From: Acidisarcina sp.
GTDB taxonomy: Bacteria; Acidobacteriota; Terriglobia; Terriglobales; Acidobacteriaceae
Direction: 5' to 3'
Assembly (NCBI GenBank): GCA_965199205.1
Contig: OZ240688.1
Coordinates: 68,276 to 132,275, forward strand
DNA: 64,000 nt
This document shows, in pieces, positions 1 to 64,000 of the stretch (position 1 is the first letter of the stretch; each line of letters opens with the position of its first letter). The notes under the pieces were generated by a model. That model was given only the letters and a program-made list of their open reading frames with translations, did not search any database and was not told the origin of the DNA. The translations under genes were made by a program, and so were the position numbers.

Positions 1-66
1 TTGCTTCCTGCCCGGGCCCTTCAATGCCGGGAACCGCCCTGCCGATACAAGCATCGAGGTAGCGGC

Positions 67-1329
67 ATGACCACGGCTGTCCTTCATCCAACTTCAGTGG
101 CTGTCGCCCAAAGCCGCAGGACCGCCCTCTGGGCCTTGCTGCTCGGCATCGTCAGCGGACTCGCCTGTGTCGGCCTGCGGCTCACCTTCCGCCTCCTGCA
201 GTGGCTGTTCCTCCAGAGCTCCAGCCTTCTGCCCACCGCCGCAAGCCTCGTCTCTCCCGGCCGACGTCTCCTCACCCCGGTTCTTGGCGCCTGCTGCGCC
301 ACCGCCGTCCTCTGGGCAGCCACGCGCTGGTCGCGCGCCGAGCCCTCCCTCGAATACGTCGAAGCCGTCCGCTATAACGATGGCAGGATCGTTCTGCTCT
401 CCACCCTGTGGCGCACTCTCTCGTCCGCCTTCTCCGTCGCCACCGGCGCCGCCGTCGGCAGGGAAGGCTCCATGATTCAATTCGCCGCCGCCGTCACCTC
501 GTGGCTCGGCGCGCATTCGCCCCTGCGCTCCGTCCCGCTCTCGCGGCAGGTGGCGTACGGCGCCGCCGCCGCGGTCGCCGCCGCCTACCAGGCCCCCATC
601 GCCGGTGTCTTCTTCACCCTCGAAATTGTCCTCGGCGAGTGGGCATGGACCGAAATTCCCCAGCTCGTCCTCGCTTCGACCGCCGGCTGGCTCGTCAGCC
701 GTCTCGTCCTCGGCGCCGGACCGCTTTTCGCCGTCCCCACCGTCTCCCTGTCATCGGCCGCCCTCTGGACCCTCCCCTTGGCGCTCGTCCTGGGTGCCTG
801 CGGCCCCATGTATCAGAAGCTGCTGCACAGCTTTCGCTTCGCCGGCCGGTGGCCGCTGGCCCTTGTCTGGGCCGGACTCGGCGTCGGGCTCCTGGGTCTC
901 GCGCACCCCGCCGTCTGGGGCAATGGGGACGTCGCCCTGGCCAATGCCTTGCAAGGAAACCAGGCCCTCACCGCCATCCTGCTGCTGCTTGCCCTTCGCC
1001 TCGTCGCCACTGCCTTCTGCATCGGCGCCGGCACCGTCGGCGGGGTCTTCACCCCGACCCTCTTTGCCGGCGCCTCCATCGGACTTGCCTCCGCTCATCT
1101 GCTCCACTCCGCCGCGCCCATCCTGCTCGCCATCGCCGGGCTGAGCGCCCTGCTCTCCGCCGTCACTCATGCCCCCGTCATGGCAGCCTGCATGGCCGTC
1201 GAGCTCACCGGCCAATATCACCTCCTGCTCCTCCTTCTGCCCCTCAACATCGTCGCCTGGCTCGTCGCCAGGGCAATCTCCAGCCAGTCCCTTTACGCCA
1301 TTGCCACCCCTGCCCCCATGTCATCCTGA
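67..1329 (+). CDS. clcB: ClC family chloride channel/Cl-/H+ antiporter (ClcB/EriC-like)
   Basis: ClC motifs GREGSM (gating Glu), GVFFTLE, GGVFTPTLF, C-terminal SLY; highly hydrophobic. ATG at 67 preferred over the TTG at the window edge. Confidence 0.88.
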   Translation: MTTAVLHPTSVAVAQSRRTALWALLLGIVSGLACVGLRLTFRLLQWLFLQSSSLLPTAASLVSPGRRLLTPVLGACCATAVLWAATRWSRAEPSLEYVEAVRYNDGRIVLLSTLWRTLSSAFSVATGAAVGREGSMIQFAAAVTSWLGAHSPLRSVPLSRQVAYGAAAAVAAAYQAPIAGVFFTLEIVLGEWAWTEIPQLVLASTAGWLVSRLVLGAGPLFAVPTVSLSSAALWTLPLALVLGACGPMYQKLLHSFRFAGRWPLALVWAGLGVGLLGLAHPAVWGNGDVALANALQGNQALTAILLLLALRLVATAFCIGAGTVGGVFTPTLFAGASIGLASAHLLHSAAPILLAIAGLSALLSAVTHAPVMAACMAVELTGQYHLLLLLLPLNIVAWLVARAISSQSLYAIATPAPMSS

Positions 1330-1395
1330 AGGAATCTCGCCCTTCCATGTCATTCGCCCGTGTCATGCTAATCCCCGTGTCATGCTAATCAGGAA
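1319..1395. repeat. Cluster of degenerate TGTCAT-starting REP-like units, including a perfect 17-bp tandem repeat
   Basis: TGTCATCCTGAAGGAATCT at 1319-1337; CCCGTGTCATGCTAATC at 1357-1373 and 1374-1390; TGTCAT also at 1348. Confidence 0.6.
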
Positions 1396-1476
1396 GGGGA
1401 ACACCATGCGCGCCGCAGTCCAGACCCCAATCCGCAGAATTCTCCCCCTCATCCCGGCGCTCCCGGCAGTCCGCCG

Positions 1477-2424
1477 ATGATCGAGAACTTCCGCATCCGC
1501 GTCTTTCGCGCCGTCGCCCATCACCTCAACTTCAGCCGCGCCGCCGAAGAACTCCTGCTCACCCAGCCCGCCGTCACCCAGCAGATCAAGGCCCTCGAAG
1601 ACGAACTCGGCGCCTCGCTCTTCGATCGCGGTGGCGGTCGCATTGTCCTCACCCCCGGCGGCGCGGCCTTGCTGCCCTTCGCCAATAAAATGAAGACCCT
1701 CGCCGACGAAGCCATCGCCGCCGTCGCGGGCGCTTATGGCGAACATGCCGGCGAGCTCGCCATCGGCGCATCCCAGACCATCGGCCAATATCTGTTGCCG
1801 ACCTTCGTCGCCGCCTTTCTCCATCACCATCCCCGCGTCCGCGTCACCGCCAGAAGCGGCAACACCGACCAAATGCTGCAGGCTCTCGTCGCCGGCGACA
1901 TTCAGCTCGCTCTCATCGAGGGCCCCGAGCAGCGCCGCGACCTTCACATCGAGCCCTTCATGGAAGATCACCTCGTCCTCGTCGTCCCGGCCGCCCACGG
2001 CTGGGCCGGCCAGGAAATTGCCCCCGGCGATCTCAAATCGCAGCCTCTTCTCCTGCGCGAATATGGCTCCGGCACCCGCCGCATCGTCGAACATGCCCTT
2101 GCCAGGGCCGGCCTCAAGATCAAAGGCCTGACGCTCAGCATGGAGCTCGACTCCAACGAAGGCCTCCTGAACGCCGTCGAAGCCGGTCTCGGCGTCACCT
2201 TCGTCTCCCGTTGGGCGGTGCGCAACCAGCTCGCTCTCGGCACGCTCAAGTTGTCTCGGGTCGCCGGCCTCAAACTTTCCCGCAGCTTTTCGATGGCCTA
2301 TCCCTCCGGCCCCGCGCCCGCCGGCAGCGTCGGCCTCTTCCGCGGCTTTCTCCTCGCCCAGGCCATGAACATCGCTCCCAAACGAACCAGGACAGCAAGC
2401 GCGCCGCCGCCAACAGGGAAGTGA
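1477..2424 (+). CDS. LysR family transcriptional regulator (CysL/YeiE-like)
   Basis: N-terminal HTH FRAVAHHLNFSRAAEELLLTQPAVTQQIKALEDELG; LysR substrate domain with LLREYGSGTR. Confidence 0.93.
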   Translation: MIENFRIRVFRAVAHHLNFSRAAEELLLTQPAVTQQIKALEDELGASLFDRGGGRIVLTPGGAALLPFANKMKTLADEAIAAVAGAYGEHAGELAIGASQTIGQYLLPTFVAAFLHHHPRVRVTARSGNTDQMLQALVAGDIQLALIEGPEQRRDLHIEPFMEDHLVLVVPAAHGWAGQEIAPGDLKSQPLLLREYGSGTRRIVEHALARAGLKIKGLTLSMELDSNEGLLNAVEAGLGVTFVSRWAVRNQLALGTLKLSRVAGLKLSRSFSMAYPSGPAPAGSVGLFRGFLLAQAMNIAPKRTRTASAPPPTGK

Positions 2425-2530
2425 GACCCGCACCCCTCCGCAATCCCGCCGTTCTCATCCGATACGATGGGACAACCCAGCAGGATGGGACAACCCGGTA
2501 GACGGAACAGCCTCCGCAAACAGAGCGAAC

Positions 2531-3892
2531 ATGCCCCACGCAATCGGTCTTCATCGAGAGAAAACCCAGACCGCCCCGGCCGCCCAGACCGCCTCGGCCA
2601 GCGCCCAGCCCAACGTGCTCGCCTCCGCGCGCGACACCGTGCTGATGACCCCCAAGATGTGGATCATGGCGCTTCTCACCGGCATCGGCGCAGGCCTCAC
2701 CAGCGGACTCTTGATGCGCCTCCTTCGCCTCGTGCAGCATGCCAGCTTCGCTTACACGTCCGGCGATTTCCTTGCCGGAGTGCGCCACACCTCGGCCGCT
2801 CACAGGGCCCTGGTCCTCACCTTGGGCGGCATCTTCGCCGGCGTCTCTCTCTATCTCTTAAGGCGCTTCACCCGCGGCCCCGTCCCTGAAGTCACCGGCG
2901 CCATCTGGCAAAAGCAAGGCCGCTTTCCCGCCGCCCCCGCCCTCGTCAAGTCGCTCATCTCGATCGTCATCGTCGGCATGGGCGCAGCCATCGGCCGCGA
3001 AGCCGCCTTGAAAGACGTCGCCGCCGCCGTCGCCGGCAAGCTCTCCGATTGGACCGATCTCACCGCCGCCCAACGGCATCTCCTCGTCGCCTGCGGCGCA
3101 GGGGCAGGCATGGCCGCCGCCTACAACGTGCCCCTTGGCGGCGCGCTCTTCGCCGTCGAGGTCCTGCTCGGCACCATGTCCTTGACCAATGTCCTGGCCG
3201 CCGTCATCACCTCGTTCGCCGCCGTCTCCATCTCCTGGCTGCTCCTGCCCAACGTGCCCACCTTCAACGTCGCGCCGCTCTCCCTCTCGCCGTCGCTCCT
3301 GTTGTGGGCCTTGATCACCGGCCCGGTTCTCGGCGCGGCCTCGGCTGCATATGTGCGCTCGATCGGCTGGGCCGAGAGCGGCAAGCCCCGCGCGATCATG
3401 GTCCTCGTCGCGCCCATCCTGGTCTTCCTCGGCCTGGGGCTCGTCGCCATCCGCTTTCCCGAGATCCTCGGCAACGGCAAAAACGTCGTGCAGGAAGCCT
3501 TTAGTAGCCAGCTCGGCACAGGCCTGCTCTGCTGGCTCCTCATCCTCCGCCCGCTCGCCACCGCCATGTGCCTCAAATCGGGCGCTCCGGGAGGCCTCTT
3601 CACTCCCACCATGACCTTCGGCGCCCTGCTCGGCGGCCTTCTCGGCCAAGGTTGGAGCCGCCTCGCGCCCACCACCACCGCCGCCGGTCCGCACCATGAC
3701 AGCTACGCCATCGTCGGTGCGGGAGCCATGCTCGCCTCAGCCTCCCAGGGTCCGCTCTCCTCGATAGTCTTCATGCTTGAACTCACCAACCACACCGACG
3801 CCCTCATCGTCCCCCTGCTCATCGCCGTAGCCGGAGCCACCCTAACCGCCCGCAAACTCGAAGTCCACTCCATCTACTCCATCCGCGGATAA
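2531..3892 (+). CDS. Second ClC family chloride channel protein
   Basis: Motifs GREAALK, YNVPLGGALFAVE, GGLFTPTMTFG, C-terminal SIYS; multiple TM segments. Confidence 0.88.
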   Translation: MPHAIGLHREKTQTAPAAQTASASAQPNVLASARDTVLMTPKMWIMALLTGIGAGLTSGLLMRLLRLVQHASFAYTSGDFLAGVRHTSAAHRALVLTLGGIFAGVSLYLLRRFTRGPVPEVTGAIWQKQGRFPAAPALVKSLISIVIVGMGAAIGREAALKDVAAAVAGKLSDWTDLTAAQRHLLVACGAGAGMAAAYNVPLGGALFAVEVLLGTMSLTNVLAAVITSFAAVSISWLLLPNVPTFNVAPLSLSPSLLLWALITGPVLGAASAAYVRSIGWAESGKPRAIMVLVAPILVFLGLGLVAIRFPEILGNGKNVVQEAFSSQLGTGLLCWLLILRPLATAMCLKSGAPGGLFTPTMTFGALLGGLLGQGWSRLAPTTTAAGPHHDSYAIVGAGAMLASASQGPLSSIVFMLELTNHTDALIVPLLIAVAGATLTARKLEVHSIYSIRG

Positions 3893-4687
3893 CCCCAAAC
3901 ACCCACCCGCCGCCGCTTCCGAGCGAAAAGACCTCAACGACCAGAGGCCGCTTTTAACAGACGGCGCGGACCCTGAACTGAAATGCCCTTGGCATTCGAC
4001 CCACCTACGCATTAAGAGACAATATCGACGCAGGAAGAAGCAAGCCCTCATCCTTGCCGGCAGTCTTGCGCTTACGCGCTGGCTTCTTCGGAACTTTCAC
4101 GGTATCTTTGGGAGCGTGAAAAGGTAAAGTGACGCCATTCTGAAGATTCTTACAGACTGTTGAGCCTCGGTAGTATCCGCATTGTCATACAACAATCCAA
4201 GGCCCTAAAAGGTTGCAACCGTCAATAAGAGCTATACCGAATATGGCTTCATAGGCCTTACACCATCGCCTGTGTCGCCTGCCAATCCACAGCGGAGATA
4301 CCCCACGTCTGGCATATCACTGGAATACGTTATGCAATCGAAGAATCGGGGCGTAACGGTCTTCACGGAAGCATCTTTCTCAATCAAGACGTCCCGCGAG
4401 AGAAAGTTAAATTCACTGATAAGTCAGTGGTGGCAAACTAGGTGAGCAAGCAGCAATGCCAACACAAGCCCTTCTTCGGCAAGCCAACCATATACCCAAG
4501 GCTCCCTTTGCGTCACCCGACTGGCAGCCTTGAAAGCCCAGCACGACCTGCAGAGCCCACCTTCTACCCACCCACAAGCCACAAGCATAAAATGGTCTCG
4601 CTAGCGACTACCAGGCGCACCACCGATCAAAAGCCCACTCCCCGCGCTTCGACCAACATCCCCCCACGAGAGGAGATCCCCTTCACC

Positions 4688-4960
4688 ATGTGCAGAAACA
4701 TCAAAAACCTATTCAACTTCGAGCCGCCCGTTACCGGCGACGAAATTCAAGACGCCGCCCTGCAGTTTGTGAGGAAGATCAGCGGCTTCAGCAAGCCCTC
4801 AAAGGTCAACGAAGCTGCCTTTCACCTGGCCGTAGACGAGATCACCTCGGCCTCGGCGCGTCTGCTCGAGTCTCTCCAGACCAATGCGCTACCAAAAGAC
4901 CGGGAAGAGCACGACGCCAAGAAAAAAGCGCGGGATCTCGAGCGCTTTGCACCTCGCTAA
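4688..4960 (+). CDS. DUF2277 family small protein
   Basis: MCRNIKNLFNFEPPVTGDEIQDAALQFVRKISGF matches the DUF2277 pattern as I recall it; ATG at 4688. Confidence 0.85.
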   Translation: MCRNIKNLFNFEPPVTGDEIQDAALQFVRKISGFSKPSKVNEAAFHLAVDEITSASARLLESLQTNALPKDREEHDAKKKARDLERFAPR

Positions 4961-5402
4961 ACCCAAAGCGCTAAACCCAAAGCCAAGTCCGGCCGCCGTG
5001 AGTCCTGCCAGCGCCCGTCAGCAGCAAAATTCGCCTCAATTTTAACACGCGCCTCAATTTAAGGACAGGCCGAAGAAAACCTCTTCCCCCCGCAGTCCCC
5101 GGCTCCTCTATCTCCTTCGGCCTCCTTCTCCTGCAAGTCGGCAGGGGATCGCGCCATGATTTGCACCCCGGGAAAGCCATTTCCCCCTGTCGTGCATCCC
5201 AACGCTGCAATACGGCAAACGCGTCACCGGCTATGAAGCGTCACTGGCAATACGTTGCGCAGCCGCTGGAAGGGAAGACCCCCAACCCGGTAGCCCTTTT
5301 TCTTCCGAAAACACCTGCTGGACCGGTCATCGGTACATCACGCTATCGCTACTTCTGCTCTAGAATCAATCTGTGCATGGCATTCATCAAAGGAGAAAAC
5401 AA

Positions 5403-5678
5403 TTGAACACTATCAAGTTTTGGGCGGTCTTTGCGATTGGTGTCTCAGCCGGAGCAGCCGTAGCCCTGATCTACGCCCCGCAGGCGGGCTATAAGACGCG
5501 CAAGCAGATCAAGCGCAGCCTCAACGAGGCCTCCGACTACCTCAAAGACGCTGGCGAAACCCTCGGCGATCACGCCGAGAAGGTCGTCAAGCGTGGCAAA
5601 GATGTCTGGGAAGATGTTGCCGACTCCGCCGGTAAAGCCGCCAACAAGGCCGTCAAAACCGTCTCCGACCTCGTTTAG
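5403..5678 (+). CDS. YtxH domain-containing protein
   Basis: GAAVALIYAPQAGYKTRKQI motif after a hydrophobic N-terminus; TTG start preceded by SD AAGGAG. Confidence 0.85.
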   Translation: MNTIKFWAVFAIGVSAGAAVALIYAPQAGYKTRKQIKRSLNEASDYLKDAGETLGDHAEKVVKRGKDVWEDVADSAGKAANKAVKTVSDLV

Positions 5679-5765
5679 CTCCTCAAGCTGACGAAGAGCC
5701 GCCGTCCCCGGCAACCCGCTCGGCATCGCCAAGGCCGCCCGGAATAAACTCGGCGCCCACGAGAA

Positions 5766-5792
5766 AGGGCCCTGCTCAGACAGCAGGGCCCT
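5766..5792. terminator. Hairpin between convergent ytxH-like and clpC genes
   Basis: AGGGCCCTGCT-cagac-AGCAGGGCCCT, perfect 11-bp stem. Confidence 0.65.
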
Positions 5793-5814
5793 TCTCTCGT
5801 GCTTGCAAGGGCGA

Positions 5815-8283
<2,469 letters not shown>

Positions 8284-8528
8284 GTTCCCCCTTCACCACA
8301 AACCGCCCGAATGTCACCACCTTTGCCACGGCGGCGCACCACACGACATTCACGGCCTCTCTAACTGTCCCGTCCCCTCAGGCCGAATCCCGGCCAAAAA
8401 ATGAGGCGACATTCTCGAAGCCCGATCGCCCGCACCAGCCGCCCGGACTCATGAATCGCAGTTGAAAATTCTGCTTACCCATTAGACTGCGCCCAGCAAA
8501 AAAGGAACCAAACCCGCCAAGCCGCGGC

Positions 8529-9350
8529 TCAACCCTCGACGCCGCCCGCCGGCTCTTCGATCACGCGGCCCTTCGCCAGGCGCAGCACCCGCGAACATCG
8601 CCTGGCCAGCCCGGGATTATGGGTCACGATCAACGACGTCAGGCTGTGGCTGCGATGCAATCGCTCCAGCAGCGAAAAGACCACGTCAGCCGTTCGGCCA
8701 TCGAGGTCCCCAGTAGGCTCATCGGCCAGTAAAACCTTCGGTTCAGTGATCAGCGCCCGAGCCAGCGACACGCGCTGCTGCTCGCCTCCCGATAATTCTC
8801 CCGAACGGTGGTCCGCCCGGTCCCCCAGCTCGACCTCGCTCAGCCAGTGCCGTGCCTTTTCGAGCGCAGACCTGCGCCCTTCGCCCCTGGCCAGCAGCGG
8901 CATCGCAACATTTTCCTGAGCGGTAAATTCCGGCAGCAGGTAGTGAAATTGCCACACATAGCCCACTTCGCGGTTGCGAAAGTCAGCCGACTGCCGTGGA
9001 GAGGAGAATCGCAATAGCGTTGAGGCGAAGTATACGTCACCGGAAGTCGCCGTATCAAGCGCTCCCAGGATGTGCAAAAGTGTGCTTTTTCCCGCCCCCG
9101 ACTCGCCCACGATCGCCAGCAGGTCTCCCTCCGCCACCCGGAACGAGATCTCCTCGAACAGCACCAGAGGCCCGCGCCCGGTGACATACTCCTTGCGCAG
9201 CCCCTCTACCCGGATCACTTCCCGCCGCGCCGCATGTACGCCGCCAGCCTCCCGGTCGTGCAGCCCAAATCCGTCCCCCAACCCAGGCCCGCTGATCGCT
9301 CCAAAAGGAGGCTTCGCCGCACCCGCCGCATCCCTCGAGGAGATTTCCAT
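8529..9350 (-). CDS. lolD: Lipoprotein-release ABC transporter ATP-binding protein, LolD-like
   Basis: GESGAGKSTLL, LSGGEQQRV, LLADEPTGDLD, GFVFQFH-like GYVWQFHYLL; ATG 9350 has SD GAGGT (alternative start 9365). Confidence 0.85.
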   Translation of the reverse strand: MEISSRDAAGAAKPPFGAISGPGLGDGFGLHDREAGGVHAARREVIRVEGLRKEYVTGRGPLVLFEEISFRVAEGDLLAIVGESGAGKSTLLHILGALDTATSGDVYFASTLLRFSSPRQSADFRNREVGYVWQFHYLLPEFTAQENVAMPLLARGEGRRSALEKARHWLSEVELGDRADHRSGELSGGEQQRVSLARALITEPKVLLADEPTGDLDGRTADVVFSLLERLHRSHSLTSLIVTHNPGLARRCSRVLRLAKGRVIEEPAGGVEG

Positions 9351-9500
9351 ATCTACCTCTACCATTCTAAAACCCGAAAGGAAAGCAACTTCGCGGCGAA
9401 CGTCACACCATTGTTACGGCGCTGGAATCCAGAGTGAACCCCTTTCCCAATCTAGAACACACCCCACAACACCCCCAAATCACATCAAAACCAAAAAACA

Positions 9501-9541
9501 TTATCCTGTGCGAAGCGCGACGCGCGCGGTCGAAGGATCTG
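9501..9541 (+). repeat. REP-like palindromic repeat copy
   Basis: TTATCCTGTGCGAAGCGCGACGCGCGCGGTCGAAGGATCTG with ATCCT...AGGAT arms; partial copy TCATCCTGAGC at ~9599-9609. Confidence 0.65.
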
Positions 9542-9641
9542 ATTTCCTGACAGAGTCATCAACTCCCCCACCCAGTAAATCCCAAAAAAACCAAAAACTC
9601 ATCCTGAGCCACCAACGGGAAACCCGCACCTCCCAACCACC

Positions 9642-9671
9642 GGGGACCCGCTCCAGCCGCAGCGGGTCCCC
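9642..9671 (-). terminator. Hairpin downstream of the Gly-rich protein gene
   Basis: GGGGACCCGCT-8nt-AGCGGGTCCCC, perfect 11-bp stem 13 nt after the stop codon; no clear U-tract. Confidence 0.5.
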
Positions 9672-9684
9672 AAGCCATCAACCT

Positions 9685-10122
9685 TTACCGCCGCCCACCA
9701 CCCCCATGAAAGCCGCCGCCCACTCCCGCTGCATGTTCCCCACCGCCGTCATGGTTGGCCATACCCACATGGCCCTGGCCATCCCGCGCTTCATTCGCGT
9801 GGAAATGGTTAAAAGGCTGTGTGCCGCGCTCCGGCATCGGCCCGTTATATCCATGGTGCGGGTCATAGCGGTTATCCACGTGGCCATAAAAACCGGGATG
9901 CCCATGAAACCACGGACCGGCGCCAATGAAGATCCCTCCGGTAAACCAGTCCGGCCCGTAATACCCATAAGGAGCGCAGTTATACGGCGCATAGTCGAAA
10001 TAGCCATAAGGACAGACCGGGGCCGCCCCGATACTAATCCCGATCTGGGCTGGGGCGAGGGGAGCAGCACTTGCTACCGCGACCGTGAACGCGCAGGCAG
10101 CGACAGACTTCCAAGGAGACAT
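9685..10122 (-). CDS. Secreted Gly/Tyr/Pro/His-rich hypothetical protein
   Basis: SD GGAGGA before ATG 10122; signal peptide (MSPWKSVAACAFTVAVASAAPLAPA); core PVCPYGYFDYAPYNCAPYGYYGPDWF; Gly/His-rich tail. Confidence 0.75.
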   Translation of the reverse strand: MSPWKSVAACAFTVAVASAAPLAPAQIGISIGAAPVCPYGYFDYAPYNCAPYGYYGPDWFTGGIFIGAGPWFHGHPGFYGHVDNRYDPHHGYNGPMPERGTQPFNHFHANEARDGQGHVGMANHDGGGEHAAGVGGGFHGGGGRR

Positions 10123-10307
10123 ACATCCTCCTGATGCGATACTAAGTTGGAAGGTAAAAGGCCATCGCGAGTTGTTCCGCGCTGCTCCGCTGCACCGGAC
10201 AGCGACACGTGGCTTCGAAGGCCAATCACCCGGCTTCAAAGGCCAGTGCCGCGCTTCTTCTTCAACCCCGGAGCACTCCTCCAAACAAATGCCGCTCTAA
10301 AAGCAAA

Positions 10308-10341
10308 TGTCATCCTGAGCAAAGCGAAGGATCTGCGGTTC
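10308..10341 (+). repeat. REP-like palindromic repeat copy
   Basis: TGTCATCCTGAGCAAAGCGAAGGATCTGCGGTTC. Confidence 0.7.
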
Positions 10342-10473
10342 ACCTGAAGCCGCGCCGCTGGCGCAACATTTTCCCCTTTGACCCAACTCCGGCCTCGTTC
10401 CCCAAAGCAAACCAAATGCCACCCCAGCCCTCGCTGCGTGACGCCGTAGGGAAGGGCAGCAGCAGAAGCAGAG

Positions 10474-11733
10474 TCACTCGTACCGCAATGCCTCGGCCGG
10501 CAAAACCCGCGCCGCAGATGACGAAGGATAGAGCGTCGCCAGCAGCGAGACGCCCAGCGACACCACCGCCACGATCACTCCATCGATCACCCGCGGAGCA
10601 AACGGCAGGTAATCCAGCGAATACACCTGGGCATCCAGCTGGATGAAGCGGTAATGGTGCCCCATCCACGCCAGCAGGTAGCCCAGCGCCAGTCCTAGGC
10701 AGGTTCCCAGCACGCTGATCAGCAATCCTTGGAACAGAAAGATCCGCCGGATCTGCTCCGGCCGCACCCCGAACGACATCAGCACCGCAATGTCCCGGGT
10801 CTTCTCCATGACCATCATGGTGAGCGCGATCAGGATGTTCAAAGCCGCCACGCAGACGATCAGCCCGATCACGATGAAGGTCACCACCTGTTCGAGTGCC
10901 AGCGCCCGGAAGATCTCCCGGTTCGACTCCATCCAGTTGGTCGTCAGGAAGCCCGGCCCTGCGGCCTTCTCGATCTCGCGCCCGATCTGGTCGGCATGGA
11001 AGAGATCGTCCACCTTGAACGAGATCACCGAGATGATATCGGGTTCGCCAAACAGCCGCTGCGCGTCGGCCAGGCGGATAAACGCCATCTCGTGGTCATA
11101 CTGGTAAAACCCGGAGTGGAAGACGCCCGCAACCTGGAAGCGCTGGTACTTCGGCACCAGGCCATAAGGAGTCAGTTCGCCCTGCGGACTGATCACCATC
11201 ACCGACGCGCCCACCTTGGCATCGAGCGTATCGGCCAGGTCATAGCCGATCAGGATCGGCGGCAGGGCGCTGTTCGCCGCCGCCGCCGTCTGGCCGTTAT
11301 CGCCCGCCTCCGGCTCGAGCGGCGCCGCGCTGCCCAGCGTCGCCGTGACCAGGTCGCTCACCGTCCGCTCCTGGCCGGGGAGGATGCCCTTGATCAACGC
11401 CCCGCCCGAGCGCGCGCCTCGCGAGATCAGCACCGGCTCGTAGAGTCCGGGCGCCGCCGCGGTCACATGCGGCAGCCGCAGCAGCCGAGCCGTCAGTGCT
11501 CGCCAGTCGCGGATGCCGTCGTCCTGCACCCGCATCAGCTCGACATGCGCGGTCGAGCTCAGCAGGCGCTCCTGCAGGTCGCGCCGCATGCCGTTGGTGA
11601 TCGCCAGCGCCAGGATCAGCGAAGCCACGCCCACCGCCACCCCGGCCACCGAGATGCCGGTGATGACGCCGATCACCGCCTGCCGCCGCTTGGCTCGAAG
11701 ATAACGCGCAGCAATGAAGAGTTCGAAACGCAT
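10474..11733 (-). CDS. lolE: LolC/LolE family (FtsX-like) lipoprotein-release permease
   Basis: MRFELFIAARYLRAKRRQ N-terminus, GVAVGVASLILALAITNGM, MMVMEKTRDIAVLMSFG, LYPSSSAARVLPAEALRYE. Confidence 0.85.
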   Translation of the reverse strand: MRFELFIAARYLRAKRRQAVIGVITGISVAGVAVGVASLILALAITNGMRRDLQERLLSSTAHVELMRVQDDGIRDWRALTARLLRLPHVTAAAPGLYEPVLISRGARSGGALIKGILPGQERTVSDLVTATLGSAAPLEPEAGDNGQTAAAANSALPPILIGYDLADTLDAKVGASVMVISPQGELTPYGLVPKYQRFQVAGVFHSGFYQYDHEMAFIRLADAQRLFGEPDIISVISFKVDDLFHADQIGREIEKAAGPGFLTTNWMESNREIFRALALEQVVTFIVIGLIVCVAALNILIALTMMVMEKTRDIAVLMSFGVRPEQIRRIFLFQGLLISVLGTCLGLALGYLLAWMGHHYRFIQLDAQVYSLDYLPFAPRVIDGVIVAVVSLGVSLLATLYPSSSAARVLPAEALRYE

Positions 11734-11739
11734 CCGCGA

Positions 11740-13926
11740 TCAGTGGACCACGGTCTTGGCCGCGGCTACATTGTCATAGCGGTCGTATGCGCGCAGCGTC
11801 ACGATATGTTCGCCCGCCACAGACTTGAGAGGAGCCATGAAGTCATAGTGTTCTTCGAGCGAGTCGGAAAGCATCCCGACCGGCTCGATGTACTGCCACG
11901 GTCCGGCGTCGACCGAGTACTCCGCATGGCCGATCGGCGAGGAGCTGTCCTTCGCCGTTGCCGTCACGTGGATCTTGTCCGACTCCAGGTGCGCCGAGAG
12001 CGCCGGAATCACCGGCGGCGCCGTGTCCACCACAAACCGCTCGCTGATCCGGTCCGCGGTCAGCGCCTCCCCGGGATTATGCGAGGGCGCATCGCTCGCC
12101 ACCACCTTGATCCGGTAGCCGGCGTCCGGCAGCAGCGCGGCATCGAAGGAATAAAACCGTTCCGTCACGTTGTCCTTGAGCAACAGCCACTTGTCGCTTC
12201 CATCGGCCTCGAAGTAAAGCGCAAACGATAGCTCGTCGCCATTATCGTCATGCGCCGCCCAGCGGGCGGTCACCGCGCTCTTGTCCCGGATCCCGGCCAA
12301 CGGGGCGTTGCTCGCACCGTCCCCGAAGCTGATGCCGGCACCCTGCGCGGAAGGGAAGGAGATGTTGACCTGCTGCGGTTGTTGCTGGATCTGGGCCTGC
12401 GCGTTCACCCGCGCTCCCGGCACGACGGCGATCTCATCCACCGCCGGCGCCACGTTGACCGGCAGATAGTTCAACCCGATCGAGCCGATCGAAACGCCTT
12501 CGTGCAACACCGCCTTCCACTGCACGAACCGCGCCGGCGGAAGCGCAAGGTCGCCCGAGTTCGGTGCCACCTTGACCCAGTCGCTCCAATCGCGCTCCGG
12601 GCTCTCCACGTTGCCGGACCGGGCCAGGAGGTCGAAAGCAGTCGAAGTGGCATAAGATTCCGCCCGGCCCCACTTCGAAAAAACACCGGCGTCGAAGACA
12701 TCGCTTTCGTAGGTCGCCTCAGGGTCAGCCGCGTGCGTCAGCAGGTACAGCTTCCCGCTATTCGCCGTAGCCACCAGGTAGCCCGTCGCGGAGTCGGCAA
12801 ACCCCACCGCCTGCGAAGCCTCCAGATGCGCCAGATCTTCAAACTCGCCGTTCTCATGAATGCGATAGATGCGTCCGCGGTTTCCAGTCGCCGCCAGCAG
12901 CCCCTGCGGCGTAGGCCGCAGCGCATAGACCACCGTCTCTTTATCTGACCAGAGCTTTCGCGGAGCGCCGCTTGCCGTGATCTCGTAGATCTCCGAGCCG
13001 TCCGTCACAATGCCATTCGAACTCGATGCCTGCACCGATCCGGGCTGAATGATCGTAATCGTCGCCGTGGCCGTAGCGATGCCTTGGACCGGCAGCGGAG
13101 GCAGCGCGCTCCGGTTCCGTTCCCCGACCGCGCTCGCCCAGATCACCTCTTTACCCTGGGCGTCCGCGCCGACAGCCACCGCCGTCACCTCCCGCTTCGG
13201 AGCGTCATAGACGATGAACCCCTTGCCGTCCTTGCCGATCCGGTAGATCAGCCCGCTGCCGTCCGACCCGACGATCAGGTTGCCTTCATGGTCGAAGGTC
13301 ATGCAGCGAAGATGCTGTTCGTCGCTCTTGAAAAACAGCTCCGGCTTGGCGCCCGGCTGCTTCGGATCTACCCGGTAGACAGCCGCCGGTCCGCCGGCAG
13401 CAATATAGAGCCGCCCAGCGGCGTCAAATGCCAGGTCCCAGATGTACTTCGGCTTTTCCGCCGTAGTCGCCGGCTCAAAGACCACGCTCGCCGAACTGTC
13501 GTCGACCGCAGGGCCGTCCGCCTTCAACCGGTACACCTTGCCGCTCGGCAGCGTGGCCGCATAGACATAGCCGTCGCCGCCCACGCGCACCGCCTGTACC
13601 GAAAGGTCCTTCGTCTCGAAGAGTTTCGTCGACTTCCCATCCGGCGAAACCTTCAACACCGTGGCCGGCGAGCCGGTTGCCACGTAGGCATTTCCGGCGG
13701 TGTCAGAAGCCACCGACCACACATAGGTCGACGGAGTCGTAAAGACCGTGCTCACCTTGGGACCCGGAAGGATCGATCCATCGCTGCCAATCGCCACCCC
13801 CTGGGGCCGTCCCTTCTCGAAATCCTCAAACCGGGACTGGGTCCAGAGATGCGTTCCCTGGGCGTGGGCGACTAACCCTGAAGTAAGGAGGAGAAGAAGG
13901 CGGGCGGCGAGCCGGATTCGAGACAT
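11740..13926 (-). CDS. Exported beta-propeller protein with C-terminal Fn3/Ig-like domains
   Basis: Signal peptide (LLLLLTSGLVAHA|QG); about 7 blade repeats such as YVWSVASDTAGNAYVATG and YIWDLAFDAAGRLYIAAG; C-terminal beta-sandwich motifs (LPDAGYRIKVVASD, VDTAPPVI, HIVTLRAYDRYDN). Confidence 0.75.
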   Translation of the reverse strand: MSRIRLAARLLLLLTSGLVAHAQGTHLWTQSRFEDFEKGRPQGVAIGSDGSILPGPKVSTVFTTPSTYVWSVASDTAGNAYVATGSPATVLKVSPDGKSTKLFETKDLSVQAVRVGGDGYVYAATLPSGKVYRLKADGPAVDDSSASVVFEPATTAEKPKYIWDLAFDAAGRLYIAAGGPAAVYRVDPKQPGAKPELFFKSDEQHLRCMTFDHEGNLIVGSDGSGLIYRIGKDGKGFIVYDAPKREVTAVAVGADAQGKEVIWASAVGERNRSALPPLPVQGIATATATITIIQPGSVQASSSNGIVTDGSEIYEITASGAPRKLWSDKETVVYALRPTPQGLLAATGNRGRIYRIHENGEFEDLAHLEASQAVGFADSATGYLVATANSGKLYLLTHAADPEATYESDVFDAGVFSKWGRAESYATSTAFDLLARSGNVESPERDWSDWVKVAPNSGDLALPPARFVQWKAVLHEGVSIGSIGLNYLPVNVAPAVDEIAVVPGARVNAQAQIQQQPQQVNISFPSAQGAGISFGDGASNAPLAGIRDKSAVTARWAAHDDNGDELSFALYFEADGSDKWLLLKDNVTERFYSFDAALLPDAGYRIKVVASDAPSHNPGEALTADRISERFVVDTAPPVIPALSAHLESDKIHVTATAKDSSSPIGHAEYSVDAGPWQYIEPVGMLSDSLEEHYDFMAPLKSVAGEHIVTLRAYDRYDNVAAAKTVVH

Positions 13927-13961
13927 GCTGGACTTCAGTCTACTAGAGCCTCTCGATCGCC

Positions 13962-15179
13962 CTAGGGAGGCGACACTTCCATCGGCCCTGGCACATCCGA
14001 AGCCCGGGCCACGGAGCCCAGCCGCTCGGGCCCGTCGCCCCATCGCCCTCGCAGCATCCGATTCATCGGCTCAGAAAAAAACCGGGCCACGACCTCGCCG
14101 AGCACGCCCGCAAAGACGATCGTGCCCACGAACAGGATCGGCGTCCAGCGAAGCCGTCCGCCGGCTCGAGCAAACAGCCCAAAGAAACCGAAGACGACAA
14201 ACATGTGCGTAAGGTAGATCTCGTAGCTGCGCTGGCCAAGCTTGATTACCGGGCGCAGCGATCGAGAAGAAGTTCGCCATGCAGATTGCGCCGCGGCCGC
14301 GATGACCAGGCACGTACCCGCAGCCAGTACCGTCATATCCAGACCGCTCCGGCCCAACACCGATCGCCCGGCAAAATCTGAGAAACCCAGGCTGAAGATC
14401 AGCAGACTTAATCCCAGCCCCAGGCAAAAACGCATGACCTTCCGTGAAAATCGCCGCCGAGAAAGGAACAGCGCCGTCAAGCATCCCAGAGCGATCGCAT
14501 CCATGCCGCCGAGGTAGGAGTATTCCCGCCAGACCTCGTTGCCGTGAGTGAAGACCGTCCGTGCAAATGGCCCCAGCGCCACAAAGCCCAGCAGCAGGCC
14601 GGCCAGCAGCCGGCTTCCGCCGAGCAGCCGGCAGATCAGCGGAAAAAACAGATAGAACATTTCCTCGACCGACAGCGACCACAGAACGTCCCAGTTCCCC
14701 GGCAAATACCCGCGCCTCGCCTCCAGCACATTGACGTGAAACGTCAGCGCGGCCAACAGAGCGCGCCCAAGTCCTCCCGTCTTCGCCGAGACGATGAAAT
14801 TCGGCGCCTGCGCGAGATGCAGAATGCTCAGCACAGCTAAAAGCGACAGAAGCAGCGGCCCGATGCGCGCGAAGCGCAGCAAATAGAAGTCGCGCATACT
14901 GACCTGCGAAGGCGGTCCCCAACGCCGAAGCGCGGTTGCAGTGATCAGGAATCCCGACACGGCAAAGAAAATCTGCACCCCCGGCTGGCCGTTCCAAACC
15001 AGCGAAGAGACCAGTTGGTGCGGCAGGCCTTTGCTGTAAGGGATGTGAGCCAGCACCAGCCGCATGTTGACGTGGTTCATCAGCACCAGGAAGATCGCCA
15101 GCCCGCGCAGCAGGTCGACTCCGTCCAGCCGGGTCCAGCTGCGTGCAGGCGCCGCAGACGACACTCCTTCCGCCATCAT
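13962..15179 (-). CDS. Acyltransferase family 3 (OafA/YrhL-like) membrane protein
   Basis: LDGVDLLRGLAIFLV, GVQIFFAVSGFLIT, FYLLRFARIGP, WSLSVEEMFY, SYEIYLTH; start overlaps the upstream stop (ATGA). Confidence 0.88.
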   Translation of the reverse strand: MMAEGVSSAAPARSWTRLDGVDLLRGLAIFLVLMNHVNMRLVLAHIPYSKGLPHQLVSSLVWNGQPGVQIFFAVSGFLITATALRRWGPPSQVSMRDFYLLRFARIGPLLLSLLAVLSILHLAQAPNFIVSAKTGGLGRALLAALTFHVNVLEARRGYLPGNWDVLWSLSVEEMFYLFFPLICRLLGGSRLLAGLLLGFVALGPFARTVFTHGNEVWREYSYLGGMDAIALGCLTALFLSRRRFSRKVMRFCLGLGLSLLIFSLGFSDFAGRSVLGRSGLDMTVLAAGTCLVIAAAAQSAWRTSSRSLRPVIKLGQRSYEIYLTHMFVVFGFFGLFARAGGRLRWTPILFVGTIVFAGVLGEVVARFFSEPMNRMLRGRWGDGPERLGSVARASDVPGPMEVSPP

Positions 15180-15967
15180 TCCGCCTCCTGCAGCAGCGAA
15201 TACAGGCGAAGCTCTATCGATGCCTCGGCCACCGCCAGCGCGCCCATAACTTCCTCGGCGGGCGCGAGATGGTGCAGGCGCCAGGCCTTCGTCAGCTTCG
15301 ATTCCGGCCGGGCCGCCAGCAGCGCCGCCCGCTCCTCCGCCAAGAGAGACACGTCGAAAGAGTCCAGAGGAATGCGAAGCCCGGCCCCTTCCGCCTTGAG
15401 AATCGACTCCTTTCGCGTCCAGCAGCGGTAAAACGCCTTGAGCCACTCGTGGCCGGAGAGAGTGCTTAGGCGAGTCACCTCCGCTGGAGAAAAGAACCGT
15501 TCGGCCACTGCAGGCTCAATCGGACGCAGATCTTCGACATCCACGCCAAGCTCTCGACCGAGAGACACGGCCAGCAGGGCGGTGCCCTTGCTATGGCTCA
15601 GGTTAAAGCAAAGAGAGTTGCCGGGCGCTTGGTCGGCGAGATGCGGCTTGCCACCGCTCCCTTCCAGAAAGTTGAGCGACTCCGGCGCAAGCAGCAGATA
15701 GCTGCCCAGGATCCTGCGCATATTCGCATGGCATACCGCATAGCGAATCTGGTCGGGAGGAAATCGGTACCGGGCTACTCGTTGCCGCTCGTAATCGTTC
15801 AGAATGCCGAGGTCCCTCCCGGCAGGCTCACCGGAGCCCGCAAAACTCCAGGCCCATACGTGCACCTCATCGGCGCTTATCTTTTTGATCAGGCCGCTTA
15901 CCGGCCAGAGCAGCGCTTCGGGTTGATAAGAGATTTTTGAGGCCATCACGCTCTCCGTCGAGATCAT
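15176..15967 (-). CDS. 4'-phosphopantetheinyl transferase (Sfp-type)
   Basis: FNLSHS, LGVDVE, WTRKESILKAEGAGL; start uncertain (15946, 15967 or 16039). Confidence 0.9.
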   Translation of the reverse strand: MISTESVMASKISYQPEALLWPVSGLIKKISADEVHVWAWSFAGSGEPAGRDLGILNDYERQRVARYRFPPDQIRYAVCHANMRRILGSYLLLAPESLNFLEGSGGKPHLADQAPGNSLCFNLSHSKGTALLAVSLGRELGVDVEDLRPIEPAVAERFFSPAEVTRLSTLSGHEWLKAFYRCWTRKESILKAEGAGLRIPLDSFDVSLLAEERAALLAARPESKLTKAWRLHHLAPAEEVMGALAVAEASIELRLYSLLQEAE

Positions 15968-16051
15968 AGTACTGGTGACTTCCGGTAGTGCTTCCCAAGT
16001 AGCAGGTAGTTCGCCATAATCGGGGGTGTCCGGTAACAAGAAAGGTCTGCT

Positions 16052-16927
16052 TTGAAACTGCTGGCGAAATTTAATCTCATGCTCATCATCCTGTTCGGCA
16101 TAGGCCTCTTGCTTGTCTCGCAGCTCTCCCTCAGGTTCCTTGAGAATAATGCGCGCCAGCAGACGATCCAGCAGGCCAGGCTGATGATCTCGAGCGCTCG
16201 CTCAACCCGGGACTATACCGAGCAGGAACTCGATCCGCTCCTCGAGACCACACCCGCGAGCGCCGAGCGTTTTCTTCCGCAGACGATCCCTTTCTATGCG
16301 GCCACCGTAACCTTCAACCATCTTCGCCAGGAATATCCCGACTACACCTATAAAGAAGCGGCACTCAACCCGACAAACCTGCGCGACCGCGCCGACCAGT
16401 GGGAAGCCGATATCATCAACGAATTCCGCGACCATCCTGAAAAAACGCAATTGATCGGCGAAAGGCAAACCGTGACAGGTACTTCCATCTTTTTGTCACA
16501 GCCAATCGCTGTGGGGCAGGGTTGTCTGCAGTGCCATAGCACGCCGGCCAAGGCTCCCCCCACCGAAATCGGCACCTACGGCAGTAACAATGGTTTCGGA
16601 TGGAAGCTCAACGAGATTATCGGCGCTCAGATCGTTTCCGTCCCCACTGAGCTTCCGCTCAGCATCGCACGTAAAGCCTTCCAGACCTTGCTGCTGTACC
16701 TCTCTCTCACCTTTTTCGCAACCTTGTTAGTCATCGACCTCGGGTTGTATTACATCGTGATTTTGCCGCTCGGGCGGCTGGCGGCGACTGCCGACCTGGT
16801 CAGCAAAGGCGATCTCAGCCAGCCCGAGTTCGCGATCAAAGGCAAAGATGAGATCACAGAAGTCACAGCGTCTTTCAATCGAATGTATGTCAGCCTGATC
16901 AAGGCCATGAGAATGCTCGAGGAATAG
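16052..16927 (+). CDS. Membrane sensor with periplasmic Tll0287/DUF3365-like c-type heme domain and HAMP, no output domain
   Basis: TM1 at the N-terminus; YTYKEAALNPTNLRDRADQWEADII; CxxCH (GCLQCHS); GFGWKLNEIIGAQIVSVP; TM2; HAMP (PLGRLAATAD...DEITEVTASFNRM), then stop. Confidence 0.82.
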   Translation: MKLLAKFNLMLIILFGIGLLLVSQLSLRFLENNARQQTIQQARLMISSARSTRDYTEQELDPLLETTPASAERFLPQTIPFYAATVTFNHLRQEYPDYTYKEAALNPTNLRDRADQWEADIINEFRDHPEKTQLIGERQTVTGTSIFLSQPIAVGQGCLQCHSTPAKAPPTEIGTYGSNNGFGWKLNEIIGAQIVSVPTELPLSIARKAFQTLLLYLSLTFFATLLVIDLGLYYIVILPLGRLAATADLVSKGDLSQPEFAIKGKDEITEVTASFNRMYVSLIKAMRMLEE

Positions 16928-16962
16928 CGCGGCAAACCGGTGAGATGCCAACGTACTGGCGC

Positions 16963-18099
16963 TCACCCGCCTTCGATGGAGTGCTTTTGTCGCGTCATCA
17001 GGAACGCCTTGCGCTCGCGTTCCGAACCGATCTCCGTCGCTAGCAACGCATAAAGATCATCGAGCGTGACCGCTTCCTTGGCGGCTCGGTTGACCACCAC
17101 CTTGGCGATCGGCCCGATATATTGCGCTAACTCGCGGATGACGGCCGCCAGCACACTCGACCCGCTAAGGGTCTTGCTCACCCTGCCGGGGTTGGGCGTC
17201 GCATCTGCCTTTCGCGGAGTATGCCCGCTGGTCTCCCGAGTGAAAGCTGGAGACGGAAGCAGCGTCAAAGTCATGGTCTCATCGGAGTGGAGAGAGCCTA
17301 AAGCCTCTAAGTAGGCATCGGCAGTCTGGAAGCGGTCCTCAGGTGCCTTCGCCAACGATTTCATCACGATTGCCGAGAGGCTGGCCGAGATGTTTGGGTT
17401 GATCGCCGTGGGGTCGGTCGGTGTCTCTTTCAGATGGCCGCTCGCGATCGCATAGTCTCCCGCGCCATCGATCGGCGCTCGCCCGGTCAACAACTGGTAG
17501 AGCGTGACGCCCACCGAGTAGATATCCGAGCGGACATCGACTCTTTCTCCCATCACCTGCTCCGGAGACATGTAGAGCAGGGAACCTAGAATCAGTCCGG
17601 TGCGGGTGATGTCAGAGCTGAGGCCCTGAAACGCCAGGCCGAAGTCGAGTAACTTGATGCGTTCGTTCCTGGTGACCATGATGTTCGACGGTTTGATGTC
17701 GCGGTGGACCACGCCATTGCTATGGGCATAGGCCAGCCCGGAAAGGGTCTGGCGCATGTAATCGAGGCTCTGGCTCATCAGCAGCGGCCCCGTATTGAGC
17801 TTGGCCCGCAGGTTCAGGCCCTCCACAAACTCCATGATCATGATGAGTTCGCCTTTGTGGCGAAAAGCAGTGTGCAGGGCGGCGATATTCTGGTGATCGA
17901 GGCTCGCCAGCACCCGGATTTCGCGCAGGAATCTCCCGCTGATCTCTTCGGTGCCGGGCCGGTCCGAAAGCAGGACCTTCATCGCTTCAACCCGCTGCGA
18001 GATGGAGTGCCGCACCTGGTATACCTGGCCGATGCCGCCCGCGCCAAGCGTTCCCGTCACCTCGTAATCGCCGATCTGCTCCCCAACGTTGAAGGCCAT
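16963..18099 (-). CDS. Soluble Hanks-type Ser/Thr protein kinase with small C-terminal helical domain
   Basis: LGAGGIGQVY, AMKVL, HRDIKPSN, DFG, YMSPEQ, SDIYSVG; no TM segment; C-terminal LAQYIGPIAKVVVNRAAK. Confidence 0.93.
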   Translation of the reverse strand: MAFNVGEQIGDYEVTGTLGAGGIGQVYQVRHSISQRVEAMKVLLSDRPGTEEISGRFLREIRVLASLDHQNIAALHTAFRHKGELIMIMEFVEGLNLRAKLNTGPLLMSQSLDYMRQTLSGLAYAHSNGVVHRDIKPSNIMVTRNERIKLLDFGLAFQGLSSDITRTGLILGSLLYMSPEQVMGERVDVRSDIYSVGVTLYQLLTGRAPIDGAGDYAIASGHLKETPTDPTAINPNISASLSAIVMKSLAKAPEDRFQTADAYLEALGSLHSDETMTLTLLPSPAFTRETSGHTPRKADATPNPGRVSKTLSGSSVLAAVIRELAQYIGPIAKVVVNRAAKEAVTLDDLYALLATEIGSERERKAFLMTRQKHSIEGG

Positions 18100-18146
18100 G
18101 AGTATGCGCTCGCCCCTCCATCATAATGCCTGCTCTCCGACCGCCC

Positions 18147-19685
18147 TCAACGCGTGACTAGAGCCTCCCGAAGAAAATCGAAATTTCCCGAGCTCGAAAG
18201 CTTCACATTGCCCAGACGGCGATTGTGGACCACCACGGTATCCAGGTACCAGAGATTGACCGCCGGTAGCTCCTCCCCAACTATCTTTTGAATTTGAGCG
18301 TAAATCGGGGCACGGTCGCTCTGTTCCGGAGTCGCTGCCGCTCGTGCGATCAGGGCGTCCAGGACAGGATTGCTGTAAAATCCGCGGTTTGCCCCATGCG
18401 GCGGAGCGCTCGCCGTGGCGTAAGCATAGCGGAAAATGTCGGGGTCTTCGTTGCCGCCGATCCAGCGCAAGGTATACATCTGGAAGACGCCCTTGGAGAT
18501 GTCCGCGTAAAACGTGGCGAACTCGAAACTGCGTACCTCGAGCGCGATACCCACATCCCGCAGCTGCTGCTGCAGCACGACCGCTAGTGTTCGACCGGTC
18601 TCATCGGTAGAGGTCTTGATCGTCAAATGAAAGCGGATACCGTCCTTTCCCCGTCTCAGACCGGCCGCGTCCAGCAGGGAATTAGCCAGCTCGGGATTGT
18701 AGCCGTGTGTCGTGGTCTGGCCTGTCCACGCCCAATGATCTTTTGGTAGCAGGCTCTCCGCCAGCCGCGCGTGGTCCCTCCACAGTGCATGGATGATGAG
18801 CGGGCGATTGATGGCATAGGCGACCGCCTGGCGAACGCGCATATCCTTGAGAAATGGATCGCGAGTGTTGAAAGAAATGTAGTTCAAAATCGTGCCCGGG
18901 CCGCTTTCGACCGCAAGGCGCGAGTTACTCCGCAGCGCGTACACCTGGTCGGCGGTGAGTGCATTGACTTCGACATCCGCCGACCCTTTTTGCAGTTCCA
19001 GCGCCCGTGTGATCGAGTCGGGAACAACTGCAAAACGAACGCGCTCGATCGATGCAGGCGGCATCCACGAAGACGGAGCGCGCTCGAGGATCACTTCTTT
19101 GTCCTGTTCCTGCGAGACGAAGCGAAAAGGGCCGCTGCCAACCGGATGGCGTCCGAAGTCCCGGCCGCTGCCGTTTGGAATAATGCCGATCGCGCCGTCG
19201 GACAGACTCACGAGGAGCGCTATGTCAGGCTTTTTCAAACGAAAGATCACGGTGTGCGGATCGGGGGCATCGATACGGTCCACGTTCTTAAAGGCCTGCG
19301 ACTTGATCGTCGGTACGCTCCCATTCAGGATCGACCCGATCGTCCATTGCACATCCCTCGAGGTCAACGGCCGGCCATCATGGAAACGAACGCCGCTGCG
19401 CAGGTGGAAGATGTAGGTAAGCGGGTCGGGCGTCTCCCAACTTTGCGCCAGCCATGGCTGCAGGTTGAAATGAGAATCACGGCGGACCAGCGAATCGAAA
19501 ATCAAGGCATCGATATGTTCCGATTGACCATCGGTTCCGATCCGCGGGTCTAGGTTGGTCGGGCTGTTTTCGATGACCATCGTGACGGTCTTCCAGTCGT
19601 CCGATGCTTGATGGCACCCGGCCGGCAAACCCAGGCAGCCCAGCCAGCAACCCAGCAGGAATATGTTGACGCGATGACTACGCAT
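18147..19685 (-). CDS. ABC transporter substrate-binding lipoprotein, family 5 (Dpp/Opp-like)
   Basis: Lipobox LPAG-C; FHLRSGVRFHDGRPLTSRDV, GSGPFRFV, DMRVRQAVAYAINR; ATG 19685 overlaps the anmK stop. Confidence 0.9.
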   Translation of the reverse strand: MRSHRVNIFLLGCWLGCLGLPAGCHQASDDWKTVTMVIENSPTNLDPRIGTDGQSEHIDALIFDSLVRRDSHFNLQPWLAQSWETPDPLTYIFHLRSGVRFHDGRPLTSRDVQWTIGSILNGSVPTIKSQAFKNVDRIDAPDPHTVIFRLKKPDIALLVSLSDGAIGIIPNGSGRDFGRHPVGSGPFRFVSQEQDKEVILERAPSSWMPPASIERVRFAVVPDSITRALELQKGSADVEVNALTADQVYALRSNSRLAVESGPGTILNYISFNTRDPFLKDMRVRQAVAYAINRPLIIHALWRDHARLAESLLPKDHWAWTGQTTTHGYNPELANSLLDAAGLRRGKDGIRFHLTIKTSTDETGRTLAVVLQQQLRDVGIALEVRSFEFATFYADISKGVFQMYTLRWIGGNEDPDIFRYAYATASAPPHGANRGFYSNPVLDALIARAAATPEQSDRAPIYAQIQKIVGEELPAVNLWYLDTVVVHNRRLGNVKLSSSGNFDFLREALVTR

Positions 19686-20904
19686 AGGTAATGGCGCCAA
19701 GGATCGCCGGACGATTTGCACCCGTGGCCGCCGGTACATTGCCGGGGCGCCGGTGCCAGGTCTCATAAGCCAGCAGCGCAAAGGCGACGGCCTCCTTTGC
19801 CTGCGCCGGCAGCCCCGCCTGCCCGTGCGGCCGTCCGTCCGCCTGATCGCCTGCCTGATCGATAGACACGACTTTGCAGCCCAGGGGAGCGAGCGCCGCT
19901 CGTAGCCCCGCAACGAGAGTCACGTTCAAGGCGCCCCCGCCTGAGATCAGATAGTCGACTTGCGAGCTCCCCATCATCGGCCGCACAAACCGGTCGTACG
20001 CCGCCCGAATGCTCTCGACCGTCAGCGCCGTAGCCGTCGCGATCGCGTCCTCCGGATAGCCACTCATCGCTCGGCACTGCCGCAGAAAATCCGCCGCAAA
20101 GCCCGTGCCGAACTCCTCTCGTCCCGCACTCTTTGGCGCTCTCCTGCGAAAATAAGGATGCTTCATTGCCGCGACCACTACCGAAGGCAGGATCTTGCCC
20201 CTCGCCGCAAGCCGGCCGCGACGGTCGTATTGTCGATGAAAAAGTTCCTGCGTCACAGCATCAATCACCATGTTGGCCGGCCCGGTATCGAATGCCATAA
20301 CATCGGTCATCGACGCTGCCGCCGGAATCGCAGTCAGGTTGCCGATGCCGCCCAGGTTCTGCAGCACCCGGCCGTGCGTCGGATGCCGGAACATGACGAA
20401 ATCCAGCAGCGAGACCAGTGGCGCGCCCTGGCCGCCGGCAACCATGTCGGCAGGGCGGAAGTTCGAGACAACCGGCACGCCCACCTCCGCCGCAAGCATC
20501 GCCATCTCGCCAATCTGCCAGGTGCAGGGGAATCGTCGTTGAGCATAGCCACTTGCAGAAGCCTGGTGATAAATTGTCTGCCCATGGCATCCCACCAGTT
20601 GGATCTTTGCCGGGTGCTTCGCTAAGGTCTTCTGGACCGCCTCCGCATACGCCATGCCCAGCCGCCAGTTCAACCGCGCCAGCTCAGCCGTGGAGGTTGC
20701 CTTCGCATCCATCGCCGCAAGCACCAAGCTGCGCAGCGGCCTGGCAAAGGGGACCGAATGGTGGGCGAGTAATTTTACCCTTAACCCACTCGACCCGGGC
20801 CCGATGCGGACCAGCGCGACATCGATCCCGTCCCCCGATGTCCCGCTCATCATTCCGGCCACGGTCATCGGCTTCAATGCTGCAGCAATTTTTCCGCTCG
20901 CCAT
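19678..20904 (-). CDS. anmK: Anhydro-N-acetylmuramic acid kinase
   Basis: GMMSGTSGDGID, GCHGQTI, GGQGAPLV, NLGGIGN, FDTGPAN, KEAVAFALLA. Confidence 0.95.
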   Translation of the reverse strand: MASGKIAAALKPMTVAGMMSGTSGDGIDVALVRIGPGSSGLRVKLLAHHSVPFARPLRSLVLAAMDAKATSTAELARLNWRLGMAYAEAVQKTLAKHPAKIQLVGCHGQTIYHQASASGYAQRRFPCTWQIGEMAMLAAEVGVPVVSNFRPADMVAGGQGAPLVSLLDFVMFRHPTHGRVLQNLGGIGNLTAIPAAASMTDVMAFDTGPANMVIDAVTQELFHRQYDRRGRLAARGKILPSVVVAAMKHPYFRRRAPKSAGREEFGTGFAADFLRQCRAMSGYPEDAIATATALTVESIRAAYDRFVRPMMGSSQVDYLISGGGALNVTLVAGLRAALAPLGCKVVSIDQAGDQADGRPHGQAGLPAQAKEAVAFALLAYETWHRRPGNVPAATGANRPAILGAITYA

Positions 20905-20906
20905 CT

Positions 20907-21988
20907 CTACGCTCCCTGTTTTTCTGGCTCCGGGCACATCTCTCGAAAGGCCGCGACATCAGCCCGAAGCCGCGCCGTCTGGGACGGCGATGGCGGCTTC
21001 TTCGGGAAAAGCTGGCCGAAGTCGCCCTTGGCGGACATGACCTGACGACAGGCTCTGCTAACGATCTTCCGGAAAGCCCCGGACCCCTCTGCCTCCCCCA
21101 GCAACGCCTCGTAGGCGCGAAGGAGAAGCGCAGGGTCCTTGCAGATTTCAATCAGATGGGTACCCGCCAACAGCGCCTGGATCGCCGCGTTTTCGATCGA
21201 GGTATGGGTCAGAATGCCCCCCATCTCCATATCGTCCGAGATCACCAGGCCGCGATAGCCGATCCGCTTTCCCAGGACCTGGCCGATCCAATGAGGAGAA
21301 ACGGACGCCGGCAGACGGTCGCCTGTCCTCGGATAGCTCGCGTGCGCAACCATGATCATCGACAGGTGCGGCTTCAACTGGCGATAGGGAAGCAGGTCTT
21401 CACCCCATAACTCGTTCCAGCTCCTCTCGATGATAGGCGTGGCATGGTGCGAATCCAGATCTCCGCCTCCCAGCCCGGGGAAATGTTTGGCGCAACCCAA
21501 AATCCCCGCGCTTGCCAGCCCCTGTAGAAATGATTTGCCATAGCTCACCACCTCTTCGGGCTTTGAGAAGAAGGTGCGGGTGCGCATCACCTGGCGGGAC
21601 TCAGCGAGAGCGAGATCCAGCACCGGAGCAAAGACCGTGTTGAATCCCAGCGCATAGGCTTCGCGCCCGATCAGCTTTCCATGCTTCCGATACAGGCTCT
21701 TCTTTCCGGTGGCCGCGACCGCCGCAAGCGAAGGCATGGGCGCGATCAGGTCGCGCAGCCGATCGACCAGCCCTCCCTCCAGATCGACACAGTTGAACAG
21801 CGGCACGGTCGAAACAGCGCCGGCGTCTGCCAGCAGCTGATAGGTCTGTCCGGGCTCCTCGATATTTCTGCGGAAGAGGATCACGCCGCCTGGCTCGACG
21901 GTCCTGAGCCATGACTTCTCAAGAGCAGAGAGCCCCATGCCCTCAAGCCCCGCGATCAGCAGCTGTCCTACTTGCTTGCGAAGCACCT

Positions 21989-21992
<4 letters not shown>
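20907..21992 (-). CDS. nagZ: Beta-N-acetylhexosaminidase (GH3)
   Basis: GGVILFRRNI, DLEGGLVDR, catalytic KHFPGLGGGDLDSH, nucleophile ISDDMEM. Confidence 0.92.
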
Positions 21993-24661
<2,669 letters not shown>

Positions 24662-24767
24662 GGAAACGCCAGCATACCGCGAACGGCAGGCTGGCGCGTA
24701 ATCCGGCAAGGCAGGTTGCCTCCAACAGGCTCCGCGAGCGGGAGTCAGGTTGAAGAGCGCATGTGCA

Positions 24768-25028
24768 TTAACCCTTTGTGTCGGCGTCTGAGCCGTGCTG
24801 CTTCACCATCTTGTTGTAAATTCCCAGGATCAGGAACGGGGCGGCCCATTGACCGACAAAAAGGGCTAAATTGTCCTTCTCCTGCGCCTTCAGGATCAAC
24901 GAGGCGGCCATCGATGCGATAGCCGCACCCAGGAAGAAGCTGGACGGCAGCTTGGCGGACTGGCTCTCCAGTAAAGAGGTGATCTGATCTTCGGAAACAT
25001 CTCCTGCTTTCACGCGATAATCTGACAT
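24768..25028 (-). CDS. Small conserved hypothetical membrane-associated protein
   Basis: SD GGAGAG before ATG 25028; hydrophobic core LPSSFFLGAAIASMAASLIL...LFVGQWAAPFLILGIYNK. Confidence 0.7.
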   Translation of the reverse strand: MSDYRVKAGDVSEDQITSLLESQSAKLPSSFFLGAAIASMAASLILKAQEKDNLALFVGQWAAPFLILGIYNKMVKQHGSDADTKG

Positions 25029-25283
25029 TGATCTCTCCATATCGTTCTGTTGCAAAAATCTTGGCTGTTCGGCGCATCAGCATCGAACAACCGCGGATGG
25101 AATCTTTCAACAAAGATGCACGTTAACCGGTTCAGGCAGGGATAGATAGGGATCGATTCGTAAAATCAACGATGTCCTCGTCAATTTTCGTCTGCTGGAG
25201 CGCATGGCCTTACGACCCCGCAAGCCGACGGGCGAGGTGCGGTACCCCCGGCCATGCCGGAAAAACAAGTATCATGGAGGATT

Positions 25284-26099
25284 ATGTTCCTGCTATGGCT
25301 CAGAGTGGCTGCGGTCTGTTACGGCATAGCCGCCCTCTGCGCTCTGCCGGCCATCCTTTACGGGCTTTCAAGATGGGTCCGCGCTTTTCTTCCCGCAGCC
25401 GTGGCCGGATTCCTTTTCCATTTCGTCTCTGTCGCAGAGATGCTGGGAGAGGCCCATCGCTGGGCGCCCGTGGGTGCCCGCGAGATCCAATCGCTTTTTG
25501 CGCTCCTGATTGTGGGTGCGTTCCTGCTGGTCTGGCTTCGCTATCGCGCTGTTTCCTTTGGACTCTTCGCGTTGCCGCTGGCCTTCTTCCTGGTACTGTT
25601 TCCGGCAATCGGCCTGGAAAGGTACACCTTTGCTTCGCCCGTCGTTCGTAACGGATGGATCGTCGTCCACGTCTGCGCCCTGCTTGCCGCCTATGCCGCC
25701 CTCATCTTCAGCCTGCTGGCGAGCTTTCTTTATCTCATCCAGGAACGCCGGCTTAAAGATCGCGCCAGGCCATCTTTTCTTGCCTGGCTGCCTCCTCTGG
25801 AAACGATGAACCTGATCGGCCATCGCGCCCTGGTCGTCGGTTTCCACTGCATGACTCTGGGCCTGCTCATAGGGTGTTTCATTGCGCAGGAAAGTATTGG
25901 CCCGGCCTATTTTCGCGATCCCAAGGTGCTGCTTTCCTTCGGAATGTGGCTGCTCTACATCGCCATGTTGATGGTGCGGCGCAGTACCGGCCTGCGCGGA
26001 CGCCGTGCCGTTTACCTCTCCAGCGCCGTTTTCCTCGTCATGCTGAGCGTTTGGGCGGCAAACGTCTTCAGCTCGGTCCACAGGTTTTCCATCCCATGA
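25284..26099 (+). CDS. CcsA/HemX-family membrane protein
   Basis: Multi-TM; HVCALLAAYAALIF, LPPLETM, RDPKVLLSF, GLRGRRAVYL; SD GGAGG before ATG 25284; overlaps hemA start. Confidence 0.82.
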   Translation: MFLLWLRVAAVCYGIAALCALPAILYGLSRWVRAFLPAAVAGFLFHFVSVAEMLGEAHRWAPVGAREIQSLFALLIVGAFLLVWLRYRAVSFGLFALPLAFFLVLFPAIGLERYTFASPVVRNGWIVVHVCALLAAYAALIFSLLASFLYLIQERRLKDRARPSFLAWLPPLETMNLIGHRALVVGFHCMTLGLLIGCFIAQESIGPAYFRDPKVLLSFGMWLLYIAMLMVRRSTGLRGRRAVYLSSAVFLVMLSVWAANVFSSVHRFSIP

Positions 26100-27514
26100 C
26101 TTTCGATCCCGTGATTTTCGAGCCCGGCGCCAGTCCAAGTTCCCGCGCATCGGGAGAGCTCCTGCTTTTTGGGGTCAACCACAAGACCGCGCCCGTAGAG
26201 CTGCGCGAGCAATTGGCAATCCCGGCCTCTCGCCTCTCCGAAGCGACTCGTGCCCTGCTTGGAACCTCCGGTGTCCGCGAGGCCATGATCCTGTCGACCT
26301 GCAACCGGGTCGAACTCGTGGTGAGCCCTGGCAGCAACGCGCCCGATCTGATGGCTTTCTTCAATGACTTCTTCGCCGTCGATCACTCTCTTCTAAGGCC
26401 CCACATTTACGAATATCGGCAACGCGAAGCCGTCCGGCATCTCTTCCGGGTGGCCTCAAGCCTCGACTCAATGGTCGTCGGCGAACCGCAGATTCTCGGC
26501 CAGGTGAAGGAAGCTTACGCGGTCGCCAAGTCCCTTGGCGCAGTACAAAGTGGCCTCGATAAGCTGCTGCAAAGTGCCTTCAACGTCGCGAAAAAAATCA
26601 GAAACGAGACCGAAATCGGCAGTTCATCGGTGTCGATCGCCTCGATTGCGGTCGACCTGGCGGAGAAAATTTTCGGATCTCTCGACAATAAGAAGGTCTT
26701 CCTGGTCGGTGCCGGCAAGATGAGCGAGCTCGCCGCCCGGCACCTCGTGCAGCGCGGAGCCAGCTCGATTTACGTCGCCAACCGCACCCAGCAGAGCGCT
26801 GTTCGGCTGGCCGCCCAATTCGGTGGCCAGGTGATCCGCTTCGACGACCTTTACGCCACTGCGGACCGCGCGGATATCATCATTACCTCCACTGGCTCAC
26901 CCCAGCCCATCTTTCGTTCCGAACACGGCGCGCAATTCATTCACCGCCGCCGCAATCGGCCCATGTTCTTCATCGATATCGCCGTACCGCGGGACGTCGA
27001 CCCCGAAATGAATCGCGTCGAGGGCATCTTCCTCTACGACATCGACGATCTGCAGTCCGTCGCCTCCGCAAACCAGACCGATCGCGCCAAAGAGGCCGAG
27101 CAGGCCGAGGCCATCATCGAAGCCGAAGTAGAGCTTTACGGGAGACGCCTCAACATTCTCGATGCGGTCCCCGCCATCCGCAGCCTGCAGCAGTCGGCGG
27201 AGACCATGAGGCAGGCGGAGTTGCGCAAACTGGCCGGCCGCCAGACGGCCTTCACCGATGCCCAGTGGACCGCCGTCGAAGCCCTCACCCGCGGCATGAT
27301 GAACAAGTTTCTTCATCCCGCGTTGCAGGCCATCAAGGCTGCCGCCGCCGAGGGCGATTCCGCCCGGCTGGAGACTCTGCAAGCCGCCTTTGACCCGCAA
27401 AGAGCGGCTCTTTACTCGAATGCGCACCAGCTTTCCAGCAGCCCGGTGCAGGAAGACGCCGCCTCGCACGATCCCGCTTCAGAATCTGGCTTTAGTCCGG
27501 AGAAACTCCCTTGA
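26096..27514 (+). CDS. hemA: Glutamyl-tRNA reductase
   Basis: GVNHKTAPVELRE, STCNRVE, SMVVGEPQILGQVK, GAGKMS, DIAVPRDVD. Confidence 0.95.
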   Translation: MTFDPVIFEPGASPSSRASGELLLFGVNHKTAPVELREQLAIPASRLSEATRALLGTSGVREAMILSTCNRVELVVSPGSNAPDLMAFFNDFFAVDHSLLRPHIYEYRQREAVRHLFRVASSLDSMVVGEPQILGQVKEAYAVAKSLGAVQSGLDKLLQSAFNVAKKIRNETEIGSSSVSIASIAVDLAEKIFGSLDNKKVFLVGAGKMSELAARHLVQRGASSIYVANRTQQSAVRLAAQFGGQVIRFDDLYATADRADIIITSTGSPQPIFRSEHGAQFIHRRRNRPMFFIDIAVPRDVDPEMNRVEGIFLYDIDDLQSVASANQTDRAKEAEQAEAIIEAEVELYGRRLNILDAVPAIRSLQQSAETMRQAELRKLAGRQTAFTDAQWTAVEALTRGMMNKFLHPALQAIKAAAAEGDSARLETLQAAFDPQRAALYSNAHQLSSSPVQEDAASHDPASESGFSPEKLP

Positions 27515-28461
27515 TCCGGATTGGTTCCCGAGGCTCCCAGCTCGCGCGCTGGCAATCCGATCACATCGCCGGCGCGCTGCGCGCCAACGGCCACCCGGTC
27601 GAGATCGAGATCATCCGCACCACCGGCGACCGCCTGCAGAACATCGCCTTTGCCCAGGTCGGCGCCAAAGGCATGTTCACCAAGGAGATCGAAGAGGCGC
27701 TCCTTGAGAACCGCATCGACCTGGCCGTACACAGCCTCAAAGACCTGCCGACGGAGCTGGCTCCCGAATTCTCGATTGCCGCGCTCCCCGCTCGGGCCGA
27801 TCCCCGCGACGCCTTCGTCTCGGTGAACTACGGTTCTTTCTTCGATCTGCCCTCCGGAGCCAAGGTCGGCAGCAGCAGCCCCCGCCGCCAGACCCAGTTG
27901 CGCGCCCTGCGCCATGATCTCGAATACATCGAGTTCCGCGGCAACGTCGACACCCGCCTGCGCAAGCTTGCCGAGGGCCAGGCCGATGCCATCATTCTCG
28001 CCGCCAGCGGCCTTGACCGCCTCGGCCGCACCGAGCATATCCGCCAGCGTTTCGATACGGAACACCTCTGCCCTGCCGCGGGCCAAGGCGCGCTCGCCAT
28101 CGAGTGCCGGTCCGGCGATCGCCAGACCCACGAGCTGCTCGCTTTTCTCGACGACCCCGATACCCGTTTCGCCGTCACCGCCGAGCGCGCCGCCCTTAAT
28201 GCGCTCGGCGGAGGATGCCAGGTGCCAATCGGCATGTACTGCCGCCGCGCAGGCGGCGTATTCCGTATGAACGGCGTCGTCGCCAGCCAGGACAACGATA
28301 GTCATGTGAGCGCCGGCATGCCCGGCTCCGACCCTTACGAACTCGCCCACGCTCTCGCCGCACTGCTGCTCAAGAACGGGGCTGACGCCATTCTCTTCGC
28401 CGGCCATCACGACGCCGACAACTCCAACCGCGGCCATCGCGACCCCGGAACCCACAACTGA
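27511..28461 (+). CDS. hemC: Hydroxymethylbilane synthase
   Basis: IRIGSRGSQLARWQ, KGMFTKEIE, AVHSLKDLP, RGNVDTRL, GGCQVPIG. Confidence 0.96.
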   Translation: MIRIGSRGSQLARWQSDHIAGALRANGHPVEIEIIRTTGDRLQNIAFAQVGAKGMFTKEIEEALLENRIDLAVHSLKDLPTELAPEFSIAALPARADPRDAFVSVNYGSFFDLPSGAKVGSSSPRRQTQLRALRHDLEYIEFRGNVDTRLRKLAEGQADAIILAASGLDRLGRTEHIRQRFDTEHLCPAAGQGALAIECRSGDRQTHELLAFLDDPDTRFAVTAERAALNALGGGCQVPIGMYCRRAGGVFRMNGVVASQDNDSHVSAGMPGSDPYELAHALAALLLKNGADAILFAGHHDADNSNRGHRDPGTHN

Positions 28462-29270
28462 TGACCACGTCGGGCTCCGGCCGGCCCCTCGAAGGCAAGC
28501 GGGTCGTCGTCACCCGCGCCCGGTCCCAGGCCAGTTCGTTAGTCATCGCCCTGACCGCGCTCGGCGCCGAGGTCATCGAACTCCCGACCATTGAAACCGT
28601 ACCGCTCGACTCCTATGACCATCTGGACAACGCTCTGCGAGCGATCGAGAGCTACCGCTGGCTCATCGTCACCAGCGCCAACACCGTTCGCGTACTCGCC
28701 GAGCGCATGACCACTCTCGGCATCGAGCCTTCGGCACTCGCGCCCCTGCGCAAGGCGGCCATCGGCTCCGCGACAGCGAAGGCCATGCAAGAGCAGGGAA
28801 TCAATGTCGACGTAGTCCCCGAACAGTACGTAGCCGAGTCTCTTCTCAAGGTGCTCGGCAATCAGATCGGCGGAAGCCGGATCCTGCTGGCCAGGGCTGC
28901 CATCGCTCGCGACATCATCCCCGAAGCACTCTCGCGCCGCGGCGCAATCGTCGACGTGATCGACGCCTATAGCACGGTCATTCCCGAAGGCGCTGTCGAT
29001 CGCGTGCGGAAGGTATTTTCAGACCCTTCACGCCTGCCGGATGCCGTGACATTTACCAGCTCGTCCACGGTCAAACATTTCTTTCAACTTTTCGGAGAAG
29101 CTCGCCTCAACGGAATTCCGGAAGCGATTGCGGCGTTGTCGATCGGGCCGATTACCAGCCAGACCCTCCGCGAGCACGGCTGGGAACCCGCGGCCGAGGC
29201 GAAAACCCATGATGTCCGAGGACTGGCCATCGCAGCAAGTCTGAAGTTTGGTCAAGGTTGTGGAGTGTAG
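28461..29270 (+). CDS. hemD: Uroporphyrinogen-III synthase
   Basis: VVVTRARSQ, WLIVTSAN, AAIGSATA, FTSSSTV, SIGPITS; follows hemC. Confidence 0.92.
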   Translation: MTTSGSGRPLEGKRVVVTRARSQASSLVIALTALGAEVIELPTIETVPLDSYDHLDNALRAIESYRWLIVTSANTVRVLAERMTTLGIEPSALAPLRKAAIGSATAKAMQEQGINVDVVPEQYVAESLLKVLGNQIGGSRILLARAAIARDIIPEALSRRGAIVDVIDAYSTVIPEGAVDRVRKVFSDPSRLPDAVTFTSSSTVKHFFQLFGEARLNGIPEAIAALSIGPITSQTLREHGWEPAAEAKTHDVRGLAIAASLKFGQGCGV

Positions 29271-29289
29271 TGTGGAGTACACTCGCCAA

Positions 29290-29487
29290 ACCACCTCGAC
29301 CATTCGTGGTGTTCCGTCCGAGGTCCTCTTGAACGAGGACGATGGAATCAAAGCGCTCTGCGCGGTTAACCTGCAAAATGCAATCACCGTTTCTCAGGAT
29401 CGGCTCGGAAAGCGGCTGGCGCAGCTAACATCGCACCGCATGCATGAGATTTGCTCCGCTTTGCGCTTCGTGCTGGGGTGTGACTGA
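29290..29487 (+). pseudogene. N-terminally truncated MazF/PemK-family toxin fragment
   Basis: TTSTIRGVPSEVLLNEDDGIKALCAVNLQNAITVSQDRLGKRLAQLTSHRMHEICSALRFVLGCD resembles the C-terminal half of PemK/MazF toxins; no N-terminal RGEIW...KRRP segment and no antitoxin gene upstream. Confidence 0.7.
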
Positions 29488-29603
29488 AGCCGGACGCCGT
29501 GAAGAAAACGACACGCCTTTCAGATTCACGATGAAGTTAAGCCACGCAGTATTTCATCAGGCCTTGATCTACCCGCCTCCACCCTTAACGAGAGACCGTG
29601 TCG

Positions 29604-30410
29604 TCAATGCGTACTCCACGTCTTATCCGAAGAGTTACAAACCTTCTCCAGCGTGCAATCGGCGCAGCGTGGCTTTCTAGCGATGCATACCTGCCTGCCG
29701 TGATGGATCAGCTCGTGGGAAAACGCGATCCAATGGTCTTGCGGGATGATCTTCATCAGGTCCTGTTCGACTTTTTCTGGCGTCGTTTCGGTCGTCAGCT
29801 CCAGCCGTCGCGAGAGCCGCAGCACGTGGGTGTCGACCACGACCCCGACCGCAACACCATAAGCAACCCCCAACACGACGTTGGCTGTCTTGCGTGCCGC
29901 TCCGGGAACGGTCAGCAGCTCTTCCATTTTGCGCGGCACCTTGCCGTGAAAGTCGCTGAGGATCTTGTTGGCGGCGCCCTGGATCGACTTCGCCTTGTTG
30001 TTGTAGAAGCCGGTGGTGCGAATAATCTCCTTGATCTCGTCAATTGGCGCCGCTGCGAGATCGGCGACGGTTGGGTACGTCTTGAAGAGCACCGGCGTTA
30101 CCAGGTTCACGCGAGCGTCGGTGCATTGCGCCGAGAGAATGGTCGCCACCAGCAGTTGCCATGCATCCCTATGAATCAGGGCGCATTCCGCGCCCGGGTA
30201 AGCGGCTGCCAGCAGGTCGAGGATTGCCCTGGTTCGCTCCGGCGCGAGCGCTCGCTTGCGGGCGGCGGCCAGCTGTTTTTTCGCCGGCTTCTTCGATGAG
30301 GCCAGGTCTTTGCCGGCATTCCTCTCCGGCACAACGACGGATTGTTTCTTTGCCGCGAGCCGGATCTGCTTCGGCCTGGCGGCACTCTGGACTACGGTTC
30401 GACTGGGCAT
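29604..30410 (-). CDS. nth: Endonuclease III
   Basis: QLLVATILSAQCTDARVN, HhH motif LLTVPGAARKTANVV, VDTHVLR, [4Fe-4S] motif CIARKPRCADCTLEKVC; K/A-rich N-terminal extension, start uncertain. Confidence 0.94.
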   Translation of the reverse strand: MPSRTVVQSAARPKQIRLAAKKQSVVVPERNAGKDLASSKKPAKKQLAAARKRALAPERTRAILDLLAAAYPGAECALIHRDAWQLLVATILSAQCTDARVNLVTPVLFKTYPTVADLAAAPIDEIKEIIRTTGFYNNKAKSIQGAANKILSDFHGKVPRKMEELLTVPGAARKTANVVLGVAYGVAVGVVVDTHVLRLSRRLELTTETTPEKVEQDLMKIIPQDHWIAFSHELIHHGRQVCIARKPRCADCTLEKVCNSSDKTWSTH

Positions 30411-30521
30411 GGCGAGCGAAACTTCTCCGTCGCCATCGTAACAAAGCGCGGCCTCCGCGCTCCCGAAGAGCGGCATGCGGCTGCCGGGGAATTCATCTGG
30501 TGAAGGTATACTTCAACCTGC

Positions 30522-31163
30522 ATGACTGAAAAAATCCTCGCCGTTGTCGTCGGCTTCATTGTTGCCGTCATCTCCGCCACCGGTTATGTCGGGATCGCGC
30601 TGCTGATGGCGATCGAGTCGGCCTGCATCCCGCTGCCTTCTGAAGCCATCATGCCTTTCGCGGGCTACCTGGTCTCGACTGGCCGCTTCCAATTGATCTG
30701 GGTTGCGACGGCCGGCGCGATCGGCTGCAACCTCGGTTCGATCGTGGCCTATTGGATCGGCGCCTGGGCAGGCCGGCCCTTTGTGGAGCGCTTTGGCAGG
30801 TATGTGCTGGTCGATGTCCGCGACCTCGACCGCGCAACGCAGTTTTTTGAGAAGTATGGATCGATCACCGTATTGATCGGCCGGTTGTTGCCGGTAGTTC
30901 GCACCTTTATTGCGCTGCCGGCCGGCATCGCGCGCATGTCGCAGGTACGGTTTCATCTCTACACCTTTATCGGCTCGTGGCCGTGGTGTTTCGTGCTCGC
31001 CTACGTGGGCATGAGGCTGGGCCAGCAATGGGACACAAACCCGGCGTTCAAAGAGGTCTTTCACCGCTTTCACCTGGCCGTCGAGGTGGTGTTGCTGATC
31101 GGCATCGTCTGGTTTCTCTGGACCCACATCCGGTCGAGAAGCCGCCGCGCCGCCGCAGCCTGA
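30522..31163 (+). CDS. DedA family membrane protein
   Basis: LMAIESACIPLPSE, GRLLPVVRTFIALPAG. Confidence 0.92.
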   Translation: MTEKILAVVVGFIVAVISATGYVGIALLMAIESACIPLPSEAIMPFAGYLVSTGRFQLIWVATAGAIGCNLGSIVAYWIGAWAGRPFVERFGRYVLVDVRDLDRATQFFEKYGSITVLIGRLLPVVRTFIALPAGIARMSQVRFHLYTFIGSWPWCFVLAYVGMRLGQQWDTNPAFKEVFHRFHLAVEVVLLIGIVWFLWTHIRSRSRRAAAA

Positions 31164-31320
31164 GCGTGGCCGAAAACCTGGCAAAGGGCAGTTCCTACCC
31201 GCTCAAGTACCATTCCCCGCGATTCGGCAGGCAGTGTTTGCGCTGGGCCGCTTCCAAGGGGCACACTAGGATGTTTTGATTTTGCAAATTCAGTGGTAGG
31301 GAGAGGACGGAAAGACAGCA

Positions 31321-32667
31321 ATGCCAATAACAGAAGAGAGCGGCCACCCGGCGGCTTTCGCATCGCAGATTCAGCCCGCCAAGGGCAAGCTTGGAGTCAT
31401 GGTCGTCGGCCTCGGCGCCGTCGCCACGACGTTGATCGCCGGCGTTGAAGCCGTTCGCAAGGGACTCGCCAAGCCGATCGGCTCCTTGACCCAGATGGGC
31501 ACCATTCGCCTCGGCAAGCGTACGGAGGGCCACGCTCCTCTGATCAAGAACTTCGTTCCGCTGGCCGACTTGAACGACATCGTCTTCACTGGCTGGGACA
31601 TCTTCAATGACAACGTCTACGAAGCAGCCGCCCATGCCAAGGTGCTCGAGAAGGACCAGTTGGAGGCCATCCGCCCTTACCTGGAAGCGATTGAGCCGCT
31701 CCCGGCCGTCTTCGACCAGTACTACGTGAAGCGCCTCAACGGAACTAACATCAAGACCGGCAGGAACAAGATGGACCTGGCCAACCAGCTGCGCGCCGAC
31801 ATCCAGGCGTTTAAGCAGACGGTCAGTCGCGTCGTGATCATCTGGTGCGGGTCGACCGAGATCTTCCTCGAGCCCTCTGATGTGCATGACACGGTTGCTG
31901 CCTTTGAGCAGGGCCTCGAAGAGAGCCACATCAACATTGCGCCTTCCATGATCTATGCCTATGCGGCGATGAAAGAAGGTGTTCCGTTTGCCAATGGCGC
32001 GCCCAACCTGACGGTCGATCTCCCGTTCCTGCAGGAGCTGTCAAAAGAGAACTTCGCGCCGATCTGCGGCAAAGACTTCAAAACCGGCCAGACGTTTATT
32101 AAGACGGTGCTGGCGCCGGCCTTCAAGGCGCGGATGCTAGGCATTGCCGGCTGGTACTCGACCAACATCCTGGGCAATCGCGACGGCGAGGTGCTCGACG
32201 ATCCTGAGTCCTTCAAGACCAAGGAAGAATCGAAGCTCGGAGCTCTGGACTTTATTCTGCAGCCCGATCTCTACCCCGATCTCTACAAGGATCTTTATCA
32301 CAAGGTGAGGATTAACTATTACCCGCCTCGCGGTGACAACAAAGAGGGTTGGGACAATATCGATATCTTCGGCTGGTTGGGCTACCCGATGCAGGTTAAA
32401 GTCGATTTTCTGTGCCGCGACTCCATCCTGGCAGCTCCGCTGGCCCTCGATCTGGTACTGTTTCTCGATCTGGCCAAGCGCACCACCGGGCTTTGCGGCA
32501 TTGGAATCCAGGAGTGGCTGAGCTTCTACTTCAAAGCCCCTATGACGGCCGAGGGTCTGTATCCCGAACACGATCTGTTCATCCAGTCGATGAAGCTGAA
32601 GAACACGCTTCGGCACATCATGGGTGAGGAGTTGATCACCCATCTCGGCTTGGAATATTACGACTGA
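31321..32667 (+). CDS. ino1: myo-inositol-1-phosphate synthase
   Basis: GLGAVATT, CGKDFKTGQT, WYSTNILGNRDG, KINYYPPRGDNK-like VRINYYPPRGDNKEGWD, CRDSILAAPL. Confidence 0.93.
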   Translation: MPITEESGHPAAFASQIQPAKGKLGVMVVGLGAVATTLIAGVEAVRKGLAKPIGSLTQMGTIRLGKRTEGHAPLIKNFVPLADLNDIVFTGWDIFNDNVYEAAAHAKVLEKDQLEAIRPYLEAIEPLPAVFDQYYVKRLNGTNIKTGRNKMDLANQLRADIQAFKQTVSRVVIIWCGSTEIFLEPSDVHDTVAAFEQGLEESHINIAPSMIYAYAAMKEGVPFANGAPNLTVDLPFLQELSKENFAPICGKDFKTGQTFIKTVLAPAFKARMLGIAGWYSTNILGNRDGEVLDDPESFKTKEESKLGALDFILQPDLYPDLYKDLYHKVRINYYPPRGDNKEGWDNIDIFGWLGYPMQVKVDFLCRDSILAAPLALDLVLFLDLAKRTTGLCGIGIQEWLSFYFKAPMTAEGLYPEHDLFIQSMKLKNTLRHIMGEELITHLGLEYYD

Positions 32668-32674
32668 GTCCGGA

Positions 32675-33122
32675 GGGGGGGTACCCTCCCCCCCAGACTT
32701 TTAGACGGGAACCGTGTTGAGCATCCGCGCCGGTCCGATGACATTCGCTGCATGCTTCCCAGTCCGGGGGAATCTTTGAAGCAGCACGTAGAGACCAAGA
32801 CTGTCTCAGCAAAGGGCTTCACTCCAAAAGCTGTCAACCCCTATATTCGCAAAAAACAGCCCTAAGTCGTTCAATTTTAAAAGGAAAAGAAATAAAAAAA
32901 GTTGGCATAGTGAACGTACTCAACTTGGTAAAATCGAGATAGAGACAATCCAAGACGGTCCAACGCCTCACGTGTGCCAGCTCCTGTTATCAGCTAAGTC
33001 CTTTCGTTGGAAATGTCTGCAAACAAGTCTTTTGTTATCAGGAGCTTAGCGAGCTGTCCTTGAGCTAACCCTAATCCTTACCGGAACTTACCCGCCGGAG
33101 ATAGGGGGAGGGGGTGGCCCCC
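32675..33122. repeat. MITE-like ~450-bp non-coding element with imperfect terminal inverted repeats and internal CTAAGTC/TGTTATCAG repeats
   Basis: Left end GGGGGGGTACCCTCCCCCCC; right end reverse-complement GGGGGCCACCCCCTCCCCC; CTAAGTC at 32862 and 32994; TGTTATCAG at 32985 and 33033; AT-rich interior. Confidence 0.45.
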
Positions 33123-33165
33123 ATCCCGGAACTGCCATGCGGCGAGAATGTCGTCACAGAACAGA

Positions 33166-33207
33166 TGTCATCCTGAGGGAGCGCAGCGATCGAAGGATTT
33201 GCGGTTC
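33166..33207 (+). repeat. REP-like palindromic repeat copy
   Basis: TGTCATCCTGAGGGAGCGCAGCGATCGAAGGATTTGCGGTTC; shares both ends with the 10308 copy. Confidence 0.7.
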
Positions 33208-33264
33208 GTCCAAAGCCGCGCCGCAGGCGCGCAACCAAATTCATCTTTACAACCAAAACGTCCC

Positions 33265-34329
33265 CTAAGAGGCGGTCTCTCGTCCCAGATCGACGGGCAG
33301 GGTGCGTTGTTCGGCGCTGCTTTGCCGGGCGATCTCGGTGATACGCGCGGTGCGCCAGGCGTCGATTCCGGGAACGGCCACGGGTTGGACGCCGTTGATG
33401 GCATCGCGAACGTTGGCGTAGTAGCCTCGATAGTCGCCGGGCGCGGTAGGGATGCGGCTTTCAACGCCGTCGGCAAGCTTGAGAGTGCCCCACAGGGATT
33501 CAGGCTCTTCGCCCCAGCCGGGAGAGCCGATAGGGACGCCGGTCTTAATGGCGTCTTCTTGTGGATCGATGCCGAACTTGACGAAGCTGCCCCCGGTGCC
33601 GTGCAGCGTAAAGCGGGGGCCGGCAATGGCAGCGGTCATGGTGGAGCGCAGCAGGACGGTGAGCCGCGGGTAGCCGAGGCGGATGTCGAAGGCGTCGTCG
33701 GTAACGCCATGATCGCGATCGATGCGAATGTCGGCGGTAACGGTCTCAGGAACTCCAAAAAGAGCTAACGCCTGGTCGAGGATGTGAGTGCCGAGGTCGT
33801 AGAGCATCCCTCCGCCGGGATTCAGGCCTCCCTCCTTCCAGGTTTGCAGGCGAGGCTCCTGGCGGAAGCGGTCGTAGTGGGACTCGAAAACGACCAGGCG
33901 GCCGAGCACGCCGCGGCTCAGAAGGTCGCGGACGGTGCGGAAGTCCCCGTCCCAGCGGCGGTTCTGAAACGCCGAGAGCACGAGCTGCCGCTCGCGCGCG
34001 ATGCCGATCAGCTCAGCTGCCTCGGCAGAGGTCAGACAAAAGGGTTTATCGATGACCACATGCTTGCCGGCGAGGAGCGACTGACGGCCGAGTTCAAAAT
34101 GGGTGTGGTTGGAGGTGGTTACCGACACCAGGCCGATGGTGGCGTCTGCGAGCAGTTCGTCGACCGAGCGATAGATGGTGGCGTGGGGATAAGCTTGTGC
34201 GGCTTCGTCGCCTTTCCGCTGGACGATCGCGGCCAGCGCGAGGCCGGGTACGGCGCTGATGAAGGCGGTGTGGAAGACGCGGCCGCCAAGTCCAAAGCCG
34301 ATCACTCCGGCGCGAATGGGTTCCGTCAT
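33265..34329 (-). CDS. Gfo/Idh/MocA family oxidoreductase (YdgJ/IolW-like)
   Basis: GVIGFGLGG, HVVIDKPF, FQNRRWDGDF, GGMLYDLGTH, SFVKFGIDPQE. Confidence 0.9.
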   Translation of the reverse strand: MTEPIRAGVIGFGLGGRVFHTAFISAVPGLALAAIVQRKGDEAAQAYPHATIYRSVDELLADATIGLVSVTTSNHTHFELGRQSLLAGKHVVIDKPFCLTSAEAAELIGIARERQLVLSAFQNRRWDGDFRTVRDLLSRGVLGRLVVFESHYDRFRQEPRLQTWKEGGLNPGGGMLYDLGTHILDQALALFGVPETVTADIRIDRDHGVTDDAFDIRLGYPRLTVLLRSTMTAAIAGPRFTLHGTGGSFVKFGIDPQEDAIKTGVPIGSPGWGEEPESLWGTLKLADGVESRIPTAPGDYRGYYANVRDAINGVQPVAVPGIDAWRTARITEIARQSSAEQRTLPVDLGRETAS

Positions 34330-34486
34330 TCTTTGAAGGTAAAGGAGAAAACTGCAAATAGGGAAATCCCATGAAGAGATGACACCATCCGGTCGCGTAA
34401 CGACTCTAAGCAGGTAACCATCTGTGATAGGTTCTAGTGACGATGGTCCTGTCTTTCACTAGTGAGTCGCACAAAGCAAGCGGTAG

Positions 34487-35542
34487 ATGAGGGTTCTTAT
34501 GGGTGTGGCATTGTTGGCAGGGCGGCTCGCAATTGCTTCTTTGTTTGGCCGCCGCATGCTTTGCGCCTGGTTCCCCGATCTCTCTCCGACAAACATTTTC
34601 AATCCGGCGGCGACTCCGGCGAATTCCATCTTCGGCCTCTCGCTGTTTGTCCTCGGGATGACAGGCGGCATCTTCCTGGTGGTCGGCGGGCTGCTGCTCT
34701 TTGTGCTAGTCCGCTTCCGCAGCCGCGCCACGGACGACAACACGGAACCGGCGCAGATTTACGGCAGCACACAGATTGAACTCTCGTGGACTGTGGTGCC
34801 GATCCTGCTGGTCTTCATGCTGTTTCTCACGACGGCCCGGGTGATCCTGGGGACGGAGCATATTCCGAAGCCGGCCAGCGCGATGGACGTAGAGGTGATC
34901 GGGCATCAGTTCTGGTGGGAGTATCGGTACCCCGGCATGGGCGTTGTCACAGCAAACGAGCTGCATCTTCTCGTGAGCGATCCGGCGCATCCCACGCCGA
35001 CATATCTAAGGATGTCTTCCGCGGACGTGACGCACAGCTTCTGGATACCGCGGCTGGCGGGAAAGATGGACCTCATTCCGAACCGGGTGAACACCATGTG
35101 GATCGACCCGCAGGCGCCGGGCCTCTACCTGGGACAATGCGCGCAGTACTGCGGCACACAGCATGCGAAGATGCTGCTGCGGGTGTATGCCGAGTCGCCC
35201 GGCGATTTCGCGGCCTGGATCAGGAAGCAGCAGGCGCCGGCGGCCGGCCCGGCGACGCTGACCCCGGAGCAGCTGGCCGGCAAGGCCGTCTTCGAACACA
35301 ATGCCTGCATGAACTGCCACACGATTTCAGGGACCGGCGCGAAAGGCAAGTTCGGACCGGATCTGACCCACGTTGCAAGCCGCGAGATGCTGGCGTCGGG
35401 AATTTTTCCCAATACGCCCGGAAACCTGAAGAAGTGGATCGACAACCCTGACTACTACAAGCCCGGCGTCCTGATGCCGCCGATGCACCTGAACGACAAA
35501 GACCTGGACGCAGTAACGGCTTATCTCACATCGTTGCGCTGA
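34487..35542 (+). CDS. coxB: Cytochrome c oxidase subunit II with fused cytochrome c (caa3 type)
   Basis: GHQFWWEY, DVTHSFW, CuA motif CAQYCGTQHAKM, heme c CMNCH, LMPPM. Confidence 0.95.
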   Translation: MRVLMGVALLAGRLAIASLFGRRMLCAWFPDLSPTNIFNPAATPANSIFGLSLFVLGMTGGIFLVVGGLLLFVLVRFRSRATDDNTEPAQIYGSTQIELSWTVVPILLVFMLFLTTARVILGTEHIPKPASAMDVEVIGHQFWWEYRYPGMGVVTANELHLLVSDPAHPTPTYLRMSSADVTHSFWIPRLAGKMDLIPNRVNTMWIDPQAPGLYLGQCAQYCGTQHAKMLLRVYAESPGDFAAWIRKQQAPAAGPATLTPEQLAGKAVFEHNACMNCHTISGTGAKGKFGPDLTHVASREMLASGIFPNTPGNLKKWIDNPDYYKPGVLMPPMHLNDKDLDAVTAYLTSLR

Positions 35543-35561
35543 GCGCAGAAAGGAGTAAGTC

Positions 35562-37241
35562 ATGGCCACAACTACGGCAATCGATGTGACGCAGCAGACC
35601 AGGCCGAAGCGGCTGGTGCTGCAGGTGATTCACGAATGGCTCACGACGGTCGACCACAAGAAGATCGGGCTGATGTACATCGCCCTGGCGCTGGTCTTCC
35701 TGGTAGTTGCCGGAATTATGGCGGTGCTGATGCGCATTCAGCTGATGGTGCCGAATAACCACTTCCTGTCGCCGCAGGTCTTTAACCGGCTCTTCACCAT
35801 GCATGGCACGACCATGGTGTTTTTTGTGGGCATGCCGATCCTGTTCGGGTTTGGAAATTACCTCGTCCCGCTGATGATCGGGGCGCGGGACATGGCTTTT
35901 CCGCGGCTGAATGCCTTCTCGTTCTGGGTCTCGGCGTTTGGCGGCATCCTGCTGTATTACAGCTACGTTGGCGGGAGCGGGTTGTACGGGGCGGGATCGG
36001 CGCCGGATGTCGGCTGGTGGGCGTATGCGCCGCTGACGGCGAAGATCTTCTCGCCCGGCCACAGCACCGATTACTGGACGTTCTCGATCCTGCTCAGCGG
36101 CATCGGCACGACGGGCACCTCGATTAATATAATCGCCACGATCATCAGCATGCGTTGCAAAGGCATGACAATGACGAGAATTCCGCTGCTGGCGTGGCTC
36201 TACCTGGTCGTCAGCTTCATGGTCTTTGCCGCGGTCAGCCCATTGACCGCCGCTCAGATCATGCTCACGATCGACCGCTATCTCGGCGGTCATTTCTTTG
36301 ACACGCAGGCGGGCGGTTCGGCGATTTTGTGGTTCCATTTCTTCTGGATCTTCGGCCATCCGGAGGTGTACATCCTAGTGCTCCCGGCCTTTGCTTTTGC
36401 GAATGAGATTATTCCGGTCTTCTCGCGCAAAGCGATCTTCGGATATCCGGCGATGGTGGCGGCGACGGTCGGCATCGGGTTCATCAGCCTGGGCGTGTGG
36501 GCCCACCATATGTTTACGGTGGGCCTGGGCGCGGGGGGCAATATCTTCTTCGTGGCGGCGACGATGATCATCGCGGTGCCGACCGGCATCAAGATCTTCA
36601 ACTGGCTGGCGACGATGTGGGGCGGCAAGATTATCTTCGCCTCGCCGATGCTTTTCTCGATTGCGTTTGTCTTTCAGTTCCTGCTGGCCGGGTTGACGGG
36701 GATCATGCTGGGAGCGGCGCCGTTCGACTGGCAGCTGAGCAACAGCTACTTCGTGGTCGCACATTTCCACTACGTGCTGGTGGGGGCCATCCTGTTCATG
36801 ATCTTTGCCGCCTTCTATTACTGGTACCCGAAGATGACCGGCAGGATGATGAGCGAGCGCCTGGCGAAGTGGCATTTTTGGCTGATGGTGGTCGGCTTCC
36901 ATCTCACATTCGACTTCATGCATGTGCCCGGACTGCTGGGGATGCCGCGGCGAATCTACACCTACGAAGCGGGACGGGGCTGGGATATCTGGAACCAGAT
37001 CGTCGGCGTGGGCACGGTTTTCCAGACGGTCGCCACGGGGCTGTTTGTCTTCAACATGATCTGGTCTTATTACCGCGGCAAGGTCGCGGGGCCCGATCCG
37101 TGGGATGCGTGGACGCTCGAGTGGACGACAAGCTCGCCGCCTCCGGCGTATAACTTCGCGATTCCGCCATCGGTCGGCAGCCGTCGGCCGCTCTGGGACC
37201 TGAAGCATCCCGAAGATCTGGATTCGAAATATGACGCGTAG
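35562..37241 (+). CDS. coxA: Cytochrome c oxidase subunit I (A1 type)
   Basis: FTMHGTTM, FGHPEVY, WAHHM, PTGIKIFNW, AHFHYV, GMPRR. Confidence 0.97.
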   Translation: MATTTAIDVTQQTRPKRLVLQVIHEWLTTVDHKKIGLMYIALALVFLVVAGIMAVLMRIQLMVPNNHFLSPQVFNRLFTMHGTTMVFFVGMPILFGFGNYLVPLMIGARDMAFPRLNAFSFWVSAFGGILLYYSYVGGSGLYGAGSAPDVGWWAYAPLTAKIFSPGHSTDYWTFSILLSGIGTTGTSINIIATIISMRCKGMTMTRIPLLAWLYLVVSFMVFAAVSPLTAAQIMLTIDRYLGGHFFDTQAGGSAILWFHFFWIFGHPEVYILVLPAFAFANEIIPVFSRKAIFGYPAMVAATVGIGFISLGVWAHHMFTVGLGAGGNIFFVAATMIIAVPTGIKIFNWLATMWGGKIIFASPMLFSIAFVFQFLLAGLTGIMLGAAPFDWQLSNSYFVVAHFHYVLVGAILFMIFAAFYYWYPKMTGRMMSERLAKWHFWLMVVGFHLTFDFMHVPGLLGMPRRIYTYEAGRGWDIWNQIVGVGTVFQTVATGLFVFNMIWSYYRGKVAGPDPWDAWTLEWTTSSPPPAYNFAIPPSVGSRRPLWDLKHPEDLDSKYDA

Positions 37242-37274
37242 AGACGAGGGACAAGCGAACGAGCGGAGGAGGCC

Positions 37275-37871
37275 ATGAGCGCGATCCCGATGACTCCGCA
37301 GATCGAGGAACAGCCTTGGACGCTTCCCGACAAAGGAATGGTGGGGATGGCGTGCCTGATCCTTGCCGAGTCGGCGATCTTCATCATCTTCGTCGTTGCC
37401 TACATCTATTACATTGGCAGAAGCCTGAGCGGGCCGACTCCGAAGCAGGTGCTGGAACTGCCGATCGTGAGCACCATCTGCCTCTTGTCGAGCAGCTTGA
37501 CAGTGCATGCCTCGGTGTCTGCATTGCGCAAGAGCAGGGTGAGCGCCTGCGCGGCGTGGCTGGGAGCGACGATCCTGCTGGCCGCGATTTTTCTGTTTTC
37601 TACCGGGATGGAGTGGTACCACCTGATCCACGATGACGGACTGACGATCCGGACCAACCTTTTCGGTACGACGTTTTATTCGCTGGTGGGCCTGCACGCA
37701 ACCCACGTGGTCGTGGGGCTGATCATGCTGACGATTGCGCTGATTGCGGCGTTGCGCAAGGCGATGAACGAGCACCACGCCGAGAAGCTGGAAGTGCTGT
37801 CGATGTACTGGCACTTCGTCGATGCGGTCTGGGTGGTGGTCTTCAGCGTGGTGTATGTGTTGGGAAGATAG
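37275..37871 (+). CDS. coxC: Cytochrome c oxidase subunit III
   Basis: ILAESAIF, LLSSSLT, FYSLVGLHATHV, YWHFVDAVW. Confidence 0.93.
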   Translation: MSAIPMTPQIEEQPWTLPDKGMVGMACLILAESAIFIIFVVAYIYYIGRSLSGPTPKQVLELPIVSTICLLSSSLTVHASVSALRKSRVSACAAWLGATILLAAIFLFSTGMEWYHLIHDDGLTIRTNLFGTTFYSLVGLHATHVVVGLIMLTIALIAALRKAMNEHHAEKLEVLSMYWHFVDAVWVVVFSVVYVLGR

Positions 37872-37935
37872 CGATGCCGCGAAGCCAAAAATCAGGTTGG
37901 AAATCCGAACGGAAAATGCGGCGAGAGGGACGGCG

Positions 37936-38802
37936 ATGAGCGACCATGTGAGCGGGCATGCACAAGCGGACGAAGGTTTCGTTCTACTGCCGACACCGAC
38001 CATCTGGCCGATGGTGCTGGCTCTGGGGATCGCGCTAGCGGTGACCGGCATGGTGACGCACTGGATCATTACGGCGCTGGGTGTCTTCCTCGCCCTGATG
38101 TCGACGGTGGGTTGGTTCCGGCAGATCTTTCCGCACGAGTGGCACGAGCCTGTCGCGGTCAGCACGGAGATCGTATCGATCGCAAGCTCGCGGGTGGTCA
38201 GCAGCCGTCGCGCAGAGAAACAGCCGCGCCGCAAGGTGCAGCCGATCGAGAGCTACAACGTGCTGGTGGGCGTGAAGGGCGGGATTGCCGGGGGACTGGC
38301 GATGACTCTTCCGGCAAGCTTGTTCGGGCTGCTGAAGTATCACAGCATCTGGTATCCGATCAACCTGCTGGCTGCTGGCGGGTTTGTGAGCTGGGCGAGC
38401 GAGAGCGATGCTTTCCTGGCGCAGTTTCATATGCAGGGCCTGCTGGCAGGAATGGGAATCCACATCTTCTCGTCGCTGCTCGTCGGGCTGCTTTATGGCG
38501 CGATGCTACCGATCTTTCCCAGAATGCCCATCCTAACGGCGGGCTTTGTCGCGCCCCTGTTGTGGACCGGCCTGCTCTATACGTCACTGGGAATTCTAAG
38601 CCCGATCCTCAATCAACGGATTAACTGGCTGTGGTTCGTCGTGTCGCAGATTGCCTTTGGCCTAGTAGCTGGATTCGTTGTCAACCTGCAAGTCAAGGTC
38701 CGTTCGGCGGAGTTCCGGGAACTGCCGTTTGCCGTCAGGGCCGGTCTCGAAACCGATCAGCCGTACATCGTGGACGATGAGAAGGCAGACGACCCTCGAT
38801 GA
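37936..38802 (+). CDS. Uncharacterised polytopic membrane protein in the oxidase operon (N-terminus resembles subunit IV/CtaF)
   Basis: LPTPTIWPMVLALGIALAVTG plus 2 TM, hydrophilic linker, about 4 further TM; overlaps the next gene. Confidence 0.7.
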   Translation: MSDHVSGHAQADEGFVLLPTPTIWPMVLALGIALAVTGMVTHWIITALGVFLALMSTVGWFRQIFPHEWHEPVAVSTEIVSIASSRVVSSRRAEKQPRRKVQPIESYNVLVGVKGGIAGGLAMTLPASLFGLLKYHSIWYPINLLAAGGFVSWASESDAFLAQFHMQGLLAGMGIHIFSSLLVGLLYGAMLPIFPRMPILTAGFVAPLLWTGLLYTSLGILSPILNQRINWLWFVVSQIAFGLVAGFVVNLQVKVRSAEFRELPFAVRAGLETDQPYIVDDEKADDPR

Positions 38803-39581
38803 GAATGCTGAAAGCCTTGCTGCTCGGACCGGCCTCGCTGCTTATGCTTCTTGGGCTTGGCTGCGACGGGGCGCCCGGAAAGCCCGGCCCGGGGCCAGAG
38901 GTACCGCGGCCCGACCAGGTGCTGGATTTCGCCACGCTTTACAAACAGAACTGTGTCGCCTGCCATGGCGACAGCCGGCAGCCGGGAGCAGCGATCTCGC
39001 TCGCGAACCCGGTGTACCTGGCCGTGGCCGGCGAGCAGAACCTGAAACTTATTACCGCCAACGGGATCCCGGGGAAGTTGATGCCCGGCTTCAGCCAGAG
39101 CGCCGGTGGCATGTTGACCGAAGAGCAGGTTGAGGTGCTGGCGAAAGGAATGTTGAAGGAGTGGGGAAAGCCCAGTGTGCTGGCAGGGCAGGCTCCGCCG
39201 CCTTACCGCGCTGCTGCAAAAGGGGACGTTCGCGCAGGCCAAGAGGCGTACGGCAGCTACTGTGCCCGTTGCCATGGCGCTGGCGGGGAAGGGAACCCGG
39301 GCATGCACCTGGGATCGATCGTCGACCCGCCTTATCTGGGGCTGATCAGCGATCAGGGGTTGAGAAGCATCACAATGGCCGGTATGCCGGAGCAAGGGAT
39401 GCCCGACTGGCGCTCTGACGCTCCTGGCCATGCAATGTCCGATGCGGAGATTACCGATGTCGTCGCGTGGCTTTCATCGCATCGGGATACCGAGACGCAA
39501 GCTTTGCCTGCAACACCATCGACTTCGCCGATCCACTCTTCCGCGACGAAGGTGACGCATGAACCCGCATCTGTTCGATAG
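38799..39581 (+). CDS. Diheme c-type cytochrome lipoprotein
   Basis: Lipobox LGLG-C; CVACH and CARCH; candidate Met ligands LMPGF and GMPDW. Confidence 0.9.
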   Translation: MRMLKALLLGPASLLMLLGLGCDGAPGKPGPGPEVPRPDQVLDFATLYKQNCVACHGDSRQPGAAISLANPVYLAVAGEQNLKLITANGIPGKLMPGFSQSAGGMLTEEQVEVLAKGMLKEWGKPSVLAGQAPPPYRAAAKGDVRAGQEAYGSYCARCHGAGGEGNPGMHLGSIVDPPYLGLISDQGLRSITMAGMPEQGMPDWRSDAPGHAMSDAEITDVVAWLSSHRDTETQALPATPSTSPIHSSATKVTHEPASVR

Positions 39582-39592
39582 GAGCTGTCAAT

Positions 39593-40282
39593 ATGGAAAC
39601 GGAACTGCCCCCACACACTCCTGAGCCTGAAGAACAGGAGCAGCGACTGCCAGCCGCCGACGTTTCGCGGCGCAAATTCCTGTTCAAGCTGTCGGTGGCG
39701 GCGAACGGGCTGGTGGGTGCGATCTTTGCGGTGCCTATCGTCGGCTACCTGCTGGGCCCGGCGATGAAGAAAGGGAAGGCGGCGGAGTTCTGGGTAGGTC
39801 TGGGGCCGGTCGAGCAGTTTCCTGAGGGGGAGACGCGGCTGGTCAATTTCCGGAATCCGTCAACCACGCCGTGGGACGGGCAGACGGGCGATCTTCCATG
39901 CTGGGTACGCCGGATCGCCGGGAATCAGTTCCAGGTCTTCGCTATCAATTGCGCTCACCTCGGTTGCCCGGTGCGCTGGTTTGCGCAGTCCAAACTCTTC
40001 ATGTGCCCCTGTCACGGCGGCGCGTACTACGAGGATGGATCGCGAGCTTCGGGTCCCCCGGAGCGCGGACTTTTTGAGTACGAATACAAGATCGAAGCCC
40101 AGAATCTGATTATCAGCGTGGGCGATCTGCCGACGCTGGCTCGTCCCGGCACGAAACAGACGGCCGCTTGTCCGGGCGCTACGTCCCCAGAGAGCATGCC
40201 GCTGACGCAGATTGCCGATATCCCGAGGCCCCAGACCCACATAGCTGGGGACGCGACGCAGAAGGAGACCGGCAATGGCTGA
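39593..40282 (+). CDS. qcrA: Rieske 2Fe-2S subunit of quinol:cytochrome c reductase
   Basis: Tat motif SRRKFL plus TM; CAHLGC and CPCHGG; GPPERGL. Confidence 0.93.
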   Translation: METELPPHTPEPEEQEQRLPAADVSRRKFLFKLSVAANGLVGAIFAVPIVGYLLGPAMKKGKAAEFWVGLGPVEQFPEGETRLVNFRNPSTTPWDGQTGDLPCWVRRIAGNQFQVFAINCAHLGCPVRWFAQSKLFMCPCHGGAYYEDGSRASGPPERGLFEYEYKIEAQNLIISVGDLPTLARPGTKQTAACPGATSPESMPLTQIADIPRPQTHIAGDATQKETGNG

Positions 40283-41774
40283 CCTGAAGAAGGGTGCTAT
40301 TGAGGTCTACAACTGGCTGGAGTTTCGGCTGGGGCTGGCGCAGCCCGCCCTCGATGCGGCAGCCCATCCGGTGCCCATCAAGGCGGCGAGCTGGTGGTAT
40401 GTGTTTGGGAGCGCGGCGACGATCCTGCTGGGGCTGCAGGTAGTGACCGGCATCCTGCTGGCGCTGGTGTATTCGCCCTCGGCGAGCGATGCTTGGAAGA
40501 GCCTGGAATTCCTGAATCATGACATCGCCTTGGGCTGGTTTCTGCGGGCGATCCATGGTTGGGGTTCGGATTTCATGGTGGCCATCGTGCTGATGCACCT
40601 GGCGCAGGTCTTCCTTTTCGGCGCCTACAAGTTTCCCCGCGAACTTACCTGGATCATCGGTGTCTTTCTGCTGCTGCTGACTCTTGGTATGGCGTTCACG
40701 GGTCAGGTGCTGCGCTTCGACCAGGACGCGTACTGGGGTTTGGGGATCGGAGCTTCGATTACCAGCCGGGTGCCGTTTATCGGCGGCCCGGCGGTGAGCC
40801 TGCTGCTCGGCGGCCCGATCATCGGCGGAGCGACGCTGTCGAGATTTTTCGCGCTGCACGTCTTTGTGATTCCGGGCATTTTACTCGGTGCGGTCGGCCT
40901 GCATGTGTGGATGGTGCTGCGGCTGGGCATCAATGAGTGGCCGATGCCCGGACGGTTGGTGCGCAAAGCCACGTATGAGCGCGAATATCATGAGCTGACG
41001 TCGAAAAAGGGTATTCCGTTCGTTCCGGACGGCGCCTGGAAGGACGCTTTCTTTTCAGCAGCGGTGATCCTCGCCGTGGTGGCGTGCGCTCTCTTCTTCG
41101 GTCCGTTCGGGCCGACCGGCCAGCCCGATCCGCGCATCATCCAAACAGCCCCCAAGCCGGATTTTGCCTTCCTCTGGATTTATTCGGTCTTGGCCTTCCT
41201 GCCGCCCAGTATCGAGACGCCGGTCATGTTCATTGTTCCCGTGATCGCTATCGGCGGCATGCTGCTGCTGCCGCTGGTCTTTGGCGAAGGAGAAAAGCAC
41301 TGGTCGCGGCGTCCGGTTGCCGTGCTGATGCTGGCGGTGATCGCGGTGTCGCTTGGCATCTTCACGCGGCTGGGGATGTATACGCCGTGGAGCCCCATCA
41401 TGGACGCGTGGACGACGGATGTTACGCCCGCCAAATATCTTCATGACCGCACCCCGCTGCAACGGCAGGGAGCATTGATCCTGCAGGACAAGCAGTGCCG
41501 CAACTGCCACTCGATCGGCGGAGTAGGCGGCCTCCGCGGTCCGGCCCTCGATAGCGTGGCCACCCGATTGACCTACGATCAACTTGTGCGGCAGGTAGTG
41601 CAGGGCGGAGGCAATATGCCGGCCTATGGCAACGCGCTGAGCGCCGACGAGACCACGGCGCTGGTCGGCTTTCTTAGTACGCTGCGAGGCAACGACCTGA
41701 GTCCGGCGGTAAATGCGTCCGGCAAACTGATCGACGCCAGGCAGCCGGAGCCGCAGGAAAAGGGCGCCCGGTGA
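40275..41774 (+). CDS. qcrB: Cytochrome b fused to subunit-IV region and C-terminal cytochrome c
   Basis: Four His ligands (RAIHGW, LMHLAQ, FALHVF, GLHVW); GTFG-like PFGP...PKPDFAF; heme c CRNCH with GNMPAY. Confidence 0.93.
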   Translation: MADLKKGAIEVYNWLEFRLGLAQPALDAAAHPVPIKAASWWYVFGSAATILLGLQVVTGILLALVYSPSASDAWKSLEFLNHDIALGWFLRAIHGWGSDFMVAIVLMHLAQVFLFGAYKFPRELTWIIGVFLLLLTLGMAFTGQVLRFDQDAYWGLGIGASITSRVPFIGGPAVSLLLGGPIIGGATLSRFFALHVFVIPGILLGAVGLHVWMVLRLGINEWPMPGRLVRKATYEREYHELTSKKGIPFVPDGAWKDAFFSAAVILAVVACALFFGPFGPTGQPDPRIIQTAPKPDFAFLWIYSVLAFLPPSIETPVMFIVPVIAIGGMLLLPLVFGEGEKHWSRRPVAVLMLAVIAVSLGIFTRLGMYTPWSPIMDAWTTDVTPAKYLHDRTPLQRQGALILQDKQCRNCHSIGGVGGLRGPALDSVATRLTYDQLVRQVVQGGGNMPAYGNALSADETTALVGFLSTLRGNDLSPAVNASGKLIDARQPEPQEKGAR

Positions 41775-41870
41775 GCGAAGTTTTCCAACGGAAAGATGTC
41801 ACCTCATGGCCTTGTGCTTGACGGGTGCGGGTGGGATGGCCTGTCCTGGACTTGAGTTTGCCGGCCGCTG

Positions 41871-42698
41871 ATGTCCGCAACTGACGCCATCCTGGCCGAC
41901 TGGTCGCCGCCCTGGATTTTGACTGCGACGATCGTCTTGTTTGCGGCGATTTATATGCGGGGATGGATCGCGATCCGCAAGACACGTCGTGGGTTATTTC
42001 CGGATTGGCGGTTCGCCTGTTACCTGCTCGGGCTGCTGATTCTGTGGCTCTCGCTGGCGTCGCCGCTGGACGGTTTTGCCGATGCGCTCCTTAGCGCACA
42101 CATGCTGCAGCACCTGCTATTGATGTCGGTGGTGCCGCCGCTGGTCTTGCTGGGACGGCCAACGGTGCCCCTGCTGCGGGGCTTGCCGCGGCTTTTCACG
42201 AGGAGGGTGCTGGGGCCGGTCTTTCGTTTGGCGCCGCTTCTGGAGGTGGGCCGTTTTTTGACGCGGCCAGTGGTCGCGTGGCTGGCTATGAACCTGACTT
42301 TCCTCCTATGGCACACTCCGTCGGCCTATGACTACGCCTTATGGCACGAAGACTGGCACCGGGTGGAACATATCTGCTTTCTGGCGACATCGCTGCTCTT
42401 CTGGTGGCCGGTGATCCAGCCGTGGCCGGCTCGGCGGCACACATTCGGCTGGGGGTTGCTGCTCTACCTCCTGAGCGCGGATATTGTGAATACCGCACTG
42501 TCGGCGTTCCTGGTGTTTTGCGACCGGCCGGTCTATACCTACTACCTCTCTCAGCCTAATCCGTTCCACGTGAACCCGGTTTCGGACCAAGCGTTCGGCG
42601 CTGCGCTGATGTGGGTGGTCGGATCGATCGCTTTCCTGGTGCCGGCCATGATGCTGACGGTGCAGATGCTGCAGACGGGTTCCAGCAGCAATCCGTAA
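41871..42698 (+). CDS. ctaG: Cytochrome c oxidase assembly factor (Caa3_CtaG family)
   Basis: SPLDGFADALLSAHMLQHLLLMSVVPPL, LWHTP, EHICFL, DQAFGAALMW. Confidence 0.88.
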   Translation: MSATDAILADWSPPWILTATIVLFAAIYMRGWIAIRKTRRGLFPDWRFACYLLGLLILWLSLASPLDGFADALLSAHMLQHLLLMSVVPPLVLLGRPTVPLLRGLPRLFTRRVLGPVFRLAPLLEVGRFLTRPVVAWLAMNLTFLLWHTPSAYDYALWHEDWHRVEHICFLATSLLFWWPVIQPWPARRHTFGWGLLLYLLSADIVNTALSAFLVFCDRPVYTYYLSQPNPFHVNPVSDQAFGAALMWVVGSIAFLVPAMMLTVQMLQTGSSSNP

Positions 42699-42712
42699 GA
42701 CTCAGATAGCGA

Positions 42713-43468
42713 TCAAGGCGCAGAGGCACGAGCTTGAAAGCGGAGCCGGACATAGTCGGCGATCCAGTCGCCCGAACTGGTGCAGAGGACGGGCTCGAGC
42801 AGCGCCACAGTTTTTTCGAGGGCCGGTCGGCGATGCTCTTCGGGCAACTGGTCGAGCAGGCCGTTGCGGAAGGTCTCGAGCCAGCCGCTCATTCCGGGCG
42901 GAGGGAGAGGAGTCATCCTGGGGATGAGGTCTATGGTCTCGACCGTGAATTGCGCTGCCTGCAGCAGCGTGCTATAGCTTTCCGGCGTGGGGAAGTAACT
43001 ATGGTCGAGGGCCTCGGCAGCCAATCCGTAGGTGCTGAAGACCGCGGCCAAGGCGACGCGAATAGCGGCGATATTGCCGAAGCCACCCATCTCGGCTACG
43101 AAGCGGCCGCCGGGTTTGAGCGAGCGATGGACGCCGGCGAGGACTGCCTGTTGATCACGTATCCAGTGCAGGGCGGCGTTGGAGAAGACGGCGTCGAACT
43201 CCGCCTGAAAGGGGAGTTGCTCTGCCCCGAGCTGGCGAACGTCGAGACCGCGCGCCCGGGCGGCCTCGACCATGGTGGGCGAAGCGTCGACGCCGAGCAC
43301 GCTTGCCCCGGTAGCGGCGATCTTTGCGGTGAGAACGCCATCGCCGCAGCCGAGGTCGAGGATTCGCTCGCCGGGCTGCGGCGCAAGCAGGTCAAAGACA
43401 CCGGTGGCGAGATTGGCAACGAAGCGACCGCGTTGTGCGTATTGGCCTGCATTCCAGATCTGAGTCAT
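42713..43468 (-). CDS. Class I SAM-dependent methyltransferase
   Basis: WNAGQY, ILDLGCGDG, GVDASPTM, FDAVFSNAALHW, LKPGGRFV, ADYVRLRF. Confidence 0.9.
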   Translation of the reverse strand: MTQIWNAGQYAQRGRFVANLATGVFDLLAPQPGERILDLGCGDGVLTAKIAATGASVLGVDASPTMVEAARARGLDVRQLGAEQLPFQAEFDAVFSNAALHWIRDQQAVLAGVHRSLKPGGRFVAEMGGFGNIAAIRVALAAVFSTYGLAAEALDHSYFPTPESYSTLLQAAQFTVETIDLIPRMTPLPPPGMSGWLETFRNGLLDQLPEEHRRPALEKTVALLEPVLCTSSGDWIADYVRLRFQARASAP

Positions 43469-43503
43469 CTGAAACCTTTTGCGAATTTGTCGAAGTGGTT
43501 GAG

Positions 43504-45971
<2,468 letters not shown>

Positions 45972-46210
45972 TTAATGCCGGCGCGGATCTTCCAGGCATC
46001 CGCCGCGGCTGCGCGGCAAAAGCAACTGCATGTATGCGCTTAGTTTGCGTGCCGACGGGTTTCGATAGGCACACCGCGGGATGCAGATTCGCATGGAAAC
46101 GAGTATTGACCATGCTGTCTCTCAACGCAAGCGGTCTCTGTCGAGTGGTGATAATCGGAGCGCCGGACGCATTTCCTCGCCTGAATCCGTCAACTCGAGT
46201 GGGAATTCTT

Positions 46211-46264
46211 AAAAAAAGGCCTTCTGCAAGAGAAAAGCCGAACTCTCCCGATGGAGAGCTCGGC
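46211..46264 (-). terminator. Tandem intrinsic terminators downstream of the 64-aa gene
   Basis: Minus strand GCCGAGCTCTCC-atcg-GGAGAGTTCGGC followed by TTTT, then a second weaker stem followed by T7. Confidence 0.7.
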
Positions 46265-46336
46265 GTGGGGTTGCATTCGTAGGTATTCGCATCGAGAGCC
46301 GAAAGTTGAAGTATCCGGTGAATGAGCGGCCTGCGC

Positions 46337-46531
46337 TTATTTCGTGAACTCCGTCGGGTCTTCCCGTTGCTGGCGTTCGAAGCCTTTGCGTGCGGCGTGA
46401 CCGGCTACCTCATTCACCTGCTCGTGCGGTTCCCCTTCGATGTGAATCGGGATGTCCTTGTTGACGCCTGCGGGTGTTCCTGCTCCCGCCTGTCCAGTTC
46501 CTGTGGGCCTTGCGCTTGTGTCGGTTGACAT
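46337..46531 (-). CDS. Small hypothetical protein (64 aa)
   Basis: Strong SD AAGGAGG 5 nt before ATG; followed by terminators. Confidence 0.7.
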   Translation of the reverse strand: MSTDTSARPTGTGQAGAGTPAGVNKDIPIHIEGEPHEQVNEVAGHAARKGFERQQREDPTEFTK

Positions 46532-46827
46532 TCATTCCTCCTTGCACCTGTTGATTGGGATTCGCTTATGAGGCCGCCAGTTGTCCTCGGCGCGGATTGG
46601 ATGGTTCCTGCGGAGAGAGCCGCCGTTCCTATAAACTGGAGAAAAGAATCGCTTGCATGTTGTCCTGGCCTTTGCGGGCGAACGATTTAGGGTATCGTCT
46701 GAGCCATCGAACTACCTGCCAGCCGAAGGCCGCCGAGAATGGGTTTGGTGGTGCTCAGAAGTGGGCGGTCCCCCAGATGCGCAACTCTTTAGACACAAAC
46801 TGATGATGGACGGAGGATGCTGCCGAG

Positions 46828-47679
46828 TTGCTTAGCCGTCGTACATTCCTGAAGACGGGCCTGAAGACCGGCGCGGTCGCGCTCGGCGGCCTGACCATCT
46901 ATGCGGGCGAGATTGAGCGACATTGGCTGGACGTTCACCAGGTGTCGATCAAGCTCGGAAACCTGCCGGAGGCATTTCGGGGATTCAGAATTGCACACCT
47001 GGCAGACTTTCACTACGGTGAGTACTCCGAGCCGACCTTCCTCCGCACGGTAGTGCGGGCGGTGAACGCCGTGCAGCCGGACCTGGTTGCGCTGACTGGG
47101 GACTTTATAAGCGCCGGGCCGCTGGTGAGGAGGATTTCGGTCGATTTCGCCTATCATTGCGCCGAACTACTGGGCAAGATCGAATGCCCGCAACGGTACG
47201 CGGTTATGGGGAACCACGATGCGATGGTGAGCAGCCCAGAGGTGACCGGGGCGCTGGCGGCACACCAGATCGCGGTTCTTCATAATCGTGCGATCCCGAT
47301 TGAAAGGAATGGGGCCCGTTTCTGGCTGGTCGGGGTGGCCGACGTGCTGATCGGCGGCCAGGCGGACTTGAACGCCGCACTTCCCCAGGCTCGGGAACGA
47401 GTAAGGGAGCCACTGATTCTGATGGCCCACGAGCCGGATTATGCCGATCAGGTGATTGGCTCCGGAGTCGACCTGATGCTCTCGGGGCATACCCACGGCG
47501 GCCAGGTGCGAATCCCGTTTATGGCGCCGGTGAGTCTGCCTCCGCTGGGCCAGAAGTATGTCGAAGGGCTGTTTTCGATTGCAGGCCTGCAGCTGTATGT
47601 GACCCGTGGGATCGGCACGGTCACCGCGCCATTCCGGTTCCGCTGCCCGCCGGAGCTGACGGTGATCACGCTCGGATAG
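46828..47679 (+). CDS. Tat-exported metallophosphoesterase (YkuE-like)
   Basis: SRRTFLK signal; LADFH, LTGDF, MGNHD, MAHEP, LSGHTHGGQ, YVTRGIG. Confidence 0.92.
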   Translation: MLSRRTFLKTGLKTGAVALGGLTIYAGEIERHWLDVHQVSIKLGNLPEAFRGFRIAHLADFHYGEYSEPTFLRTVVRAVNAVQPDLVALTGDFISAGPLVRRISVDFAYHCAELLGKIECPQRYAVMGNHDAMVSSPEVTGALAAHQIAVLHNRAIPIERNGARFWLVGVADVLIGGQADLNAALPQARERVREPLILMAHEPDYADQVIGSGVDLMLSGHTHGGQVRIPFMAPVSLPPLGQKYVEGLFSIAGLQLYVTRGIGTVTAPFRFRCPPELTVITLG

Positions 47680-47796
47680 CGGCTGCGGAAGACCGTATAC
47701 GCCTGACTGCTTTATACTTTCCAAGTAGCCAGCCTGTGGTCGCGAGACAGGGCCAACCCGCGTGCCCGCACGCTCAGTAAAGGTCGTCACCATTTC

Positions 47797-49770
47797 ATGA
47801 TCCGTTTTCTGCAAAAAGACAATCGACTCGTCAAGAGCATTTTCGTCGTCATCATCGCCGTTGCCTGCATCACTATGGTGATCACGCTGGTCCCGGGCAT
47901 ATTCAACGATTCCGCTTCCGCGGCAGACACCTATGCGACCGTCCGCCAGGGCGGCTGGATGGGCAAGTACGTAGGAACGCCGTCTGATATACCGACGGCC
48001 GATGTGCAGCAGATCGCGATGCAGATGCTGCAGAGGCAGAAGATGCCCGATTTTGTACTGCCGTACATGATGCAGCGGGTGGGACAGAGCATGATTCAGC
48101 AAGCGGTCATTCTGCAGGAAGCGAACCGTCTCGGGCTGCAGGTGACGGACGAGGGGCTCAGCCAATTTCTGCATTCCGGGATGTATGGGCAGGTTCTCTT
48201 CCCGAAAGGGCAGTACATCGGGGACGACAAGTACAAGCAGCTGATCTCGCAGCAGTTCAACATCACGACACAGAAGTTTGAGACCGAGGTCAAGAAAGAG
48301 ATTGAGGAGAACCGGCTGAAGGCGATGGTCACCGGCGGCATCACGGTTTCGAACGCCGAACTCCAGAGCTACTATGTGGACCAAAATACGAAGATTAAGT
48401 TCGATTACGCGGTGATCAATGCCAGCGACATCGAGAAGGGAATCAGTCCTTCCGATGCCGAGTTGCAGACCTTCTTTAAAGCGAACGCCGCCAAATATGC
48501 GACGGCGGTCCCCGAGGCGCGCAAGATCAGCTACATCGCCTTCAGCGAAGGCCAGGAACCTGGCGGAACGCCGCAGGTCAGCGATGCCGAGATACAGCAG
48601 TACTACACCCAGCACCAGAAGGATTACCAGGTCGACGATCAGGCGAAGGTGCGCCACATCCTCATCAAGGTCGACAACGGAGCAGACGCCAAGGCGGACG
48701 CGGCGGCGAAGGCCAAGGCCGAGGACATTCTGAAACAGATCAAGGCGGGTGGAAACTTTGCCGACCTGGCGAAGAAGAACTCCGATGACCCTGGCAGTAA
48801 AGAGCAGGGCGGCGAGTTGGGCTTCCTCAAGCGCGGAGCGACCGTGCCGGAGTTTGACCAGGCTGCGTTCTCCCTGGCTCCCGGACAGACCTCGGGCCTG
48901 GTGAAGACGAAGTTTGGATACCACATCCTGCAGGTGGAAGAGAAGCAGACCGCACATACACGTCCTTTGGATGAGGTGAAGCCGAACATCCTGGCGCTGC
49001 TTACGCGGCAGAAGGAAGGCGCGCAGGAGCAGGCCTACGCCCAGCAGCTCGCGAGCGAGGCGCAGAAGAGTGGCCTGGCGAAGACGGCCGACGCGCACCA
49101 TCTGCAGGTGGTGACGACCGACTACCTGCAACAGGGAGCGACGGTGGCCGGGCTGGCCGATGGTTCGAAGTTGCTGAGCGCGGCTTTCGCGACCAAGCCG
49201 GGCGCGGCCCCAGTGGTTGCTTCGACGGGTGAAGGATTTGCGGTGTTCCAGGTGAACGATGTCAAGGCAGCCCATGCTCCGTCATTCGACGAGTTCAAGC
49301 CGACGCTGCTTACTGACTTCCGCCAGCAGCAGCTGCCGCAATTGCTAGCGCGTAAGACCAGCGAGCTGGCAGACAAAGCCAACGCCGAACACGATCTTGC
49401 CAGGGCGGCGAAGGAGGTCGGCGCGACGGTGAAGACGAGCGACCTGGTCGGGCGCACCGGGCAGGTGCCGGACATCGGCCAGTTGGCCTCTGCGGCACCC
49501 GGTCTCTTTGACCTCAACACCGGTGAGGTGAGCAAGCCGATCAACACCGGCCGCACAGGAGTCGTGGCCAAGCTGGTCGACAAGCAGCAGCCGACCTCGG
49601 CGGAGATCACCAAGAATCTCGACCAGACCCGGGAGACGCTGCTGGGGCAGAGACGCGACGAGATGTTTGAAGTCTTCGTGACCAGCCTCGTGGACCAGTA
49701 CCAAAACCAGGGGCTGATCCGGATGAACAAGAAGACGCAATCGGCGCTCGTTCCCGGCGCTGCCAGTTAG
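47797..49770 (+). CDS. ppiD: Periplasmic chaperone/peptidyl-prolyl isomerase, PpiD-like
   Basis: N-terminal TM, SurA-like region, parvulin domain (VRHILIK, FADLAKKNSDDPGSKEQGGELG, KTKFGYHIL). Confidence 0.88.
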   Translation: MIRFLQKDNRLVKSIFVVIIAVACITMVITLVPGIFNDSASAADTYATVRQGGWMGKYVGTPSDIPTADVQQIAMQMLQRQKMPDFVLPYMMQRVGQSMIQQAVILQEANRLGLQVTDEGLSQFLHSGMYGQVLFPKGQYIGDDKYKQLISQQFNITTQKFETEVKKEIEENRLKAMVTGGITVSNAELQSYYVDQNTKIKFDYAVINASDIEKGISPSDAELQTFFKANAAKYATAVPEARKISYIAFSEGQEPGGTPQVSDAEIQQYYTQHQKDYQVDDQAKVRHILIKVDNGADAKADAAAKAKAEDILKQIKAGGNFADLAKKNSDDPGSKEQGGELGFLKRGATVPEFDQAAFSLAPGQTSGLVKTKFGYHILQVEEKQTAHTRPLDEVKPNILALLTRQKEGAQEQAYAQQLASEAQKSGLAKTADAHHLQVVTTDYLQQGATVAGLADGSKLLSAAFATKPGAAPVVASTGEGFAVFQVNDVKAAHAPSFDEFKPTLLTDFRQQQLPQLLARKTSELADKANAEHDLARAAKEVGATVKTSDLVGRTGQVPDIGQLASAAPGLFDLNTGEVSKPINTGRTGVVAKLVDKQQPTSAEITKNLDQTRETLLGQRRDEMFEVFVTSLVDQYQNQGLIRMNKKTQSALVPGAAS

Positions 49771-49813
49771 CCGAAACCGCGCATCTTACCGAGCAACGAT
49801 GAAAAGCAACCAG

Positions 49814-49853
49814 CGGCCCGCGATTGGGAGTCATTTGAATCGCGGGCCGTTTT
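49814..49853 (+). terminator. Intrinsic terminator after ppiD
   Basis: CGGCCCGCGATT-12nt-AATCGCGGGCCG followed by TTTT. Confidence 0.65.
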
Positions 49854-49879
49854 GCATTTGTTTTTGATGAAAGAAGCCC

Positions 49880-51448
49880 ATGTCCTTTGACCGTTCTTCT
49901 GGATTGCTGCTGCACGTCACTTCTCTGCCGTCGTACGGAGGCATCGGCGATTTTGGGCCGGCCGCTTACGAGTTTGCCGACTTCTTGGCGGCGGCCAAAC
50001 AGAAATACTGGCAGGTGCTGCCGCTGAGCCCTACTGGGTACGGCAATTCCCCCTATGCCGCGCTCTCGGCATTTGCCGGAAACCCTTTCCTGATCAGCCT
50101 GGAACGGCTTTGCGATTGGGGCTGGATCAGCTTTGAGCAGATCTCCAACCTGCCGGAGCGCGGCGGGAACGTGCAGTTCGACCGGGTGATTGCGGCAAAG
50201 CTGCCGCTGCTGCAAGAGGCGGCGCAGAACTTTATCGCCAACCATGCAAGCCTCGGGCCGCACGCTGTCGAGAAGTGGGCGCGCTTTGAGCAGTACTGCC
50301 TGGCCAACGCGTCGTGGCTTAACGATTGGGCTTTTTACAACGTGCTGCGGACGAAGTACAACACCGGCTCCTGGTATACATGGCCGACGGAGATCGCGCG
50401 CCGCGACCCGGCCGCAATGAGCCAGATTGCGCTTGACCACGGCCCGGCGCTGGCAATCGAGCAGGTAATCCAGTTCGCCTTTGACGAACAGTGGCGCGAG
50501 TTGCGCGAATATTGCGTGGCGCGCGACGTTCGCTTCATTGGCGATGTGGCTATTTTTGTCAGCTATGACAGCGCCGACGTATGGACACACTCTGGAGCGT
50601 TTGAACTGGATGACCAGCTGGCGCCGGTGCGCGTCTCCGGCGTGCCTCCCGATTACTTCAGCTACACCGGGCAGAGGTGGGGAAATCCTCTTTATCGATG
50701 GAACCAGATGGAAGGGCAGGGCTTCGATTGGTGGGTGGCAAGGATCAGCCGCGCCAAGATGCTTTACGACGTGATTCGCCTCGATCATTTTCGCGGCTTT
50801 GAGGCCTACTGGGCGATCCCGGCGGAAGACGAGACTGCGATTAACGGGAAATGGATCCAAGCGCCCGGAGCCGCTCTCTTTTCGTGTTTGCGCACGGCGC
50901 TGGGGGAACTGCCCTTCATTGCGGAAGACCTCGGCGTGATCACGAAGGAAGTCGATGCGCTTCGCGAGAAGTTTGGCATGCCCGGAATGCGCATCTTGCA
51001 GTTTGGTTTCGGCGATCGCGGTTCGCATAATTACCTCCCTCACCGCTACGAACCGAATACTGTCGTTTACACAGGGACGCACGACAATGACACGACCTTA
51101 GGCTGGTGGCAGCATGGCGCGAGCGAGCAGGAAAAGGCATCGGTGATGACCTATATTCATCCCGGCGGAGATGGTATCGTGTGGTCGCTCATTCGCAGTG
51201 CAGCAGGCTCGGTAGCCGATATGTGCCTCTTCCCGATGCAGGACATCCTGGAGCTTGGGAGTGAGGCGCGAATGAATACGCCCTCGCAACCGGATAACAA
51301 CTGGGCATGGCGGTATCCGGAGGGATCGCTGCGGCCGGAGTATGCGGCCAAGCTTGCCGCGCTGATGGAGATGACGGACCGGGACGGCTATGTCGACCCG
51401 AGCAAACCGCGGGACCCGGCGCTTACGGCGGAGTCGAAAGGCACTTAG
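49880..51448 (+). CDS. malQ: 4-alpha-glucanotransferase (GH77)
   Basis: RSSGLLLHVTSLP, SPYAALSAFAGNP, GVPPDYFS, RLDHFRG, IAEDLG, YTGTHDNDT. Confidence 0.96.
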   Translation: MSFDRSSGLLLHVTSLPSYGGIGDFGPAAYEFADFLAAAKQKYWQVLPLSPTGYGNSPYAALSAFAGNPFLISLERLCDWGWISFEQISNLPERGGNVQFDRVIAAKLPLLQEAAQNFIANHASLGPHAVEKWARFEQYCLANASWLNDWAFYNVLRTKYNTGSWYTWPTEIARRDPAAMSQIALDHGPALAIEQVIQFAFDEQWRELREYCVARDVRFIGDVAIFVSYDSADVWTHSGAFELDDQLAPVRVSGVPPDYFSYTGQRWGNPLYRWNQMEGQGFDWWVARISRAKMLYDVIRLDHFRGFEAYWAIPAEDETAINGKWIQAPGAALFSCLRTALGELPFIAEDLGVITKEVDALREKFGMPGMRILQFGFGDRGSHNYLPHRYEPNTVVYTGTHDNDTTLGWWQHGASEQEKASVMTYIHPGGDGIVWSLIRSAAGSVADMCLFPMQDILELGSEARMNTPSQPDNNWAWRYPEGSLRPEYAAKLAALMEMTDRDGYVDPSKPRDPALTAESKGT

Positions 51449-51526
51449 CTGGTGACGTGTCGACTCCATGGGTTCACAGCATGATTAAAGTCGAGGGGTT
51501 ACGTTTTAGTAGCCGAGACATCGGAG

Positions 51527-54500
51527 CTAACGCTCGCTGAAGAGGACCGCGACAGGGAAGCTTTCGAAGATCGCACTGAGCGGTATTGTATCGTCGCCGC
51601 TCCCCTCGATTGTGCCTCCAGTGAAGATATTGGCGAGGGTCCCCGGCTGTTCGAGCGGCAGCCGGAGAGCGGTATTTCCCCAAGCTGCTCCCACGGGGAA
51701 CTCCATCTTGCCTCGCATCAGCGAGTAAGCAAAGAGTGGAATGACGGTCAGCACGGACCGTCCGTCGTGACGACGAAGATAGGCGAGCGCGTGGTTGGCG
51801 CGGTCGCCGGTAATCTCAAGCGGAATATAGTTTCCTTTGCGAAAGATGTCGGGATGCTCGGCTCGAAGGTGGAGGGTCTTGTACGACACCCAGAGTTTGA
51901 CCCGTCCGTCGGGTAGCCTGCCGAGCGCATCCTGCGCGGCGGCGAGCGGGCCTGACGATGCTTCGACACCTTTCAGGTGCTGCAGCAGGCGAGCTCGCAG
52001 CTCATAGTCGACGGGGCGGCGATTGTCGGGGTCTACGAGGCTGAAGTCCCAGAGTTCCGTGCCCTGATAGAAGTCGGGCACTCCCGGCGAGGTCAGCTTG
52101 AGCACGGTCTGGGCGAGCGAGTTGATGGCTCCGAAGAACTGCACTTTGGGCAGGATCGCCTTGAGGGTCTGGACGAACCTGGTTTCGCGGCCGCGTCGAT
52201 CGGGCAGGAGAATTTCGCCAAGGAACGCATGCACAGCTTCGATGTATTCCGGGTTCGGGTTCAGCCAGCTGAGGTTGACCTTCGATTCGCTGAGCGCCTT
52301 CGAGGAATATTCCTGGATGCGCTTGAGGAAGTCTTCGCGCGCATCTGGAGTGGTTGCCGGTGAGGCTTGCGGGTTGGCGTCGGAGGTTGTCTCGATCCCT
52401 GACCGTTCTTCCGCCTCCCACGGCCAGACGCCGAGAATGTTCTGGTAGAGCATGTACTCTTCATTCGCATCCGGAGCCAGTCTCCCGTCATCCAGCTTGC
52501 GCTTGATTCCGGCTGCCATCTTGAGCCAGCGACGCACGACAGAGGCCCACTCTACAGGCATTTCGGAAAGAACGTTCAGGCGAGCTCTTACGTCTTCGCT
52601 ACGCTTGGTGTCGTGAGTCGACAAGGTCAGCATGGCTTCAGGCGAGTTGAGCAGGCGGTCCTGGTTGCTGCCGTGGAAGAGTTCGGGGGTGATGCCAAAG
52701 GCCTTCATCGAACCGCCGACCTCATTTGAAGAGAGAAACCGGTTGTAGACGTAGAAAGAAGTGTCTTCGACGCCTTTGGCCATTACGGGTCCGGTGAGCT
52801 GCTGGAATTTGAGTGCGAAGTACAGCTGTTCTGCGTCGATTTCACTCTGAGGATTGCCGGGACGGCCGCCCAGCAGCAACGTGGTCTGGAGAAAGTCGAA
52901 GGCCGAGGCCTCGATGCCGGAGTTCATGCGCTTGGCTCGGCTGATGGCGCGCTCGACAACCTGGCGGTCGCTCGCGGTGTACTGGCCGCGGTCATCGATG
53001 TAGGTGCGATAGACGGGGAAGCAGGCAATCGTTTCCCGGATCGCCGATTCGAGGAGATTTTCGGTGAAGTCTCTGGCCAGCCGGTCGGAGCCGGCGAGAT
53101 TCCCGAGCAGGTTGGTGAGGACATAAACTTCGCTGGCCAGAGAGGTCTGCATGACCTGAAGCTTCGACCGGTAGATGATGTCTTCAGGGCTCCTGCGGCT
53201 ATGGGTGATGCCTTCGTAAATCTTGTTGAAGCGCTGCTCATTCTCGCTTTGAATGAAGAGCTGATTGGCGAAGTAGATAAAGTCGTATCCCGAGGTGCCG
53301 CTGACGGGCCATTCCCGGGGAAGCGCCTCTCGCGGTTCGAGAATCTTTTCGACGACACAATAGAGAGGGCGTTTGCCGTTTGCCCAGTCGTAGCCGCGAA
53401 GCTGGTCGCGCACCGTGTCCTCAATGCCGTTGAGGCCGGTCGGGCTGCCGATGGCCGGCCCAGAGCATTGGCTGGCGACGTAGAGCAACTGCAGGCGAAT
53501 GAGATATTGCCGCGGGTTAAACATGCCGTCGGCATGGTCGACGCGGAGGCCAGTGAGTTGGCCTTTGCCGAGAAGATCGCGGATGAGGCAATGGGTCTCG
53601 GCGAAGACGGCGGGGTTCTCCATACGCAGGCCCGCGAGATCATTCACATCGAAAAAGCGGCGGTAATTGATCTCTTCGCCGGAGACTCGCCAGAAGGCAA
53701 GCCGGTAAGGCTGCCCCTCCAAAAGGTCGTGAAGGCGGTCGAAGCTCTTGGGTTCGCCTTTTATGCCGTTGATTGCTTCCAGGGCGCGCGTAATCAACGG
53801 TTGGATGGCCGGATCGCGAAGGGCATGGTCCAGGCGAGGACGAATTTCTGCGAGTTGGGTGCGGCGTTGCGCAACCAGTTTCGGATCGATCGCTTCATGG
53901 GGCGGAATGTGGGCGAGATCCTTCAGAAGGTCGCGAAAGTCCGGCGACACGCCCCACTCGGCGTCCTTCTCCTGCGGGAAAATGCGGGGGACAATGCGAG
54001 GCGCAACCGGCATGATGTGGTCGAAATATTTCACAAAGACGTGGCCGTCTTCGATGTGTACCTGGATGTTTTTATTTTCAAGCTCCTTGCCGTACTGCTC
54101 CCCGAGAATTGGGAGCAGCAGCTTGTTCCACATGTCCGGCTTGGGCGGGTCCCAGTTGATATCGAAAAAACCGGCATACTCGGAAGCGCGCCCATTTTGC
54201 AGGACATCCTGCCACCAGCGCGAGTCGTTGCCGATCCCCATGTGATTGGGGACAATGTCGAGCAGCAGGCCCAGACCGAAGGTTTTTAGAGCAGCAGAGA
54301 ACTTTTCAAAGCCTGCGCTGCCCCCCAACTCCGGATTGAGCCGATCATGGCGGGTTACATCGTAGCCGTGCATGCTGCCGGGACGGGCCTCGAAAAAAGG
54401 AGACGAGTAGAAGTCGCCGATGCCAAGATCCTTGAGATAGGGCACGATCGCCTCGGCGTCAGCGAAGGTAAAATGGGCATGCAACTGGGTGCGATAGGTG

Positions 54501-54553
54501 GAAGTCGGAACGCGTGTATCGCGTTGAAGAAGCTCATCGATGCAATCATTCAT
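51527..54553 (-). CDS. treY: Malto-oligosyltrehalose synthase
   Basis: PTSTYRTQ, GSMHGYDV, DIVPNHM, INYRRFFDVN, LRVDHADG, KGVEDT, STHDTKRSEDVRAR, GVPDFYQG, VDPDNRRPVDY. Confidence 0.95.
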   Translation of the reverse strand: MNDCIDELLQRDTRVPTSTYRTQLHAHFTFADAEAIVPYLKDLGIGDFYSSPFFEARPGSMHGYDVTRHDRLNPELGGSAGFEKFSAALKTFGLGLLLDIVPNHMGIGNDSRWWQDVLQNGRASEYAGFFDINWDPPKPDMWNKLLLPILGEQYGKELENKNIQVHIEDGHVFVKYFDHIMPVAPRIVPRIFPQEKDAEWGVSPDFRDLLKDLAHIPPHEAIDPKLVAQRRTQLAEIRPRLDHALRDPAIQPLITRALEAINGIKGEPKSFDRLHDLLEGQPYRLAFWRVSGEEINYRRFFDVNDLAGLRMENPAVFAETHCLIRDLLGKGQLTGLRVDHADGMFNPRQYLIRLQLLYVASQCSGPAIGSPTGLNGIEDTVRDQLRGYDWANGKRPLYCVVEKILEPREALPREWPVSGTSGYDFIYFANQLFIQSENEQRFNKIYEGITHSRRSPEDIIYRSKLQVMQTSLASEVYVLTNLLGNLAGSDRLARDFTENLLESAIRETIACFPVYRTYIDDRGQYTASDRQVVERAISRAKRMNSGIEASAFDFLQTTLLLGGRPGNPQSEIDAEQLYFALKFQQLTGPVMAKGVEDTSFYVYNRFLSSNEVGGSMKAFGITPELFHGSNQDRLLNSPEAMLTLSTHDTKRSEDVRARLNVLSEMPVEWASVVRRWLKMAAGIKRKLDDGRLAPDANEEYMLYQNILGVWPWEAEERSGIETTSDANPQASPATTPDAREDFLKRIQEYSSKALSESKVNLSWLNPNPEYIEAVHAFLGEILLPDRRGRETRFVQTLKAILPKVQFFGAINSLAQTVLKLTSPGVPDFYQGTELWDFSLVDPDNRRPVDYELRARLLQHLKGVEASSGPLAAAQDALGRLPDGRVKLWVSYKTLHLRAEHPDIFRKGNYIPLEITGDRANHALAYLRRHDGRSVLTVIPLFAYSLMRGKMEFPVGAAWGNTALRLPLEQPGTLANIFTGGTIEGSGDDTIPLSAIFESFPVAVLFSER

Positions 54554-54737
54554 CGCTGTGGGTGCCCTGGCCTTGTCTTGGAACTAAATGTTCAGATGCA
54601 GGATGAGGAGCTGAAGAGTCAGTGAGAATGCTGCTCCCGGGCCGCCGAGCGAACCGAGGCTGGAGCACTCTCGCGTCGCTGCTTTACCAAATGCGGGCGA
54701 AGGGCTGAAAATAAGAACACTACAGAAGCGAGGATCA

Positions 54738-54956
54738 ATGTCTAACACTATTCCAGCCACACCGCCCCGCGCCACTCCTCTTTCCGGCGAAGCGATTCGA
54801 TTGATGAACTACGTCGACGATGTTTCTACCACTTTGCGCCGAGTGCTGGCGCTCGCCCCGACCCTCACCGCGGACGAGAGGAAACGGTTGAGTGAATATC
54901 TGAAGAACTCCTCTCCGAACGCAGACAGCGTGCTTGAGGCGCTAAACGCCAAGTAG
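54738..54956 (+). CDS. Small hypothetical protein (72 aa)
   Basis: SD GAGGA before ATG; helical, charged sequence; first gene of a run divergent from treY. Confidence 0.65.
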   Translation: MSNTIPATPPRATPLSGEAIRLMNYVDDVSTTLRRVLALAPTLTADERKRLSEYLKNSSPNADSVLEALNAK

Positions 54957-54995
54957 TCGTTTCCCAATGGCGGCTCGCCGGGTGGTACCGGATTT

Positions 54996-55568
54996 ATGAA
55001 GATTCAGAATGTCGCCGTTATCGGCGCCGGCAGGATGGGCCGCCTCTTCACTGCATTGCTGGCTTCGGCAGGATACGCGACGGTACTCGAAGACATCATG
55101 CCTTCGAATCTCCGTAAGGCGGCAGAGCAACTGAGCGGCTTGACAGTTCCTGGCGGTGACGAGTTCGAGATGGCTCCGGGAACGGTGCGCTTTGCGTCGA
55201 GCGTAGAGGACGCCGTGAGGACGGCAGACCTGGTCCTTGACTGCGTGCCGGATGAGCTCGAGTCGAAGCTTGAGATCTTCAGCATGCTGGATCGCATGGC
55301 GCCGCCACTGACCATCTTTGTAACACCCACTCGCAATGTGAGCATCGCCGACTTGGCTTCCTGTACCTATCGGCCCGACCGTTGCATCGCGCTCAAGTTC
55401 GGCTCTGCTGAGTTGCTTCGCGGGAAGACACTTGTCCTGGTGTCGACCAGCCTGACCTCGCCCGAAGTGCTCGCCGCGGTGGTATCTGTCTGGCAAGCGG
55501 CGGGATTTGTGATTGATCTGGAAAACGACTCGGCCGAGGCCAGCGTCAGCGCCGGAACCTTGTTCTAG
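54996..55568 (+). CDS. 3-hydroxyacyl-CoA dehydrogenase NAD-binding-domain-only protein
   Basis: VAVIGAGRMG, ADLVLDCVPDELESKLEIF; ends at 190 aa with no C-terminal dimerisation domain. Confidence 0.75.
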   Translation: MKIQNVAVIGAGRMGRLFTALLASAGYATVLEDIMPSNLRKAAEQLSGLTVPGGDEFEMAPGTVRFASSVEDAVRTADLVLDCVPDELESKLEIFSMLDRMAPPLTIFVTPTRNVSIADLASCTYRPDRCIALKFGSAELLRGKTLVLVSTSLTSPEVLAAVVSVWQAAGFVIDLENDSAEASVSAGTLF

Positions 55569-55688
55569 CAGGCTTGGCCGCCAGCGTGTCTTCGCAGGCG
55601 GAATGAACGTCATTCTGCCTGCTGGAACCAACATCATTGTCCCGGGCGGAACTAAGGTTCCAGAGAGCGCGTACTTCTTAGGGTCATC

Positions 55689-56945
55689 ATGCAGAGCCTC
55701 GGCGACACCTTTTCGCAGGTTTTTCGCGCCATCTGGGCAACCAAGTTGCGCTCGTTCCTGACGATGTTCGGGATCGCGTGGGGCGTGGGATCGATGCTCC
55801 TGCTGATCAGCGTCGGGGAGGGCTTTCGATCGGGACAGCATCGGGAACTGGCGAGCGTCGGAAATGACGTGATCATGATGTGGGGCGGAACGATACCAGC
55901 AGTCCCCAGCCAGCACACCGGCATGCGGCCGTATCACCTGACGATCGGCGATGAGACAGCGATGCGCACTTCCGGGCGATTTCGCGAGGTAATGGGGTTG
56001 ATTCGCCGCAACGACATCAAGCAGCAGAGCGAGTATCAAAGTGCCGGCGGGGCGATCCTCGGCACCGAGCCGAATTATCCCGTAGTCCGCTTTCTGCCGC
56101 TTGCTGCCGGGCGCTTTTTGAGCGACGGCGATCTGCGCGACCGGCGCAGGGTGGTGGTGCTTGGCCAGAAGAGTGCGGTGCTGCTCTTTCCGGGCAGGCC
56201 GGCGGTCGGGCAAACGATCCTGCTGAATGGCGCCAGCTTCGAAGTAATTGGGGTCGCGCTGAAGTCAGGCCACGGGGACGACGACGGGCAGAACCAGCAG
56301 CTCTACATTCCGTTGACCACCATGCTCGAGATGTTTCCCATCAAAGGCGAAAACCTGCCGCTGGACGCCCTGAGCTCGATCCAGTACCAGCCGCGGGTGC
56401 GAGGCGAGAGTGAGCCGGCGAAGGCCGCGGCACATGCCATCATAGCGGCGAGGCACTCGTTCAGCTCGGATGATGCTGACTCGTTTGACGAGTGGGACAC
56501 GATCAAGAGCGATCGCATGGTGGGCAAGATCTTCACGGCGATGGACGTCTTTTTGGGAGGCGTGGGCATCGTGACGCTGGCTCTAGGCGCTGTTGGTATC
56601 GTGAATATCATGCTGGTGTCGGTCTCGGAGCGGACACGGGAGATTGGCTTGCGAAAGGCGATCGGTGCGACCAGGCGCAGCATTCTCATGCAGTTTTTTC
56701 TTGAGGGTCTACTGCTGACCGGTGTGAGCGGGTTGATCGGCATTGGTGGAGCAGCGCTGCTGATGTATCTCATCCAGGCGGCCATCGGCGGTAAAGGCGT
56801 GCAAGGTTTTGACCCTCCCCGGCTGGTGCCCTGGTCGGCGGCGCTGGCGCTGCTTTCGCTGAGCTTGAGCGGCATCTTCGCCGGCTTGTACCCGGCCAGC
56901 AAGGCGGCCGCGCTCGAGCCGGTAGAAGCGCTGCGCCGGGAATAG
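55689..56945 (+). CDS. MacB/FtsX-like ABC transporter permease
   Basis: KLRSFLTMFGIAWG, GAVGIVNIMLVSVSERTREIGLRKAIGA, YPASKAAALEPVEALR. Confidence 0.9.
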   Translation: MQSLGDTFSQVFRAIWATKLRSFLTMFGIAWGVGSMLLLISVGEGFRSGQHRELASVGNDVIMMWGGTIPAVPSQHTGMRPYHLTIGDETAMRTSGRFREVMGLIRRNDIKQQSEYQSAGGAILGTEPNYPVVRFLPLAAGRFLSDGDLRDRRRVVVLGQKSAVLLFPGRPAVGQTILLNGASFEVIGVALKSGHGDDDGQNQQLYIPLTTMLEMFPIKGENLPLDALSSIQYQPRVRGESEPAKAAAHAIIAARHSFSSDDADSFDEWDTIKSDRMVGKIFTAMDVFLGGVGIVTLALGAVGIVNIMLVSVSERTREIGLRKAIGATRRSILMQFFLEGLLLTGVSGLIGIGGAALLMYLIQAAIGGKGVQGFDPPRLVPWSAALALLSLSLSGIFAGLYPASKAAALEPVEALRRE

Positions 56946-57012
56946 TTCGAGAAAATTACCAGAATCTGCTGCGCGCCAATACTCAGCCGATGTCTCACCG
57001 AAGGGGTTCTCC

Positions 57013-58251
57013 ATGCTGGGCGAGCTGCTGAAACAAGCATATGAAGCGATGATTTATAACCGGCGCCGCACCATGATCACCATGGTGGGTATGGCCTGGG
57101 GTATCGCGACGGTGGTGATCCTGCTGGCCTACGGTGCTGGGTTTCAACGGGCGATCGAGGCGATCTTCGCGCAATGGGGTACCCACTTGATCGGTATCTT
57201 CCCAGGCAGGACGAGTGAGCAGGTTGGCGGCTCCAAGGCCGGGGTGGTCGTCAGGCTTACGCAGGATGATGTGGATCGCCTCTACAACTCCGTCCCGGGG
57301 CTGTTGCGTGTGACGCCGGAGCTATCGAAGGACGTACCGGTGCAGAACGAACTGCACACGTACACCTGGACGGTCAATGGGGACCGCCCTGAGGCGCAAT
57401 CGATCCTGAAACTCGACGTGGAGAGCGGCCGCTTCTATACGACGCAGGATGACGAGCAGCGAGCCCACGTTGCGGTGATCGGTTCAGAGGCCAAGACAAA
57501 GCTGTTCGGCGGCCAGTATGCGATCGGACGGCGCATCCGGCTTAACGGGATCGGCTTCACCGTGATCGGTGTTCTACAACCGAAGATGCAGGAAGGCGAC
57601 GATGATGCCAATCGCCAGGTGCGCATTCCTTTCAGTACCATGAGCGATATCAAAGACCCGAAATACCTCGACGGAATCTGGATGAATTACAAAGGCGACA
57701 ACAAGACCGTCGAGCGCGCGGTGCGGACGAACCTGGCGGAGGAGCATAACTTTCAGGTGAGGGACCACAACGCCCTCTATGTGGCCAACCTAGAAGAGCA
57801 GCTCAGCCAGTTTCGCATCGTAAGTCTTGCGCTACAGGTTCTACTTCTTTTTATTGGGGCGTTGACCCTGGGAATCGCCGGCATCGGGCTGATGAACATC
57901 ATGCTGGTGGCGGTGCAGCAGAGAACGAAAGAGATCGGCATCGAAAAGGCGCTGGGTGCGCGCAAGCGGCATATCCTGGTCCAGTTCATGGCCGAAGCGC
58001 TGGTGATTACCGGCATCGGCGGTGCCGCCGGCATCGCTCTCGCGTATGCGGTATCGCTGATCGTCGGCAGGATCACGTTCTATAGCGCGGTTGCGAGCAA
58101 TGCAAGCGACGCGGATATTCAACTACTCATTTCGCCGGTCAGCATTGCGGTCGCAACCGGCATTCTCATTTTAGTGGGACTGGTGAGCGGGATGGTGCCG
58201 GCGCTCAAGGCGGCCAATATGAATCCGATCGAGGCGCTCCGCTACGAGTGA
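57013..58251 (+). CDS. MacB/FtsX-like ABC transporter permease
   Basis: RTMITMVGMAWG, GIGLMNIMLVAVQQRTKEIGIEKALGA, VPALKAANMNPIEALRYE. Confidence 0.9.
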   Translation: MLGELLKQAYEAMIYNRRRTMITMVGMAWGIATVVILLAYGAGFQRAIEAIFAQWGTHLIGIFPGRTSEQVGGSKAGVVVRLTQDDVDRLYNSVPGLLRVTPELSKDVPVQNELHTYTWTVNGDRPEAQSILKLDVESGRFYTTQDDEQRAHVAVIGSEAKTKLFGGQYAIGRRIRLNGIGFTVIGVLQPKMQEGDDDANRQVRIPFSTMSDIKDPKYLDGIWMNYKGDNKTVERAVRTNLAEEHNFQVRDHNALYVANLEEQLSQFRIVSLALQVLLLFIGALTLGIAGIGLMNIMLVAVQQRTKEIGIEKALGARKRHILVQFMAEALVITGIGGAAGIALAYAVSLIVGRITFYSAVASNASDADIQLLISPVSIAVATGILILVGLVSGMVPALKAANMNPIEALRYE

Positions 58252-58263
58252 CAAGCAGAAGGT

Positions 58264-59283
58264 TCAGACGGCGCGGCCTAAGGCTTTTTCGCGGTATAGC
58301 TCGGAATCGGCCCGGCTGAGGACTTGAAGAAGCGTCTCGCCCGGGGACCACTCCGCCATGCCGATCGAGGCGCTCACCTTGACACTCAGCATGCTTCCGG
58401 GAAGCTCCAGTTCGTAGTTTCCGAAGACCCACGGTCTCATGCGCTGCACTTTGATCTTGGTGTTGGTGAAGTTGCCGTCGAGGACGAGGGCGAATTCATC
58501 GCCGCCCCATCGGCCCACGACATCTTCGGCGCGGGAGGCGAGGCGCAACTCGATGGCGATCTGGCGCAAGAGCTCATCGCCGGCCAGATGGCCGTGGAGA
58601 TCGTTGATCTTCTTGAAGTCATTCAGGTCGATGATGACGACGCAGAAAGGAACCTGATTTTCGACCCTGCGGCCGATGCGCATCTCGACCTCGCGACGAT
58701 TGTAGAGCCCGGTGAGCGGATCGAGCGAAGCCAGTTCCTGGGCTTGCTCCAGTTCGGCGCGGTATCCGGCAAGGCTCTCCTGGAGTTGAGTGATCGAATC
58801 GTTGCCTTCCCGGGTCATGCGTTCGATACAGCCTTTCAGTTCTCCCGCGCTGTGCAACAAGGATGCGCGAATTCTTGTGAGATCGTCCAGCTGCGCGACG
58901 GTCTCGAGGTTCTCCGAGATGGCGGCGAACTGCCGGGTGTAGCGCTGATCGCGCTTGCCAAAGAACTCCGCGGTACTGGCGAGCTCAGCGAGGATCTCTT
59001 TAACTTCCGCTGTCTTCCGTTTGTAGTAAGCCTCGCTATTTTTCCCCCAGAGCTGCAGGGATTTCAAGACCTTATTCTGAATCGGCTTGAGCGTTTCCGC
59101 GGAATAGTTCCCGGTTAGAGATTTGGCGGCAGAAGAGAGGTCATATTGCAGCGGTTGACCAGTGGACGGGCAACAGCGAACTGCGCCTTCGGCGATTGCG
59201 TTTAGTGTGTCGCGATACGCGACACTGCTCAGGCGCAGGAGTTTATCCGGGTTCTGCTCGAGAAGGGCTTTGATCGAAATCAT
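58264..59283 (-). CDS. Diguanylate cyclase (GGDEF) with N-terminal helical region
   Basis: DPLTGLYNRR, IDLNDFKKINDLHGHLAGD, RAED I-site, RWGGDEF, SRADSELY; start uncertain (59283 or 59349). Confidence 0.92.
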   Translation of the reverse strand: MISIKALLEQNPDKLLRLSSVAYRDTLNAIAEGAVRCCPSTGQPLQYDLSSAAKSLTGNYSAETLKPIQNKVLKSLQLWGKNSEAYYKRKTAEVKEILAELASTAEFFGKRDQRYTRQFAAISENLETVAQLDDLTRIRASLLHSAGELKGCIERMTREGNDSITQLQESLAGYRAELEQAQELASLDPLTGLYNRREVEMRIGRRVENQVPFCVVIIDLNDFKKINDLHGHLAGDELLRQIAIELRLASRAEDVVGRWGGDEFALVLDGNFTNTKIKVQRMRPWVFGNYELELPGSMLSVKVSASIGMAEWSPGETLLQVLSRADSELYREKALGRAV

Positions 59284-59469
59284 CTGTTCATCTTGTTCAG
59301 ACCTAGCTGGGTTGCCGCCTGCAGTGAGATGGCGATACCGTTGGCCCACAACATGGATATCGGGCAGACAGCAGACTTCATTAACTATTACCGCGCAGCC
59401 CGGGGCAGAACGGCGAAAAAGAGCGGCCCACCACTGTGGACCGCTCTAGGAAGTCGCTGCCGATTCATT

Positions 59470-61464
59470 TCAGTCGCTCGACTCGTCTCGTTTGTAGGGA
59501 ACCTGTAGGTGAAGGCGTGCCTCGTTGAGGGCGCCTTGGGTGTTGTCGTTGGTCTGGACGGCCTGACGATATTCATTGACGGCGCGGTCGCGCTGGCCGG
59601 TCACGTCGAAGATCTTGCCGAGCTGGATGTGGCTCCAGACCTCGGTCCATTTCGGATCGTCGTCGCCGCGCAGCGCATCGCGGTAGGCGTTGGCGGAGGC
59701 TTGGTAGTTGCGCTGGTTGAAGAGGGCTTCGCCGATACGATAGCTGGCCAGCGAACTATTAGGATTGGCTGCTATGGCTTTCTGGTACTCGGCAATGGCG
59801 CCCGCGGTATCGCCTTGAGCGATAAGTTGCTGACCGCGCAGGATGGAGATGCGGACCTGCATGTCGGGGGAGTTCTTGAGCAGCCAGCCGTTGGAGTCGA
59901 GGGAGATGTGGCGGGGACGGCCGAAGGTGTCGACGACGTACTGGGAATCGGTACCGACAACATCGATGCGCTTGATCTCGGTCTTTCCGTCAGTTTCGAT
60001 CTTCAGTTCGACGGGCATGCGGAAGAGATCGAGGTCCTGGCCGATTTCGCCGATGGTGCGGAAGCCCTTGTTGTTGCCGAGCCGGTAGACGGTGTACTTA
60101 TCAGTAAACTCCGGCGCGCCGGTGCCGTCGATCCATTGGGCAAAGAAGGCTGTGAGCTGTTGTTGAGACTGGGACTCGGCGAGTCGCATGAAGTCGGAGT
60201 TGCGGATCGGCTTGTCGGCGTATTGGGTAAGCGTCGCTTTGAGAATGTTCCGGAAGCTGTCGTCGCCGACCTCCCAACGAAGCATGTGAAAGACCATCGC
60301 CCCTTTTTCGAGAGTGAGGGACTGGAACTCGGGGCTGAAGGGGTCGTCGCGGCCGACTGAGCCTAGCGGGATGGTGTCGTAGGCGAGGGCACCGGCAGAG
60401 ATATCGACGACGGCCTTCTGCAAGGCGCTTTGGCCGGCCTCGTCCTCGAGATACATGAGCTCGGCGTAGCGGGACATACCGTTGGTGATCCAGGCGTCAT
60501 TGAGGGTCGCGGGCGAGACTTGGCTGCCCCACCATTGCCGGGCCACGGTGTTGGCGAGCAGGCGGTAGTTGGCCTTGGAGGTCATGCGACCGCCGGGAAT
60601 TGCGGCGATCTCCGGGGCCCAGAAGGCGGGCAGGGTATCGTCCGGGATTTCGACAACGTTGAAGTGAACCGATTCCGCGGGACCGAAGAGGCCGGTGAAA
60701 AAGTTGAATTCCTTGGCTGCGGTGTCGGCAAACTCGGGAGCGGTGGCCTTATGCGCGTCGGTGGTCCAGATATGAATATACGAGGCGCTGGGAGCGGGAA
60801 TAGGGTTAAACTTGCCCGCGATGATAGTGCCGGGAAAACCGGGCTTGTCCCACTTGAAATCGAAGGTGCCGCCGGACTGGGTGATGGGGGTGACGGCGCC
60901 GCTGCCGACGACGCGGTAGTCGGCGGGAACGGTCACATTGATGTCAGCCGTGAACCGGTCAGTCAAGTAGCCAGTCATGGGAAACCATCGCGCCGGATAC
61001 AACAAATAACTGATGGGACTGCCGATCGAGGCGAGCTTCAGACCCTCGACCGGGCTCTCTTCGGAGCCGGAGAGAACGCCGTCATAAGCGAAGGTAAAGG
61101 TCGTGCTCTGACCTTTGGCGAGGGCTGCAGGCAGAGTCAGGCGGATGGTTGCGTCGGCGCCGCGTTCGCCGGAGAGCACGTGGCCTGACCCGTCCGTGAC
61201 TTTCTCGACTTTGAGGGCGCTATGCAGCTGAAAAAGTACGGTGTCGGAGGTCTCGAGCGGCGTAAACGTGACCCGCGCAGTGGCCTTGATGCTGTGAGCA
61301 TCCGGGTCGATCTGGGCGTCGATCTTGTAGGCGGTAATATTGATCGCGGGCTTGTCAGCGGCGTGAGAGAGAACGGGCGTAAGCAGCGAAAAGCCAAGGA
61401 TTGCAAGGCACAGGAAGGCCGGACAAACTCTCAAGACACGCATATGCACAAAGGTGATCTTCAT
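59470..61464 (-). CDS. Exported M1 aminopeptidase-fold protein with C-terminal TPRs; catalytic motifs degenerate
   Basis: Signal peptide; M1 N-domain (YKIDAQIDP, WFPM, FTADINVTVP); HExxH position reads NTVAR-QWWG; KGAMVFHMLR; C-terminal TPRs (GAIAEYQKAI, SANAYRDAL, AVNEYRQAV). Confidence 0.85.
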   Translation of the reverse strand: MKITFVHMRVLRVCPAFLCLAILGFSLLTPVLSHAADKPAINITAYKIDAQIDPDAHSIKATARVTFTPLETSDTVLFQLHSALKVEKVTDGSGHVLSGERGADATIRLTLPAALAKGQSTTFTFAYDGVLSGSEESPVEGLKLASIGSPISYLLYPARWFPMTGYLTDRFTADINVTVPADYRVVGSGAVTPITQSGGTFDFKWDKPGFPGTIIAGKFNPIPAPSASYIHIWTTDAHKATAPEFADTAAKEFNFFTGLFGPAESVHFNVVEIPDDTLPAFWAPEIAAIPGGRMTSKANYRLLANTVARQWWGSQVSPATLNDAWITNGMSRYAELMYLEDEAGQSALQKAVVDISAGALAYDTIPLGSVGRDDPFSPEFQSLTLEKGAMVFHMLRWEVGDDSFRNILKATLTQYADKPIRNSDFMRLAESQSQQQLTAFFAQWIDGTGAPEFTDKYTVYRLGNNKGFRTIGEIGQDLDLFRMPVELKIETDGKTEIKRIDVVGTDSQYVVDTFGRPRHISLDSNGWLLKNSPDMQVRISILRGQQLIAQGDTAGAIAEYQKAIAANPNSSLASYRIGEALFNQRNYQASANAYRDALRGDDDPKWTEVWSHIQLGKIFDVTGQRDRAVNEYRQAVQTNDNTQGALNEARLHLQVPYKRDESSD

Positions 61465-62675
61465 TCCGCCAAACTCGAAATCTGCTGTTCCGGTTGATGA
61501 GCGCGCTTCGCGACCAGCGCGAGCGTGATGCCGGCGACTCGCTCGACAGCGCTCTCCTGCTTCGGTTTCCGAATGGCTGGGCTGCTGAAGCGAAGCTGGC
61601 TTGCAACCTGGCGGAGCTCTTCTTTCATTGTTTCTCGATCGTTCTCATTGTGCATCAGCCGACGCAGATGTAAGACGACGTTCGCAGCGGTAAAGTCACC
61701 CTGGATGAGTTCGGGAACCACTTCCCGGTTAGCAATCAAATTGACCATAGCGACAAAGGGTACCTTGACGACGCGCCTGGCAACAGCATAGCTGAGCTCT
61801 GAGATGCGGTAGACAACCAGGAAAGGGGTGCCGATCAGGGCAGCTTCTACCGTGGCGGTGCCGCTGGCGACGACGCTGGCGCGGGCGTGGTGGAGAGCCG
61901 CGCGGGCGTCGTCGACCAGGGTAATTCTCGGTGCGGGCGCGTTCAATAGGATGGCCGAGAGCGTGGCCTTGTGCGCGGGGGTGAGTGTAGGCGCGAGCGG
62001 CAGGAGGAATTCAGCGTCTTCGCCAAGATCTCTCGCCGCCCGGAGCATCGTGGGGAGGTTCAGCTCAATTTCTTTGCCGCGGCTGCCGGGCAGCAGGGCG
62101 ATCCAGGGTTTGGCGGGATCGAGATGGTGCTCGGCGGCGAAGCCGGCGCGGGAGATGTTGGGCGCGGGCAGGCTGGCGAGTGGATGACCGACGAAGGTCG
62201 CGGATACGCCGTGGCCCTCGTAGAACGCCTCCTCGAAGGGAAAGATGACCAGCATCCTGTCGACATAGCGCTGCACGTGCTTGATACGGTGTTTCTTCCA
62301 GGCCCAGAGCTGAGGGCTGACAAAGAAGATGACGGGGATTTTGAGGCGGTAGAGTTCGCGGGCGAGCGAGAGGTTGACGTCGGGAAAGTCGATGAGAATG
62401 GCGGCGTCGGCGAGGGGTTTCGGTTGGAGGCTGCGCTTGAGCTTGCGGTATTCGGCGTAGATGCGGGGCATGTGGCGGACGACTTCGGTGATGCCCATGA
62501 CCGCGACGTCTTCGGCTCGCACGATGCGCTCGAGGCCGGCGGCTTCCATGCGATGGCCGCCGAGGCCGAAGAAGGTGGCGCCGGGAGCCAGCTCGCGGAG
62601 GGCGTGGATCAGTGACGTGCCGTAGTGCTCCCCGCTGGCTTCACCGGCGGAGAGGAAGATGCGTGGACCGGTCAT
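61461..62675 (-). CDS. lpxB: Lipid-A-disaccharide synthase
   Basis: IFLSAGEASGEHYG, AVMGITEV, IDFPDVN, SPQLWAW, IFPFE, LLPGSR, SGTATVE. Confidence 0.95.
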   Translation of the reverse strand: MTGPRIFLSAGEASGEHYGTSLIHALRELAPGATFFGLGGHRMEAAGLERIVRAEDVAVMGITEVVRHMPRIYAEYRKLKRSLQPKPLADAAILIDFPDVNLSLARELYRLKIPVIFFVSPQLWAWKKHRIKHVQRYVDRMLVIFPFEEAFYEGHGVSATFVGHPLASLPAPNISRAGFAAEHHLDPAKPWIALLPGSRGKEIELNLPTMLRAARDLGEDAEFLLPLAPTLTPAHKATLSAILLNAPAPRITLVDDARAALHHARASVVASGTATVEAALIGTPFLVVYRISELSYAVARRVVKVPFVAMVNLIANREVVPELIQGDFTAANVVLHLRRLMHNENDRETMKEELRQVASQLRFSSPAIRKPKQESAVERVAGITLALVAKRAHQPEQQISSLAE

Positions 62676-62682
62676 CGCGTTA

Positions 62683-64000
62683 TCAGTCCATGCCGACCAG
62701 GGTGGAAGCGGATTCCACGCCGAAATGGGGAAGTTCCTGGTCTTTGTACTGGAGTTGATAGAGCTTGTAGTAGAGGCCGCGGCGGGCAAGCAACTCCTGG
62801 TGGGTACCCATCTCGCGAAGCTGCCCTTTGTGCATGACCAGAATGACGTCTGCCCTCTGGACCGTGGAGAGGCGATGCGCGATGACGACCGAGGTGCGGC
62901 CAGTGACCATGCGCTCGAGCGCCGAGCGGACGAGGAGTTCGGTGTCGGTGTCGACACTTGAAGTCGCTTCGTCGAGGATGAGGATTTTGGGGTCGTGGGC
63001 GAGGGCGCGAGCGAAGTTGATCAATTGCTTGCGGCCGGTCGAGAGGGTAGCTCCGCGTTCGCGGACCGGTTCGGTGAAATCGCCCGGGAGTTCATCGATG
63101 TAGTCCAACAGGTTGACGTCGTTCGCGGCCTTCTTCATGCGCTCATCGGTGATCCAGTCGGAGCCGAGGCGGATGTTGTCGGCGATGGTGCCGGTGAAGA
63201 GGAAAGGATCCTGCAGAACGACGCCGAAGCGCTGGCGAAGTTGCTTCAGGCTATGCAGCCTTACATCGACGCCGTCGACCAGAATGCTGCCGCTCTGGAT
63301 GTCGTAGAAGCGCATCATGAGGCTGATGATGGTGGTCTTGCCGGCGCCCGTGTGCCCGACGATCGCCGCGGTCTGGCCGGTTTCGATGATGAAGGAGACG
63401 TCGCGGAGGATCCATTCGACGGTGCTGCCGAGGGCGGCGAGTTCGGCGGAGTTTTCGCTGGCGGCACTCTGTTTCTGTTGCTCGTCAAGGTGCTGATAGG
63501 TAAACCACACGTTTCGGAATTCAATGCGCCCTGCCTGTTCGATCTCTTCGGGCGAGACAGGGTTCAGGATCGCGGTCGGGGTGTCGAGGAGCTGAAAGAC
63601 GCGCTCGCTGGCGGCCATGGCCGCCTGGAGGATGTTGTATTTGTCACTGAGGTCCTGGATGGGTCGAAAAAAGCGCATGGAGTACTGCATGAAAGCAACC
63701 AGGACGCCGACGGTCACGGTGCCGCGCAACACCCCGTCTCCACCGCGCCAAAGCACTAGGGCGATAGCGACGGTGGAGAGAATCTCTACCGCCGGATAGT
63801 AGAGGGCGTAAGCGAGGATCGCGTCCTTGAAGGCGACCATGTGCTGGCGATTTACTGCCTCGAAATCGTCGTAGGCGCGCTGTTCGCGGTTGAAGAGCTG
63901 GACAACGGTCATGCCGCTGATGTGTTCCTGGGTGAAGGCGTTGATGCGGGCGATGGCGGAACGAATGCGGCGATAGGAGCTGCGCACGTATTTGCGAAAG
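62683..64000 (-). CDS. ABC exporter permease/ATPase (MdlB/MsbA-like), 5' end outside the window
   Basis: RPIQDLSDKYNILQAAMAASERVF, Walker A GHTGAGKTT, signature LSTGRKQ, ILDEATSSVD, IAHRLST. Confidence 0.9.
   Translation of the reverse strand, partial: FRKYVRSSYRRIRSAIARINAFTQEHISGMTVVQLFNREQRAYDDFEAVNRQHMVAFKDAILAYALYYPAVEILSTVAIALVLWRGGDGVLRGTVTVGVLVAFMQYSMRFFRPIQDLSDKYNILQAAMAASERVFQLLDTPTAILNPVSPEEIEQAGRIEFRNVWFTYQHLDEQQKQSAASENSAELAALGSTVEWILRDVSFIIETGQTAAIVGHTGAGKTTIISLMMRFYDIQSGSILVDGVDVRLHSLKQLRQRFGVVLQDPFLFTGTIADNIRLGSDWITDERMKKAANDVNLLDYIDELPGDFTEPVRERGATLSTGRKQLINFARALAHDPKILILDEATSSVDTDTELLVRSALERMVTGRTSVVIAHRLSTVQRADVILVMHKGQLREMGTHQELLARRGLYYKLYQLQYKDQELPHFGVESASTLVGMD

Follow-up and report, generated by a model that had tools for sequence, protein, structure and literature searches.

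A catalytically degenerate M1-TPR protein encoded next to lpxB in Acidobacteriota: a candidate non-enzymatic envelope factor

Why is a gene for an M1 aminopeptidase-like protein, intact but deprived of its catalytic residues, found directly behind lpxB, which codes for lipid-A-disaccharide synthase? The locus lies in a window (the whole stretch of DNA analysed) of 64,000 nucleotides from Acidisarcina sp., contig OZ240688.1. To our knowledge, envelope biogenesis is almost unstudied in the Acidobacteriota, which are among the most abundant soil phyla, and its models come from Proteobacteria. The genes and signals of the locus are as follows.

59403..59438, minus strand: intrinsic-terminator-like hairpin followed by a T-run (scan match at 59435-59422; the sequence itself shows a longer stem)
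59470..61464, minus strand: M1-TPR pseudopeptidase ORF (P0001), 664 aa, frame intact
61461..61464, minus strand: ATGA in which the lpxB stop and the M1-TPR start overlap, a translational coupling signal read from the sequence
61461..62675, minus strand: lpxB, lipid-A-disaccharide synthase, 404 aa (Pfam LpxB and TIGR00215)
62683..64000, minus strand: 3' part of a gene for a type-I ABC exporter (MsbA-like), 643 aa (Pfam ABC_membrane and ABC_tran)

The exporter gene starts at 64614, beyond the window, and its full-length protein was read from the genome. The operon begins with it here, the gene upstream of it being divergent. Its stop codon (62683-62685) lies 7 nt ahead of the lpxB ATG, and the ATG of the M1-TPR gene (61464-61462) overlaps the lpxB TGA (61463-61461). 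The first-pass annotation had described the same layout, with an intact ORF of 664 aa, the ATGA overlap and the 7 nt spacing, and the coordinates agree. Met8 (61443) is an alternative start of the M1-TPR gene; Met1 is favoured by an MKI N-terminus conserved in close orthologues. The identity of lpxB is supported by Pfam LpxB (PF02684, E 6.6e-93, 312 bits) and at equivalog level by TIGR00215 (279.3 bits for a cut-off of 190.25). The best NCBIfam match of the exporter is MsbA_lipidA, at 418.6 bits for a cut-off of 602, with several other exporter families nearly equal. The terminator-like hairpin is located about 30 nt past the M1-TPR stop and closes the operon ahead of a GGDEF gene. The latter was rejected as a member of the unit, as the terminator intervenes and it adjoins the family at no other locus. 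An Rfam search of positions 58000-64000 gave no RNA family. The public runs in which the sequence occurs resemble metagenomic DNA, and none was identified as an RNA run.

The architecture of the M1-TPR protein was established from Pfam profiles, an AlphaFold model (pLDDT 89) and Foldseek alignments.

61360..61464, minus strand: putative signal peptide, residues 1-35, no lipobox (sequence features; low pLDDT at 1-35)
60760..61344, minus strand: domain I, beta-sandwich, residues 41-235 (AlphaFold model; Foldseek alignment to M1 domain I)
60130..60741, minus strand: domain II, thermolysin-like former catalytic domain, residues 242-445 (Pfam Peptidase_M1 at 300-444; model)
59899..60108, minus strand: domain III, beta-sandwich, residues 453-522, with a conserved QDLDLFRMPVE segment (model)
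59503..59868, minus strand: three TPRs and a capping helix, residues 533-654, at the position of M1 domain IV (Pfam TPR_2 and TPR_16; model)

According to the model, the protein is a four-domain M1 aminopeptidase fold in which TPRs replace domain IV. The clear M1 scaffold of the first reading is upheld by Pfam Peptidase_M1 (PF01433, 49.3 bits for a cut-off of 27.7, E 6.1e-13), by alignment to the closest solved sequence relative, Deinococcus M1dr (PDB 6iff/6a8z; phmmer E 9e-18 over residues 106-453), and by the best fold relatives in Foldseek, IRAP and ERAP1 (E 3e-29). About three C-terminal TPRs had also been proposed. Three are present, matching TPR_2 (46.7 bits, E 1.9e-12) and TPR_16 (38.9 bits), both above the cut-off, with seven helices at 533-654; they occupy the position of domain IV and are not an appended extra. 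The signal peptide, likewise noticed earlier, has a basic n-region, a hydrophobic core and the residues SHA-AD read from the sequence, with cleavage probably after SHA. All 31 homologues examined have equivalent N-termini. With a net charge of -17 (-10 for domain II), the mature protein is acidic. We therefore rejected direct binding of lipid A via a basic cleft, the negative net charges giving no support for the binding of an anionic lipid.

In M1 enzymes, HExxH-X18-E is the zinc-binding and catalytic motif, the Glu of GxMEN binds the alpha-amine of the substrate and the Tyr of YxKG stabilises the transition state. In the window protein, these positions read as follows.

60610..60627, minus strand: AFWAPE replacing the GxMEN exopeptidase motif, Glu replaced by W282 (alignment to M1dr ALETAG)
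60538..60552, minus strand: NTVAR replacing HExxH, residues 305-309 with N305, T306 and R309 (alignments; M1dr HELAH)
60478..60492, minus strand: WITNG replacing WLxEG, the third zinc ligand Glu replaced by N328 (alignments; M1dr WLSEG)
60301..60312, minus strand: LEKG replacing YxKG, the catalytic Tyr replaced by L385 (alignments)

Residue-by-residue alignments confirm the earlier statement that every catalytic position is substituted, and the coordinates then given for NTVAR are exact. HExxH-X18-E is absent from the window protein and HExxH from all 118 genomic copies of the family. The GxMEN Glu, occupied here by W282, is missing even in the HExxH-retaining relatives P0128 and P0136, and L385 stands where the transition-state Tyr is expected. 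Among 92 Acidobacteriaceae copies, the HExxH position reads NTxA[H/R] (N in 91, T in 92; His in 82 and Arg in 10 at the last position), the third zinc ligand position is N in all 92, the GxMEN Glu position is W in 83 and the Tyr position is L in 85, with Y in only two. In other clades, Arg or Lys replaces the first His in 23 of 26 cases and the base-position Glu is kept in 10 of the 26; the replacement residues depend on the clade (NTxAH, R-E-x-x-Y or [RK]-R-x-x-[YQL]).

At least 90% of 40 aligned members retain the structural flanks Q310-W311-W312, D323, W325, G329 and K387-G388-A389, so that the loss has struck the catalytic positions specifically. In the same genome, HExxH...E is intact in four M1 paralogues, of which at least one has a signal peptide; the degeneracy is thus peculiar to the M1-TPR gene. 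Scores for the aminopeptidase N and LTA4 hydrolase equivalogs are far below the cut-offs (TIGR02412, 30.4 bits versus 591; TIGR02414, 15.9 versus 718; TIGR02411, 17.5 versus 762). All public annotations seen for the family read 'aminopeptidase N' or 'M1 family aminopeptidase'; these labels are almost certainly wrong, which is a point of practical relevance.

Of the 61 Acidobacteriaceae genera, 60 have a single, intact copy of the M1-TPR gene. One genus, with a genome of 2.4 Mb, has lost it and has retained the exporter and lpxB. At least 16 further Acidobacteriota families have relatives, at 27-35% identity. The named members seen all belong to Acidobacteriota, and a related-locus search from a narrow alignment gave only Acidobacteriaceae. 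The family is absent from about 70% of the sampled Acidobacteriota genomes; lpxB persists in the 13 absentees checked (13/13), and the M1-TPR protein is therefore not universally required for lipid A synthesis.

The dN/dS ratio is about 0.025-0.12 for the M1-TPR gene and 0.07-0.29 for lpxB, the former being lower in 38 of 40 genome pairs. The TPR region is the most conserved part, with 22 conserved columns per 100: among distant members, mean identity decreases from the TPRs (39%) to domain III (34%), domain II (27%) and domain I (26%). This order is inverted by comparison with active M1 enzymes.

The family is monophyletic (SH-aLRT 100). HExxH-X18-E is kept in two rare deep lineages, which are nested separately within the family tree; the zinc site has therefore been lost repeatedly while the protein was retained, with at least two independent losses and six on the best tree. 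Since zinc-keeping members and many independent losers belong to one orthologous group, the selected function would never have depended on catalysis. A coordinated loss, as first proposed, thus describes the outcome correctly, all catalytic residues being gone, and its history incorrectly, the zinc site having been lost several times and not once. By our working definition (catalytic loss, purifying selection and conservation across lineages), the protein is a pseudoenzyme under selection. The first-pass annotation had favoured a selected pseudopeptidase over decay, and the wider sampling bears this out: close orthologues and relatives across the phylum lack HExxH, which only the two deep lineages retain, and dN/dS (0.03-0.12) is below that of lpxB.

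The gene lpxB is immediately upstream, on the same strand, at all 91 Acidobacteriaceae loci with readable upstream DNA (12/12 and 79/79). It is also upstream at 15 of 26 loci of other families, that is, in 12 of 16 other families (13 of 17 with the window's own). An in-frame start overlaps the lpxB stop at 41 of 105 loci, distant families included, and the median gap is 10 nt. In a clade of four families (f29, f17, f37 and f48), and in one genus-level case, the M1-TPR gene lies away from lpxB. The relative P0272, from one of the two zinc-site-retaining lineages, is encoded after lpxB, beside genes for an LpxL-type acyltransferase and a PMT_2 (ArnT-like) protein. The lpxB synteny of the M1-TPR gene is ancestral.

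No neighbour besides lpxB is conserved. The MsbA-like exporter is adjacent in about one-third of the Acidobacteriaceae loci and mnmA takes its place in other classes, which rules it out as a conserved member of the unit. Of the exporter-lpxB-M1-TPR arrangement described earlier, the lpxB part thus holds far outside Acidobacteriaceae and the exporter part does not. Neighbours in other classes are unrelated housekeeping genes (an ECF sigma factor, mnmA). In the f29 clade, the gene lies beside two genes whose products, judged by eye, are M16 (insulinase-type)-like.

A dead M1 protein linked to lpxB across the phylum points to an undescribed non-enzymatic envelope factor. A full-text search of the literature gave no description of the family, and a review of pseudopeptidases (PMC11266112) gave no match for 'family M1', TAF2 or 'aminopeptidase N', the word 'bacterial' occurring there only in the reference list. 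We propose, at about an even chance of being right, that the M1-TPR protein is an exported non-catalytic M1-fold scaffold, adaptor or holdase in the outer-membrane or LPS biogenesis of Acidobacteriota. It is the gene neighbourhood that suggests the LPS or outer-membrane role. The location would be periplasmic, and a ligand may be bound in the cleft or by the TPRs.

The protein keeps domains I-III, and a short TPR superhelix stands in for domain IV. It has lost the residues that bind zinc, the general-base Glu, the Glu of GxMEN that anchors the amine and the Tyr that stabilises the transition state; in the proposed mechanism, the ligand would be bound and not cleaved. ERAP1 and IRAP hold long peptides between domains II and IV; the equivalent cleft, which is lined here by strongly conserved surfaces of domain III and the TPRs, could hold an extended ligand or dock a partner protein. 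The ligand would most likely be a polypeptide segment of an envelope protein. As the last gene of an exporter-lpxB-M1-TPR operon, the M1-TPR gene would be translationally coupled to lpxB, and its product would therefore be made in step with the lipid A disaccharide synthase. A more specific version, which we put forward tentatively and consider somewhat doubtful, makes the protein a lineage-specific periplasmic part of the Acidobacteriota LPS/outer-membrane assembly machinery: its closed cleft and TPRs would hold an envelope precursor or a machine subunit, the translational coupling to lpxB would keep its output in a stoichiometric relation to lipid A synthesis, and it would be needed for outer-membrane integrity.

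The link to the envelope is the point on which other explanations differ. LpxB works on the cytoplasmic face, which counts against an LPS role for an exported protein. The housekeeping character of the other neighbours (ECF sigma factor and mnmA in other classes), the existence of a whole clade without lpxB adjacency and the lack of the family in most lpxB-bearing Acidobacteriota would also suit a non-catalytic periplasmic or secreted binding protein unrelated to LPS, acting for example in peptide capture, adhesion or sensing, with the lpxB position reflecting an old operon kept for expression. We regard this as rather unlikely, given that the lpxB adjacency has outlasted divergence to 27-35% identity while all other neighbours were reshuffled, that stop/start overlaps recur in distant lineages and that at locus L133 the genes around it are also lipid A genes. 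The protein might instead be a regulatory pseudoenzyme that binds and controls an active peptidase, either an M1 paralogue or another periplasmic protease, or presents substrates to one. Many pseudopeptidases act in this way, their general behaviour being the subject of a review (PMC11266112), and the genome offers possible partners in its four intact M1 homologues, at least one with a signal peptide; the two M16-like genes (by eye) of the f29 clade also fit. This explanation is improbable in our view, as the conserved neighbours include no active peptidase gene, the family is single-copy without a close active paralogue, and the lpxB link would be left unexplained.

A residual activity is harder still to reconcile with the data. 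Non-canonical chemistry in the old cleft, through another metal site or as a metal-independent hydrolase or transferase, could be read from the second His kept in 82 of 92 Acidobacteriaceae copies, from the Arg or Lys (23/26) and base-position Glu (10/26) of other clades and from the full HExxH-X18-E of two lineages. However, the replacements vary by clade, so that there is no family-wide alternative catalytic constellation; the window copy has Arg at the second His position, and conservation is lower in the former catalytic domain than in the TPRs. We consider an enzyme very improbable. The loss of all catalytic residues would also be expected of a decaying aminopeptidase relic, but recent pseudogenisation is refuted by the uninterrupted frame of the gene, both in 60 of 61 genera and in relatives across the phylum, together with dN/dS values of 0.03-0.12, and the confident fold prediction speaks against it as well; we give it practically no credence.

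The non-catalytic scaffold that we favour is thus an exported pseudoenzyme more constrained than LpxB, which has remained the neighbour of lpxB while other genes around it changed, and this makes it a testable candidate for a phylum-specific envelope factor. With rare zinc-site keepers and many independent losers in one orthologous group, the family also provides a clean natural experiment on how pseudoenzymes evolve.

Several known systems resemble the M1-TPR protein in part. LapB (YciM) is a TPR protein coupling LPS synthesis to the envelope state in Enterobacteria. Like the M1-TPR protein, it carries TPRs and is genetically tied to lipid A biosynthesis genes; unlike it, LapB is held at the cytoplasmic side of the inner membrane by an anchor and has a C-terminal zinc finger of the rubredoxin type. 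The M1-TPR protein reaches only 16.8 bits against the NCBIfam LapB/YciM family (cut-off 474), without Cys-rich residues at its C-terminus, and 29 bits against CpoB/YbgF (TIGR02795, cut-off 90.1). A separate LapB-like gene is present in another Acidobacteriota genome (L126), after kdsA-kdsD, in the order pyrG-kdsA-kdsD-lapB-like. A link of the M1-TPR family to kdsA did not emerge: kdsA was mapped in 151 genomes against the positions of the M1 matches, and among seven kdsA loci with long open frames, L126 included, no M1 gene was close by.

Deinococcus radiodurans M1dr (6iff/6a8z), which, judging from the depositors' names, is an active zinc enzyme (474 aa) and has no helical domain at its C-terminus, aligns with domains I and II and shares the xQWxG after the HExxH helix, the D..W..G..Y pattern, KGA and the W..G..P that ends domain II. 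It has HELAH...E and ALETAG, whereas the M1-TPR protein lacks the catalytic residues and has in addition domain III, the TPRs and the signal peptide. By fold, the closest systems are IRAP, ERAP1 and ERAP2, and also PSA, APN and PepN, which have the same I-II-III-IV order. For IRAP and ERAP1, Foldseek gives a query-normalised TM-score of about 0.6 over some 660 columns, and in the M1-TPR protein as in proteins of this type a helical C-terminal domain faces the thermolysin-like domain. Sequence identity to them is 12-15%, and their domain IV consists of about 350 aa of ARM/HEAT-like repeats, versus three TPRs of about 120 aa here. Unlike them, the M1-TPR protein is bacterial, predicted to be exported and encoded after lpxB, and lacks the zinc site, GAMEN and Tyr.

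TAF2, a subunit of eukaryotic TFIID, has an inactive M1 aminopeptidase-like fold. It is nuclear, eukaryotic, without a TPR domain and not a close relative. The two proteins are alike in that the M1 fold appears to be reused as a non-catalytic interaction scaffold.

The minus strand at the end of the window carries a three-gene operon, in which an ABC exporter gene and lpxB precede an ORF for an M1-aminopeptidase-like protein with C-terminal tetratricopeptide repeats (TPRs), referred to here as M1-TPR. This operon and the gene beyond it are as follows.

64614 (outside the window) to 62683, minus strand: type-I ABC exporter, 643 aa; best NCBIfam match MsbA, below cut-off
62675–61461, minus strand: lpxB (Pfam LpxB, E 6.6e-93)
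61464–59470, minus strand: M1-TPR ORF, 664 aa, its ATG overlapping the lpxB TGA as ATGA
58264–59349, minus strand: GGDEF diguanylate cyclase gene, 361 aa (Pfam GGDEF, E 2.6e-34)

The first-pass annotation had described an intact 664-aa ORF, an ATGA overlap with the lpxB stop and a spacing of 7 nt between exporter and lpxB, all of which the sequence bears out; Met1 is the probable M1-TPR start, with Met8 as an alternative. The gene 5' of the exporter is divergent. A hairpin followed by a T-run lies about 30 nt past the M1-TPR stop codon, and the GGDEF gene, 120 nt downstream and beyond this terminator-like element, is therefore a separate unit; a GGDEF gene adjoins M1-TPR in none of the other loci examined. 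No Rfam families were found in the operon region. Two adjacent genes of about 415 aa each (55689–56945 and 57013–58251, plus strand) converge on the GGDEF gene and, to judge by eye, encode proteins resembling MacB/FtsX-type ABC permeases. In Logan contigs from three runs, a joint at 59723–60009 skips 285 nt of the TPR/domain III coding region; its shorter side is just 22 nt, and the probable cause is either faulty assembly or the sequence of another organism.

Pfam assigns the ORF to Peptidase_M1 (E 6.1e-13), and several TPR models match it as well. Among proteins of solved structure, the closest to it in sequence is M1dr, a Deinococcus zinc peptidase (6iff/6a8z; E 9e-18, residues 106–453). 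Alignment with M1dr and a multiple alignment both confirm that, as first read, every catalytic position is substituted on an M1 scaffold: NTVAR (residues 305–309; nt 60538–60552) aligns to HELAH, WITNG to WLSEG with N328 at the third zinc ligand, W282 (inside AFWAPE) occupies the position of the exopeptidase-motif Glu, and L385 that of the YxKG Tyr. The structural residues beside these sites (QWW, D323, W325, G329 and KGA) are at least 90 per cent conserved among 40 family members, so the loss is restricted to catalytic positions. The protein is an M1 member by homology that lacks every feature defining an active one. Its scores fall far short of those that NCBIfam requires for PepN and LTA4H, and NCBIfam scores also rule out LapB and CpoB. 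Family members are publicly named 'aminopeptidase N', 'M1 family aminopeptidase' or 'peptidase M1, membrane alanine aminopeptidase'; these names are almost certainly a systematic misannotation, none of the members examined being predicted to bind zinc.

A confident AlphaFold2 model (pLDDT 89.2, pTM 0.86), built from 40 aligned sequences, divides the chain as follows.

Residues 1–35: signal-peptide region, disordered
Residues 41–235: domain I, beta-sandwich
Residues 242–445: domain II, thermolysin-like
Residues 453–522: domain III, beta-sandwich
Residues 533–654: seven helices, forming three TPRs and a cap

The helices and the Pfam matches support the roughly three C-terminal TPRs noted at first. 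With Foldseek, the whole chain superposes on the four-domain M1 enzymes IRAP, ERAP1, ERAP2 and PSA (E about 1e-28, TM about 0.6), which confirms the M1 fold; in the model, the TPRs are predicted to occupy the place of M1 domain IV.

The closest named protein, from Acidisarcina polymorpha, is 86 per cent identical. The host of the window belongs to the Acidobacteriaceae, and 60 of the 61 genera of this family have one intact orthologue each. The exception (G019, a 2.4-Mb genome) keeps the exporter–lpxB pair, with nothing recognizable within 1.5 kb downstream, and constitutes a natural knockout available for comparison. At least 16 further GTDB families of Acidobacteriota have full-length relatives (27–35 per cent identity) that share the signal peptide and the TPR end; these distant relatives are present in about 40 of the 151 genomes sampled from the phylum. 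Searched exhaustively with HMMER, 1.8 billion cluster representatives yielded 244 clusters at E ≤ 1e-30; all named members seen are Acidobacteriota.

None of the 118 genomic copies has HExxH, close orthologues included, which speaks against recent decay. At this site Acidobacteriaceae copies read N-T-x-A-H/R, and their third-ligand position holds Asn. In the other families the first His is replaced by R/K and the second mostly by Tyr; the third-ligand position holds D or Q, occasionally E. In 40 pairs of close genomes, dN/dS (Nei–Gojobori) is 0.025–0.12 for M1-TPR and 0.07–0.29 for lpxB, M1-TPR being lower in all but two. The idea of a decaying gene is refuted by these values and by the intact orthologues; together with the phylum-wide relatives, they back the selected pseudopeptidase first proposed. 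The family is old and under selection. Mean identity among distant members is 39 per cent in the TPRs, 34 per cent in domain III, 27 per cent in the former catalytic domain and 26 per cent in domain I; in active M1 enzymes the order is reversed.

Two cluster representatives with the family architecture, P0128 and P0136, retain HExxH-X18-E and have neither the Glu of GxMEN nor the canonical Tyr. A quick maximum-likelihood tree with SH-aLRT support alone separates the family as a single clade from active M1 outgroups (SH-aLRT 100); P0128 and P0136 are nested within it at separate points. Assuming no regain, at least two losses of the zinc site are forced by well-supported branches, and six occur on the best tree; the clade-specific replacement residues are consistent with repeated loss. 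The simplest reading of these sequences would be a selected function independent of peptide hydrolysis, even while the ancestor could bind zinc. In the lipid A-rich locus L133 (Logan contig, SRR22388328), a P0136-cluster member lies directly 3' of lpxB; the locus consists of a divergent PMT_2 (ArnT-like) gene, an LpxL-type lipid A acyltransferase gene, lpxB, this zinc-site-retaining M1-TPR and a convergent AMMECR1.

The linkage to lpxB extends well beyond the window. A same-strand lpxB lies upstream in 12/12 and 79/79 Acidobacteriaceae loci of two samples (within 400 nt in 74 of the 79). Among the other 16 families it does so in 15 of 26 loci, which represent 12 families (13 of 17 with the window's own). 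When all ORFs of 80 loci were clustered, no other gene recurred in more than about one third; lpxB is the one conserved piece of genomic context. The exporter, first called MsbA/MdlB-like, keeps MsbA as its best match but, present in 29 of the 80, is not a conserved neighbour. An in-frame start overlaps the lpxB stop in 41 of 105 loci, mostly by 4 nt and in distant families too, with a median gap of 10 nt. Loci lacking lpxB form essentially one clade (families f29/f17/f37/f48) plus one isolated case in the maximum-likelihood tree, so that adjacency is most readily taken to be ancestral. Upstream of lpxB, other classes have a block that begins with an ECF sigma factor gene and ends with mnmA, an unknown gene lying between them; in loci L014, L019, L022, L025 and L026 this block is conserved and is followed by lpxB and M1-TPR. 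The 260-aa product of the unknown gene, which has no Pfam match, is possibly an anti-sigma factor. Elsewhere, locus L126 (G104:C1:2192379–2199086) carries pyrG-kdsA-kdsD and then a gene for a TPR protein of 408 aa with a terminal CxxC...CxxC zinc finger, as is typical of LapB/YciM; some Acidobacteriota, at least, therefore have a LapB-like regulator beside Kdo genes.

Translational coupling, together with the lipid A genes that flank the relative with a zinc site, makes a role in outer-membrane or LPS biogenesis the most likely. The protein would be exported (type-I signal peptide, no lipobox); the cleft between domain II and the TPRs, no longer able to cleave, could still hold an extended ligand; domain III and the TPRs, the most constrained surfaces, would form a conserved contact; and coupling would set its level by that of LpxB. 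Taken whole, this exported binding or scaffold protein has about an even chance of being the right description. Against an envelope role, LpxB acts at the cytoplasmic face, M1-TPR and lpxB have come apart in one clade, one genus has lost M1-TPR, and most Acidobacteriota lack the family, lpxB being present in 13 of 13 such genomes checked. The protein is acidic, which lends no support to direct binding of anionic lipid A.

The main rival, appreciably less probable, is again an exported binding protein, but one for which lying after lpxB would have no functional meaning. Regulation of an active peptidase is improbable; four M1 homologues with intact HExxH...E are encoded in the same genome. A cryptic enzyme is more improbable still. 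Beyond the window, a 1352-codon open frame, unusually long for an M1 homologue, encodes close to its C-terminus an M1 domain in which HELAH is intact (G000:C1:2563980–2564522, minus strand).

In full-text literature searches and in the 2024 pseudopeptidase review (PMC11266112), we found neither an exported bacterial M1 pseudopeptidase nor a description of this family or of a comparable lpxB-linked partner. We rate the M1-TPR protein as a pseudopeptidase, a known kind, in an undescribed family and context. Like it, TAF2 is a pseudoenzyme with an M1 fold, but a eukaryotic one.
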